Below, in pieces: positions 1 through 64,000 of a stretch of 64,000 nucleotides of DNA. Under the pieces are notes generated by a model. It ran no database searches, was not told where the DNA came from, and saw nothing but the letters and a program-made list of their open reading frames with translations. The stretch's first letter is position 1. Each line of letters starts with the position of its first letter. The position numbers and the translations under genes are program-made. The stretch comes from Asterias rubens (Eukaryota): contig NC_047073.1 of assembly GCF_902459465.1 (NCBI RefSeq), positions 4,898,001 to 4,962,000 on the forward strand. Reading direction: 5' to 3'.

Positions 1-2433
1 AAATACCTAGCGATGTCAAAATATAAGACCCATTACTGCACTACATTATTACACAACACCACAGTGATTTAGTAACACAACCCGTAAACAAAAATACCAG
101 AAACCCTAGAGCCAAATCCTTCTCTCAAGGACAAATATGTGTACTTTTTGTTTTAACGTCCATTACACAACACACAGGACCAACAGTTTTACTGTCCCAT
201 CCAAAGCAACAATTGCCACGTATTTTTCTCCACTCACATTACAGAGAACTCTAGGTATTGGAAAATGCGATTCCACATGTACTGTACATCATAGAGATTT
301 TTTAACCACACTTTCTTTGAAGAAGACATACCATAGAGTAGAGTCAAATGATATCCTGTAAGGATGTTGACTTAACCTTTAAATGCGTTTATTTTTAAGC
401 CTTTGATGTGTGTCGTGTATGTTGTATGTTTATTACAAATACAACTTTTGGTACACTTTTCAAGGCCAGTCAACCGACCATTTGGAACCATTTAAATGCT
501 TGATTACTATAATTAGTACAGTATATTTCTTATTCTTGTAATTGCACGTTAAACTTCTTTTTTTAAATAATCATGGATATACATGTACAGGAGTGTACTG
601 ATACTACATGTAGGTTTTGGTGTATATCCACATGGTGCAGATTAATTTTACATCACATCAAACAAAAGCTCAACAATCGCACTAAACAACCAAATGAGGA
701 CGATATTATGGGTGTTGTAGCGTTTGCCAGTTCTTTAAATTTAAAGTTCCATTCAGCGAAGCAAGGCTGCAATAGAAGGCACGCTCGCTAATAACATTAG
801 GAAATTCTATATATAAACCAAGAACTGTAATGAAATTAAATTAACGTTAACCAATTTGAGAAACGACCATGGGTACAATGCATACACAAAAGTAAATGAC
901 AATACAGGATCGCATTCCGTTGCTGTGTAGCCACACTGTGCACACACTGCAAATACCATCACGGAAGAAGAAAAAACATATACGTACATGTACACAGTAG
1001 TTGATTTACAAATAGTTGCAATAAAACAACTTTCGGTTAGAAACCCACAGCAGCTTTCAATAGTGCAAAGCATTCCAAATAAAACAGTTCATTTTGAAGT
1101 AATGCGAGTATAATAAAATATAAAAAAATATAAAAATAAGTTTTGATGCCCCTTAATTTGAATCTGACTATTATAAGCGCATGTCAGTAACACTTCTCAG
1201 ATTGTTTAACATGTATTAGGGATTATTCTTCCAGCATTGGACATAATTCACTTTCGGATTTTCAGAAATATCTCAAAAACGCAACAAACTACTTTTGAAA
1301 TGAAATTTTCATGTGTTAGTTTTATTACATAGCAGATAGCACTAAAACAATCAAACGGTTTGTTATATAAACAAAGGCATCCATTGCCTTAAAAAGGGAA
1401 GAAAGAAAACATGCCAGGCAAAATCTCCTAGATCGTGGACGACAGGGCAGGGCTAGGCATTCTCTGCCACACTTGATTAATATCCTTGGTTGATTCTGTT
1501 CGCACACTCAGACATGGTTGAGATGATTTTTAAAAATCTTCATTCCAATGAAGTTATTAGATTTGTCCGGGTCATTAATACTCACTGCTCTTGATCCTGT
1601 CCTGTTGTGAGGCGATTCATGACTGGGGGGGGGGGGAGGGTGGACATGGAGGGACGAGAAAGCCTATAGAAATATACACGACCTTGGTCTATCCTATGTG
1701 TGCACATGAACCATTGCATTAGTTCTTCACGAGTGTACGCAGTATTTTTTACGAAGAGTAACCAAATCGCTTGTTAGATTGAGTAAATTTATTGACCGTG
1801 CAAGTCACAACGTGCGTGTTTCAATGTTTTTTTGTAATCATGGGTTCCCACGTAAATTGCTTTAAGGTGTGAAGTGTAAAGATATTGACGCATTCTAACG
1901 AGCCAAAGGTGTAAGTTTTGCACCATCTATTCCCACCCTCAACTCCTCAACGAAAACTCCACAAACTTACCAGCGGTTTACAATCTTTAGGTGAAATTAA
2001 CCCAAAACACTAAGTGCAGCGAGGGCTGCTGTCAAAACATGCTGACGTATTTTAATTAAGCTTATTTTAAAATGTCCACTGCCTCAAAGGGTTTAGGTAC
2101 ATGTACTTTGAGGTAGAGTGACTCCTCCTCTCTTTGCTTTAGGATAAGCAGAGCCATCAAATTGGGACTTGATCTTTGACCTTGAGTGCTTAAACATGAT
2201 GTGTATTTCAGTCATAAATTGGTGATCAATAATAACAAAGAGATTGAGTGTGGCATGATATAACAACACCAAACAAACAACTGTTTACTTTACAATTTTA
2301 ATAGAGAGCAATGGTCAAAATTAAAGGCATTTTACCCTTGTCACACGAAGTTGTGTGCTTTCTGATGCTTGATTACAGGACCTCAAAATCTAATTCTGAG
2401 GTCTCAAAGAGTCAAAATCAAATCCATGGAAAA

Positions 2434-2809
2434 TGCCTTGGATCGGTCGAGTTGGTCTTTGAAAAGCGTTTGTAACCGTTTGTTATAAAATGCATATGAT
2501 TAGAAAGATATTTTAAAAGTAGAATATAATGATCCACACAAGCATCACTCGAAATTGCTTGGTTTTCCTCTTACCTCGTCGACAAACACGGTCGGCCATT
2601 TATGGGAGTCAAATTTTTGACTCCCATAAATGGCCGACCGTGTTAGTTCGCAAGTTTAAGGAAAACCACGCAATTTCGAGGCAAATATGTGTGGATCATT
2701 GTATTCTACTTTTAAAACATCTTTCCAACCATATGCATTTTATATCAAATGGTTACAAAACGCTTTTTAAAGACCAACTCGTCCAATCCAAGGCAACGTG
2801 TTCCTTTAA
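2434..2809. mobile_element. Fully palindromic (foldback) TTAA-type MITE, left tip lost
   Basis: Central perfect 28-bp inverted repeat (2586-2613 / 2616-2643). The arms stay complementary out to tgccttggatcgg / tccaatccaaggcaacgtgttcctttaa. Confidence 0.9.
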
Positions 2810-3089
2810 ACACATGTCATGACACGACATAACGTGCGGAAACAAGGGTGGGTTTTCCCGTTATTTTCTCCCGACTCTGATGACCAATTGAGCCTAAATG
2901 TTCACAGGTTTGTTATTTGATATAGAAGTTGTGGTAAACGAAGTGTGGGCCTTGGACATTACTGTTAACCGAAAGTGTATAATGGCTTTAAGCCTAAATT
3001 TTCACAGGTTTGTTATTTTATATAAAGTTGTGATAAACGAAGTGTGGGCCTTGGACAATACTGTTTACCGAAAGTGGCCGATGGCTTTA
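2810..3089 (-). mobile_element. Truncated copy of TTAA-MITE family A with a 100-bp terminal duplication
   Basis: Reverse-complement match to 4176-4352; gcctaaat.ttcacaggtttg restarts at 2892 and 2992. Confidence 0.88.
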
Positions 3090-3696
3090 CCATATGTATA
3101 CAAATAATAAAATAGTAAAAAATCAAAAATAAATTAATAAAAAAGTGATGCATTATAAATAAATAAATAAACCCATAAATAAACCAAAAAAAATAAACAA
3201 ATGAATAAGTAATACACTGTCCACACCACTCAAATGATCAGGTGAATCCTTCAACAAATAGATCACCCCAATTTCCCCAAAGTAGGACCTTATCACTTTT
3301 CTGAATAACCAATATATAATCACGCCTTTGGGTTCACAAACTTTCTGCAAGTACTGTTTACATAAAGATTACATACGTGTAGTTTTACGTACCAGTGCGT
3401 GTCCGTCTCTGTGTTTGCAGTGGTAACGTCACTGATAACGATTTGGTCCGGATGATGTAAGGTTTTCAATCTAAGAATGACATACTACAATGGAATTTTA
3501 GTTTAACATAAGTCTGTGTGATTTGCATTCCATAATGAGGTATCAATGTCATGTATTTAAGTTTGCGGTAACACCATTATGATTTTTATTTTATGAGAAT
3601 TTCTCATGCTATGTAAACATCTACGTACATTGTACATATTCTATTGCTGCAAAGAAGATTTTGGAATTTGTGAAAAGATGTCTCTCACACTCTTTA

Positions 3697-3740
3697 GTCT
3701 CCTGACGATGACTAGAGCGAGCTAGTTGAAACGCTGAGAC
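3697..3740 (+). ncRNA. Minimal type I hammerhead ribozyme motif of the Penelope-like element type, slightly mutated
   Basis: GTCTC-CTGACGA-T-GACTAG(agcgag)CTAGTT-GAAA-CG-CT-GAGAC. Stem I is GTCTC/GAGAC, stem II is 6 bp, and the CUGANGA and GAAA cores are present. The tiny palindromic stem III has C where canonical U16.1 should be. Confidence 0.75.
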
Positions 3741-4175
3741 CAATCAAGAACTCTCTCCGCGGCAGTGAAGTTAATAACGAGAAGGCCTCTCAATCCACTA
3801 TTAGTAGTACATGTAGTCCCGAGTGATTTCCAACCTTCCGCCCAGGTAGTAGCTAATAAGCAGGACAGTTCTTTTCAGAAGTAAAGTCTTATAAACAAAA
3901 TCTACTCTTCGGCAGTAAAATAAATAGCAAGACGAGTTCTCACAAAGACAAAATACTCTACACAGCATGCAAACTAATGTCACATACATTTGTACATGTA
4001 CGTACATGTACATGTATGTAGTGTAATTGCAAACAGAATTCAGTAAACCTTTGAATCTACAAAAATGTATGAAGATACGTTTCGTAATCACTCTTGAAAG
4101 AAGCATGTACAACGTACAATATGTGCATTGTACAGCAGCATTCGATTGTACAGCATTTTCCAAAACATTTCACTT

Positions 4176-4548
4176 TTAAAGCCATTGGACCCTTTCGGTA
4201 AACAGTGTTGTCCAAGGCCCACACTTTGTGTACCACAACTTCTATATCAAATAACAAACCTGTGAACATTTAGGCTCAATCGGTCATCGGAGTCGGGAGA
4301 AAACAACGGAAAAACCCACCCTTGTTTCCGCGCGTTTCGCCGTGTCATGACATGTGTTTAAAATAAGTCCGTAATTCTCGTTAACGAGAATTTATATTGT
4401 TTTGCTGTTTTCTCAAAAAGTAAAGCATTTCATGGAATAATATTTCAAGAGAAGTCTTTCACCATTGCCTTCTGTAAACCTATAAGTTATTTGTAAATCT
4501 GTGAACTTTTTTTTTTTTTTCTGAACCGAAAGGGTCCAATGGCTTTAA
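4176..4548 (+). mobile_element. TTAA-flanked MITE family A (Kolobok-like), full length
   Basis: TTAA on both sides; perfect 20-bp TIR AGCCATTGGACCCTTTCGGT. Confidence 0.9.
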
Positions 4549-6280
4549 GTATGTAATGTGGTTACAGTATGTAAAAAGCATTGTTAATGGTATTTAAGTT
4601 TCTTGGATTGCTACATGTACATAGGGATTATTCTTACTGCGGGGACGTTATATTCGCTCCAGATTTTTGGCGACAACTCAAAAACGCGACCAACTTTTGA
4701 AATTCAATTTCTTCGCTTTAAAAGTATCCAGTGTGCGAGTTGACTGGTTGCAGAGAGCAATACTGATCAAGGAAAAAGCAATCGCACTCCCCACTGCAAT
4801 CATTAAATCAATGGAACCCTCGCGATGACAAACGCAAATCAATGAAATAATTTACAGGAAGGTCAGTGCACCTCATAGAATTATTTTGTTTTTTAGAAGC
4901 TCATCTCCCCATCCAGCTTCCCCAAGAGGCGAGAACCCCCAAAAGGTACACTGTCTTGCGTGCTAAGGTAATTGTTTAATTTGATATTACGAGTGCAATT
5001 TTAAAAGCCGGGTTTGAAATTAACACGGAACCAAAAGGGGTTTTAGCGTTCGGCCAGTGAACTCGCAACCGAACAAGTCGGACAATCTTGTGTCAGTGAA
5101 GAACGATACCTCATCTCCCATTTAATAAACAAAGAAAGTGTTTTATTTTGAGTCTGATATTATCCAAGACAATTGAAATTTAATCTTCTCTTTGTTCTTT
5201 GTGGTTGTTCAAATAAAAACAGTTAATTTTCGACACTGTGAAGATATATTTTTTTTTCTTCTCATTTCATTCTGTTCGGGACCGGACTTATTTTCAAGTA
5301 AAATTTTGGAGCTACATTACATGTACTTACATCAGATCATGTACAATGTTTTACAAGCCCTGTAGTCAGACTGTGGACTTTTCTTTCTCCCATAAAAAAG
5401 CAATGAAAAAGGTTTTTCAAGACGTACGTGTTGCAATTGTATGGCAAGTGTATGGTAAGAGTGTTCCTTCAGGATATTTGTTTCTTGTATTTAATCTTTT
5501 CTATTTATTTACAACATCAGTATTCACTATTTAAGTTTAAATAACAAGGGGCCATTCAAAACAAATTTGATTTGTACGTGTGCACATGTAACAAAAACAA
5601 TATTGAATAACCTATTCATACAAAATATGACATCATCTTCCATCTCTTATTCAAAGCGTCTCAATGACCTTGTAATATGATTAACAGCTGAACATGTCTA
5701 ATATTATTGCCTCTATTCTCTACAAGTCATGTACACTGTACCATATGTATGTAAACATGTATGGTGGTTTTTATCGCTAGAGACCAGATGAGACTTCTTT
5801 GCAATGCATTTCTGGACGCTAAGTTTAAGTACAGAATTGGTATACTACAATGTACATGTAGGCCCACAGTTGTATTGACATCATACTATCAGTGTAACAC
5901 TGAGATTTATCATTTATGTTTTGGGTTGGTTTTTTTTGGGGGGGGGGAGGGGGGGTGAGGCTGTGGTCCGATGCGTTTACGATGTGTATCATCATTCATG
6001 TCAATGTTTTCCTGTTGTACTGCACAGTTTATGTATAACACATTTTTTTTTTTTTTTTTTTTTTTTTGCAGTGCTTCAAATCTTTGCAAAATGTCCCGAG
6101 GAACACTGAAACAAAATTCTTTCAACTGAATATGTAGTTTGAACTTTCATATTCAGTCGGCTCCCTCTGAAGTAGCATAGATTTTGAAATAGAGGTAGTT
6201 TCTAAGTAAAATAATAAAAGACTTCTAGCTAGAAGTCTTTTATTCCTATCTAAAAGCACACAAATTCGTCCAATATGTCC

Positions 6281-6428
6281 AACAAGGGTGTTTTTTTTTT
6301 TATCATCTTCTCCAAACTCCAGTGACCAATTGAGCTCAAATTTTCACAGGTTTGTTATTTTATGCATAGAGATACACCACGTGAGACGCTGGATTTTGAC
6401 AGTTACCAATAGTGTACCTTCCCTTTAA
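6281..6428 (-). mobile_element. Partial TTAA-MITE family B
   Basis: Matches the first part of 60560-60928 in reverse; ends ccctttaa. Confidence 0.8.
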
Positions 6429-7045
6429 CTGGGTGTGGTTTACTACGTGACTTCATGCATGGAGTGCCTACACGTAGTGGATTATGGCTTACTGTCGTGA
6501 ACCTACACACTTGTGGCCTGCTTTGGAGGTCGGACAGGATTTGTTATCATCATGAGCTATAAAGAGTCAACAAGGAACTTGTTCAAGGTGTCAACAAGTG
6601 ATAACTCATACATGAATAATCCGGATCCTTCAGATCCAACCTTTGCTCAGGAAATGTTGTACAATATTAAAGATAAAATACCATTTAATACAAACATGTA
6701 CACTATTCAACAAGTAGGCCTTTCATGTACTGCAAACAAGTTTGAAAAAACTTTGATCTAAAAAGTGTTGGGTTGTTCAGTTTGCACCAATCTGATCATC
6801 CAAAGATTCATATTCCTGCCTCACTTATAATTTATTTTCAATGTATAATCCATCCTGCTCGTAAGGAACTCTACATATAATACGTAGCATCTAAAACATG
6901 AAAGTACAGTAACACATAATACATGTCTCCATATTACATACTGTGTACCGTAAAAACTATGCGTGATGCTCAGTATATACGTATTCATTTTAAGGAACTG
7001 CGCACTAAGCAAGACGGACTTGTGGTTTTCCAACCTTATGTACAT

Positions 7046-8766
7046 GGGCGATTCCGCGGTAACACGCGTTACGCTTTTGAGGGTCCTTCATCATTCTCCA
7101 TTCTCTGGCTGCAAAACTACTTTGATTTAAGTGTTCATCTTTTGTATTTTAAAACCTGAATATCTAGGCTAGATCCCCATGTCCACACAAAAGTGAAAGA
7201 TCAACTGGTTTAGCTGAGAGAGCTCTGCGAAAATCGGTAACACGCGTTACGCTGAATGGAAAGACCAAAAAAATACCGAACTTCATTTCAACTTTGTCCT
7301 AAAACTAACCAGCCTACAACAAATTTGTTTCTATTGTCATCAAGTACTATGCTAAGGTTTATCATACCAAAATAATTACAATAATCCAAGTGTAACTTAT
7401 TTAGTAAATTTCAAAATAGTCGGTAACACGCGTTACGGTAACACAGGTTACAATTTTTCCAAGCTACATGTTTATATGTTATTTCAATTGTTGAGTTACA
7501 AATTCTCAAAAAATATAAACCAATATCAGTTGCACATTATATTTAAAGAGCAAAAAAAATTAAATAGACCTTTTTCTTAACGTTTTGCTCTACATATCAC
7601 AAAATTTAAGGTAACACGCGTTACGGTAACACGCGTTACAATTTGTCTTGCTACTTTATTGATGTTATTTCAATTGTTGAGTTACAATTTCTCAAATTTA
7701 TCAACCAATATCAGTTGCACATCATATTTGAAGAGCAAAACAGTAGCTATAGACCTTTCTATTCATTTATTTTTTTAGTTGCTCTACATCTCCCAAAATT
7801 TGTAGTGCACGCGATTGTTCACTATCACGGGTTCTCCAGTTTCCTAATAATATGATTCCTAAAATAAAATGTTTTGTCAGCTTTAGGACTTGCCAACTTC
7901 CAATTCCTTCAAGCAGGGGGCATCCCTAAAACACTGAAGTCATTTTCTTCACTTACTTGCATTACATCACCACGGAAATAATCCTAATCATAAAACCACA
8001 AAAAATAACTCCCCACTCTTAGAACTGTTAATTTGACCCCCCCCCCCCCCCCCCCCCATTCCATCGACATGTCCTTTGCCGTGGGATGTTGAAAAGTAAT
8101 TCAACCTCATTCACATTATGCTTGCCTACCAGGCCATGGAACGTGGCAGGAATATTTAAGTTTTTAAACTGTGTGCTGTGCCCATCTGACCCTTGTGTAT
8201 TGGGCTTGGTAACACGCGTTACATTGGTAGCACGCGTTACATGGTAACACGCGTTACAGTTTTCGGAGGCTCATTGTGAAGCGGTGGTTAAGAATTCATC
8301 TAAGTTTTTACATGAGCCCTTATTAGTAGGAGGAAAATTAAAAGTTGCAGCATTTGAAACCAGGTTGTTTAGTAATTATATTTAAAAGTGTGTGTTTTGG
8401 TAACACGCGTTACGCTCTCTGAGAGTACCTTAAACCAAGTGTTGACATAAGTGTACATTAAGTTGTATTGAAATTTTACATATTTTTTCTGAAAGAATAC
8501 TGCCCATACTTGCTCTCATTAATACTTTTTTAAAGAAAATTGATACTGACTATAAAAATAGGTCAAATTGATAAAACCATAAAAAACATTACTTTTTTCC
8601 CCCACCAAAGTGCACTATTGGAAAATTAATTTTTTTCAGTTAACAATATCCGAACAGAATAAAAAAAATTCCCCTGACACTTGGACATGTTTGGAATGAT
8701 ATAAAGATAAATTCTGGGAGCAATTTCATTTATCTAAGAAAATTCCACCTTTTCATGGAATCGCCC
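7046..8766. mobile_element. 1.7-kb non-autonomous DNA transposon, Sola2-like (GGG termini, 4-bp TSD)
   Basis: TIR GGGCGATTCC / GGAATCGCCC with ACAT on both flanks (7042-7045, 8767-8770). About 10 internal GGTAACACGCGTTAC motifs and an internal 188-bp tandem duplication (7422-7609 / 7610-7800). The superfamily is inferred from the termini and TSD only. Confidence 0.7.
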
Positions 8767-9543
8767 ACATGTACTTCCACAAACAAACAACATTGCACTC
8801 TCCCTTTAAAAAATATAATCCAAGCTTTCTTTCTAGAAACGTCTTGTTCAGATCAGCCAAGCTCACCATGGAAACCTTGACACTATGTAACCTGAATGTA
8901 ATAAATTCAACAAGGGGTCTAGCTAGTCAAGAATACCACCTCACTCCCAGAGGGAATGGCAAGCGTTGTCTCAAATAACATGGACGGCAGTGATTTTTAT
9001 ATGGAAACTTTGGCATGCAGAAAGTGAATCCTGATATAGACCACTAATGTAATACTAGGTCCTTTGATGTGACCACAGTTGAAGTACAGGGAATTTTTAA
9101 CCAACAAGCCTAATTGATAGGTGACCGGGTAAAATGAAATTTGTAATAAATTACTGTGTAGTGATGATTTAATTTCCTGTATTGCCTGCTTGTACTACCT
9201 GCCCACGTAATAAAGGAACCTGCAGTAAGGGGCCACTGCAATACGTAATAGAGATCACTAAGTGTAGCTGAGCGGTCGAGCGCACTGAAATCTACAATGC
9301 TTCTGGTGTTTCTGATTATGCAGTGTCCACACACCAAGTTTGGAGTTGATACGCTAAGTACGAGTACTTAATAATTCTTTTACTTCACACAAAGCAACAA
9401 GTTAAAAACAAACATACTATTCCAGATAAACATCAAGTAGAAAACTTAGTGATGACCTCAATTGACTCAGCAATCTTCAGCCAAACTTCCCAAATTTTAG
9501 TCCAGAATCCCCCACCGTGTTTAAGAAAATCCTAACTTGCATG

Positions 9544-9905
9544 TAAGCTTGGGCGATATCAGGATATTATCGAATATCGCGATATTAATTTGGAAACGAT
9601 TTCGATATCGGATCGATTTGGTTTTAATCGAAATATCGATATATCGCGATATCGATTAAATATCGCAATATCACGATGTATTTCCTAGCTGAGACATCTT
9701 GCACCCCATAGGTTTGGAGTAAAACCAAAAGAATAGGTCATTAGAACACCTCTCTTATGCTATGACTGTCTCTTCTACAACTTTCACTTGGAGTTTGAAG
9801 ACTGATAATGTCAAATTTAATTAATCGCGATTATATCGAATATCGCGATATACGTATTGTCGGTGATATATCGTGAATAAAATAAATCGATATCGCCCAA
9901 GCTTA
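9544..9905. mobile_element. hAT-type MITE
   Basis: 17-bp perfect TIR TAAGCTTGGGCGATATC with a perfect 8-bp TSD CTTGCATG (9536-9543, 9906-9913); CGATAT-rich subterminal repeats. Confidence 0.92.
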
Positions 9906-10347
9906 CTTGCATGTACATGTACATATAGGTAAACCCAAAAGACTGATAACACCCATTTAAAGATTAATCAAATATGTTGATCTTTGTAGTGAAATTAAGG
10001 CCTCTACGCGTATGGATCATGCAGGATGATAAAGCACACATGACAATCTACGTGGATCAAGACTTGCCTAAAATAACCGCTTTGAAATTGCCTTCAAAAC
10101 AAGTCTCCAAATAGTGTGAACTCCTCCCTCAAGAAAAATTTAATTGTGAGATTAACGACTACTGGAAAATGGTGTTAACCAAGTGTCTACATGTACATGT
10201 ACATGTAACTAGCAGAAGAAAAGTGTTGCAATTAGAAAACAAGGGGAAATTCCTTGTCACCAGGGATCAATTCTTCTGGCCACAGTGAATGTTTGATTAG
10301 TACCCGAGGGGAATCACAAACAAATTCAGGTACATTTAAAGGCACTG

Positions 10348-10469
10348 TGACCGATTTCTAGAAACGCTAGGATGGGTTCAATTCGTCCTACGTATTTGGA
10401 TACGGGACTGAACCCGTCCTAAGTCCTAAGATTAATCCTAAGTTAGGAAGAGTTGGGTGAAATCGACGG
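10348..10469. mobile_element. 122-bp MITE nested in the left end of a family B element
   Basis: ggcaCTG | tgaccgatttc ... gaaatcgacgg | CTGgacacc interrupts the ttaaaggcactggacac terminus. Confidence 0.65.
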
Positions 10470-10531
10470 CTGGACACCTTTGGTAATTGTCAAAGACCAG
10501 ATCAACAAACACAGTGTTGGGAACTCCTTCA

Positions 10532-10738
10532 CAGGCCTGAAACATTACTTCACGAAGCCAACAAAGGCAATTGCCTCTATGCCCCCTGGTCATTGCCTTG
10601 GTGCCCTTGAAATGTTACAAAAGAAATTTACAATGTACTTGTACATGTACATCATGTATAGAATGCCCTTTACCCAAGGAGAAAGAGCATGGGTGCCCTT
10701 GCTCTTTCAAAAAAACGTAGCATACATGTACAGGGTTG
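10532..10738. mobile_element. CAGGCCTG-terminal MITE, 6-bp TSD
   Basis: Starts CAGGCCTG, ends CAGGGTTG; CCTTCA on both flanks. Confidence 0.75.
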
Positions 10739-10941
10739 CCTTCATCAAGAAAAATTGAGTTGAGAGATAAAACGATTAATAGCAAGTGTCTAACTAGCTG
10801 TAGAAAAGTGTTGCAATTAAAAAACACAGGAAGATCCTTGTCACCACAGGGATCAATTTTTCAGGCAACACTGAATGTTTGATTAGTACCCGAGGGGGGA
10901 TAACCAAAGTGTTCAGGTACATGTACATGTACATTGCAGAT

Positions 10942-11301
10942 TTAAAGGCACTGGACACTATTGGTAATTACTTTAAACATAATGTACATGTAGTTAGCAT
11001 AAAACCTCACTTGGTAATGAGCAATGGAGTAGCTGTTGATAGTCAAAACAATTGTGAGAAACGGCTCCCTCTGAAGTAACACAGTTTTTGAGAAAGAGGT
11101 ACAGTGTACATATAGGCCTAATTTCTCACTCAAATAATAAAAGGCTACAGCTGAAGCCTCATGTTATGCAAGGTTTTTTTCTTTCATAATTCTCTTGCAA
11201 ATTCAATTACTAACTGAGCCAAAATTTTCACATGTTTATTATTTAATACAACTGTTGGGATACAAAAAGTGAGCATTACCATAGGTGTCCAGTGCTTTTA
11301 A
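10942..11301 (-). mobile_element. TTAA-MITE family B
   Basis: ttaaaggcactggacactattggtaatt ... ggtgtccagtgcttttaa. Confidence 0.88.
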
Positions 11302-14300
11302 GCATCGTCAGAGTTTGATGCACAAATCTCTGATGAGTATCTTTTTGTTACGAACGCAGAGACCAAAGCCTTTCTACGCAGCGCATCAGAACATCCAGAT
11401 AAAGAGCTCAAATACGTGTATCATTCAACAGTGATCAGCCCCTGCCATTCGTTTTTGTTGTCCCAGGGGCACTTCATGCCACAGCACACCTGGATGCTTT
11501 TCAGGAACTGCGCCTGGAGGGTATCAGGATGTTCCACAGGTAGACCGCATCTGTGTCGGCACCTAATTTGATTCAAATGGTTACCGGTCAAAAGCTACAA
11601 ACCGGATGCTCTTGAAGACTTTTGTTTTTCATGTAATTTATTTCACCTCTCCCCTCTTCCATTTCCTTACATCCACTAACAACCTCCTCCTAAATCTTAC
11701 CAAAAATGCGTTCTTTATTGCTGCCGATGACGATGAATCTCAGCGCAAGAGTTTGTTACCTCCGTCTAGGCCTTGAGCTGATCAGTTCCTATAGGCCGAG
11801 AAAATTACACTAAAGTTGCCGCTTTTGTCCGGGGCAGTGAAGAAAATATTCACTTCCCTGGGAAGACTAATCTGCTTGTTGTCCTGCAACCTTTAATTAA
11901 GTGAGACTTTCACTGGGAAAGTCGCAGGGGTCCCCCCCCCCCCCACCCAAGGCAGGCATTACATGTACATGTATGCCCTGATTTTGGAAAAAATTCTGGA
12001 TTCTTTCCAAATGTCAGAATTTCGCCAAAAAAAAAGCAATGATGAATGCCGCCCCCGTGGATTCCGTCGAACTAGATGTAGATTCTTTTAGCTGCTGTCC
12101 ATGACAGGAAGGTATAGAGTTGATCAAGCGGCTGTACTTACTCATCAACAAAACGATGCACATGAAAGCGGGCAGCAATCGCTCCCATTAGGCCCAGGAA
12201 CTCATTCAATCAGCACTGGCGGAAAGCTTGGACAATTGAAGGAGAACGAATCAATTGGATGCTTGTCTCCCCCTTTTCTTTTTTTGCTGAATGGTTTTGT
12301 CTCTACCCCAAAAATATTCATGTCAGGCAGAGGCAGAGTACTCTACGTACACTTGATTTATTTTGAATGTATGAAATGTCAAAAGGTTTCAACCCCCCCC
12401 CCCCCAAAAAAAATAATAAAAAATCCGAGTTTATAGCAGACCTTGTGTTTTCAAAGAAAATTTTGTACACATCTCTCTGTACAAAATATTTATATTATAA
12501 GTACAGATGTAAAGCGAATGGTGCCAAGCCTGAAATTACACAGAGAGGTCATGGACTGTGACACCCCTGCGCAATGGTCTTGTCTCAGTGCATCTTCAAA
12601 AGACTTGCATATAATCTACAGTAATATTTTCTAATGAGAGTAACATTGCAAAGTACATGTAGAAATGGCCTCCCCTCTGTAGATGTGGTATCATACATGT
12701 ACAGTGTACATTGAAATGCTCACAAAAAAATTCATGTAGACAAATATATAATTTTGGTTGTGAAACAAAAATTAATTAGGCCTACATAGATGTTAAATTT
12801 GCATCATGTTTACAGGTGTTTTAAAAAAGAAAAAAATAGAAAGGAAAAAAAAGCAGGCCAGAATTTTACGGATTGACGACTTTTAGAGTAGACCTTTGAT
12901 GGCCATTCCACTGTCAGAAAATGTCATTGTGGTTCATTGTGTCTTGTTTTGATTGACGCCAGTCGATTGACACGCATGCATTAAACATCTTTAGTGTGCG
13001 TACCAAGCTTTTAGTGTCCTTCTCTCGCTGTTTCTATTTGTAGAAAATGATGGCAAACCACTTACGTGGAAATTTGTTTTGGTTTTTTCTTCAAATTTAA
13101 TGCCAAAGTTTATCAGATACATGTACGTTGTGCATGTACATTGTTATGTGCTCAGTCTGTAAAGAATGCTAGACTGGCTGCTCTTGACTGTAGAAATGTA
13201 ATGGCCAGGAATTTCATTTTTGAGACAGCAAGGCCATTTTTATTTAGCAAAGGCCATTGGCAAATCTTGAAGTCTGTAGGAATTAATTTTCAGGGGGCAC
13301 CAAGGCCATAACCATGGGGCAACAGATGACATGGGCTGCTTCCAGTTCAATTCAAGACCTGCACTGTTGATTTACTGACCCAGTGATAAAAGTAGTGAGA
13401 CTGTGGTGCAGTGGGTTAAACTATTTGTATTTTGAACCCTTCTTGTAAAAAAAGTTTCAGTATAAAAAGAAAATGACATTCTTGCAGGTTCTTCTAACAA
13501 GAGTAAAAAATAAAATACCAGACATTGACAACAATTTTCTTTCAGCTCTAAAAAGAAATCCCAATGTTCAAAACAATGCAAAAGCACTTTACTACAAATG
13601 GAGGATACAAAAAGCATCTAGAAGAATGTTCTTCGGCTGTCCCTGAATATCACAAGACAATTTACTTATATGTACAGCAAGGCCTTGATGACACGCCTAA
13701 ACGAAGACCTTGCAGCCTGTGTCTGTGAAAACACATTTACTTGGAACACCCTACAAACAGCTCAGGAGCAAGCGGAGCTGCATCGGGATGCCCACTTGCC
13801 AACTTTACATACTTGACACATTTCGCACCCGTCGAGGATCTGCACTCGTCACATTTTGCACCTGTGGAGGTGCAACACTTGCCTCAGTTTCCAAAACAGT
13901 CAAATTAATTTTGATCAAGGGTTTTGGAAACACTGAAATGCTTTTACAAGACCCAGGCTGTGAAAGGCTAAGATAATTAAGAGAGACAGGGTGGGTCTTG
14001 ATTTAAGAACAAGATGTAACAACAAACTAGAGTAAAATGATTTCAACACCCAATGTAGAATTTCTCCCCAAGATAACCTGGTTAATGTTAGCGCATTACA
14101 CAGTGTAATACGCGCAGGCAAAATGTAGAATAAATAAATATGACAATTGTATGAAAATTTAAAAATCCTGGAAATTTGATATCAATCTCTTTATGATAGA
14201 AATGAAGCTACCAGAATACATGTAACAGAATGTTACACATACATGTACATGTACGTAGAGGTTTAAAGACTCTCCATTTCAAATAGATCTTAATGTCTCA

Positions 14301-14354
14301 TACACTGTACGAAACAAGGGCCAAGTCTCTCCACTTGTTCCTAAAATGCACACC

Positions 14355-14760
14355 TTTTGAGATGTTCATTCACACATAGCTGGATCTCTTCTCTGGAATT
14401 AACTTCCTCAAGATATCTGTAATAATTTCTGATACCCAGACTTTAAAAACAATCAAAACTCATCTTGTCAAGTGATGTTTCTTTAATACCTAGTTTAATA
14501 CATTAAATTTGTAATCATTGTATACTTTTTTCTGTAATTGATATTTTGCTTTCGTTTCACTGGATACACAACTTGTATTGTTTGTTTAAATTGTCTGCTT
14601 GTATGCGCATTGAACATCTGTTTAGATTAATTTGGCGCTTTATAAATGATATTAATTATTTACTTTGTATTATCTCTTATGATGCCAAATTTGCCCAACC
14701 AGACAATTTGATGGTGCTTGGAAATCTGGAAAATTTTGACAAATCACTTGCCTGATAAAA
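14355..14760 (+). mobile_element. 3' fragment of an L2/CR1-group LINE
   Basis: Degraded ORF2 C-terminus F-T-H-A-G-S-L-L-W-N-*-L-P-Q-D-I...F-K...K-T-H-L-V-K-*, followed by a T-rich 3' UTR. Confidence 0.65.
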
Positions 14761-17700
14761 CGGTCGTTTGTGGCCCCTAATCATAGAACAAAAAATATTT
14801 ATTTTTTGTACTTAAATATAACCAAATTTAAACTTACTGCAATGTTTTTAATAAAGATACACAGCCAGCAAAGCTGCCAACATTTGCATCTTGCATTCAG
14901 CAAGATGTTGTATTTAGAATTACATTCATCATGTTTCCATAATCAAGGAGATTTTCAAAATTTGTGACAAGATTGCTTCATTTTCAGCAATCTTTCTGTA
15001 GACTTGGGAAACTTGGCAGCTCTGCTACATGTAAGTGGTTGATGCTACTCAAATACGTGTATAAAAACACAAGACTACTAGACTTGCTGGTTAGGACTAT
15101 TGCTGGTCATGGGTTTACAGGCCTGATGCTAGAATTGCTTGCTCGCCTCCGGCCTCTAGTCAATTTTGAGCCCTGCTTCTACCCAACCTGTTTCATTACA
15201 TATTCATCATCTTTGTTTTTATCTCGTGATGGATACAGTATGCCTCGACAGACAATAAAGGGCTTGTGACGGCAGTACAGAACTTATCAACGATGTGCTC
15301 TTAACATTCCTTACTCGGATGTATACATTTTATACACGATCTTGTTTCGTTCATTAATCTCAGTTTGAAAGGAATGTAAACACAATGGTGCGCTAACTCC
15401 CCATTGTTTGTTTACAATTCTAAATGTACATGTATGGAAGGAATATTAATTAATAAGTTAAAGGGCAAAGTATACCTTTGTTTTTTAGCATCGTTCAATT
15501 GTTTTATTCCTAAAATTGTGTAACCTGTGAAAATTTCATTACAAAACATACTTTTTTTTTTAGATATCGCCACAAAAATCTGGAGGCGGTTATTTCCCAG
15601 AGGACGAATAATCCATATTATTGAAAAACACAACCTGAGAAACAATTCATCTACATGTATGTAGAAACATTCCTCAGATTTTTCAGATTGATTGTTTGTG
15701 AATCCTTTTTTCTAAAACGAAATGTCTTTGACGAGTAGCGTTTCTCAAAACGGTACATGTATGAACATGTACATGTACACACTGTCATCAACAGCTGCAA
15801 TACTTCTTACCAAGGAAGTTTTCATGTCTCAGTATTTCTTTGAGTAATTACCAAAGGTATACTGTAACCCTCCCTTTAACCCACATATATTTATTCATTT
15901 TTTTTGTTTGAATAAAACATCATCATCCTTCATGTCCTTACCCTCAGTGAAACCTACAATTTAGAACATCTTGTTGTAATCTTGTATCCCGCGGAAATCG
16001 ACATCAGACCGACTCCGAACTAAGTCCCCAATGTTGGAATTATAAACCGAGACGAGCCAGCGAGTAAACATCGCGTTACATGGCGTCGTCGCTGTGGCTT
16101 GTTGTGCCAAAGCGCTGCGATTATTTCACAGCAATCGACATTAACAATGTAAGGCCTGGCGGGTGTGTAATCTAACTGGAGGGGCTTGCTTTGCGCGAAG
16201 AAGAAATTGTTATTCCCTATTCCCTGGCAAGGCAGGAGTGTGAGGAAACATGTCGCGCTCTGAAGACTTGGGGAAGCAGATGATGCAGAGCACTAGAGTA
16301 AGGGCAGGGGTAGATTGAGATATCACTTTGTTTTTAAGAGAAAAAAACTCTCGAAAAAAACACAAGTTTATAAATTGAGACAAGACAACTGAAACCCATT
16401 AGAGGTTACTCAAGAATGATTTCAGAAATAATCAACCAACAGCCCGAGTAAAAAAAACTGCACTTTAAATGAACTAAGGATGACAGATCCATGGAGTGAC
16501 GTCTAACCATGGTCTAACAGAAACAAACATCCGAAGAAGTCATTCAACCCAGGGTACTTTGTACTTGTATAAAATACAATTGCACATACTTAAATAGCAT
16601 TTGTGATTAATACTAAACCAAAGTCAATTGTTCGTCAGTGAATGGCCACATGGTGACTAGGCATATGTTGTGATGGTGAAACCATTCGACACGTTTGAAT
16701 GGTTTCATTTTCATGCTGAAAATCAAATTCATTCACTGAAACTACCAATCATGCATAAATAATTTATATTCATAAACCATGACTAAAATAATAGTCTTTG
16801 TGTATTTTTATTGATCCCAGCATGCACATCTGTGTGTTTATTTATACCACCTGCATTTTCTCTAGCCATGGCAACCATTTGTTTACCTGTGGTTAGGAGC
16901 CTGGCTGTTCAGATTTTTAACTAATGTTGATCAGTTGGTCTATGAATGATTTAACTTGATTTTATTTACAAAGTTCTTTTTCTTCGAATCCGGGTCTTGA
17001 ACTACACTTTGCAATGGAGGTGCCCTTTACAAAATGAAAATGGCCTTGCCCTTTCGACATATTCAACAACGAACTTCCAGGCCTGCCTAAAATTCCTCTT
17101 CCTTTTGAAGGTGAAACCATGGTTACAGTGTACATTTATACTGTAGGCCTACATTAAATTTCCCAGACTGCAATCAAATTTTACTAGGCAGGTACATTTA
17201 GACGATTAAAACAATCTATCAGTTCAAAAAACCAACAGTACACATTACCTTTAAAATGGAGCAGTTCCGAATCTGATCTGGCACATTGAGCCAGTGTCAG
17301 TTTACCTCACATACCAAGCCCACTATGCCATCTACAATGAGGGCAGAAGCTTCTAGAGTTCTTCCACCTGTATACAGTTTCTTTTTCTGCAAAGAACGCC
17401 TTATAACAAGAGACAAGGGACATTTCTAGGTTGCTCATTTACATAGGTACAATACAAAACACTGAGGCCTGTATGTCAGCAGCACCAAGTCCTGGATCAC
17501 GTTTCGGCTTTGCCAGGGAAATCCTGGCGACCTGATTGGAATAAATGGAAAGGATTTTGCTGGGGCCAAACAGCAAAATGGAAAGGAGCGATTCCTGTTG
17601 TTTAAGAATAAACCAAATTAACCTGTGTGTAGCTCACACCAGCTTAAAGAGTATTCCTACAGAGTGACTGATTGGTGCAACAACACTATCCTGTGAAATA

Positions 17701-19014
17701 TCATCAAGTGGCTAGAAGACAGTGACATCTACATGTAGACTCTCAGCACACATTAACCTGACACATCTACTGTACGACAACAGACAGAACAGCTGAAGCT
17801 AAAATATTGTTCATCAAAGGGCAAACAACTGTCTATCTTTTTCTCCAGGCAGGGACTGACTTTGTTTAGCAGTTTTCGCTTTGCGCAATATAGTAAGACT
17901 GAACTCATTTTGTGCCTAAAAATGCTGAACTTGGGTTGCAAATTGAGTTTGTTCTGAGGAGCATATGTTACACAGTGTGTAGCATTTTGCTTTGCCATTT
18001 CACTTTGCTCTATCGAGCTTGATTAAACGGCTAGGTGACACAATTCTGCATCCTGCATCCGGGGTGTACAGTACATGATGTGCATTATATTTCATATAAA
18101 AACTACACTACATATAGTACATAAATTGGTATACTATTCCTCTAGAACAACATCAGAATTGTTTCCGATTGTTTAGGACCTAATACATAGATGTGTATGT
18201 ATGTTAGTACATGTGTGTACTATGGCAGGTCTGATTGGCCCATTTGTTTTTTAAAAGGGCAGGATTTTTTCAGCCATACAAACTACACAACCTAGGTACT
18301 AGTCCTGAGCTGTCCATGTACAGTCCTGTAGGATACAAGACATGTGTACATCATCATGCTCAGGGTGTCAAGTTGAGTGATTTGCTCGAAGCATGGAAAC
18401 TCAAAGTCAAACCTGTGCAGGATTCAACTTCCTTGATCTAAACATTCAGCAACCCCTAAATCATCAAATATCCGAGGCCTCTTTTTGATGGACTCAATTC
18501 TGCGTACTGAAAATCAACAGCACGCATTGACCGGCACGTCAATCTTATCAAATTCTACTCCTATGGCTGTTAACTGTGGAAAAATAAGAAGCCAACCATA
18601 ATTGGATACTGAGTGCACTCTAGAACAAGGGTTTACAGTGTAACTGAAGACGATTTTCAAGATGTTTGTTAATAAAAAGTTTTAGATACCACCTAGATTT
18701 TCTGTCTGTCAACCTCATGAATCTACTGAATAGTAGCTTTAGCCCTATCACTTGTGCAATATTTTAAGTCGTTTTAATTTATCTACAAGTTTAGGTTTTA
18801 TTTATTTATTTATTTCCCTTTATTGTTTATCCTTACCCCATCTGTTATTTTTACTTATTTATTTATTTTTTATTTTTATTTTTAATTTAATTTATTTTTT
18901 ATTCTTAATATATATTTAGCATTTTCTATTGATTTTTAATTTTCTGCTTTTATTATTGCTTTGTGTACTATATTATGTTAAATCTATATTAATTTTATTG
19001 TGTACCCCAGGTGT

Positions 19015-19145
19015 GGGGCAACAGATCTACGGATCATAGTATGTATTTGCTTTTGTTGTCCCTTGCCCATCTTGGGGTATAATGTTGTCAATGTATTTTG
19101 TTTTGTACTGTTATGGCGAATACAATAATAATAATAATAACAAAA
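19015..19145 (+). mobile_element. Retroposon 3' tail with (AAT)n; second copy at 33836-33960
   Basis: atctacggatcatagtatgtatttgctttt...ggcgaatacaataataataat recurs near-identically 14.8 kb downstream. Confidence 0.8.
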
Positions 19146-19733
19146 ATAAAAAGAGGAAGTTTAAGATCTGCATCGGTAAGAAAGTCACGCTTCTACTTCC
19201 TCCGTTGTGCATGATGCAGCTGATCATCAGAATGCATTCAAGACATGAAAGCTCCCAAGGCGCTGTGTGAATGTGATGAGAATAGAGCTCAGTTCTAGCG
19301 TAGTCAGTGATTAAAATTGGTCCTCGATCTTTGATGCGACAGGCATGCGCAGGCGGATAAGGTGTTTGACAGGGGGTGAGGACTTGTCTGGAAGATGGGC
19401 ACTTGTGGTGTGTTTCCGACATGATGGATATGTTTTCCTGGTCAAGACTCGAAGCGGAGCTGATTCACTGATTGGATAGGCGACAATGTACAAATGGTTC
19501 TGAGTTCAGCTTGCAGCTAAATTCTGAGCTAAAATATTCAATAAAATGGATGGGCCTACATGTAATCCATCACTCAAAACTGTTTTAGTGATTGATAGTA
19601 TGTAATAAAGGTGTTTTAGTGAATGATAGTATGTACTAAACGTACAGTATACAGTGTGAGAGAAGTGGACCTTGTAACATCTTGTACTGCTGTGGTTTTG
19701 ACTGAGTCAGTAAACTGATGTTCTATGGGTTTC

Positions 19734-19909
19734 CAGGCCTGTATGCTTCATTTTTAAAAGGGCAAGGGCACCAAGGCATTTCCTCCTTGGTAAAGGGCAC
19801 CCTATGAGGAAATTGTAAATTTCTACTGGAGCATTTCAAGGGCACCAAGGCAATGACCAGGGGCAATAGAGGCAATTGCCTTCGTTGCCTCCGTGAAGTA
19901 TCAGGCCTG
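19734..19909. mobile_element. CAGGCCTG-terminal MITE, 6-bp TSD
   Basis: caggcctgtatgcttc ... gaagtatcaggcctg; GGTTTC on both flanks. Confidence 0.85.
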
Positions 19910-22480
19910 GGTTTCAGCTCAGGCAAAGATTATAGAGTACTGAGGGCGAAAGTTGGAACTCAATACATGTTTTTTGTGCTTTCCATATTATTTTTTTTCC
20001 AGCACCTTGGGATTTGTTTGGTCTTGTACGTGTACATGGCGATCGCAGAAAAACATCGGCTCCATAAACATATACTACAAGACAGTACTATGGTAGAGAT
20101 AACATTTTTAAAATGTAAAAAATCTATAATAATAATACTAAAAATACGTCAGTCATCCCTCGTGATTTCTAGACCCAGATATGCTCAGTGATTTCTATTC
20201 ATCTTCGTTTACCAGTGGTGGGCATTAAAACACTTACAAAACTTCCCCTGAGAGACTTGTGCCAGGCCCAGTCAAAATTCTATTGATTTAGATTTAAGTA
20301 GTGAAACGCTTTTCCTACATGTAGCTTCTGAACAAATTGAACAGAGGTGCATGCATTACAAATTCAAACAGTGGCTGATGCATTAAACTCCGTGGGGAGG
20401 GGCTTGAGTGCATTTAAGGGTGGGCTAAATTGTATGCTTTATGGAATGAAAATCAGTCCAAGTTGACACAGTAACTCTTGGGACTGTGGCCGCTGGTCCT
20501 GAGTTATCCTGAGTAGCGAGCACCAAGAGCATGGAGATGGAGCAGGGCCCAAAAGAGATGAGGAGAGATGTGAGGATATTATTTGCCACCATCATGGTTG
20601 ACTTGATAATCATTGGTGCATGTTGTGTCAGAGATGAATAAAACAAAAGTTGTCATGAGAAATAATGGCCCTTTAAAAAACCATGTCTACAGACATCTTA
20701 CGTAAATGTAGGCTCTGGCTTGGGCTCCGGCTTACAGATTGAGCCTTAACCTTGAGCACAAGCCATGGCCGCTGTTTCGAAAGAAGCCTATCACTGCGAT
20801 TGCACTTAATCCAGAAATGTTGATTGCGATCCGGCATTTGTATCAGGACCACAGATCAAGATTTTATGTTGAGTTTACACTGGCACAGAGTGGCAGTGTT
20901 TGATCCAGCTCTGATCCCACTTTTAATCACAGCAGTCACACAGAAAAACCTGTCCTTCCTAGCAAATCTAATGGCCATTCAAAATAGTCAATGCTGAAAA
21001 GAAATAAGTTTTTTATTGAAACTGTTTTGACCCGCCACCCACTTGTTTCCTCTTTGATTTTTTAATATTGACAATTCCGAATCAGGCCTCTTTTGGGAGT
21101 ATTGGTGATCTTTATTCTGGCTGTAAAGATTCTCAAAAGTCCACTTGAGATGTTGACTGTACGTATATGTTTATTGTATGGGTACACATCAGTCCAACAA
21201 ATTGGTCAAGTTATGACAATGGCAGTAAATATAACAGAGTCTGAACTGAATGGCCTGGGCTTGGGTTTGCTCTCTGCAGTACAACCCGGTCGTCGCCTCT
21301 TTGCCTCAGGTGGGTGCTAATTAAATCATTTATATCGAACTTCGTGGGAATCGGTCACATTGTGCCAAAACACAAAAAAAGTAGCTCGGGCGAAACCCTC
21401 CTGAAGTATTTCATATTAAGAGAGTGTGTATTATTTAAATTGAATATTGGGATCGATTGCTTTCGTTGGCCTAGGCCGTGGCCCGAAGGGAGGAATGGTA
21501 ATTTTACGCACGTTAGCAACTCTGTTGTTGCCCAGACCGTGAAACTGAAAGACGCATGTAACACCGGAATGGAGTCATCAAGTTTATATTTTATTGCTGA
21601 TGAATATTACATTAAGTATTTTAGTGGGGGGAGAAAGGCTGGATCTTGTTTCTCGTTCCTGGCACTGTATACTCTCCAACAAGTACTAAGTACGTTTACC
21701 TTCAATGTTATTCAATAATTCAGGTGGAGGGAACGTAGCAGACGTGGGGAGGAGGAAGGAGGAGGGGGTTGGGTGACAAGAGCACCGTGTATATATTGTT
21801 ACTGGCCAACTCAAATCCGCAATAAACCAGAAAGGATGGGTGCATCTACTGTACAAATAGTTGAAGACAGCTTGGGTCTATGTATTGGAGCCGCACGATG
21901 AATAAAGTGTATGGTCTCCACTCTCCAGCCTACTTGTCTAGTGCAATCATTTCCCAGCAGACTTTTGCGAGGTTAATTCACTATGAATGCCGAAAAAGTA
22001 ATAATGCTAGGAGTCCTTCTCGGCGGCTATAAAGCACTCTCCCAGGGTTTAAATGTCAGACCATTAACACTTTTTTGTGAATAATACCACAGTCTGCAGG
22101 TCATTTTGTTTGGTATTTTTTTGCAATAATGTATTTCAAATGGCCTCTATGATATTGGGACATGGTTGCGTTATGGATGTTTTGCTATGGAAGCAATTTT
22201 GTTTTTCCCGAGCTGTTAATTATGTCAGAGAAGTAGTGTCCATATTCACTGCCTGGGATCCCCCCCCCCCCACCCCCTGGGAATAAAGTTATTTGTATTT
22301 TTATGAAACAACCACATCCAAATTAAGGTTGCATCACTAAAATATAAATACAAATTATTTTAATGACTTTTTGGCACACTCTTTTCTAGCATTTCTGACA
22401 ATGTCGGAAACTTAAGTTTTTATTTTCTTTGTATGTCCGTATAACATGCATTGTACATGTTACATAATAAAAATGTTGAG

Positions 22481-22579
22481 GAGAGCGAGATTTTAAACTT
22501 ACTGGATTAACTCGTCGAAGCTCTACCAACTTAATTCTATCCAGCTTCTAATGTTAGTTGTCTCTCTATTATGTCAATT
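22481..22579 (-). mobile_element. Degenerate dispersed copy of the tRNA-like repeat
   Basis: gagagcgagattttaaac...gctctaccaact...ctatccagc..taatgttagttgtctctctattatgtcaat aligns by eye to 48853-48955. Confidence 0.6.
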
Positions 22580-24794
22580 ACATTATTCATGTTTTTTTAT
22601 TAACTAATAACATTAATTAGTATTATTATACTTTTGTTGACAAAATTAAAATGGGTAGTGCGTGAGATTTTTGGGGGGTTGCTTGGGGTTTAGCAAACAG
22701 AAGTATTTTTTTGCGATTGGCCTAAAGGGTGATTTCTTTATTTGCTTCTTTCCAGTAAAATGAAAATGATTTCCAGCTGCAAAACCTACATGAAGGTCAA
22801 TACATATGTTTCCCCTCCCTGCATATTCAGATGTTCACTGGCCCGCCTCGATGCTTTTCACAGCCGCCTTGCTTTTTTTTTGCCAATATTGACGCCTCAC
22901 TGAAATAGAATGATTGCGCGACGAAAAATCCCATGACCTTTAGTGGTCGGTGTGAAACATTAACAAACAAGGCGTCCTCCACAGGTAAAGTGCTGTTGTT
23001 GAAAAGTACATCATGACGGTTGCTGTGACATTTATTCATTTGATTCAAGACTCTTTGGTCTTGAAATACAGCTACATGTACAGTGTACATACAAAATATG
23101 TGAAGAATAAAACAAAGGCTTAGACTTTAACATTTTCCAAAGTAAGCTTAGCTCCCTTTTTAAAATGAAAATGCCTTTGCCCTCTCAAAGATGAAATTCC
23201 AGGCCCGAACACACTGTCCATTACATTCCAGAGTTGATGAAGGACAGGTTTCATCAAGTCTTGGAAATTCTAAGCATTTTATGTTCACAATTTAAATGGA
23301 CGACTGAGTGCACTATCCAAAGCAAGATTGTCACAACTTTGAAGCTGAAATCATTGAAAAGAAAAGGCTTTCCCAAACTGTTTGATTCCTTGTCTATTTT
23401 AAATTCTACCATGCTAATATTATGCTCACCTTTCCAATGCTCTACAAGATCGAAATTACAGGCAACAGACTGGGTGGCTACAGCCCAGATTGGACTCCTC
23501 CTGGCCGTCTGTATACCAGGGCGAGGGTCGCATTTACGGTCTGAGTTGTCCGAAGCTGGTAGTGCATTTAATAACTTTTAAAATGAACCTCTCTTCATTA
23601 CTCTTTGTGGTTGAATACTGGTAATTTATGGAAAAGTAATGGGCACCTCCATTTGTGATACATGTACATATGTAGCTTACAAACCCGTAGTCCGTAGTGC
23701 AAGCTTATAATGCAGCCTTGTCATTGCTGGTCCACACGCACATAGTCTGCTGAGCAAAGTCCTTTGGAAACTGTGTTTACGAAAAACTACCCATATTAAC
23801 ATATCACATGATTGTCAATGATTGTAGGGCTTCATTTTACAAAAATCACACTTGATTAAGGATGCCCTGGATGGACAAAAATATTATTCTACTGCTTCTT
23901 CTTCCCCTGAATTATTGTCTACTACAAGATAAACTACCTTGCTAAATTGTGATTCTAGTGTGAATGTGGCTTTAACTTCCGTGTCAGCGAGGGCTTCCGT
24001 AAAATAAACCAAGGAGAAGAAAAAAACCAAACTGCCTTCTAGGTGAAGGTCAACATTTTAAGTATGTATTTAGTGTTCAAAACCGGTGTTTGTAAAATAA
24101 TAGGTCAAGTTAAACCGTGTTTAACTTAACGCCATAAACTACATGTATCAAGTTTACCAGTTAGAGCTTTGCCGGCTGGTGTAAATGACCAGAACTTGCT
24201 GCACTAGCCAATCAAATAAACAAAAATCCCCTTGTGTTTGTTTGTGCAGCCGTTGCTAATGTCTGACTGAATGAAGGTCATTTATCAAACATCGAATGAA
24301 AGATTTCAGGAAGCTATAAAAATTATCTTCACTTTTGTGTTTGCGATATATCGTAGATTGTCAAAGATTGAGAATTACACTTATTTTTTTGAAATTAAAG
24401 TGTAAAATTTGCTGTTGAGTATAACAAAATACTAAAGCATCAACCAGGTGAGGGCAGTCAAACTGCTTGATAATACTAAATTCTTTAATACATTGGTATT
24501 AACTATGCTGACCTGCCATTTTGGTGTGTGGTGAATCAACCCTACTGTACACAATACAAAGTGCACCTTGCTCAGTTGTACAACCATGCTGGTACACATG
24601 TACATGTGTACCTGGTCTTCTAGTTTTGTTACGTCAAATTAAAATAGAAACTTGGTCAGTATGCAACCAACCGTGCGTGCCTTCACTGTACAATATAACA
24701 AGAACCTTGAAATTTTTGAAAAGAAAATATTTATTGGTGAAACGTGACATCATCTCTTTGGATTTACTCCATTGTACAAGTTACATTACATCCA

Positions 24795-24944
24795 CAATGG
24801 GAGACTTTCTGGGACGATAGAGGGCAGCAGACTTACCGGGTAAATCCATTGTTCTCAGAATTATGCGCATGTTCAGAACTACGTAAACAATGGAAATTTA
24901 CCCGGTATGTCTGCTGCCGCCTAGCGTTGGAAAGTCTCCGATTG
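24795..24944. mobile_element. 150-bp palindromic MITE
   Basis: caatgggagactt / aagtctccgattg and gcagcagacttaccgggtaaat / atttacccggtatgtctgctgc; a fragment occurs near 38120-38190. Confidence 0.85.
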
Positions 24945-27543
24945 GGAGCTCAACACATGCACAATTCAAATATAATTTTCATTTGATCTGTTCAAATAAT
25001 GGCAATGGTTTTGTAGTACAATGCACAACACGTACAATCTTCATGTAGTACACGTCGAACTTGAGTGAGTACTTTTTGTTCAAGTTATTTGAAATGCACT
25101 CAACGTGAATGACTTTATCGAATACGGACAGCTGTTGTAAGGAATGAACTCTACTTTTTCATTGGTTTTCTTTGTGGGTCAAATTCAGACAAACAAAGGG
25201 GAATATAAACCACAATCGGAAACCATGGCTATAAACCACAATAGGAAACCATGGTTTCTGTATTTCCCAAAGCATATGGACTTGAGGTTTTGGGTTTGGC
25301 TTTAACGAGTCCTGATAAAATGATCTGATAATAGATGACTTTCAACCCAACAGAAGAAGAAGACAAAAGATTTAGTTTTTGTTTTATAGTAGACAAACTT
25401 TGGTATGGTTATTTTGGCACCGTCCCTGAAAGCCTTCACAGTATTTGTTAGCGGAAAGCCTTCTCGATGGTTAAATGGTGATGTTAGATGGTAATGGGAG
25501 AGGGCTTGAATTTGGGTGACAATTTTGAACAACACCAGAATCAAAATGAGAAAAACCTCCCACTTCCCCCAATAGTGACTTTGAACTATTTTTATTTGAA
25601 CAATTGCACTTGAATGGGTGTAAAGAGAACATCTCTTTTCGATGATAGGCCTTATACACATTGTGTATGCCTATTTTGAAAAATCAAATTTCTGTGGTAA
25701 TCAGTCTGCAGCCAGAGATGTAGTTCGTGCCCGCTGTCACCTTGCTATACGTGCATGGATTGACAGTTCTTTTGCCGTTTTCTCAACAAGTAAACACAGC
25801 TGTAGACGGCTGAAATTTTCATTATTTATTGATAAACTGGTCAGTAAATCTGAATGACTTTGACACAAACCAATGTGTAACAGACCCTCACTTCAGTACC
25901 GGTACTGCATTTCACAAGCAGTACATCACAGTACGAAAGAATAGGGGCAATAAGCAATTGCCTTACTGGTCATTGCCTTGGTTGCCCTTGAAACCCCTAA
26001 GTGAAAATTGTCAAAGCGGTGCCCTTTACCGAGTGAAAACTGCCTAGCCCCTACACATACAAAACATCAGGTCTGCCAGGGAGAAATTGTCAACAAATCA
26101 GGGAGGTATACATGTAATGTAACTTCAAAGATTATTACAAGGAAGATTGGTTTATTTTTAGGACTTTCTGCCAATCAGAGAAAGTTGGCAAATTCTGACC
26201 CCATCCTTTGTTTATTTGTGAAGCATAACAATTATTATGAACTCTTATTTGATGAGCACAAATTATTCCCACAAGGTTAGTAGGAAACATGACTCAAAAC
26301 CAACAGGAAATGTAAAATCCTCCAGTGTTTTTCTTGAATGAAAATTTCACAACAGGAACTGGTGGTGGTGGTTATACAATTATACAATTGTATAATGTAG
26401 GCCTATTGTCCCTATACTACAGTATCACTTCCCTAGCCGGAAATACAAAATCTACATATGCTTGTCACTAAGTCAACGAAGTATGCTTCAAAACAAACAA
26501 ACAAACGAATACAACAGATCAGATTAGTTGTGTTTATCTGCACTCACTGTCATACAATACATGCCTGTCAAGGGATGACTAATTACAATACGTGAAAAAT
26601 ACAATAATGGAAAAACACTCAATGTTGTATCATCATGACAGTGTCCATTATAGAGTACGCCTAATGTTCTTAGTACAGTACACAGTCTTTTGTTCGCTTT
26701 TTGTAATCCAATTTAAAATTAAACCAACCTGTGAAAATTTCATTTCAAAATATGGCTAGCTTTTTTTTTTATATCGCCAAAATATTGGCCACAAACCTTT
26801 TCTGCCGAGGTTGTATACTTTGAAGCATGAGCTTGCATGCAGTACCATACCACCGTGGGATGGGTCATCTTAAAAAAATTATTGCAGTATGCTTTTTGAA
26901 TAATTCAAGGGCGTGGTGCAAAATCTTTCCCTGTGTCTTTTAATATTAAATGCAACCCCCACATTTTTTAGTCTCCACTTCATTTCCCTCGAGAACGAAA
27001 GAAAGTACTCTTACTTTCCATCACTCTCAATTGAGAAGGAAAAATTATGCAGGAAATTGTACGTATCCCTTCCCAAAACGCCAGCATTTTTAATCCTTTC
27101 TCTCTGGGCTGAGCATTTCCAATAGTTTACCTAGAGTCTTGTCAACGGGTTGAAAATTTTCAACGGGTTGAATTTTGATCGCACCATCTTGAATGACTTC
27201 CTAAATTATGCGATGGCCATACATAACCCGAGGAAACTTATTTTCAAACAGGTCCCAAAATATGTTGGAAAAGTACTTTAAATATGTTAAGATTTTGGAG
27301 AAAACAGAAATGCTGCGCCGTTTTTATCGATTATAGATAACAACATCCAATAGTACTGTGTATTGAACCTCTATCCGTTTACAAGCTTAGTTTCAGAATC
27401 AAACAATGAATTTTTTTGTGTCCTTTAAAACCTTTGCACGAAAAATACTAACCAAAAAATGCCAATATGAAAGATTTGTGTTTCATTTCGACAGGTTACA
27501 GTCTATTGATTTACTATTGAGTGCAAAACAAATCTGTCTCATA

Positions 27544-27718
27544 CAGGCCTGATACTTCACACGGAGGCAACAAAGGCGATTGGTCATTGCCTCGCTGCCC
27601 TTGAATATGCTCTGGAAACTTACAAATTCCTCATACGGTACATAGGGTACCGGAGAAAGGAGAAAGTGCTGAGGGTGCCCTCGCCATTTAAAAAAAACCA
27701 AAGTATACAGGCCCGCTG
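27544..27718. mobile_element. CAGGCCTG-terminal MITE, 6-bp TSD
   Basis: caggcctgatacttc ... aagtatacaggcccgctg; CTCATA on both flanks. Further degenerate pieces lie near 13200-13361, 17020-17087, 23150-23207, 25940-26075 and 28560-28680. Confidence 0.72.
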
Positions 27719-30700
27719 CTCATAGACATAATAATTATGGTACGAACAGTCTAGACTCAATGGCCCGTGCGAAAAAGGCTTACGAGAAAATTCTTATAGT
27801 CCCAGGCAGTTTGTGAAATAACAAACATGTGAACCTTTGGTTTTTGGAACATTCTATGTTTTAATTCTGTATACAATCAACTTTTAAACCTGTCAAATTT
27901 TCATTTCAAAAGGTAGTTGAGAATTTTTAAAATCACCGAAACTTTGTTGTAACAACTTTTTCCCTTGGTTGATCATTTTTGTGGGATTCAAGCAAAATTA
28001 AATTAAGTTTAATTTCCGTTAAATTCAGAAACAGACTGACTTAAAAGTATATTTCTGCAGAGGAAATGTTTTCACAGAACAGAATATTTTACAAAGTAAT
28101 ACATATAGTTACATGATCAGCAATGTATGATCTGATCCAAGTCACTGTAACTGTCACACAGGGCTCCTTACATTACACTGTAGAAACGCATTCATGATTC
28201 AGATACATACTGGTCATGCTGGTAATGTTACAATACGTGTACAATGAACCTCATGTTTATGTTTATTGGGACCTGCACAGGTCGTTCTTTTAGTAAACAT
28301 TAAAAAGTTTGCATGGCACTGAGCGGGCATGCCCACTGACGGTACCGTGAAAAATGTTGATCTTGTTCCGCGCCAATATTGACGCTTTGACTTCCAATGT
28401 ATCTTTTAGTAAACAATCTGAAGCCGAATCCCCCCCCCCCACTATTTTTTGTGAAGGACTTGAAATCTTTTTCCTTTCAGAGATGCCATGGCCTACAGTG
28501 TATGTAAACGTAATGTATGTTGCCCCTGATCTTCTTGGCTTTTAGAGTGCCATACAAAACTTTCCCACAGACCAAAAATAGTTTCAGATTCTCTAATAAT
28601 GAAAGTGAAAGAAAGTCCCCTTTCGCGACTTTGCAAAATGAAAATGGTCATATCCTCTCAAAGATGGAATTCCACGCCTGATAACTGTGACTACTGTGAT
28701 ACTGATTGATAAGGTTTATTGCGAATAGCAAAATATCAAGAGAGGGCGCTGTTGAATCCACACAAAGGTATAGGCGTTGCGTGCGCGAGTCGCAGAAACT
28801 GCATAGAAACCGCCCCATATTCCTTCCCACAGTGCATTGCGTTTCTTAATGGCGATAAACCTAAATAGATAGAGTATACTCCTAGAGAGTATGATTCCGC
28901 TATAGTCGATAGTGGAATGAACATCACATACATGATAGTGTAGTGCAAGGAGTAGATAGACATGTAGACAACATTATTACTTTTACAAAGTATATACATG
29001 TAGTTATTGAAAGTGAAAGCTTCAATCGACCCTCACCGGAGCATTTATAAATTATATCCTCCTCTTACAATTTCACGCTATTATGCCTTTTTCTTTGAAT
29101 TGGGAAAAAAATAATGATGCCATATATCAACCGATGCCCTAATTATCTTTATTTGTTAATATGAAGTACGCAAACATATATTAAAACTTGATGGACATTG
29201 AAATGTTCACACTACACACCGATCTTCGATGACTTCAACTGGCCCCATTTGTTTTTAGTTTTTCCTGTTTTCACGGCAAACAAGAAAGTATGGTTCCCCG
29301 GTGAAGCCATACATGGAAGAAACATCTACAGTGACTACAAGTGTTCTTTGAGACTCTGTGTATGACTCTATAGCCAGCAGTTGTCTTCGTTTTATTCAAA
29401 ATATTTTTAATGAAATTTTAAAAATTACCATGGTTATTGACAAAAAATAACAAAAAAAAATAATTTTATAAAAAGTGTGAATAATTATTGGCTTGCAAAT
29501 CTGATTTTTATTTAGTTTTGTCCCCTTTTTTCTTAAAATTTATAATAAAGCGTATAAATTAGTGATAATTGAATCAACAAGCTGATGTTTAAATTTTAAT
29601 ATTAATAACAATATTGATATGAGGGTTAAAAAATAAAAATCTCCAAAATTATTAGAAAATGATATAAGGCACATGGCTTCTTTAAGCCTTTGTATTTGTT
29701 TTTTTTCAGAATGCTCAGCAAAATATTCAGTCACATGATTTGATCACCATGAATTGTGAATTGAAACAGTGTTTGATGAAACTTTTTCGGTGGGCAAATA
29801 TTTTTATATGGCCTTAACATTATGACATATTTTTGTACCTTGTAGAAATGCCTAAAATACCAAACTTTTTGCATTTACAAGTGCAAATAACCAGTGGAGC
29901 CTTACTTTTTTCTAAGTTTTGGTCAAGGGAGAGGATACTCTTTGCTTGGCAAATAAAACCAAAATTTTTTGATCTAGGGACTGTTTACATCGCGCACAGA
30001 GAGGTAAAAGATTTGCCACGATTTTAGGGACACCTCGAAAACAGGACCTCCTACGATACAACTATTGTAACTAATCAAAATACTACTTTATGAACTGAAA
30101 ATAAACGACAGTGGTTCTGGTTGTGGTGCACTGCCGAATCATATCTCTTCATTATTATCATTTTACTTTCCAATGTGAAAAAAGGAACATTTTTTTAAAA
30201 TTCTAATCTAACTAACCCCCCCCCCCCCCCCCCCCCCCGGTCGGCTAGCTACTAAAGAATAAATTTATTTTTTATATTGATTTAGCAGGAACACAAATTT
30301 ATGTACAACGCCGATGCACTGCACTACTGCTACTTGTGTTGTTTTGTTGTTTATCAATGAATTTACACAGACGTCATCTCCTTCAAACCAAGGTAAGATT
30401 TACACGTTATCGTGGTTAGTCCATGGAGGTAATTCTACCTCCATAGAATTACCTCCATAGTTAGTCATTTATCAACAATTCACCATCACTCCAATACCGC
30501 GTAATCTATGCATGCATATAACTTATAAGCATACAACAACGTAGGCAACACACACTAAACAACAAATAAATAAAAGACCGTTAACAAATAACTAGGGAGA
30601 CACTGCCGACCAAATACACCCTCCTCTCGACAAGCACGGGAGAAAAACTCATCCCTACTTCACTCAACCTCACTCTACCAAGTCTTATTCGAGTACATAC

Positions 30701-33161
30701 CTCATGAAATGATGTTTGGCTTCCGTTTTATGTGTAAATTCTTCCCATTTCTTTTCCACTGTACGGGTGATCTTCCATTTTGCCTTTTCCTTTTCTTACA
30801 ACACCGATTCTCAGCACGTAATATGCGCACCACAGATATCCGCGTGGGTTCCACACCCCAACATCATTCACGTAGTACACTATTGTGCAATCACTGTTCA
30901 TTGACAGGCGGGGTACCAGTGGAATCTGTGCGCGTGCTCTCCACGCACACCCATTTTTCTCAAAAAAGAAAGAAAACCCTGCTGGACTGGCTGCCCCATA
31001 GAGGTCGTACGTTACATCCCCGGCGGAGAGAGGAAGCCAGAGAAAGTGACAAAAAAAATGAAGAAGTGTTGTGGCGGTGGTGGCGTCAATAATTATTGTG
31101 TGTAATCGATGGACAGTTGGGATGGGAGAATTTTAAAGTTCAACTTTGACCGCTTGTTAACTATTTGGCTGTGGGTCAAAATTAGTTGCTATGTGAAATT
31201 ACAGTTCTATCTATCTATTAATATTATCTATCTATCTATCTTCCAATAAGATGAGTATAGTATAGGAGTATATTGGTCACGGGAATATCAAAAAATGTGC
31301 TACAAACTGACTTCAAGGTGCAAGTAGAAAGATGGGAGGCGATTCACCAGAATGTGATGATGATGGACGAATTGCTTATTGTTGCTGTTCAATATCTACA
31401 GCGAGTTCTAAGTGATATAAAGTTGGCCACAATTGATTTGATGATGTCAATAAACGGCAATTTTGTTTGCTCCTTTTGGTTGTTTTGCTGATGCATTCTT
31501 TAAAGAATGTTTGTTTTAAACGTTGCTTGTTGCTCTCGGTTTAATAAAAAAAAAAAAAAAAAAGGGGGAAAGGAGAGAAGACTGGGCCCCTACTACACAA
31601 AAATTGGTAATGGTAGTTCCTCTGAGAAAAAATCAACAACTCCACCATCAACAACAAAGCTGACACATCAATATAGCAGGCCTACCCGTTTTAGAGCCTG
31701 GGGGGGGGGGGGGGGGGCTCAGGTTCATGTGGTCACTATCTACTCTTCTTTGCCCGGCGCGATAATATCTCCAATTTGGGCCTAGAGTGAAGATTCTCGA
31801 CTCGCATAGAATATACAAATTATTTCCTTTTTTATGAACATATTTTATCAAAATAATAAAAGTGAATAAGCTTCATCAATGTTCCGGTTTGAAACTGTTT
31901 ACCACACAGTCTGCCCGTTTGGTATAGCCTATTTATATGTTCTGCACACCATAATGCAGCTAACGTTGTTGTAAGGTTTCTGAATGGCACCCAAAAAGTA
32001 TCGCAAACACAAGGTTATCTTCTCTTGGGTTAATTTTGTTCACCTCCCCGGTCACTCGCCTCCAGCACTCCGGCAAAAAAGTAAACTATAAACATGAACA
32101 GAAAACGGGGAAAACCAAATTAATGTCCAGACTGTGGCGCTGTGGTAAAACATGTCCTCTTCCTATTGCACCTCTGTTGGATGGAACCTTTAATATTCTT
32201 CAGATTTTGTTTTGAATCTAACCGTTTTACTAATTATTGCTAAGTTTGCATTTTGTATCTTTAATGTTGCGCACTGAGGTTTTGCAGTGTGCTATAATGT
32301 TTGGGCGTAGCCTACTGATCGATACGTAAGGCCATCTCATCGATCTGAATCCCAAGGCCAATGAAGACGCTAGTGGAGTGCCTAAACAATTTCTCCCATC
32401 AATCGTAAGTAAGAACCTTGTCGGGTGGTAGTTTGGGTTGCCCTTCGCCAGGAGCCGCCTTCGTGGACCATCGCTGTGTGACCCCGCAAACTAAAGCACT
32501 TGGAGGATAGCGCCCTCTATTCCGGCCTAATTCTCTACAAAAGAGCCCTTTCGAAACCCAGTGTCGTTTGCGTCACGGCCTTTTGAGTTATCGAAAGCCG
32601 TATTATTACAAAATCACAGATGAAGCCAAATTTAGAGCTGAAGTTGAAACCGACTATAGGCCGATACATTAAAATATTATGCAATTGAGTTATTACGTTT
32701 TGCTTACCTTAATAGGCCGCACGATGATCAGACGTCACTCGCAGCTCATGGATAAAAGCTCCCGATACTGGCATTTAACTGGCTTGACAGCTATCAAAAT
32801 GGTGTGCAAGGTCACTATCAGCGGGTAAGACCAGTGCCTGTCTGGTGACCCGTCTAACTCGGCTTAGTCCTCATATTATTATTTCATGCCCAAATTGGGG
32901 CAGGCACTGTAGATAGGGGCGTCAGTGCCACCATGGTGCAACAGAGGCCAGTCCAAACTTATCATTTTAGGGCAGAGAGGGTCCCCTCAATGTTACCAGT
33001 AGACTACACTGTGGTTTCATCCTGTGCAGTGTTATAGTGCCTATATCCCTGCCTGAAACCCTCCTTAAGAATTCCTGAGAGTCCAAGGACACAATGAAGA
33101 CGCAATAGGGGCGGGGTGAGGCTCGGTGTAACAATGCCCCGTCTTCGAGCAACACAAGTTA

Positions 33162-33307
33162 GGGTGCGTTCGTTTAGCTTCCCTGGGTCGACTCCGGTCT
33201 GCCCCCGGTGCGTTCGAATAGCTTTGACGCCATTCTAGGGGCTCACCCGGACTCGCTCGAGTGAGCACCACGGGGTAGACCCAGGGAAAAGCTAATCGAA
33301 CGCACCC
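33162..33307. mobile_element. 146-bp MITE (GGG termini)
   Basis: gggtgcgttcgtttagcttccctgggtc / gacccagggaaaagctaatcgaacgcaccc. Confidence 0.85.
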
Positions 33308-34019
33308 AAGGTGTCCGACTTTCATCGGTTGTCGATTGTGAAATCAGGACTTCGGGTATTGTAATCGTTGTAGTGCGATTTCGTTCCAGGAAATCACACA
33401 CGATGTTTGTTCTTACAACAAAAACAAGAATTAATTTTACCTGGGAAATTTACATTCCAGCTCGGAAATGAATCTAATTGAATGAAAGTTTCCCCCCTTT
33501 TTTCAGCGTCTATAGTCGCTGCAGTGACAAGACGCAGAAGACGCTTGTGTGTTTTCGACAAGTAGTTTTAAACTCATACGATTAAAACAATCGTTTTAAT
33601 TATTCTTATCACTCTTTGCACAATGCCAAGGGTCTATAGAATGATAAAAATGCTGGGTTCATACTTTATTCCGAAAGCGCCCTCTTTTGAATTAACCTCG
33701 TTCAGCCCATGGTTATTATTTCCCTTTGTTATCATGGGGGACAGAATCTCAGGGGGACAGTCGGACATCGGCATTAGGCCTCGTGAGTTAAACAAAAACA
33801 TCAGACTGATGGCAAAACAGACTAGGACTACAATAGCAACACAACATATCTATGGATCATAGTATGTATTTGCTTTCGTTGTCCCTTGCCCATCTCGGGG
33901 TATATTGTATTGTATTTTGTTTTGTACTGTTATGGCAAATACAATAATAATAACAAAAACAGACTACAAATACTAATAGGGGGCTCCTACTCACCAAAAG
34001 ATGGTAACACAGCGTTTAA

Positions 34020-34378
34020 TTAAATACACTGGACACTGTATTGTCAAAAACCAGTCTTCTCACTTGGTGTATCGCAACTTTAACCAACCTATGAAGTTGG
34101 TCGTCGAAGTTGCGAGATAAAAATGAAAGAAACACCCTTGTCAAATAAAGTTGTGTGCTTTCAGAATGATGCTTGAATTCGAGACCTCAAAATAATTCTA
34201 CTTCTGAGGTCTCGAAATGAAATTCGTGGAAAATTACTTCTTTCTCAAAAACTACGTTACTTCAGAGGGGGCCGTTTTTAACAATGTGTTATACAACCAA
34301 CAGCTCTCCATTACATGTTACCAAGTAAGGTTTTATGCTAATATTTATTTTGAGTAATTACCAATAGTGTCCAGTGTC
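34020..34378 (+). mobile_element. TTAA-MITE family B
   Basis: Colinear with 60560-60928; right end gagtaattaccaatagtgtccagtgtc. Confidence 0.88.
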
Positions 34379-36795
34379 AAGAGTTTAGAAGAAAACAAAC
34401 CATGCTAACAGTCAGAAGCAAAAATTACAACCGACTCCAAAAAAAGTTGAAGTATCTGTGCTTTATCATGACAGGTGGGGGGTAATCTTACAACTTTTAA
34501 ATTAAAATCTAAATCTAATTCATTGAATCTTTGTATGAACCACATAAATTAACAAGTATCAAATGTACACCAAAATATGTTCTCATTGTATCATACATGA
34601 ACGCACACCACGCGATTAAATAAATCATAACAGGCCTATTTGAAAATAATGATACATTATTCAGAATGTACAATAAATAGATAATTTATTTTGCTATAAC
34701 AGTGCACTAATAATTATCACCGCATTTATTTTATTTTTCTCTCATAAATCCACGACAAAAACACCAAGGATTATTTGCAAAACGTAACGTATTTGAAACT
34801 TGCTTATTTTCCCCCAAAGACGCGAGATTATAACATCAATTCAAAACAGCCAAATTGGTACTCTGACATTATTACTTTGTTAATTCACCCCAGAACGAAG
34901 ATCTGTTTTTGAGTTCCGAATTCTGTTTCAATCAATAGATGTTGAACTCCCATTTTTGTTTTTAAGGACTTTTATGTTGACGTTATCTCGTTATTCACCA
35001 CGAGTGAAACCATGACACTCCCATAACTTTATAAATTATTACTATTTCATTCAAACCTAATGGATATCATGGATGCTAAAACTGTTTCAAGTAAAACGCT
35101 CGCCTCCTAAATAATATACAATTATTCTCTACTGTCTACTCGGTTTGTAGCATGACAAGTGAAATCAGATTTACATTTCATATTTACATAAATCTCTCTG
35201 TAAAACCTAAATGCAAAGATAATATAAATATAATACGTAACCCCTGCATGACAATAATATTGAAGTGTTCCATAAAGTTTTACAATGGTCCGACCAAAAG
35301 TATATAATACACCGTTAGTGCTGTGTAGTTTAAGACACAGTCGCTTTTCCCCCTTATTTTGTCTTCTGTGCGAGTCGCAACTAATTCAAGGCGATTGATT
35401 ACTAGGGCTAACTGGCAGTCTGACTGTGTTCCCAACACTACTTGATGGCGCTCTATCCACTAAGTACGAAAAACCATGCACCAAAGCCTCATGAATGACT
35501 TGTTAACTTATTGTAAACTCATAACTTTTTTGTAAATAAAAGATTTGAAAGCCGTGGCGTTTTTTAAATTTTGTGTTGAAAGATATGGAGCGGATGCGCC
35601 TATTGCGTTCCAGGGTGTAAATTTTTAGCCAGGAGCATTCTGGGTAAACGAGAAAATCGCCACATTATTATAAGGCCCTTTTCCCAAGATGGAGTCTGGC
35701 CTGTGTACTCATTTAGTCCTCAAACATTCAACCACTAACTACTACAAATTGAAGATTAAAATAAAGTTAAGATGTCAACAATTACAACTGGTTTGATTTC
35801 AAAAGGTTGTGATTTTTTTTTTCTTTTTTTTTTTTCTTTTTTACAAATTCATGATTCGAGTTTGTTTAAATAATGACATAACACAATGGGGAGCCTATAG
35901 CTGTTAAATTGTGGTGCACTATAGCCCGATTATCTGACGCCACACTTCGAGGTTCGTGATAATAAGACAGGGGACCAGTCTAGGTGCACCCTTGAGTATT
36001 GTTTGCTGCCACCTACCGCTGAGTTTTTAAGTGAGTTGCAGTTTTGACAATACCATTGTGACAAGTGATGCCAGTTCACATTAATAAGTGTTCTAATTTT
36101 AAAACACATCACATGGTATTGTTATTATTCCTAATTAAAAACTATACCGATAACCATAATACCAAACAGAAGGCTATAATTATTGTCCTTGCAAGTTACT
36201 TTTATATTCATGATATCATCGGGCAAATTGGATCGATACTTGATGTATAGGTTTCATCACGAACACCCAAAATAGGGGAAGTTACCACACCCTTGAGGGC
36301 AACAGCAAAACTATTAACGCACTGTTTCATTAAACTCGTGTAAGTATACACTAGAGAGAAGACAAGAATGGATTTTCAGTTTTTGGTGTGGGGAGAGGGG
36401 GGGGGGGGGGGCGGGGGGAACCCACATGCAATCATGTGGGGACTGAAAACTCAATCTATACACATAGCCCGACGGGATTCGAACCACTGGCCAACCCGAC
36501 TGTCATTTCATGTTCGACGTAAACCACTCTAGAGAACGAAACTGTTAACTACAGTAAGCCTACTACTAATTTATCTTGTAAATAAGTTCCCCAAAGACTC
36601 ATTGCTTCACATTAACTGTTTGTAGTGGTGGTGGGTCACCTTCCAAAAAGTTTACCCAATACTCGATTACAAACAATTCAGAGCCATTTTGCAAGGTTGG
36701 CAACGAATTGGAAAATTCTGTGACATTGCTGGAATTTTACATTGAAAACAGCACACACTTTAAAAAACCCATAAATTAATTTCATACGAAAACGC

Positions 36796-37291
36796 NNNNN
36801 NNNNNNNNNNNNNNNNNNNNNNNNNNNNNNNNNNNNNNNNNNNNNNNNNNNNNNNNNNNNNNNNNNNNNNNNNNNNNNNNNNNNNNNNNNNNNNNNNNNN
36901 NNNNNNNNNNNNNNNNNNNNNNNNNNNNNNNNNNNNNNNNNNNNNNNNNNNNNNNNNNNNNNNNNNNNNNNNNNNNNNNNNNNNNNNNNNNNNNNNNNNN
37001 NNNNNNNNNNNNNNNNNNNNNNNNNNNNNNNNNNNNNNNNNNNNNNNNNNNNNNNNNNNNNNNNNNNNNNNNNNNNNNNNNNNNNNNNNNNNNNNNNNNN
37101 NNNNNNNNNNNNNNNNNNNNNNNNNNNNNNNNNNNNNNNNNNNNNNNNNNNNNNNNNNNNNNNNNNNNNNNNNNNNNNNNNNNNNNNNNNNNNNNNNNNN
37201 NNNNNNNNNNNNNNNNNNNNNNNNNNNNNNNNNNNNNNNNNNNNNNNNNNNNNNNNNNNNNNNNNNNNNNNNNNNNNNNNNNNNNNNNNNN
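36796..37291. other. Assembly gap (496 N)
   Basis: Run of N; the X-filled ORFs in the track are artefacts of it. Confidence 1.
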
Positions 37292-37592
37292 ATTTTGAAT
37301 ACAATAAACTGTGTACAAATAAATTGTTTCATTTTCTACCCTCGACCTTTTGACAAACTACTACGTACAGTCAACCCTTTTTGCTTTTCATGACAATGAG
37401 TAAAACTTGCATTTTCCTTAAAAATAAACTTATTTTGAAAAGTGTTTGTTTTTGTCCACAATAAATTGACACAAATGTTAGGCACCGTGGTCATGAACTT
37501 TCGGAGTGATAATGCTAATCGTTGGTAAAACTAACCACGGTAATTACAGAAGAGATCAATCTACCTCTAGACCTTTACGCACCATAAATAGG

Positions 37593-37606
37593 GCGCCCTC
37601 TGCTGG
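37593..37606 (-). promoter_or_regulatory. Perfect CTCF core motif
   Basis: GCGCCCTCTGCTGG, i.e. CCAGCAGAGGGCGC on the minus strand, matches CCASYAGRKGGCRS. Binding is not shown. Confidence 0.4.
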
Positions 37607-38337
37607 AGGTCAATGAAGGTTGCTCATTGGCCCATCCAATGCGCCGCGCGTACGTAATTGTTTCATAATCGTTTGACCTCAGCATGATGACGTCAAGGTT
37701 CAAGACAAAAAATACATCTCTGCGGAATTAGGGTTGAGCACAGGCTATACTGAACACAAGCTATACGATATTTTGGCTGGTAACCACACTCTACTTTGCT
37801 ATTAACGAAAGTTACTGTGCTACCAGCAAATTTAACCAATAAGTCACCGTACACCTTTTATGTACACTAAGCTTTTTACAATAAGTTGCCGTTTATCTGT
37901 GCGACAACAACTGAGCAAGGAAAGACAATTCCAATGTTTGCTATTATTTACATTTCCTTCAACTTAATAATAAAAATACGGTATGGTGTCCCCGTGCATA
38001 CATCATTAATAACAGTGAGAAGATGTCCCCTCCGAGCCACCATAGTACACTGTGACGTATGATCTCCACTTTTAATGATTATTAATAATTAGCAGTGAAA
38101 GTGGTAAAAGCTGGTTACTTGTGGGGACGCTAGGTGGCAGCAGACTTATAAATCGATTGCTCAGGATTATATGCGCATGCTCAGAACAATAAAAGACCCT
38201 TTCGCAAATACCCATTGCGCAAGTGCTAACTATTAAATGAGATGCATGCTGGTCTAGAAAGGGATCAAACTTGATCTCTAGCTACACCAGCATGCACCCC
38301 ATTCCACGCATAATAAGGTCTATGGAAATTTACCTGA

Positions 38338-38548
38338 TTAAGGCCAAGTCACACTGCAGTGATAACGAAAACGACAACGACAACGACGCAGAGAGAACGC
38401 ATTCTATTGGTTGAAATGCTCCACGCAGAATACGTCCATGCTCATTCAACCAATCGAGGGCGTGCATTTTTATATCGTTCTCGTTTTCGTTCTCGTTGTC
38501 GTTCTTGTTTTCGTTCTCGTTATCGGGGCCTGAGTGACCGTACCTTAA
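38338..38548. mobile_element. TTAA-flanked MITE with (GACAAC/GAGAAC)n subterminal repeats
   Basis: ttaaggccaagtcacac...gataacgaaaacgac / gttttcgttctcgttatc...gtgaccgtaccttaa. Confidence 0.85.
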
Positions 38549-39920
38549 GTCTGCTGCCACTTAACTTTCCAAAGTCTCCCATTGAATTAAACTTAATGAA
38601 CTCATGGTGTGTAATATCTTTATACAGGTATATGATGAAAACACATGGTAGCATTCCGTATAATACTTTCTTATGTAACACATTATGGGAAGACGGGCAT
38701 ATCGCCAACATATTATTTTAATAAGTGATAAGTGATATTATTTGTTACTTATCTTTACACACAACGCAAAAGTGTTTCTTGGCAATTCAATTCATTTATA
38801 ACTGCAAAATTCACTCCACAACATTGGTGGTGCACATTAATATTATGCATAAAGTTACTCCGCATTACGGGGTGATATTCGTATATATTTTTGACAAAAT
38901 AAGTTTTAAAACAACAACTGGCCACAATAAAATAAAAAAATAACATAAAACAAGAAACATAAAAACAAAACACAAGACACATACTTATTTACCCTTATAA
39001 AAAAAACCTCCTCCTTCACTCCGAGCCCCCCCCCCCATTTGTTTTTGACAATAAATAATAAATAAACAAGCATTATTGCATTTTTAGTGTCCGTTTGTTG
39101 AGCGTCTAAAATTTGAGCGAACATTTCTAAATGGTTTCACGTCAGATGTCGGGGCAAGTCATCGTCTAATGCCGTCATTATCACGAGTACGAGTCTGTCA
39201 GTGTCACGTCGAGTCCAGTTTTTTTTATTTAGTCTCCGTCGCGTCTGTATTGTCCCCCTGATAGGCAACTACAACAGTCAAAAGCTCATGCCCATCCATG
39301 CTACCATCTTTGTCTTGTTCACCGGTTAATTGGAACACAGATTATTATGATACAAAACAGGGGACAGACTATTTCAAGGCTCATAATTCAGCTCGGTTTA
39401 CCGATGAAAACAAGTTGGCGTCAACATGTCTTGAGTCTAAGCGTTGTCGGTATCTATTATTTATAGATTTACCTCATTTTTTTTAATAAAAAGTGCATCA
39501 TTTTCAAAATGCCTCCATTTCAAAATCCCCTTTTTTACCAATAAAATTATTTCGGCATTTCTATGACATCGAAAAGCTAGTTAGTAATCTAATCTTTCAT
39601 TCTACGTCCTACCAACCACAACAATATTTTGAATGACGTCACGAAGGCAGTTTTGTGTGCGTGGTATAGTTCCTATTGGCAAGGGGCTTGATACAACATT
39701 ATTCAGCTGTGTGCGTTGGTTAATAATCACTAATAATGTCACTTCATATTTTGGTTACCCTTTCAGTTTGGTTACCCCATCGATACTAATAATACAAGAA
39801 GCTTGAACAACATCGATTGCGACCACTCACGTTATACCCAGCGCTGTATGCGGTTTATTTATTTTTTAATTTTTTTCAACAGAGGGCAGCACTGCACATC
39901 ACTGGTCAACTTAACGCCTG

Positions 39921-40185
39921 GGTCCAATTTCATAGCGCTGCTTAGCAGCCGATTTTGTGCAGACTGTGCAATTTATATTTCATAGCACTGCTAACCGTCA
40001 CCTTCCGGTGCTTACCGCACGAAAACAAATGACGTCACAATGCAAATCTACGGTTAACACGCAATAATTATGGTCGCCCAATTTTTCTGCTAACCTGTGA
40101 AATACGCTGAGGCTTAAGCACATTTTTCTGCTACAGTAAACACGCAAATTTGCTCACCGTTAAGCAGCGCTATGAAATTTGGCAC
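39921..40185. mobile_element. MITE
   Basis: ccaatttcatagcgctgctta / taagcagcgctatgaaatttgg. Confidence 0.85.
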
Positions 40186-40772
40186 TGGTATGTTTCGCCT
40201 GACTGTCCTCTTCGGCTTCGGCTGATCCTGAACCACTGGTCTCTATTAGAGATCAGTGGACTGAACCCTGCCACGACTACGAAGCCAACGACTATCGACT
40301 CAGCCAAAGACGCTAAACGGCTTCGGCTCCAGATTCGGCTAATCAGGCTAGCTTGGTCCCGCGGTTGTGTTGACAGCTGTGCGTGCTTTGCGTACGTAGA
40401 GAACGGAGTCTGAAGCCGAATCCAAACCAAAGCCGTGGATTATAAATGGCTCACAGTTTGTATTTTCCCACATATCCATATTATACTGTACCGCATGAAG
40501 CACCACCTCGCATAGTTTGAGCGTGACAAATATCGTTAATTTTTTTTCAAGACTGACAAAATAAAAATAAAATAACGTCACGACACATGAACTTTTACAA
40601 TGAGTATTTCCACTTAATGCTTTCCTTTTAGGTTTCGTATACCTAGGTTAAGACAATACGTGTTCTCGGTGCATTGGTAACGGGCTCGGGAACCGGGGAG
40701 AGAGTTGTCCGGGCAAGACGTGACGCGAGCAGGGATCAGGGCCATGGGAAATGTGTTTAGTCTTGACGATCA

Positions 40773-40834
40773 TCATACTTGACTCTCGTTGATCAGGCAA
40801 GATTTCTCGGTAACATCTCTGTCATCAATTGAAC
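40773..40834 (-). CDS. Probable terminal coding exon of the guanylyl cyclase ([20 protein letters not shown])
   Basis: A long polypyrimidine tract ending cgaaag|GT TCA ATT; phase 1 matches the previous donor; ends in TGA. There is no homology support for the tail. Confidence 0.65.
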
Positions 40835-43800
40835 CTTTCGAAGAGAAGATACAAAAAGAGAAAACAAGAGAACTATGAAATAAATAAAAAGAAATCTTAT
40901 GGGTGTGCCGAACATGGGAAAAGAGATCATTGAACCCATTGGGATAAATCTTGTTTGCCAACTGGTTGGGGTGGCCAGAGGGTCGATGATGTTTACTCAC
41001 AATATTTTTACGATGTATAAAACAGTCTCACCTGTAGATTTTAAGTGGGGAACACACACTTCTACATGGCAATTTCTTATTTCCTCGGTAGGACTTGTGT
41101 TTTCCTAGGGGACCAAATGGTGTTATTCCAAATGGTGTTAATTCAAGATTTCAAGCGGCAAGTATGGATCAAATACGTGTTTTTTCCTGGCAGCTGAGGC
41201 GCACATGCAGTTTAGACCTCTTATGGCGGTCTAATCAAAGTTTACCGCTCAATGTGTAAACACTCCACGTTGGTCATTGATATTCGACAGAGGGCGCTGT
41301 GGTGGTGTTTGCTGTGAGAAGTGTTGACATGCTCAAGAGGGTCATGTAACTGCAAGCACATGTAATGGTTATCATGCCGTAAATGACTTACATTTCCATG
41401 TTTTCCAAAATGTATACAACATGTTCGTTTCAATGGTTTAAAACCACAATGGCATAAACATTTTGAATACACTGTAAAGGCATATTATTGACAATAATAG
41501 CACCAAATTATGCATCCCGATGTTGTTTCTCACTTATGATACACAAAGGGCAGAGCAAGTCAAACGGTGAGCCTATGGTCACACTGAAGTCATTTGTCCA
41601 AAGCGCCTCAGGACATTGTGTGAGGCACTTTTATAAAGTGCAGTTTATTATTAATATTACTACACTATCCACATCAACAAAGGCACAATCTCCATGCATG
41701 TGGTATTAATAGATGAAATACAAGTTTCAAATACTAGTCCAAACCTAAAACCAATGGCATTGAAAGACTAGCTAGCTCGAGTGATATGAGACCACGTGGG
41801 AGGCAACAAAATCATGAATATTCATGTTTGTGTTGGGATTCTTCCACGCAATATTGTGCCCGATGTTCTAATGACGAAACAAGAAAACACACACGCGCAT
41901 TTGGCAAAGCATAATGGCTAAAAGTGCAGTCGGACATTGATGGAGCTTGCGTTCTGTGAAAGTACAAAGAATTTTGTTGATATCAACAAAAACTTCAGAA
42001 AATACTTCTTGGTTTCGATATTACTCCTTGGGGGAAAACACAGCACCCAGTGACACCACGATGGAATGTCTGCATATGCGATTGATTTTTTTTAAAAATG
42101 TTGTCTACTACTAAATCGTTAAGGGTTGACACATTCACTCACGGAAAACATTGTGCTGATTTGCATGCAGCAACCACAAGAAATACACAGTATGCAGAAA
42201 AGTTCCATCAGTTAATACCGGCTCTCAGTTAGCCCCAAAAGTTTGATTGGCAGAGCGAGGGGTGTTGGAGACCCCAGAACATAGCACAGGGTGTCAGCAA
42301 GACATATTATTGAAGCCTCATTCAACTAATAAATGGCTCCACTTTTTGGGGGCAGGTCTGTTGTATGTGCGCAGAGTGTTGTGCACGAAGTACATCAGTG
42401 AAAATATGTTTTAGATCCTTAAAAAAGCAAAACAAAACACGACAAAAACAAAGCCGCACAACTGTGGGACCTGATCCCCCTATAGATAATGTGGTATAGT
42501 CCAGTCTGGGATATTGAGGACCTTGACGACTCCCCAGGGCATTGCACTGGGGAGAAAACAGTGAAATAATTAGCATGTGCCATGATTAAGTGTTACTTCG
42601 GGTCACGTCGCTTTTGGTCTACATTTCTAATCTTAACAAATTTATAGAAGCAAGTTGTTAGTGTCGTTTTTTATGTAAATGCAACCCATACAGCATTGAA
42701 AAGGTTATTGATCATCATAGTTAATCATGTGCTAATATATTTGAGGTCAGAAGCTTTTTCATTGTGTTAATTCTATAATTCTTTATTAGTTTCTAGAATA
42801 GAAAGAGTTATAAACTTGCTACCAGAGTGCAATCTTTAAAAAGAGCAAGAAGAAAATGTTAATGAAGCTCAAAAGCCCGCCAAACCAAACTTGTTGTTAT
42901 TGAACTCTGTACGTACCACTTCTTCGTTATCAGAATACAATCTCACCAAGTGCTAAGAGAATATTAAATAATTTAGTTATTTACCTTTGGGATGCAGAGT
43001 AACTATCAGCAAGTAATGTTAGAGCGGAATAAAAACACACAAAATTGTATTATTGTTAAAGACAGTAATTTCAAGCTATGCTTTATAAATAGTTTCCATA
43101 GTAAAAAGCAGGTGTACACCAATAGTGCTCGGACATAACCGACTGTGTATTTTGTTTCCCAACAATAGTCTGGGTCCTTTTCATATGAAGTAAGATACGG
43201 TGTTCTTTAAGGAGGGAACATGACCAAAGCGGATAGGATCGTATTCAGGGGCTGTTGCAGACAGTTTGGGGGAAATTTAAGAATCAATGTTTTCTCGACA
43301 TGTTCACAATTTTATTTTCGTTGATAAATATTAATTGTCTTTCAGGACTACCGACTTTTCTAGAAAACATGTGAAAAGAAAAGAACACGAAAGTACACGC
43401 AAACGCCGTCTATGGTGCATGATTTACTCTCAAAATTGACGCATGAGGGCGCTACACCGATGAACGTATCGGGCACAGTCGTAGCCACTAAATAATATGA
43501 CACGGCCTTACTACATCTAGAGTGAGAAAGGAAAGTACGGCTATTGCCCAGGTAATACCAGATACAGATACGTAACCAGATTGGGGAGAGAGGGAAATGT
43601 TTGTTTGTTTGTTGTTGTTGCTGTTGTTGGCTCAGGTGGTTTATGTCCAGTGCATTTTACCTATGTGGACCCCGGTTCCCGAACGTTTCATGAATAATTC
43701 ATACAAACAACCGCAAACAAGTTGGAAAGTGCCCTCGTGGCTTCGCCAACGAGTCCCTCAATCCAATGCCTAGCCAATAGGACACAGTTAGTTCCACAGC

Positions 43801-46800
43801 AAAGCAACCTACCTGGTAAAGACACCTTTCGGTTGACCTCTTCGTTGATGTCGCTGACGGAGAGTTGTTCCCGTGGCGAACTGGCGGGCTTGTCAGGGTC
43901 GCCGTTTAGTACCACGTTGGTCGCTGTGAGTAGAGTCTGCGTGGAGTCAGTTGCAGGTTGGTCTTTCCCTTCCACCCAGTACGTTATCATTATTCCTTTG
44001 CCCTGAGAGAGGTTGACAATTCATATTGATAATAATTATTAATGGTTCATACAACTATGTGATTGTTATATTCTCTCTTAAGACATGCCAAAGTCCCTTC
44101 CCCCCTTTTTTTAAATAATAAATCTTTCCTGTAAATTTTGATTTATTTTGTTACCTTTTAGTTCATTCATTTAAATATATTTTGCATTTTGTGTTGAAAC
44201 AATATAGACATGGTTCAAAACCTTCGCTCATGTTTTTTTGTATGCAATAGCGCCATCAAAGCTTCATGTGATCGCAAGATAGGGAATGTGACAGCCGAAT
44301 TGAGGCCAAATTGCTATCTGAATGGCCGATGACGACAACAACCGACTGCGATCTCAAACTGGAAATCAAGTCTAAAAACATAAAAAAAATCTAATACATA
44401 AATTATTTTGTTTGAGAGATCCACGGCTCTATACCCGAGGGCAAATAACTCCCCACAGTCCCCTCGCATCCTCCCCCTCACACACCAATGGCGGAAATTA
44501 AAGGTCACGAGTTCACCAGAGCTGTCCCACAATCATCCGGTCAGATGTAAAGATGAGGAGACAACGAGTCCGAGATCTTATTGGCATATTAATATACAGG
44601 GCAGTTTGATGGACGGATGGGATTAAAATTGGTTTTTTTGAGACGCGCGTCAATTTTATATGCCACTCCTTCTGTTTTGATGAAAGAACAAAATGAAGAA
44701 TATGCTCAAATGAATGATTCGATATACATTCAAACCCCTACCACTGTGCGTTTAATTCACTCTATTTCATATTAATAGGCGTAAGAACTTCATTTTCACA
44801 ATTCTTCAGTTAAATTTTTATACAATACTGATGAAATTGGGTGTTTGACCACCCTCTTACTGTATGGCTTTTACGATTTTTGCGAACTAAAGAATCTGAA
44901 ATCATCATGGCTCACTGATTTTGCTCACTGATTATAAAATCAGTGAGCTCTGACAATGGAAAAGAGCATTCCTTATCAAACACGAAACTAATTTGGCTCT
45001 CTGAAAACTTATTATACTTGAGGTAAAAAGTAATAGATTGTGGTGCTGCTTAACACAAAAACATTTTTTGAAACTTTCTTCTCATTTTAAGTGTATAGGG
45101 AAAAACTCCAACAAGACACCATGAAATCTACCCTAGTGTGGTCTAAAATAACCCAGTTACCTTAACGGGCATTTCGCCTCGTATGGCGGTATGGTATCCA
45201 CCAAGAACTTCCAGGATCTTCACGCATGCCTCGCTCGCTTGGATCTTGAGGGCTGTAGGGATGAATGATGAAGAAATTAAAGATATTTTAGTAACCAAAT
45301 CTTGATCAAGTCACAAACGGTACACACAGGAAATGAATGTCGCGAATAGCATGAACACGTGGTAGTAATTGCACAGTAAATTTTTAATGTCTGGAGGAGT
45401 ACACACATACAAAATAAAACAATTAAATTTATAAACAAATGTATTAGTAAATGATTAACTATAATTAACAAAAAAAACATCAATAATTATATCAATGAAC
45501 ACATTATGAAGCCAACCAGTCAAATTACATTTAAATCAGAAGATCACATTTCAGAACAAAACCCCCAACGAAAAAAAGGGTTGATAGTTTGTGTCTGGAG
45601 GATTATATGTGGCCAAAACACAGTTTTAAGTACGGCACGTATAGGTGATTGGACTGAGGCTTTGATGGGTTGGCACCAAGTCATAATCTTACGAGAAAAA
45701 CATTTGCCTATTATGGCCATCGCAGAAAGTCTGTGAACAAATAAAGGTAACATTGCCAGCCATAAGGGCCTATTGCTTGTTTTTCTACCAATTTTGGTGT
45801 TAAAACCTTTGTTCAAAGGACAAATCTGCGATGTCCCTCTTGATCCTTTGCACAACACGGAATGTACCTCCGCACAATGCCCGTCAAACATGTCCACCAT
45901 TTTGAGAGAAAATTCCTCCAAAATGGTAGACAGGATAGGTAGCCTTGCTGAAGGCAGTCGAATTATTCACTCCGAAAAAAGACCACCGCTGTATAAAAAC
46001 CCAACCGTATTCACTGTGCGTAACATCGCACGACACGATGCCCCGTACACTATCCGCATGCGGAGGCCGTCAGGCCGACAGCCTTGTAGGGTCTGTGTTG
46101 AAGCCACTGACCTCATTACTATAATTAGCGAAGAGTTCCCACGGTCAGCTCATTACCATAATGCCCGCGAAAGACGAGTCAGGTTTACATCACACACCAC
46201 CACCACGGACGCTCAGCGAGCATGATAGGCGTGCGTGAACTGATTGGACGTCAAAATGAATAATTCATTTGCCTCACATCCTGTGTTGTCTGATAGGTCT
46301 GACAAAAGATATACATATTCATGGGCTGCATACTAGCATATCCGAGAGCCCCCCCCCAATTGTGTCCACAAGTGGAAATTTGTCAATACAACACATTAAA
46401 CCCGGAAGTTACAGACCCGACAAGGCCGTCGGCCTAACGGCCCCCGCATGCGGTCAGTGGTACGAGTGCGGATGACTTGTGTGCACAGTAGTCGTACGAT
46501 GTGACAGTGTGTATACGGGTTGGCCATGCGGTGTGATCGCACGCACCACGCACAGGGCATACGGGTGGGTTTACAGCGGCGTCTTTTCGGAGCGAATAAT
46601 GCGACTGCCTTGAGCAAGGCTACAGGATAGGCGGGTATCTTGAAAGAAAGCCAAATATCTTTCTCATGACTCACTCTAGCCTTGCCTTATGCTCTAACCG
46701 TGTGTCAGATTCCATGCTTGTATCAACAAAAGCACATTTCCCCATATATTCCATTACTCGCCTTACTGAGTGTTTCGAGCCACATTTTAAAAGCTTAGAC

Positions 46801-48741
46801 ACAGGGACGCACCGATATGCACCAAAAAGCCGACCACGAAGGACAAGGACATGCGATAAGCAAGAGTCACAATACACGGCAGCCACATAGACCTAGGCCT
46901 ATCTCTCTTGGGTTATGGCTCACCAGTGTACATACAGCACGTATATGTTATCTACAACGTTTCTTAAGTTCTCATATACACCGCCATTTTTATTATTTGA
47001 AGGACGTGTTCCAGATGAAGCAGAAGATACGCGCCATAAGATCAGCAGCCGCCATGTCACTTTGGATAAGCACGGAGGAAGGAATAAGCAAGCACTCCAG
47101 AACAGAAAGGTCGAACAAACAAGGCTTCTGCATATCAAATGAAAAACCAGCTAATGGACGTGTGCCCATGGAATAGCACATTGTTTACAGCTTAAGCATA
47201 TACCATCCAGCAAAGTACGTCATTTTCGAGTGAGTTAAGCAAATTCTAGCGTGGATAATTGATGATAAATCACGAAAAAACTTCAATTGCAATGAAACCT
47301 TCGTACAACGGCCGCAAACTTGTACCAATAATCTAATAAAATTAATGGCCCCACACCATTTCCCCCGATCCGATTATTTAGGTTCCCGCTGCCTGCTCCG
47401 TGCCATGACTGTCTTTCCAATAATTACCGAATGTTTGCTCATGTCCGAGAGAAAAAGGTGAAAACACAACGGGTAATTGGGTCCACATGTTACCCGTGAC
47501 GTACGTTCAAAGATCGGTCTGCCTTTACCAAGTCTGAAAGTTGCTTGAAAAACACATCGAACCGGTAGCTGCAATATTTTATTCACAATTTTTAAAGTGC
47601 ATGGGGAAATTTTATTTTGAGTTGCATTTGTAGGTTAAATTATGTACGGAGTAATAACTCTTATAAAAGTGTCATGATTTAAACACTGCATTTTGTGATG
47701 AATGGCTTCCCTAGTTCCTAACGCAGGTATTTTTTGTTTGGAGTAAAGATGAAATGTTTGTTTTCGGATGTCCAACTGTGACAACAACATATACTCTGGT
47801 TTATCGCATCGGCTGTTCCATAAATCAGGAAGGAGGGAGACGTTGATCATGGTCCAACACAGATACACGTAAAGCTCCGAACGACCCCATAGAAACACGG
47901 ACGATTTAAAGAGTACACAATTTGACATTATTGCTGGTGATTCAAATTATACTTGACAAGTTACAGTATTTAGTCTCAATTGATTGTATACAAAGTTCAG
48001 GTCAGTGCTACACAAACCACAAGAGAAATATTTCAATCTGAAACGGTTCTTTCGAGGTCCAGACAATAGCATTAGAAAACACTAACATAGAGAAAGTGCA
48101 GCTTACAAATGCTGTGGTATTATTATCAGACATTTCTTACATAACATTTCACACATTTAAATCGGGGATAGAACTGATTTTTTTTCTCTCCAGAACCACA
48201 TTACTTTGAAGTGAAATGATTCTCAAAATGCTTTATACTATCGAAAGCTGATATAGTTCTGACCAAGTAAGTTTGTATTGCCATTTGGTTCAAGAGTGAT
48301 TACCAACCGTAATCATTTCCTCAACGGACACTGCATAAACAAACATCGTTTTTTGTGTGAAGATGAATAACGGTTGAAAGATGTTTTCAAAGTATAACAT
48401 AATGATCTCCACAACTATGCCTCAAAGTTGTGTGGTTTCCTGTCACTTCGTGAACTAACACAGCCCACTATTTGAATACTAACCGTCATCTTTGCTCCTT
48501 TGTACATGGGTATAACCTTTTTTAACTCAATGTTTTGCATATTTTTTCACGTAAATTATTCTCGGTATTTTGTATGTTGTTGCGCCAAGGCCTCACAGCA
48601 TTTCTAAGGCGCACTTTCTCTAGTGTCCTCTAATGCTATTTTCTGTACGTACAGCTTGCGCACCACACGTTGTATACATGGCCGGTCGGGGTATATAATT
48701 TTTTATGTTTGTTGCTATCTTTTTTATCTGCCTGTTGTTAC

Positions 48742-48779
<38 letters not shown>

Positions 48780-51700
48780 AATAATAAACCACAAGGGAAA
48801 CTGACTGGGAACATTTGTTTTAAATGATTTTGGATTGAACAAAGAAAATTGACTAGAGCGGGATTTGAACCAACGACCTCCGGTTTAACGTGCCGGCGCT
48901 CTACCAACTGAGCTATCTAGCCCTATGTTGGTGGTCTCCCAATTTTGTCAATATCTTTGTTCGGGGGTGCCTGTCAGAAGCCATTAAACCGCAAACTGCC
49001 GTGTAGCCAGGGATCACACCCGGGTAACGATACAACCTGGGAAGCGGCAGACAGGGGATCACCTTAAGGGGATGCGACTTTTTTATATCAGATATCAAAT
49101 AATAAACCACAAGGGAAACTGACTGGGAACATTTGTTTTAAATGATTTTGGATTGAACAAAGAAAATTGACTAGAGCGGGATTTGAACCAACGACCTCCG
49201 GTTTAACGTGCCGGCGCTCTACCAACTGAGCTATCTAGCCCTATGTTGGTGGTCTCCCAATTTTGTCAATATCTTTGTTCGGGGGTGCCTGTCAGAAGCC
49301 ATTAAACCGCAAACTGCCGTGTAGCCAGGGATCACACCCGGGTAACGATACAACCTGGGAAGCGGCAGACAGGGGATCACCTTAAGGGGATGCGACTTTT
49401 TTATATCAGATATCAAATAATAAACCACAAGGGAAACTGACTGGGAACATTTGTTTTAAATGATTTTGGATTGAACAAAGAAAATTGACTAGAGCGGGAA
49501 AATTGACTAGAGCGGGATATATATATATATATTTGTTTTTTAAAAACTTGTGTGAGCAAAGCAATTTCTTCTTTTGGAGATCAATATGTTCAATAAGTTT
49601 TCTTATGTCTTCTTATGTATTAAGAGTGATACCAAAAGTATACCTTCCCTTTAAGGCAAGTCACTTAATAATGTATTGATTCGTTCTTCGGATGGGACGT
49701 ACAGCTTGTGCAACGCACGTAACAAATCCACTTTCAGTAAGAGAAGGGAAATAGCGCTGGTGTTTCTGCCATGGTCGGTTGCAGATTGTCACCTTACAGA
49801 CCATTACTGCTATCTGAAATCAGTTTCATAATTCAGACAGCACTGAATATTTTAAAGGCAAACCTGTCCCTGAAAATAATAAACGGTTTTAAACGACCCT
49901 CAGCTAGGGCAACGCTAAAAATACTTACACAGGATTAGTGTAAAGTATTGATGTTAGGACTGCACACGTCTATTTTTTGGTTTTTTAGTGACGTCACGAA
50001 GTCCGCCTTGGGCGCCGCCATGTTTAACTCATGTTTACATGTCAATGACACGGAATGTAGTTCAGCTCACAATAAACACTTCCGAATTCACGATTACAAT
50101 GCTGTGAGTGTTGTATGTAGTTATAAATAATATAGGAGTAGTTTGCTATACAATTAGCATGGCTAAAATAACATGGTCACCGACAATCTTTGTATTTTGA
50201 GTGGCAAACCATAATACATGAAAAACCAATCCCTAAAATGTTTTAACGGTTTCTTCAGTTCGGGTTAAACTTGGTGAAGTCCGTCTTTAAAATCTACAAG
50301 GAGTTAAGGGACATGGGGTCCAAGGAAAGAGGGCAAGCTGCAGCATTCATGCAGGTCCTTGCTCCGTGGCTGTACCTTTTACCCTTCCACACGGTCATGA
50401 AAAGCCTTTCAGCCATGCGTTATACCTGAGCGTTAAATTGGCTAAACAAATAACTGGGTGTTGGGCCGTACTTTACAATAAAAAAGAAGACTCGACAAAT
50501 ACTCTTCCTAGAAAAAAAGCACAGGTAGAAAACAGGTAAACCAAAAACCCCAGCTGAAAAAAACTTGTTTACAAACCTTCGCCTGTAGACTCCATTCGAG
50601 ACGCTGTGTTGACTGTATCGCCGAAGAGACAATATCTTGGCATCTTGAGGCCGACAACACCCGCTACAACGGAGCCTGTGATTGGTTGAACATGATGTAC
50701 AGAATGATATCACAACTGTGATTTGTTGAGCTTTCAGTGACAATTGGTTGATTGATTGTTTAACTTGATGACAGGGGCTGAGACGTTCATTATACTCACT
50801 GCTTGACTTACATATGACGTGAGTGGTGGTAGGGATGCATGTGATAAGTCAACCTCGTTCCTATGATAGGTAAATACATTCAAACCGGGGACTTATAACA
50901 AAAGAGGCCAATAGGGTCCACGGTTTGGGAAAGGTCCACGGTTGCAAAACGTGTACCAAACAAAGGGAGCTGTTGCAATGAGTATAAACAAAAGAGGGAC
51001 AATAAGGATGTCCAGTGTTGCAGGCGACACTTGTATGTGTGTGTGTTCTCACTGCGCCATTTTCCAACAGCACTTCTTTATGACTAAAGCAAACGATAGC
51101 GTGATTCCCATGTTTAGCGCAATTGATACACATAACACAAGTGTGACACGATATCCCTAGACCTAAGAAGGAAAAACACTCCTCCCTCGTTTATAATTAC
51201 CCGAATGGATGCCGGCTCGTATTCTCAGTTTCATGTCTTGCCTGTGGGGAATTATAAACGTTTCGCAGACTTGTACCAAGTCTATTGCCATACTGGCGAT
51301 CTCTCCAGCGTGTAGTAAACCATTGCGTTTTGGAATGCCAGAGACGACCATATCTGAGGAGACAAAATAGGCGGGAAAAATTGTGTCATCTTATTCAAGA
51401 AGTGTTATGCATACATCGTCATTCGAATCAGAATGTTTAAAGCCACTGGACACCTTTGGTAACTGTCAACAACCAGTATTCTCACTTGGTGTATCCCAAC
51501 ATTAAATGCATACAATAACAACTTTGTGAAAATCTCGACTCAATCGTTCATCGAAGTTGCAAATTTGTGTGCTTTTTAATGCCTATAAAAGGCTTCAGGC
51601 GTGAAGTCTTTTAAATTTTGAGTACGAAAGTACCTCTTTCTCAAAACAACATTACTTCATACTTCAGAGGGAGCCGTTTCTCACAATGTCTTATACTATC

Positions 51701-54700
51701 AACAGCTCTCCATTGTTCGATACCAATTTTGTATGCTAATTATTATCATAATAATAATAACCTTACTTATATAGCGCTTTTTACAAAAGCGGTACAAAGC
51801 GCTTTTACGCAAAGCAACCAAACAAAAAGATAAACTACATGTTTTACAGACAAAACAGTGCATTATTTTGAGTAATTACCAAAAGTGTCCAGGGCCTATA
51901 ATAATATTCACGCCCCATTGAAGACAAATTTGTATTCTCACAAGGAATGAATAAATGCATGTTGTTAACCTTCCTTACCGCCAGTCATTAAGCAATTTTG
52001 GCTGGAAATATTATCCCTTTTTGTTTTATTTATCAGACAAATAATGAGCTTGATGAGTCAACTTACACGCATCTCCGATTGTCTCCACTTTATACACGTC
52101 ATACGCGTCGATTATGGAGTCAAAGGTCACGTAGAGTTTGTTCAGAAGTGCGACGACCTCGTAAGGCGAACTGCCGCTGGATAGACTTGTAAACCCAACA
52201 ATATCGCTGCAAGAAAAAACGGGAAAGATCAATGTTTATTCTTGGTTTCCTGAAAATAGCGTATTGGTCACCTATAGTGCGGTATCGGTATCAGCTCCAA
52301 TTTCATTTGTCGTGCTACTGTGATCATCTCGCGGGATTCCCTGTATTCTTGAAGAGTAATGTGGTGCGGGTTCCAAAGAAGGATGGGTGGACAGACTATT
52401 TACCCCCACCTTGATTGTACAACATGCCTGGTATGGACCAGAGGGTTTACCCCCAACATGTTCATGTACTTTAACACACTGTTTTCATCATACACAGAAG
52501 TACCCCATAAAATCTTTCAAAGAATTCACGAGATTTTAAGCACACCCATACCAAACATCAAATTATGGTTTGAATACCGCTAAATTCTGACAGAAAACAG
52601 GTTTAAACCTCAAACAATCAAGCAAGATGGCTGGACAAAAATACAATCAATATTTTGTACACTGACATGACAAAATCGCACCAATATAGGTGATCATAAT
52701 GCGAAGACCTAGTGACGTCACAGTCATGTGGCAGAGCCCCTTGTGAACAAGAAAACAATTCTTCATATGATCGTGGCTTGCAAATGGGCAACCTAAAACC
52801 GCATCCATGTTGTTTCAATCTTGAAAACCTTTCGTTCGCAAATGCAAAAATAGCAGTGCCCATCAGACATTTTGGTGCGGAGCGTGTGAAAATTACCCCC
52901 ATGTGTAACCGGGCCCCCAGTGGACACGGGAAGTCGCAAACCGAGATTTACGTTTTCGCAGATTTGCTATTCATCGAAATGTGGAGTTAAAAAAAGTAGC
53001 CTCATGGTGGTTATCTATTGGAAACTTGTGACACTGCAAATTTTTAACTTTATATTCAGGTGTGGGTTTTGGGAGTTATTAATTGTGGTTTACTTATTCA
53101 GAAAGTGAAACTTTCGGCCATGATAGGTTTATTTTAAAAGGTCAAAAACTGGTTTCAGAGCAGAGTAATGGTGGTTTATTCGGAATATTGTACACACTGC
53201 AACTTCCGTTTTCACAGATTTGCGTTTCATCGAAAATTGGGGTTAAAAAGAGCAAAGAGCGGAGAGCAATGGGCATGGTTACCTATTCAGAATATTTTAC
53301 ACAGAGTGCAAATTGAATTCAACTTTTGTTTGGAGTCAAAACTGAATTGAGAGAAAGCAATAGTAGTTTCCTAATTCAGAATATTGTACATACTGCAAAT
53401 TTTGACTTTATATACACGTTAAGTTTTTTTAAGTTAAAACTGAAGTTGGTCTAACCAACTGGCGGACTTTGTTGGTTCACGGCGAAATAAAATGACCCCA
53501 AAAAGTTTCGAGGCATATGTGCGTTTTATTTATTTATTTTTTTGGACATCTTTCAACCAAAAAAAGCAGCCTTTAAATCCAAAATCGCCCCATCCAGAGC
53601 AATGTGTCCTTAGTATTATTCGGATCCCTACACAGGATAGCCGAATCTTTAATTTTGAATTATGTATACTTCTACTAAAAACTGCACCTAACAAGGAATT
53701 GAACATTTCCAATGAGCTTTTTTGAGGCATGGTGGACACGATGTTGTGCCAAATTATTAGGTTTGGATACAATTAATAATGTACGATACACCCAACCAAA
53801 CAATGCACTCCTACACAGGCTAGTATCGTACAAGGTGAAGACAACCGTTAATAAATTCGAATACAAATCATAATGTGGTTGTTTTTCAATAGATAAATCA
53901 CGTGAAAAGCTGTTTTCCCATAAAGAATCCAGGTATTGCCTCAAATCACTTTGGCAAAATGCAATCTTTAATCCATATTCTGAGGGGACAGGTCTAGTAT
54001 TTGTAAACCGGGAGGCGTAGAAATTTTTCATCAAACGCAAACGAAAGAGTGGACTTTGTCCTTTAAAAGGAGCTCACGAGGGGCGCGCGTGTGGGTAATG
54101 GCAGATGAGTTGTCCCGCCTAAAAAGGTCTCGCCTGCTCGTTTTCAACGACCTGTAATTCGACAAACAACCCTTCCGTAATGGGTTTACTCATCGCTACC
54201 CTAGGGGGCAGGAAAGACCGGCTTGATGTAATGGGACAAGATTTAGAAAATAGCACCTGGGAAAGAGTCTACGTTTTTGTACTAACGAGGGCCACGTTCT
54301 GTGGATTGCTTGAACATCATTGCGACGCTTTATACGGCGTTAAAAGCTTTTTAATTTGGTGTTCGAAATCAATGAATGGGGGGGGGGGGGCTGCGGAGGG
54401 GGGGGGGGGGGGGTGTCACCATGCTGTAAAGAGACCTTTGCTTGCTTTGTTGGTGGCAGTTCGAAACCATTAACAAAGCACTTCCGTGTGTTTGAACTTC
54501 CGTTATAGACAGAGCGTGTGAAGAATGGTTAATTTTGGCGTGTACATTCGCGGCCGTTTTGGCGGGGCCAACATTCACGTTTGGCGGGAAAACCAGGTTG
54601 AATGGTGTGATCGTGCTTCGTGCCATTTCAATGCCACGCTGGAATGAATGTTTTCTGAAATCTGATTTGACATTACGTGCTTGCGCAATTCCTGCCCCGT

Positions 54701-57700
54701 TGTTTAACAGTATTTCGTGACACTGCGCAACCAAGTCCTGTAGCGAAATCCGCACGGACTTTTTAATAGAAATTCTTACGTTTACGTAAAGCTGCTTTAT
54801 TATACAAAAGATAAAACTTCTGCAAATGAAAAGTGCGCTGGGAATCACAACTAAGTAAACGTAACGTGGTATATTGGCTGGTAACACTAACCCTTGTAGG
54901 CTACATTGTGTTGCGTAATAATATCGAAGTCTAATACAGCGCACGTATCTACCAAACAGGGTACTCAAGGCGCTGAGTATATACAAACTTTCAGAAAGAT
55001 AGGTTATTGCAGTGATGGATTCTGAGACCCAATTATGTAGCACTTATAAGGGTTTACAAGGTGCTACGGCGCATAAGCAGCCACAACCAGGAACACCAGG
55101 GCGAAACGGCCCTTCTCTTTTCGATAAGTGCACTGGGTTCTTTTACATGCGCTACACAACACATGGGGCCAACGGCTTTACGTCCCATCCGAAGGACGAT
55201 GCAATAAAGTCAATCAAGTGTCACGGCTGGGGATTAAACACACAGTCTCTTGGTTGTTATCTAATGCATCCATGCCCTGTAAAATAGTAATTAATTTTTT
55301 CACTATGCATGACCCTGAGTGACAATGAGTCCCAGCAGAGCACGGGATATAATTGGTTTGCAACGTACCCATGTTGTTGTACATTTTCTCACAAGCTTTG
55401 TTCATGTTGTTAAGAGGGCTTGCTTTGCATTATTTTTCTTTGAACAGGTGTAGTTTACATGATCAAGTATACCTGGGATAACCTAAGCTTATCTGTTTAT
55501 AGAAAAGTTTGCTTATCTGTTTACTTAATTAATGATGTTTTATAGTTTGGTTTCATAATATTGACACATGACATACTGATTTTGTACACACAAAATGCTG
55601 CCATTACACGTGGCATGCTTCAAGCTTAGGTAGGATATCATAGCATGCTGACCACTGTGTTCAATGCGGTTAAATCAACAGATAACGGATCGCAGCATTA
55701 CAGGACTCGAAAGATTCTGATCAATGACGGTTCATGGACGCTCCTCCTTGCGAACTACCATCCAAATTCAATCTCTGTATTTCGAAACGTACTGTAGACC
55801 TACTAATATGCTTGTAAGCCTAATTGTATATTCGGAATAAAGGGATTTCGTTATTGGCCACCTTTGCACTTACAATTTACAAGTATAACAGTGCCGATGG
55901 GCGTTCTGACTGGGGGTGTAGAGATTCCATCCTCGAAATTCCATACCGAGAATAAAGCTGCAAATTTTCATTTTGTAAACGGTACAATAAACCTAGTTTT
56001 TTGTTTTGCATTTCACACAAACACCGCTGAGCAGTGGGATTCACGGCGGATCAAAAATAAAATAAGGCAAACAAAAACACCGTAAAGTGTTAACATCTCG
56101 AGTGACTCATCCCCGTATATCTACTTTTTAAAAGTATGACACGTTAATCTACGACAGTAGCAGAATAATGCATAGGGAGCCAGACGATTACCAGACTCAC
56201 ACTTTTCTTTGCATCGGGGAGTGTTTTAAAATGCATTGGACGACAATCACACACTGTATTCTCTGCACGGTGGCAGCCTTGTGTTCTCGGAGCTGAAACC
56301 ACGTTGGACTAATCAATACGTGACTTGAATGCTCTATAAGTTTAAACCCTGCACTTTCCAGGAGAGCTCAAGGAAAGGGACCGAGAATGAAGAGTGAATA
56401 TGGATTCTTAAACTTGAATCAATCTTTTCTCAAGAGGCTGGAATCATTTTATTTATGGACTGGAAGTACAAAACAGTATCTTTTTTTAACAGTATTATTG
56501 CACCGTCACGTAGGAGGAAGTTTCAATAATAACTTGACCGATACTTTGGACATTAAAATTGGTTTGGTATTGGACTCATTGGACACTCGCATAAATTTGT
56601 ACAGCGAATTTCTGCTTTTATATTTCAATGTTGGACATTCATTTGCGGTTGCTACAGTGAATGTCTACTTTTCAATTGGACATTGGAGATTGCTATACAA
56701 ACCTACGTGAAACGGAGCTCGCGTGTTTGTAACCAGAGGAAATGACAGGCGTTCTTTTCTGGGGTACCACACAATGATGATACTTATGGTGTCGATTGAA
56801 TGATTACCACAAGCGACATTGTGTATCTGCTAAATAAAGTAGGCGATTTGGGGTCAACAATATCTTAAGTTCAAATAGACTTAGCCAAACGAACAATTTC
56901 TACAAATAATAAAGGGCGCCACCAAGAGAAACGGAATGATCAATACAGCAATGGAATCTGTACAGGGACACGGACAAAGTGCACCATGGGGTAACTTCAC
57001 TGATGAATGGTAATGGCCTAACACTGCAGGCACTGGTTGATGTGTTTATACTCCAAATGAGCAAAATAACATGTCTGAAGCTCAGACAGCGCCCTCATTG
57101 AGAGGTCCAACAAGACCTTACATTATCTTGGGGGGGGGGGGGGAGACACAGGGTAATTTATGTGGGATACAGAGAATAGTTTGCCACAGCTGCTTCTCGT
57201 TTGTAGAATTAGTTAACACTGCACATACTGCTAAACGTGTAGTTCCTTTAAGTAATTTTAAATCTCAACTAAAACGCATTATATGTATTTAGTCTTCTCT
57301 CGCCAATTGTAACTGGTCACTTTCAAGTTATTTATATGTGAAAGTATTAATATCACGTTTTTGTATTGTAATCTGTTAGACGCTTTCAGTGCTCTCACAA
57401 TAGGCAATGTACAGGCAACCAGTTCTAGGCAATCTACAAGAAGAACAGCCATTCACATTCCAGTGTTCACAAATTTTTCTCGGGGACCGACTGGAACAAT
57501 TTTTTTTTAAATTACTCATTATGCTACCAAATTGTTCATGTGCACTGCAGTTGGTTTTGGTTGTCATATACGGCATGCACCGACATGCCCTATATAAGGG
57601 TGGACACGTGCACATTTTAAATTCTTTCAATATTTGATATTGACCAAAACCAAGGAGGCTGAAAACACGTATAGGCCCTCGTTATGTAGGTCTTGTCTTT

Positions 57701-60700
57701 ACAGGTCCAGGGAACCTGATCAAAAATGGAATAATTGAGCTTTGAACGTACCTGAAGAATATTGTGCAACTTTCAAAAGACTCGGCTTTGGATGGGATCC
57801 CCTGCCGTAAGTTGTCTGCAACGGGTTTGGGCAGCATACCTAGGCAGAAAAAAGACACGGTGAGTTGAAACATTAGCCATTTTTTGTTTATTTCAGACGT
57901 CTGCAAATAATTGGAGCTCACTGTTGTGAAAGAAAGTGGGCCACGACTACGGTTGGGGGTACATCTTCTGTATTTGCCCGTCACTGCGTTTAATTCGTGT
58001 TTACCACAGCTTCTAGTTTAAAGGTCATGCTAGCGTGAAACGGTGATTAAAACACTCGCCAAGGCCGTTACGAAGAGTGTAAATATCACCGTACAAGACG
58101 CATGCGGTCAAGCAGGGTGCGATTTCATGGCTCTGCTTACCGCCGAATTCCGCGCTTACGATCACCATTCTCCGCTTACAGGGTAAGTGCCGAATTTCTG
58201 CGCTAGCTGTGTATTGAGCACAGAATGCCTAGTAATGTGGAATGCGCAAGCGCAGAAGCCATCCCTGTTAACCCGTGAAGTACGCTTGACGCCTTGACGT
58301 AAGCGCGGGATTCCCTGCTTCCGCAAGCGCCTATTCCTTGCTTACTGTAAGCAGAGCCATGCAATTAGGCTGCAGGTCTCTAGTCTTTGTAAAATGCCGG
58401 TGAGGCTGTATGTAGTTCACACTTGGCGTCACACAGGGTTAAGTCGGCCATCTGTAACTGGCAACGATAAGCCATTTTCTGAACGCAACGTTATGCGTTA
58501 ATACGCATGTGTGGCAAGTGGAACTTTTATCAAATTTCTTGCATGATTTGGTCGGTGAACCACTTGGCCGAGTAGACAGATTGGAATGTTTGATGCAGCT
58601 CGTAGCCAATAATGAAATGTTGGCGTTCATTGGGGAAAACAATATATTTGTCATGCAGCCCTCATGTTTTTCAAATGTAAAACATAAAAATCAGAAATAT
58701 GGAATAGAAAACCAACCTTAGATAGCTTTAAACAATTATTGTATGTTACATGAAAATATGTACGGAGTGGGCTGGACAAATTTCTCTAACTAAAATTGTG
58801 TCTCCAGTTAAGTGCAAAATAAAACCTAGAACAGAAAAGCGGGTTTTAGGGGTGTGCCAAAATAGCATGACTTTCCTTTTAATTTCACTGCCTTTAAAAA
58901 CAAGTCGGTTAGGAACCAAGTCTTGTAACATCTTGTCACCAGGAGGTTTGTCAGAGTTAGTACAAATCAATTGCGAAAGGGAGTTTCTAGTGTGAAAGGG
59001 GCTTAGTTTTATCTTCCTCAATATTGTTCTATATGAATGTTAGTGTTTTTGTCCGTTGTGTTTGAATCGAGGCCAGTTTTAATTTCTCAAGTGTGTGATA
59101 ACAAAGTTGTTATCTTATCTTATCTCATTTATCTGAATATTATTATCTACACAACTTCATCATCGATATTTATATGGTGCTTTTTGGCGAGCATTGGGTA
59201 TAAACATGTTAATTCAACACAAACAATCACATATCTTACCTTCCACAAACCTGTATCACTAAAACCTTGTGAACTACCCTTCAACGAAACCACATTAATC
59301 ACAAATGTCAATTATTTTGACAAAATTAATAGTTATTTACACAGGAACCTTTTCAAATTCAGAGGATTGTCTCCTGCAGACAACATTCCAGCTATTAAAA
59401 CAACAACTAGATCATGTGGTATTCCCAGCAACGCTTTAATGTGCCGTTCTTACTAAATGTTTAATTTGTTTGTACAGCCACACATCAGGGGAATTGTAAC
59501 TCGGAGACAAGTAACGATATTTGTCTCACTTAACCTATAATTCTACTTTTATAGGCCAGTCTGATCCAACCCGCCCACTTGCTTTAAAGGCACCGGACAC
59601 TATTCGTAATTACTCAAAATAATTGTCAGCACAAAACAACTTACTTGGTAACGAGCAATGGAGAGCTGTTGACAGTATAAAACATTGTGAGAAACGGTTC
59701 CCTCGGATGTAAAATGTAGTTTTTGAGAAAGAGGTAATTTCTCAATAAAATATCTGAATTAAATTGGAGACCTCAGATGAGGTATCGAATTCAAGGCGTC
59801 TGAAAGCACACAACTTGTGCAACAAGGGTGTTTTTTCTTCTATTATTCTCTTACAACTTCGACCACCATTTGAGTCCAATATTTCACAGGTTTGTTATTT
59901 TGTGCATATATTGAGATACAACAAATGAGAAGACTGGGTGTAACTGTGCCTTTTAATGAGCTATCAGGTTGCGTTTTCACCAACGATGTTGTCCCGAAAA
60001 CGTGATTTCAAGTATAGTTACCGTGCCGTGCTATTCCCAGCTTTATTTTAACAGAGAAGTGTTGGGGAAATAGTTCAACCGAGAAAGTGTGACCCTTTTT
60101 GACCATGTTGGTCGGTAGTGAATTTGTTTCTTGAATTTGTTTTCGCCTTAAATTACAAAGGCCGGACGGTTGATTCAAGGTGAGGGCTACTACACTTAAC
60201 CGATTTGGGTTATCGACCCAGTCAAGACCCACCAGGCCAGGAGCACGTTGCCAACTAATCCTACCTGAACCAGGGTTACCATCTTAACTGTCCATAAGGA
60301 TGTTTGCATGGGTTTCATCCACTTGAAGAAGGGCTGAAAGAGCGGAATGCACTTCTAATTTCCCAACAGTTTTCGACGCAATTATGTTTTTTGAATAAGT
60401 GCCTTGCTCAACACCTGAGCTCGGGTCCGGTAAACTAGACCGCTGGACCACAAACACGCCATGTTCAAAAACATGAGCTGGGTACCAGGCAATAGACCGT
60501 GCAAGTCTTTCGCGCATTATTTCAATGTTTTTAGACCACTTGGTCCCGGTGAACATTGCTTAAAGACACTGGACACTATTGGTAATTGTCAAAGACCAGT
60601 CTTCTCACTTGGTGTATCTCAACATATGCATAAAATAACAAACCTGTGAAAATTTGAGCTCAGTTGGTAGTCGAAGTTGTGAGATAACTATGAAAGAAAA

Positions 60701-63199
60701 AACAACAACTTTGTCACACGAAGTTATGTGCTTTAAGGTGCTTGATTTCAGGACCTCAAATTCTAAATCTGAGGTCTCGAAATCAAATTCGTGGAAAATT
60801 ACTTCTTTCTCGAAAACTACGTCACTTAAGAGGGAGGCGTTTCTAACAATGTTTTATACTATCAACCTCTACCCATTACTCTTTACCAAGTAAAATAATT
60901 ATTTTAAGTAATTGTCAACTGCCTTTAAACTTGTGATGAATGAAACAAACTTGCACACAACCTAAACGGTCGCAATGTTTGGGAACGGGCCGGGCGAGAC
61001 TTACACAGTCTATATCGGCCTCAGTCGACAAAAACACAAGCCTCGCTACGAGGGCAGCGCACCGTATCACTACCTCTCGCTGTTAAAAAAAAACGCATTG
61101 GGGAATACAGGATACAAGACTTGGGTTGTGCTTCTTTTGGACCTAAAATAACGTCCAGAAACCACGTGAACGACGAAAACTTATCCCTCTGTCGCAACTC
61201 TCTCAATATATATACAGCTCTGGGTGAAGAACTAGCAAGGCATGTTGAGGAAAAAAGTGGTGCTATACGGGATCGATCACCCCGGGGAACGAGGTCGACA
61301 AAAGATGTCATTGAGTGAAGTTGGCCCAATGTGTCCCCAAAAGGTTCACACTATTAAGCACGCTACGCCCTTCTCCCGATTTGGTATCGCTATTTTTGGC
61401 AGATGGTATCGACATTAAGTGCCACAATGTGACAGCACCTTTGAGAAGGGCACACAGGGTCATCCTTCCACCCCAATTCCATCCCAATTAGTTTACTTTT
61501 ACCCTAACCAGAACTTCCCCAAAATAAGGATATAAATAAATGTTCTCGAGCGGACAACTACATGTGAAAAAAAGTGTAGTCCATTCGAGCTGCACTTCGA
61601 TCGATACGAGCTAAAAATGTCCTCCCTAACTCGGCCCTTCCGACAGTTGCATCACCTCCCTCTGGGATTTGTCACTCAGTCTATCTTTGTGTGTGTGTGC
61701 CACACGGTAATAGCCCCGACCAAACTGCAAGGGTTATATGATTGAATTATCAACTACAACTTCTTCTTTTTCTGAGCAGTAATCTTTAAAAGCAAACGAG
61801 TAAAAGGGAAAGGAGAATCGAAACGACAGAAATCTTCGCTTGAATTCAAGGCACTGTATAACAACGTTCGGGCACAATGCCCTTTTCATCGTGGTTGTTT
61901 CCAATGGGGACATTTTAGAAGACCGGTGGGCTTTGGAACGTGACACGCTCACCGTTGAGTCTGTCGTTGCAAATACTGTCAAGATATTGAGATGTTGGGA
62001 CTGGGGAATCAGAGCAAGTCAATTAATGATTGCAAATTTTGAAGACATGTAAGACTGGATGGGGGCTCTGCATAGAAACACAACATAGGGAGACTTTCGG
62101 GCCGAGTTCGGGCGGTTTATTTTTTGAATAGTCGAGAACAAGTAGTATCGCCGTTCTTGTTTCATCCGCTCAAACGACGATGTGATACAGCACAACGAAA
62201 AGCGATTCGGTACTGGCCAAAATAGATTTTAATTTTGTACAGTAGGAAACCTGACGTAAGAAAGTGAACTAACGTTCGACCTTATTCTTAAGGGATGACA
62301 GTATAAAGTCTAATGTTAACTTTTATCTTGAACTATAACAATCAATATTAGAGTAATTTGGCATGTAATTTACTCATTCTCTTGAGATATTGCCGCCATT
62401 TTCTAAAGTGTTATCTCGAAACCCAGATGAATGATGGTGTTTGATCTTGTTCTGAGTTTATTGTTCTCGGGTAGCGTTCTCATCGTTCGGGCGTGCGAAC
62501 AGTGAACTTGTGCAAAGAACACAAAGCCCTAACTCATCCTCCAATGGGACGTAAAGTCGTTGGTCCCGTGTGTTGTGTAACGCACGTAACCCAGTGCACT
62601 AATAACGAACAGAGAAGGGGTTCGCCCCTGTGTTCCTGGTTTGACTGGCTGAATATTGCGCCATAGCACCTTGTAAACCATTACATAATAATATTGTCAA
62701 AGACCAGTTGACGTACTACCAAACATGTCCAGAAGCGTCACTGAGTGACGGATATGCGCATAAAATCCCCATCACACTAAACCCGTTCTCACTGCGTTCT
62801 GAAAAATGTAGTCTTGGTGCAAGAAGTGGTTCACACTATCACTCATCTATCGCGATCCCCCGCTCGCTCCCTACTTGCCGTGCACATTACTATCGTCTGG
62901 CAACAAGACTACATGTTTCAGGACGTAGTGAGAACGAGTTCGAGGTGATGGGGGTATACAGAAGCCACTTTTGTGTATTACTTACTGTAGAGAAGACGAT
63001 CCGTTTTTTGTTTCTCCAACTCCAGATCTTGTGTCCTCTCATTCACGAGCGCTTCCAGATGTCTGGAGTACTTCTCCATGAGTTGCATCATCATGTCGAC
63101 GGGGCTGAGCTTGTTGGGGTTGATACTGTGTATCGTCGTCTTGATCTGGGAGAAGGTTGGCCGCAGGGTCGGGTTGGTCTGCCAGCATCTTTCGATGAG
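40773..63199 (-). CDS. Receptor-type (membrane) guanylyl cyclase, 3' part, 5'-partial: join of 62986-63199, 57752-57839, 52067-52206, 51201-51353, 50577-50675, 45161-45252, 43813-44002, 40773-40834
   Basis: Eight GT-AG exons splice in phase (214+88+140+153+99+92+190+62 = 1038 nt). Product: [20 protein letters not shown]...[36 protein letters not shown]...FSDIVGFT...[16 protein letters not shown]...[37 protein letters not shown]...[10 protein letters not shown]. These are canonical kinase-homology-end, coiled-coil and class III cyclase motifs. The guanine-specifying Glu (KVETI) and Cys (RYCLF) are present. The orthologue was not identified. Confidence 0.96.
43813..44002 (-). CDS. Guanylyl cyclase exon: GKGIMITYW plus start of the C-terminal tail
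   Basis: cctctctcag|GGC AAA GGA ... TTA CCA G|gtaggt. The 5' boundary is certain; use of the donor is inferred. Confidence 0.88.
45161..45252 (-). CDS. Guanylyl cyclase exon ([31 protein letters not shown])
   Basis: catccctacag|CC CTC AAG ... GTT AAG|gtaact. Confidence 0.95.
46001..46523. mobile_element. GC-rich foldback element with ~95-bp imperfect inverted arms
   Basis: Core 43-bp arms at 46054-46096 and 46411-46453 (4 mismatches); similarity extends to ccaaccgtat / gtatacgggttgg. Confidence 0.75.
48850..48922 (-). tRNA. tRNA-like Pol III unit (anticodon-position GTT), probably not a translational tRNA; copy 1
   Basis: GGCTAGA TA GCTC AGTTGGTA GAGC G CCGGC ACGTTAA ACCGG AGGTC GTTGG TTCAAAT CCCGC TCTAGTC A: a 73-nt cloverleaf with A and B boxes, followed by ATTTT. 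It has A32/C33 instead of Y32/U33, and C-A and T-C mismatches. Confidence 0.6.
49168..49240 (-). tRNA. tRNA-like Pol III unit; copy 2
   Basis: Same sequence as 48850-48922, shifted by 318 bp. Confidence 0.6.
49852..50290. mobile_element. Older TTAA-flanked Kolobok-like MITE
   Basis: ttaaaggcaaac ... gtccgtctttaa, with internal gtgacgtcac and gccgccatgtt; the TIRs are degenerate. Confidence 0.5.
50577..50675 (-). CDS. Guanylyl cyclase catalytic exon ([33 protein letters not shown])
   Basis: aatcacag|GC TCC ... GGC GAA G|gtttgt. This frame is not in the supplied ORF track. Confidence 0.97.
51201..51353 (-). CDS. Guanylyl cyclase catalytic exon (YMVVSGIP...RAGIHS)
   Basis: tctcctcag|AT ATG GTC ... 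CAT TCG G|gtaatt. Confidence 0.97.
51437..51900 (+). mobile_element. TTAA-MITE family B variant with a nested ~100-bp retroposon tail
   Basis: ttaaagccactggacacctttggtaact ... gagtaattaccaaaagtgtccag; extra sequence at about 51750-51860. Confidence 0.85.
52067..52206 (-). CDS. Guanylyl cyclase catalytic exon (DIVGFT...[10 protein letters not shown])
   Basis: ttcttgcag|C GAT ATT ... GAT GCG T|gtaagt; carries both metal-binding Asp residues. Confidence 0.97.
54916..55245 (-). mobile_element. Near full-length SINE with Deu-type central domain and L2-like tail
   Basis: On the minus strand: tcggatgggacgtaaagccgttggcccc...aaagaacccagtgcact...aagagaaggg...tgttcctgg, with tail gtgcgctgtattagacttcgatattatta. 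Resembles the DeuSINE consensus as I remember it. Confidence 0.8.
57752..57839 (-). CDS. Guanylyl cyclase exon ([30 protein letters not shown])
   Basis: ctgcctag|GT ATG ... TTC AG|gtacgt; phase 1 to phase 2, matching both neighbours. Confidence 0.95.
58113..58372. mobile_element. MITE
   Basis: atttcatggctctgcttac / gtaagcagagccatgcaat. Confidence 0.85.
59584..59956 (-). mobile_element. TTAA-MITE family B
   Basis: ttaaaggcaccggacactattcgtaattactc ... actgtgccttttaa. Confidence 0.88.
60560..60928 (+). mobile_element. TTAA-MITE family B, reference copy
   Basis: ttaaagacactggacactattggtaattg ... aattgtcaactgcctttaa; TTAA on both sides. Confidence 0.9.
62535..62685 (+). mobile_element. Deu-domain SINE fragment
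   Basis: atgggacgtaaagtcgttggtcccgtgtgttgtgtaacgcacgt...agagaaggggttcgcccctgtgttcctgg; same family as 54916-55245. A further fragment lies at 49681-49790. Confidence 0.8.
62986..63199 (-). CDS. Guanylyl cyclase exon: end of kinase-homology domain plus dimerisation coiled coil
   Basis: Polypyrimidine tract, then aagTAG|CTC ATC GAA ... CTC TAC A|gtaagt; 71 codons + 1 nt (LIERCW...DRLLY). Confidence 0.95.
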
Positions 63200-63446
63200 C
63201 TACTTAAAGAGAAAGGAAATTGGAGATAGATGGATTAATTAGAATAGTCTCAAGAAATTATTGTATTTGGTGGTTATAACAAAAAACATCGTTGGAATAG
63301 AGCAAAGTAACTTATCTAAATAATAATGACAATATATTGTCATTTATTGTCAACAAAAAACAGTGAATAATTGTTTTCTATAACACTCCTGTTTAAAATT
63401 GTTTATCACGGAAGACGCATTGTTGATCAAGCATGTAGCCAATTAA

Positions 63447-63513
63447 AGAGAAGACAGACAGACAGAGAGACAGACAGAGAGACAGACAGACAGACAGACC
63501 GACAGACAGACAG
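63447..63513 (+). repeat. (GACA)n microsatellite
   Basis: Directly visible. Confidence 0.95.
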
Positions 63514-63604
63514 ACGGGGGACGGACATTCTTATGAAATTGGGCCAACACACTATGGGCTGTTCGAGTTTCTGTTCCTTTTTTTATTCCTGTTTTTTTTT
63601 TACT

Positions 63605-63945
63605 TTCTTGTTAAAAACATTGTGGGGTGAATCCCACATTCTGTCAAAACACTCTACACGTACAGTTCCTATACCTACAAACCACCCCACAACGTCTGTC
63701 TTATTTTAATAGAACGACATTGTTGACTTTTCCCATTTCTTTTCTATCACCCGTTTCTTTATTCTTCTTGTTAAAATCCTTGTGGGGTTAACGCTTCAGT
63801 GAAAAAACCTCCGTAAAATACAGTTCCTACCTAAGGGCAGTGTGACTACTTTAGAAGGGCTACATTATGGGCTTTCTTTAGGTCTTGTCTATTATCCCTT
63901 TTCTGTAATCTCTCCAGTTAAAAACATTGTGGGGTAATTTAGTTT
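63605..63945 (+). repeat. Degenerate ~150-160-bp tandem repeat, 3 partial units
   Basis: gttaaaa.c.ttgtggggt at about 63610, 63771 and 63918; tacagttccta occurs twice. Confidence 0.55.
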
Positions 63946-64000
63946 CTATTTAAAAATCACCACACATCGACTATCTTGTAAAGCACAGACCTTATTGGTA

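What the first reader, a model, noticed from the sequence alone, without database searches (positions are those of the whole stretch)
48774..49518. Mobile 318-bp concatemer carrying a self-contained tRNA-shaped Pol III gene, inserted in a (TA)n microsatellite
Seen: about 2.3 apparently identical head-to-tail units flanked by (TA)n. Each has a 73-nt cloverleaf with intact A and B boxes and a T4 run one base after the discriminator. An ordinary SINE has the tRNA as its 5' head and reads on into a body. Here the tRNA part is mid-unit and terminates at once, and about 170 nt of GC-rich, self-complementary sequence lies upstream of it (CCTGTC/GACAGG, CTGCCG/CGGCAG, CCAGG/CCTGG, plus an ATC.CC-TTAA-GG.GAT hairpin). 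The anticodon loop (A32, C33) is non-canonical, so it is unlikely to decode. A decayed copy at 22481-22579 shows the family is dispersed. Inference: partial head-to-tail concatemers suggest rolling-circle spread, either DNA-based (Helitron/Helentron-like; both outer ends read A|TC) or through a circular or multimeric RNA (retrozyme-like). The unit could produce a tRNA-mimic small RNA. I found no hammerhead core in it, and I do not know whether the family is already catalogued.
Basis: partly seen in the sequence, partly recalled or inferred. Interest (0 to 1): 0.75.

Follow-up and report, generated by a model that had tools for sequence, protein, structure and literature searches.

The report
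tRNA-bearing tandem retroposon, Penelope-type insertion
The 2.3-unit repeat is a very recent insertion of a short mobile element that carries a tRNA-like gene and is pasted into TA repeats as head-to-tail multimers, most likely by the reverse transcriptase of a resident Penelope-like retrotransposon; it resembles animal "retrozymes" but has no self-cutting ribozyme.

Summary
Window 48774-49517 is 2.3 identical 318-bp units on the minus strand. There are two complete tRNA-like cloverleaves (Rfam tRNA, 54 bits), each followed by T4, and (TA)n lies on both sides.

The family is dispersed genome-wide: at least 40 arrays of 1.6-11.7 units and 4339 first-look candidates. Every intact array ends at the same unit position (about 149, ...GATAT plus (TA)n) and starts at an arbitrary one. 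Several show short 5'-junction duplications, inverted stubs or target-site duplications.

A very young Penelope-like element (RT plus C-terminal GIY-YIG, ORFs up to 921 aa, over 120 copies) has the same architecture and the same TA tail. It lies within 1.5 kb of 10 of the 21 arrays examined. One array is fused to a 47-nt Penelope tail and is a mosaic of two subfamilies, which indicates template switching.

No ribozyme is found on either strand. The GC-rich part folds no better than shuffled sequence. Helitron features are absent.

Relatives in metagenome contigs keep the cloverleaf (one compensatory pair), the odd anticodon arm, an upstream block and the T-run.

Verdict: a Penelope-type, ribozyme-free, retrozyme-like retroposon, a new variant of a known kind. 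The scan had already met this family on other DNA of this genome. How the multimers arise and what the tRNA-like part does remain open.

The parts
48745..48773 (.). (TA)n at the constant end of the array; it is the 3' tail in the element's (tRNA-sense, minus-strand) orientation
   Evidence: One search gives (TA)16.5. A run of (TA)>=4 sits at the 3' junction of 17 of 21 arrays, against 4 of 2133 background 30-nt bins.
48774..48922 (-). 3'-terminal partial unit (unit positions 1-149) ending ...TTATTTGATAT, the family's constant 3' end
   Evidence: BLAST's apparent end at 157 runs into the TA flank; the true end is about 149.
48923..49240 (-). Complete 318-bp unit (unit positions 1-318)
   Evidence: It is 100% identical to units at more than 10 other loci.
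49241..49499 (-). 5'-truncated first unit (unit positions 60-318), starting inside the T arm of the tRNA-like part
   Evidence: Start positions differ in every array.
49500..49517 (-). 18-bp repeat of 49482-49499 at the 5' junction, an insertion scar
   Evidence: Similar junction duplications occur in L042, L048 and L034.
49518..49533 (.). (TA)n at the variable (5') end, a remnant of the target microsatellite
49168..49240 (-). tRNA-like gene, copy 1 (A box at 8-19, B box at 52-62; 4-bp anticodon stem with a 9-nt loop; C33)
48850..48922 (-). tRNA-like gene, copy 2
49163..49166 (-). T4 (Pol III terminator-like) two bases after the cloverleaf; the second copy is at 48845-48848
   Evidence: It is T5 in 7 of 10 relatives that cover it.
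48923..48969 (-). Conserved block of about 45 nt directly upstream of the next tRNA-like gene (unit positions 272-318), with an AT-rich stretch near -30; a second copy is at 49241-49287
   Evidence: It is as conserved as the tRNA-like part in relatives and is retained in the decayed copy.
49078..49090 (-). TATA-box-like TGATATAAAAAAG just past the constant 3' end position (unit positions 151-163); a second copy is at 49396-49408
   Evidence: Seen in the sequence. AT-rich variants occur in relatives. Its function was not tested.
22481..22579 (-). Old, decayed copy of the tRNA-like part plus its upstream block
   Evidence: nhmmer with the unit did not reach E 0.01 there.

Best explanation
This is a non-autonomous retroposon whose 318-nt unit, read in tRNA-sense, is copied into DNA by target-primed reverse transcription of Penelope type. 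An endonuclease nicks a TA-rich target. Synthesis starts at or next to the AU-rich site ...GAUAU (unit position about 149), which is followed by a (UA)n tail, and then runs 5'-wards over more than one unit. It stops at an arbitrary point, often with a small jump that leaves a junction duplication or an inverted stub. The enzymes most likely come in trans from the very young Neptune-like Penelope element of this genome. The template is multimeric. It could be a read-through transcript of an existing array, a circular monomer copied round and round, or monomers joined by serial template jumps; the evidence does not yet separate these. The tRNA-like part is a conserved, non-decoding Pol III-type gene. 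Its most likely role is to give each unit its own promoter, its own processing signal, or both. SHOWN: the insertion anatomy, the shared anatomy and co-location with the Penelope element, one template-switch mosaic, the absence of a ribozyme, and conservation of the cloverleaf. INFERRED: the RNA intermediate, the identity of the partner, how multimers arise, and what the tRNA-like part does.
For: (1) In 21 arrays of 1.6-11.7 units, all but two (L033, fused to a Penelope tail, and L050, 3'-truncated) end at the same unit position. Their starts fall at 1, 4, 24, 59, 60, 66, 68, 140, 141, 199, 201, 204, 223, 256, 260, 262, 265, 266, 274 and 279. The longer list shows the same pattern. (2) Internal unit junctions are seamless and contain no TA tail or duplication, so the multimers were not built from monomer insertions. 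(3) Variants are array-specific and shared by all units of an array, for example C106A in all 11 units of L037 and an inserted A at position 92 in all units of L038. (4) A run of (TA)>=4 lies at the 3' junction in 17/21 arrays and at the 5' junction in 13/21, against 4/2133 background bins. Five arrays have it only on the 3' side. (5) Non-simple direct repeats flank L034 (14 nt), L037 (18 nt), L045 (12 nt) and the relative L087 (7 nt). [quoted passage not shown] ORFs reach 921 aa. There are 118 GIY-YIG and 126 RT matches, most of the latter 99-100% identical. Its copies are 5'-truncated at (TA)n and end ...CATT(AT)n. (7) A Penelope tail or ORF lies within 1.5 kb of 10 of the 21 arrays examined, where about 0.2 is expected from 1236 tail candidates in 418 Mb. 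(8) In L033 the array's last unit belongs to another subfamily than the units upstream of it, and it is joined at position 151 directly to a 47-nt Penelope tail plus (TA)n. (9) Inverted stubs and head-to-head arrays occur (L036, L064, L081, and arrays on C12, C6 and C21). Tandem/inverted insertions and a (TA)n bias are described for Penelope-like elements in PMC8557442. (10) Tandem units also occur in independent metagenome contigs (L081, L084, L098), and reads span the unit junction in RNA libraries (109 and 209 reads).
Against: There is no detectable sequence similarity between the unit and the Penelope element (best E 0.3). The described animal retrozymes, by contrast, resemble the Penelope pseudo-LTR (bioRxiv 10.64898/2026.07.22.740005). 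Only the TA tail and a weak 13-nt resemblance of the last bases are shared, so the partner is inferred from anatomy and co-location. Co-location could simply reflect a shared taste for TA repeats. Target-site duplications cannot be separated statistically from TA background (mean longest match 11.8 against 10.7 in mismatched controls). A conserved T4/T5 directly after the tRNA-like part should stop Pol III, so the tRNA promoter is an awkward source of a template that must run on to position 149 and beyond. The RNA reads come from runs of another organism label, are not strand-informative, and show no discrete ends. I did not test whether a (TA)n-specific LINE also exists.
Confidence: 0.78

Rival explanations
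1. DNA rolling-circle element (non-autonomous Helitron/Helentron). Replication starts at the constant end (TC... on the plus strand), goes round a circular intermediate, and terminates at random.
For: The constant end can be read as A|TC within (TA)n. Concatemers are expected from rolling-circle replication. The genome has Helitron_like_N genes with ORFs up to 1921 aa (13 matches).
Against: The other end has no CTRR or 3' hairpin; it is arbitrary. Flanking direct repeats of 7-18 nt occur where flanks are not pure TA, whereas Helitrons make none (established knowledge). No Helitron hit lies within 100 kb of a listed array. The fusion to a Penelope tail and the subfamily mosaic in L033 are reverse-transcriptase hallmarks. 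Penelope copies have the identical anatomy.
Confidence: 0.04
2. Ordinary LINE-mobilised tRNA-derived SINE whose monomer insertions were later expanded into arrays by unequal crossing-over or replication slippage.
For: It has A and B boxes, 5' truncation and a simple-repeat tail. Many relatives in metagenome contigs are shorter than one unit. A LINE RT fragment (zf-RVT) lies beside array L040.
Against: Internal junctions carry no tail or duplication. The tRNA-like part is internal and followed by T4/T5. Start points lie anywhere in the unit, including upstream of the tRNA-like part. The LINE beside L040 ends in poly(A), not (TA)n. Array phases are fixed at the 3' end only.
Confidence: 0.1
3. 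Plain satellite or minisatellite DNA spread by recombination or by reintegration of extrachromosomal circular DNA, with the tRNA-like part as a passenger.
For: The repeats are tandem with very high within-array identity, and repeats of this kind readily form circles (general knowledge).
Against: Reintegrated circles or recombination would give arbitrary phases at both ends. Here one end is fixed in 19 of the 21 arrays examined (the exceptions are L033 and L050) and carries a TA tail. There are thousands of short dispersed copies on all large contigs.
Confidence: 0.05
4. A tandem cluster of working tRNA-Asn genes.
For: ARAGORN labels them Asn-GTT. The cloverleaf, boxes and terminator are intact.
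Against: C33, the unpaired 31/39 positions (an effective 9-nt loop) and a U51/C63 mismatch are conserved in all relatives. Variants change the 'anticodon' freely: 8 copies read GCT. Copies are truncated within the tRNA-like part at array ends.
Confidence: 0.02

Closest known systems
Animal non-LTR retrozymes (PMC7229834; bioRxiv 10.64898/2026.07.22.740005)
   Same: Short non-coding units (150-400+ nt) are dispersed as tandem copies in invertebrate genomes that also hold Penelope-like elements, which are proposed to mobilise them.
   Different: Retrozymes are defined by a type I hammerhead in every unit and resemble the Penelope pseudo-LTR. Here no ribozyme is found on either strand, there is no similarity to the Penelope element, and a tRNA-like Pol III-type gene occupies the unit instead.
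Penelope-like elements with EN (Neptune-type linker), including their pseudo-LTR/partial-tandem insertions (PMC8557442)
   Same: Shared features are a (TA)n bias, a constant 3' end, variable 5' truncation, partial tandem and inverted copies, and junction scars. The resident family shows all of these.
   Different: The 318-bp unit encodes nothing and shares no sequence with the element. It forms far longer multimers (up to 11.7 units).
tRNA-derived SINEs
   Same: Both have tRNA-derived A and B boxes, are non-autonomous, are 5'-truncated and carry a simple-repeat tail.
   Different: The tRNA-like part is not the 5' head and is followed at once by a T-run. Insertions are multimers with seamless internal junctions. 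The likely partner is a Penelope-like element, not a LINE.
Small-RNA-gene-bearing non-autonomous LTR elements (Cassandra; Helenus and Ajax, PMC10886601)
   Same: A non-autonomous retroelement keeps an intact Pol III small-RNA gene away from its 5' end. Cassandra also forms long tandem arrays (PMC7215508).
   Different: Those are LTR elements with a primer-binding site and polypurine tract; none of these features is present here.
Helitron/Helentron tandem composites
   Same: Both form head-to-tail concatemers inserted in AT-rich sites.
   Different: There are no Helitron termini, flanking duplications are present, and one end is arbitrary (see the rival explanation).

Membership tests
Animal non-LTR retrozyme | Dispersed tandem copies of a short non-coding unit | tested here: met
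   At least 40 arrays on more than 20 contigs; 21 examined in detail.
Animal non-LTR retrozyme | Type I hammerhead ribozyme in each unit | tested here: not met
   Rfam at E<=10 on both strands finds only tRNA. There is no CUGANGA...GAAA core inside 48774-49518. The same pattern does hit the Penelope tail once.
Animal non-LTR retrozyme | Sequence kinship with the Penelope pseudo-LTR | tested here: not met
   Sensitive blastn of a unit dimer against Penelope copies gives a best E of 0.3.
Animal non-LTR retrozyme | Expressed as a unit-length circular RNA | tested here: inconclusive
   Junction-spanning reads (109 and 209) fit tandem DNA as well as circles. No discrete ends were seen. The libraries are unstranded or balanced and come from another organism label.
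Penelope-type (GIY-YIG/RT) insertion | Constant 3' end, variable 5' truncation, partial tandem or inverted copies, microsatellite target | tested here: met
   The resident Penelope copies show the same features. The literature description is in PMC8557442.
Penelope-type (GIY-YIG/RT) insertion | Mobilisation by the Penelope RT/EN | not testable with these tools
   Only indirect evidence is available: co-location in 10/21 arrays and one fusion/mosaic.
tRNA-derived SINE | Internal Pol III promoter (A and B boxes) | tested here: met
   The boxes are read in the sequence, and the cloverleaf scores 54 bits. Transcription was not tested.
tRNA-derived SINE | tRNA-related part forms the 5' head, and the transcript reads on into the body | tested here: not met
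   Starts fall anywhere in the unit. T4 (T5 in relatives) follows the cloverleaf at once.
tRNA-derived SINE | Monomeric insertions | tested here: not met
   Insertions are multimers with seamless internal junctions.
Helitron/Helentron | 5' TC ... CTRR 3' with a sub-terminal hairpin, both ends fixed | tested here: not met
   One end is arbitrary in every array.
Helitron/Helentron | No target-site duplication | tested here: inconclusive
   Direct repeats of 7-18 nt flank L034, L037, L045 and L087, but TA-rich flanks prevent a general test.
Functional tRNA gene | Canonical 7-nt anticodon loop with U33 and a 5-bp stem | tested here: not met
   C33 is present, and positions 31/39 never pair in 15 sequences.

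The most novel reading that the evidence does not exclude
The tRNA-like module is the functional stand-in for the hammerhead of retrozymes. Host tRNA enzymes (Pol III start and stop, or RNase P/Z cutting of longer transcripts) would define unit-length RNAs. These circularise or are joined by template jumps, and a Penelope reverse transcriptase then copies them round and round. That would make this a ribozyme-free, tRNA-processed class of circle-derived retroposons.
Probability: 0.2. Interest if true: 0.85.

Novelty: new variant of a known kind. Interest (0 to 1): 0.6.

Why it matters
Penelope-like elements are the least understood major class of retrotransposons, and their only described non-autonomous riders, the retrozymes, are defined by a hammerhead ribozyme. 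This very young, high-copy family has Penelope-type insertion scars but no ribozyme and no sequence borrowed from the Penelope element. That would show that neither is needed for mobilisation. It also points to a tRNA-like Pol III gene as an alternative way for a rider to be expressed or processed. Because both the family and its candidate partner are 99-100% identical among copies, the pair looks currently active and could serve as an experimental system for Penelope-type reverse transcription, template jumping and TA-repeat targeting. The elements also seed TA microsatellites and tandem arrays, which is relevant to how satellites are born.

Tried and rejected
- **Known RNA families.** Rfam at gathering score and at E<=10 on both strands found only tRNA. 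The hammerhead core pattern does not occur in the array.
- **Penelope tail.** Rfam did not score a hammerhead there either, although the core pattern is present once. I therefore call it hammerhead-like only.
- **L064 as a chimera.** My first reading of L064 as a direct Penelope-to-unit template-switch chimera was wrong. A short (AT)3 lies between them, so it is a nested insertion.
- **The '3' end at 157'.** This was a BLAST extension into the TA flank; I corrected it to about 149.
- **'Element X'.** I took it first for a separate 82-253-bp element. It is the 3' end of the Penelope element.
- **General TSD statistic.** It is swamped by TA repeats.
- **RNA reads.** There are no discrete ends and no strand bias, and most reads come from related families or a related organism (90-95% identity, 92% and 82% running on into unlike sequence), so they do not settle expression, strand or circularity.
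- **Cross-family comparison within this genome.** Relatives from metagenome contigs were used instead.
- **Window ORFs near the array.** They have no Pfam match, and there is no Penelope copy in the window.
- **Literature searches.** They found no description of tRNA-bearing Penelope-type tandem elements.
Full report
**What is there**

Window 48767-49499 is a 318-bp tandem repeat of 2.3 copies at 99%. It is bordered by (TA)16.5 on the left, and on the right by an 18-bp duplication (49482-49499 repeated at 49500-49517) followed by (TA)n.

The informative strand is the minus strand. ARAGORN finds 73-nt cloverleaves at 49168-49240 and 48850-48922, and Rfam's tRNA model scores them 54.3 bits, E 9e-11.

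I number the unit from the first base of the cloverleaf, so window 49240 is position 1 and numbering runs down the minus strand:
- 1-73: the tRNA-like part.
- 75-78: TTTT.
- 79-149: an AT-rich tail ending ...TTATTTGATAT.
- 151-163: a TATA-box-like TGATATAAAAAAG.
- about 164-271: GC-rich.
- 272-318: a block that abuts the next cloverleaf.

The array therefore reads, 5' to 3' in this sense:
- the 18-bp scar;
- a first unit truncated at position 60;
- one full unit;
- a last unit that stops at position 149 (window 48774);
- then (TA)n.

The anticodon arm is indeed aberrant: C33, with C31 and A39 unpaired.

**Genome-wide behaviour**

The genome is 417.6 Mb in 150 contigs. The window is contig 13, 4898001-4962000. 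A search with one unit gave 179 listed matches from 4339 first-look candidates, falling into at least 40 arrays on more than 20 contigs, many 99-100% identical.

I fetched 20 arrays with flanks and mapped units in them and in the window. Array length runs from 1.6 to 11.7 units.

- **The 3' end is constant.** The only exceptions are L050, which is 3'-truncated, and L033, described below. BLAST reported position 157, but the last eight matches run into the TA flank; the true end is about 149.
- **The 5' end is different in every array.** Start positions are 1, 4, 24, 59, 60, 66, 68, 140, 141, 199, 201, 204, 223, 256, 260, 262, 265, 266, 274 and 279.
- **Internal junctions are seamless.** They carry no TA tail and no duplication, so arrays were not assembled from monomer insertions by later crossing-over.
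- **Variants are array-specific and shared by all units of an array.** Examples are C106A in all 11 units of L037 and an extra A at position 92 in all units of L038. Unit-private changes are rare.
- **TA repeats mark the junctions.** A run of (TA)>=4 lies at the 3' junction in 17 of 21 arrays and at the 5' junction in 13 of 21, against 4 of 2133 background 30-nt bins of the window. Five arrays have it only on the 3' side, so part of the tail arrives with the insertion.
- **Flanking direct repeats appear where flanks are not pure TA.** They measure 14 nt in L034, 18 nt in L037, 12 nt in L045, and 7 nt in the relative L087. A general statistic is swamped by TA (mean 11.8 against 10.7 in controls).
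- **Junction scars recur.** Short duplications of the element's own sequence at the 5' junction occur in the window, L042, L048 and L034. Short inverted stubs of the tail, or head-to-head arrays, occur in L036, L064, L081 and on contigs 12, 6 and 21.

**The candidate partner**

A second sequence kept turning up next to arrays. It proved to be the last 253 bp or so of a Penelope-like element.
- A CX2-5CxxC linker lies before the endonuclease. PMC8557442 describes this feature for Neptune/Nematis-type elements and tentatively links it to microsatellite targeting.
- There are 118 GIY-YIG and 126 RT matches. Open frames reach 921 aa, and most RT-fragment matches are 99-100% identical.
- Its copies are 5'-truncated at arbitrary points, preceded by (TA)n, and end ...CCCTATTCATT(AT)n. 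This is the same anatomy as the arrays.
- A Penelope tail or ORF lies within 1.5 kb of 10 of the 21 arrays. About 0.2 is expected from the 1236 tail candidates. There is none in this window.
- In L033 the array's last unit belongs to a different subfamily (T5, a 3-nt deletion at 104-106) than the units upstream. It is joined at position 151, without any TA, to a 47-nt Penelope tail followed by (TA)n. This is what serial template switching by a reverse transcriptase produces.
- L064, which I first took for a similar chimera, has (AT)3 at the joint and is a nested insertion.
- The unit and the Penelope element share no detectable sequence (best E 0.3). They share only the TA tail and a weak resemblance of the last 13 bases or so.

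**What is not there**
- No Rfam family other than tRNA matches on either strand at E<=10.
- No hammerhead core pattern occurs in the array. The Penelope tail has one, about 45 nt from its end, though Rfam does not score it.
- The GC-rich part folds no better than dinucleotide shuffles (z +1.09 sense, +0.64 antisense).
- Helitron Rep genes exist (13 matches), but none is near an array. The arrays lack Helitron termini.

**Relatives**

A scan of metagenome contigs with the anticodon-arm motif found 21 contigs. Their copies are 75-96% identical, and three contigs hold tandem units, L098 with a complete 318-bp unit and L081 and L084 with units of 316 and 315 bp.

Across 15 aligned sequences the cloverleaf is kept:
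- Pair 5-68 is A-T in this family and G-C in eight relatives, which is a compensatory change.
- G2-U71 is constant.
- Positions 31/39 never pair (C/A, C/T, T/T).
- U51/C63 is a conserved mismatch.

None of the five family-level differences in the 73 nt breaks a helix.

The run of T after the cloverleaf is T5 in 7 of 10 relatives. The block of about 45 nt upstream of the cloverleaf is as conserved as the cloverleaf itself. One relative (L092) is a copy of just an 8-nt leader plus the cloverleaf, as if a primary Pol III transcript had been retro-copied.

Relatives also use a second 3' site near position 100 (...CAAATTA), as does one array here (L064). Both sites are AU-rich, which fits priming by an AT-rich nicked target.

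**RNA**

The sequence occurs in contigs of 13 studies. Eight runs are on record as RNA, among them seawater and marine metatranscriptomes.

Raw RNA-seq reads of 'organism A' cover the whole unit, which holds only 0.42-0.58 of the words and is so probably a relative. Depth is highest over the cloverleaf and its upstream block. 109 and 209 reads span the unit junction.

However, both mate orientations are equal and no discrete ends appear. Most reads are 90-95% identical and run on into unlike sequence, so they come from related families. This shows presence in RNA libraries and the reality of tandem junctions. It does not show the strand, the ends or circularity.

**Reading**

The anatomy is that of target-primed reverse transcription of Penelope type acting on a multimeric, tRNA-sense template. 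The resident young Penelope element is the obvious supplier of enzymes (confidence in the retro-mechanism about 0.9; in this partner about 0.65).

How the template becomes multimeric is open. The candidates are read-through transcripts of existing arrays ending in their (UA)n tail, rolling copying of a circular monomer, and serial template jumps. The L033 mosaic shows that jumps happen.

The tRNA-like part is conserved as a Pol III-type gene that cannot decode. It may serve as promoter, as processing signal, or as a small-RNA gene riding along. The conserved T-run argues that the Pol III transcript itself is mostly the short RNA, not the template.

**Comparison and novelty**

The closest described things are the animal non-LTR retrozymes (PMC7229834; bioRxiv 10.64898/2026.07.22.740005). 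This family shares their tandem, dispersed, Penelope-associated lifestyle but fails two defining tests, the hammerhead and kinship with the pseudo-LTR. It is not an ordinary SINE and not a Helitron. Four literature searches found no description of such elements.

After I had reached this reading, the scan's own notes showed that other agents had met the same and sister families (318-, 312- and 258-bp units) elsewhere in this genome, which they call a sea star, and read them the same way. Those notes are not independent evidence. My L037 array is the one in note s1-178660. I did not verify the organism myself.

**Limits**
- The unit number at this locus rests on the assembly.

Noticed in passing
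L062:1-2371 and L074 (minus strand); genome-wide: A very young Penelope-like element with an ORF up to 921 aa (RVT_1, CX2-5CxxC linker, C-terminal GIY-YIG) and over 120 copies, most 99-100% identical. Its last 253 bp hold two CCAAT-like boxes, a TATAAAT box and a hammerhead-like core (CTGAAGA...GAAA) about 45 nt from the end.
   Followed up: partly
Genome-wide, e.g. L052, L054, L055: Dozens of listed copies (1236 first-look candidates for the tail) consist of only the last 82-95 nt of the Penelope tail. Most begin at the same point, just after or at its TATA-like box. They look like retro-copies of a short transcript that starts in the tail rather than random truncations.
   Followed up: no
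e.g. G000:C6:19785803-19786405, C18:5135614-5136216: A second Penelope-like family, about 56% identical in the RT region, has intact 931-aa frames. More distant families (about 42%) also exist. Their 3' ends and targets were not examined.
   Followed up: no
L092:1049-1130: A metagenome contig holds a copy made only of an 8-nt leader (CAACATAG) plus the 73-nt cloverleaf, with unrelated flanks. It looks like a retro-copied primary Pol III transcript of the tRNA-like gene.
   Followed up: no
G000 contig 15, 12.46-14.0 Mb: Seven of the 13 Helitron_like_N matches cluster in 1.5 Mb of contig 15, with open frames up to 1921 aa.
   Followed up: no
L036:2161-3501 (minus strand): A 447-aa open frame made of 11 EGF-like repeats (a Notch/Delta/teneurin-type host exon) lies 150 bp from an array.
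   Followed up: no
L040:2975-4501: A LINE fragment (zf-RVT) ends in poly(A) that runs into a TA repeat, into which an array has inserted. This is a different retroelement class at the same spot.
   Followed up: partly
window 2891-3076 and 7422-7758: Two other short tandem duplications are present (99 bp x1.9 at 93%; 185 bp x1.8 at 83%). They are unrelated to the 318-bp unit.
   Followed up: no
One search, run X13: In one rRNA-depleted metatranscriptome of 'organism C', summed word depth over the cloverleaf and its upstream block reaches about 10^6, spread over 6879 short variant contigs. That is far above the rest of the unit. It may reflect very high expression of tRNA-like RNAs of this superfamily, or pile-up of many families.
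   Followed up: no
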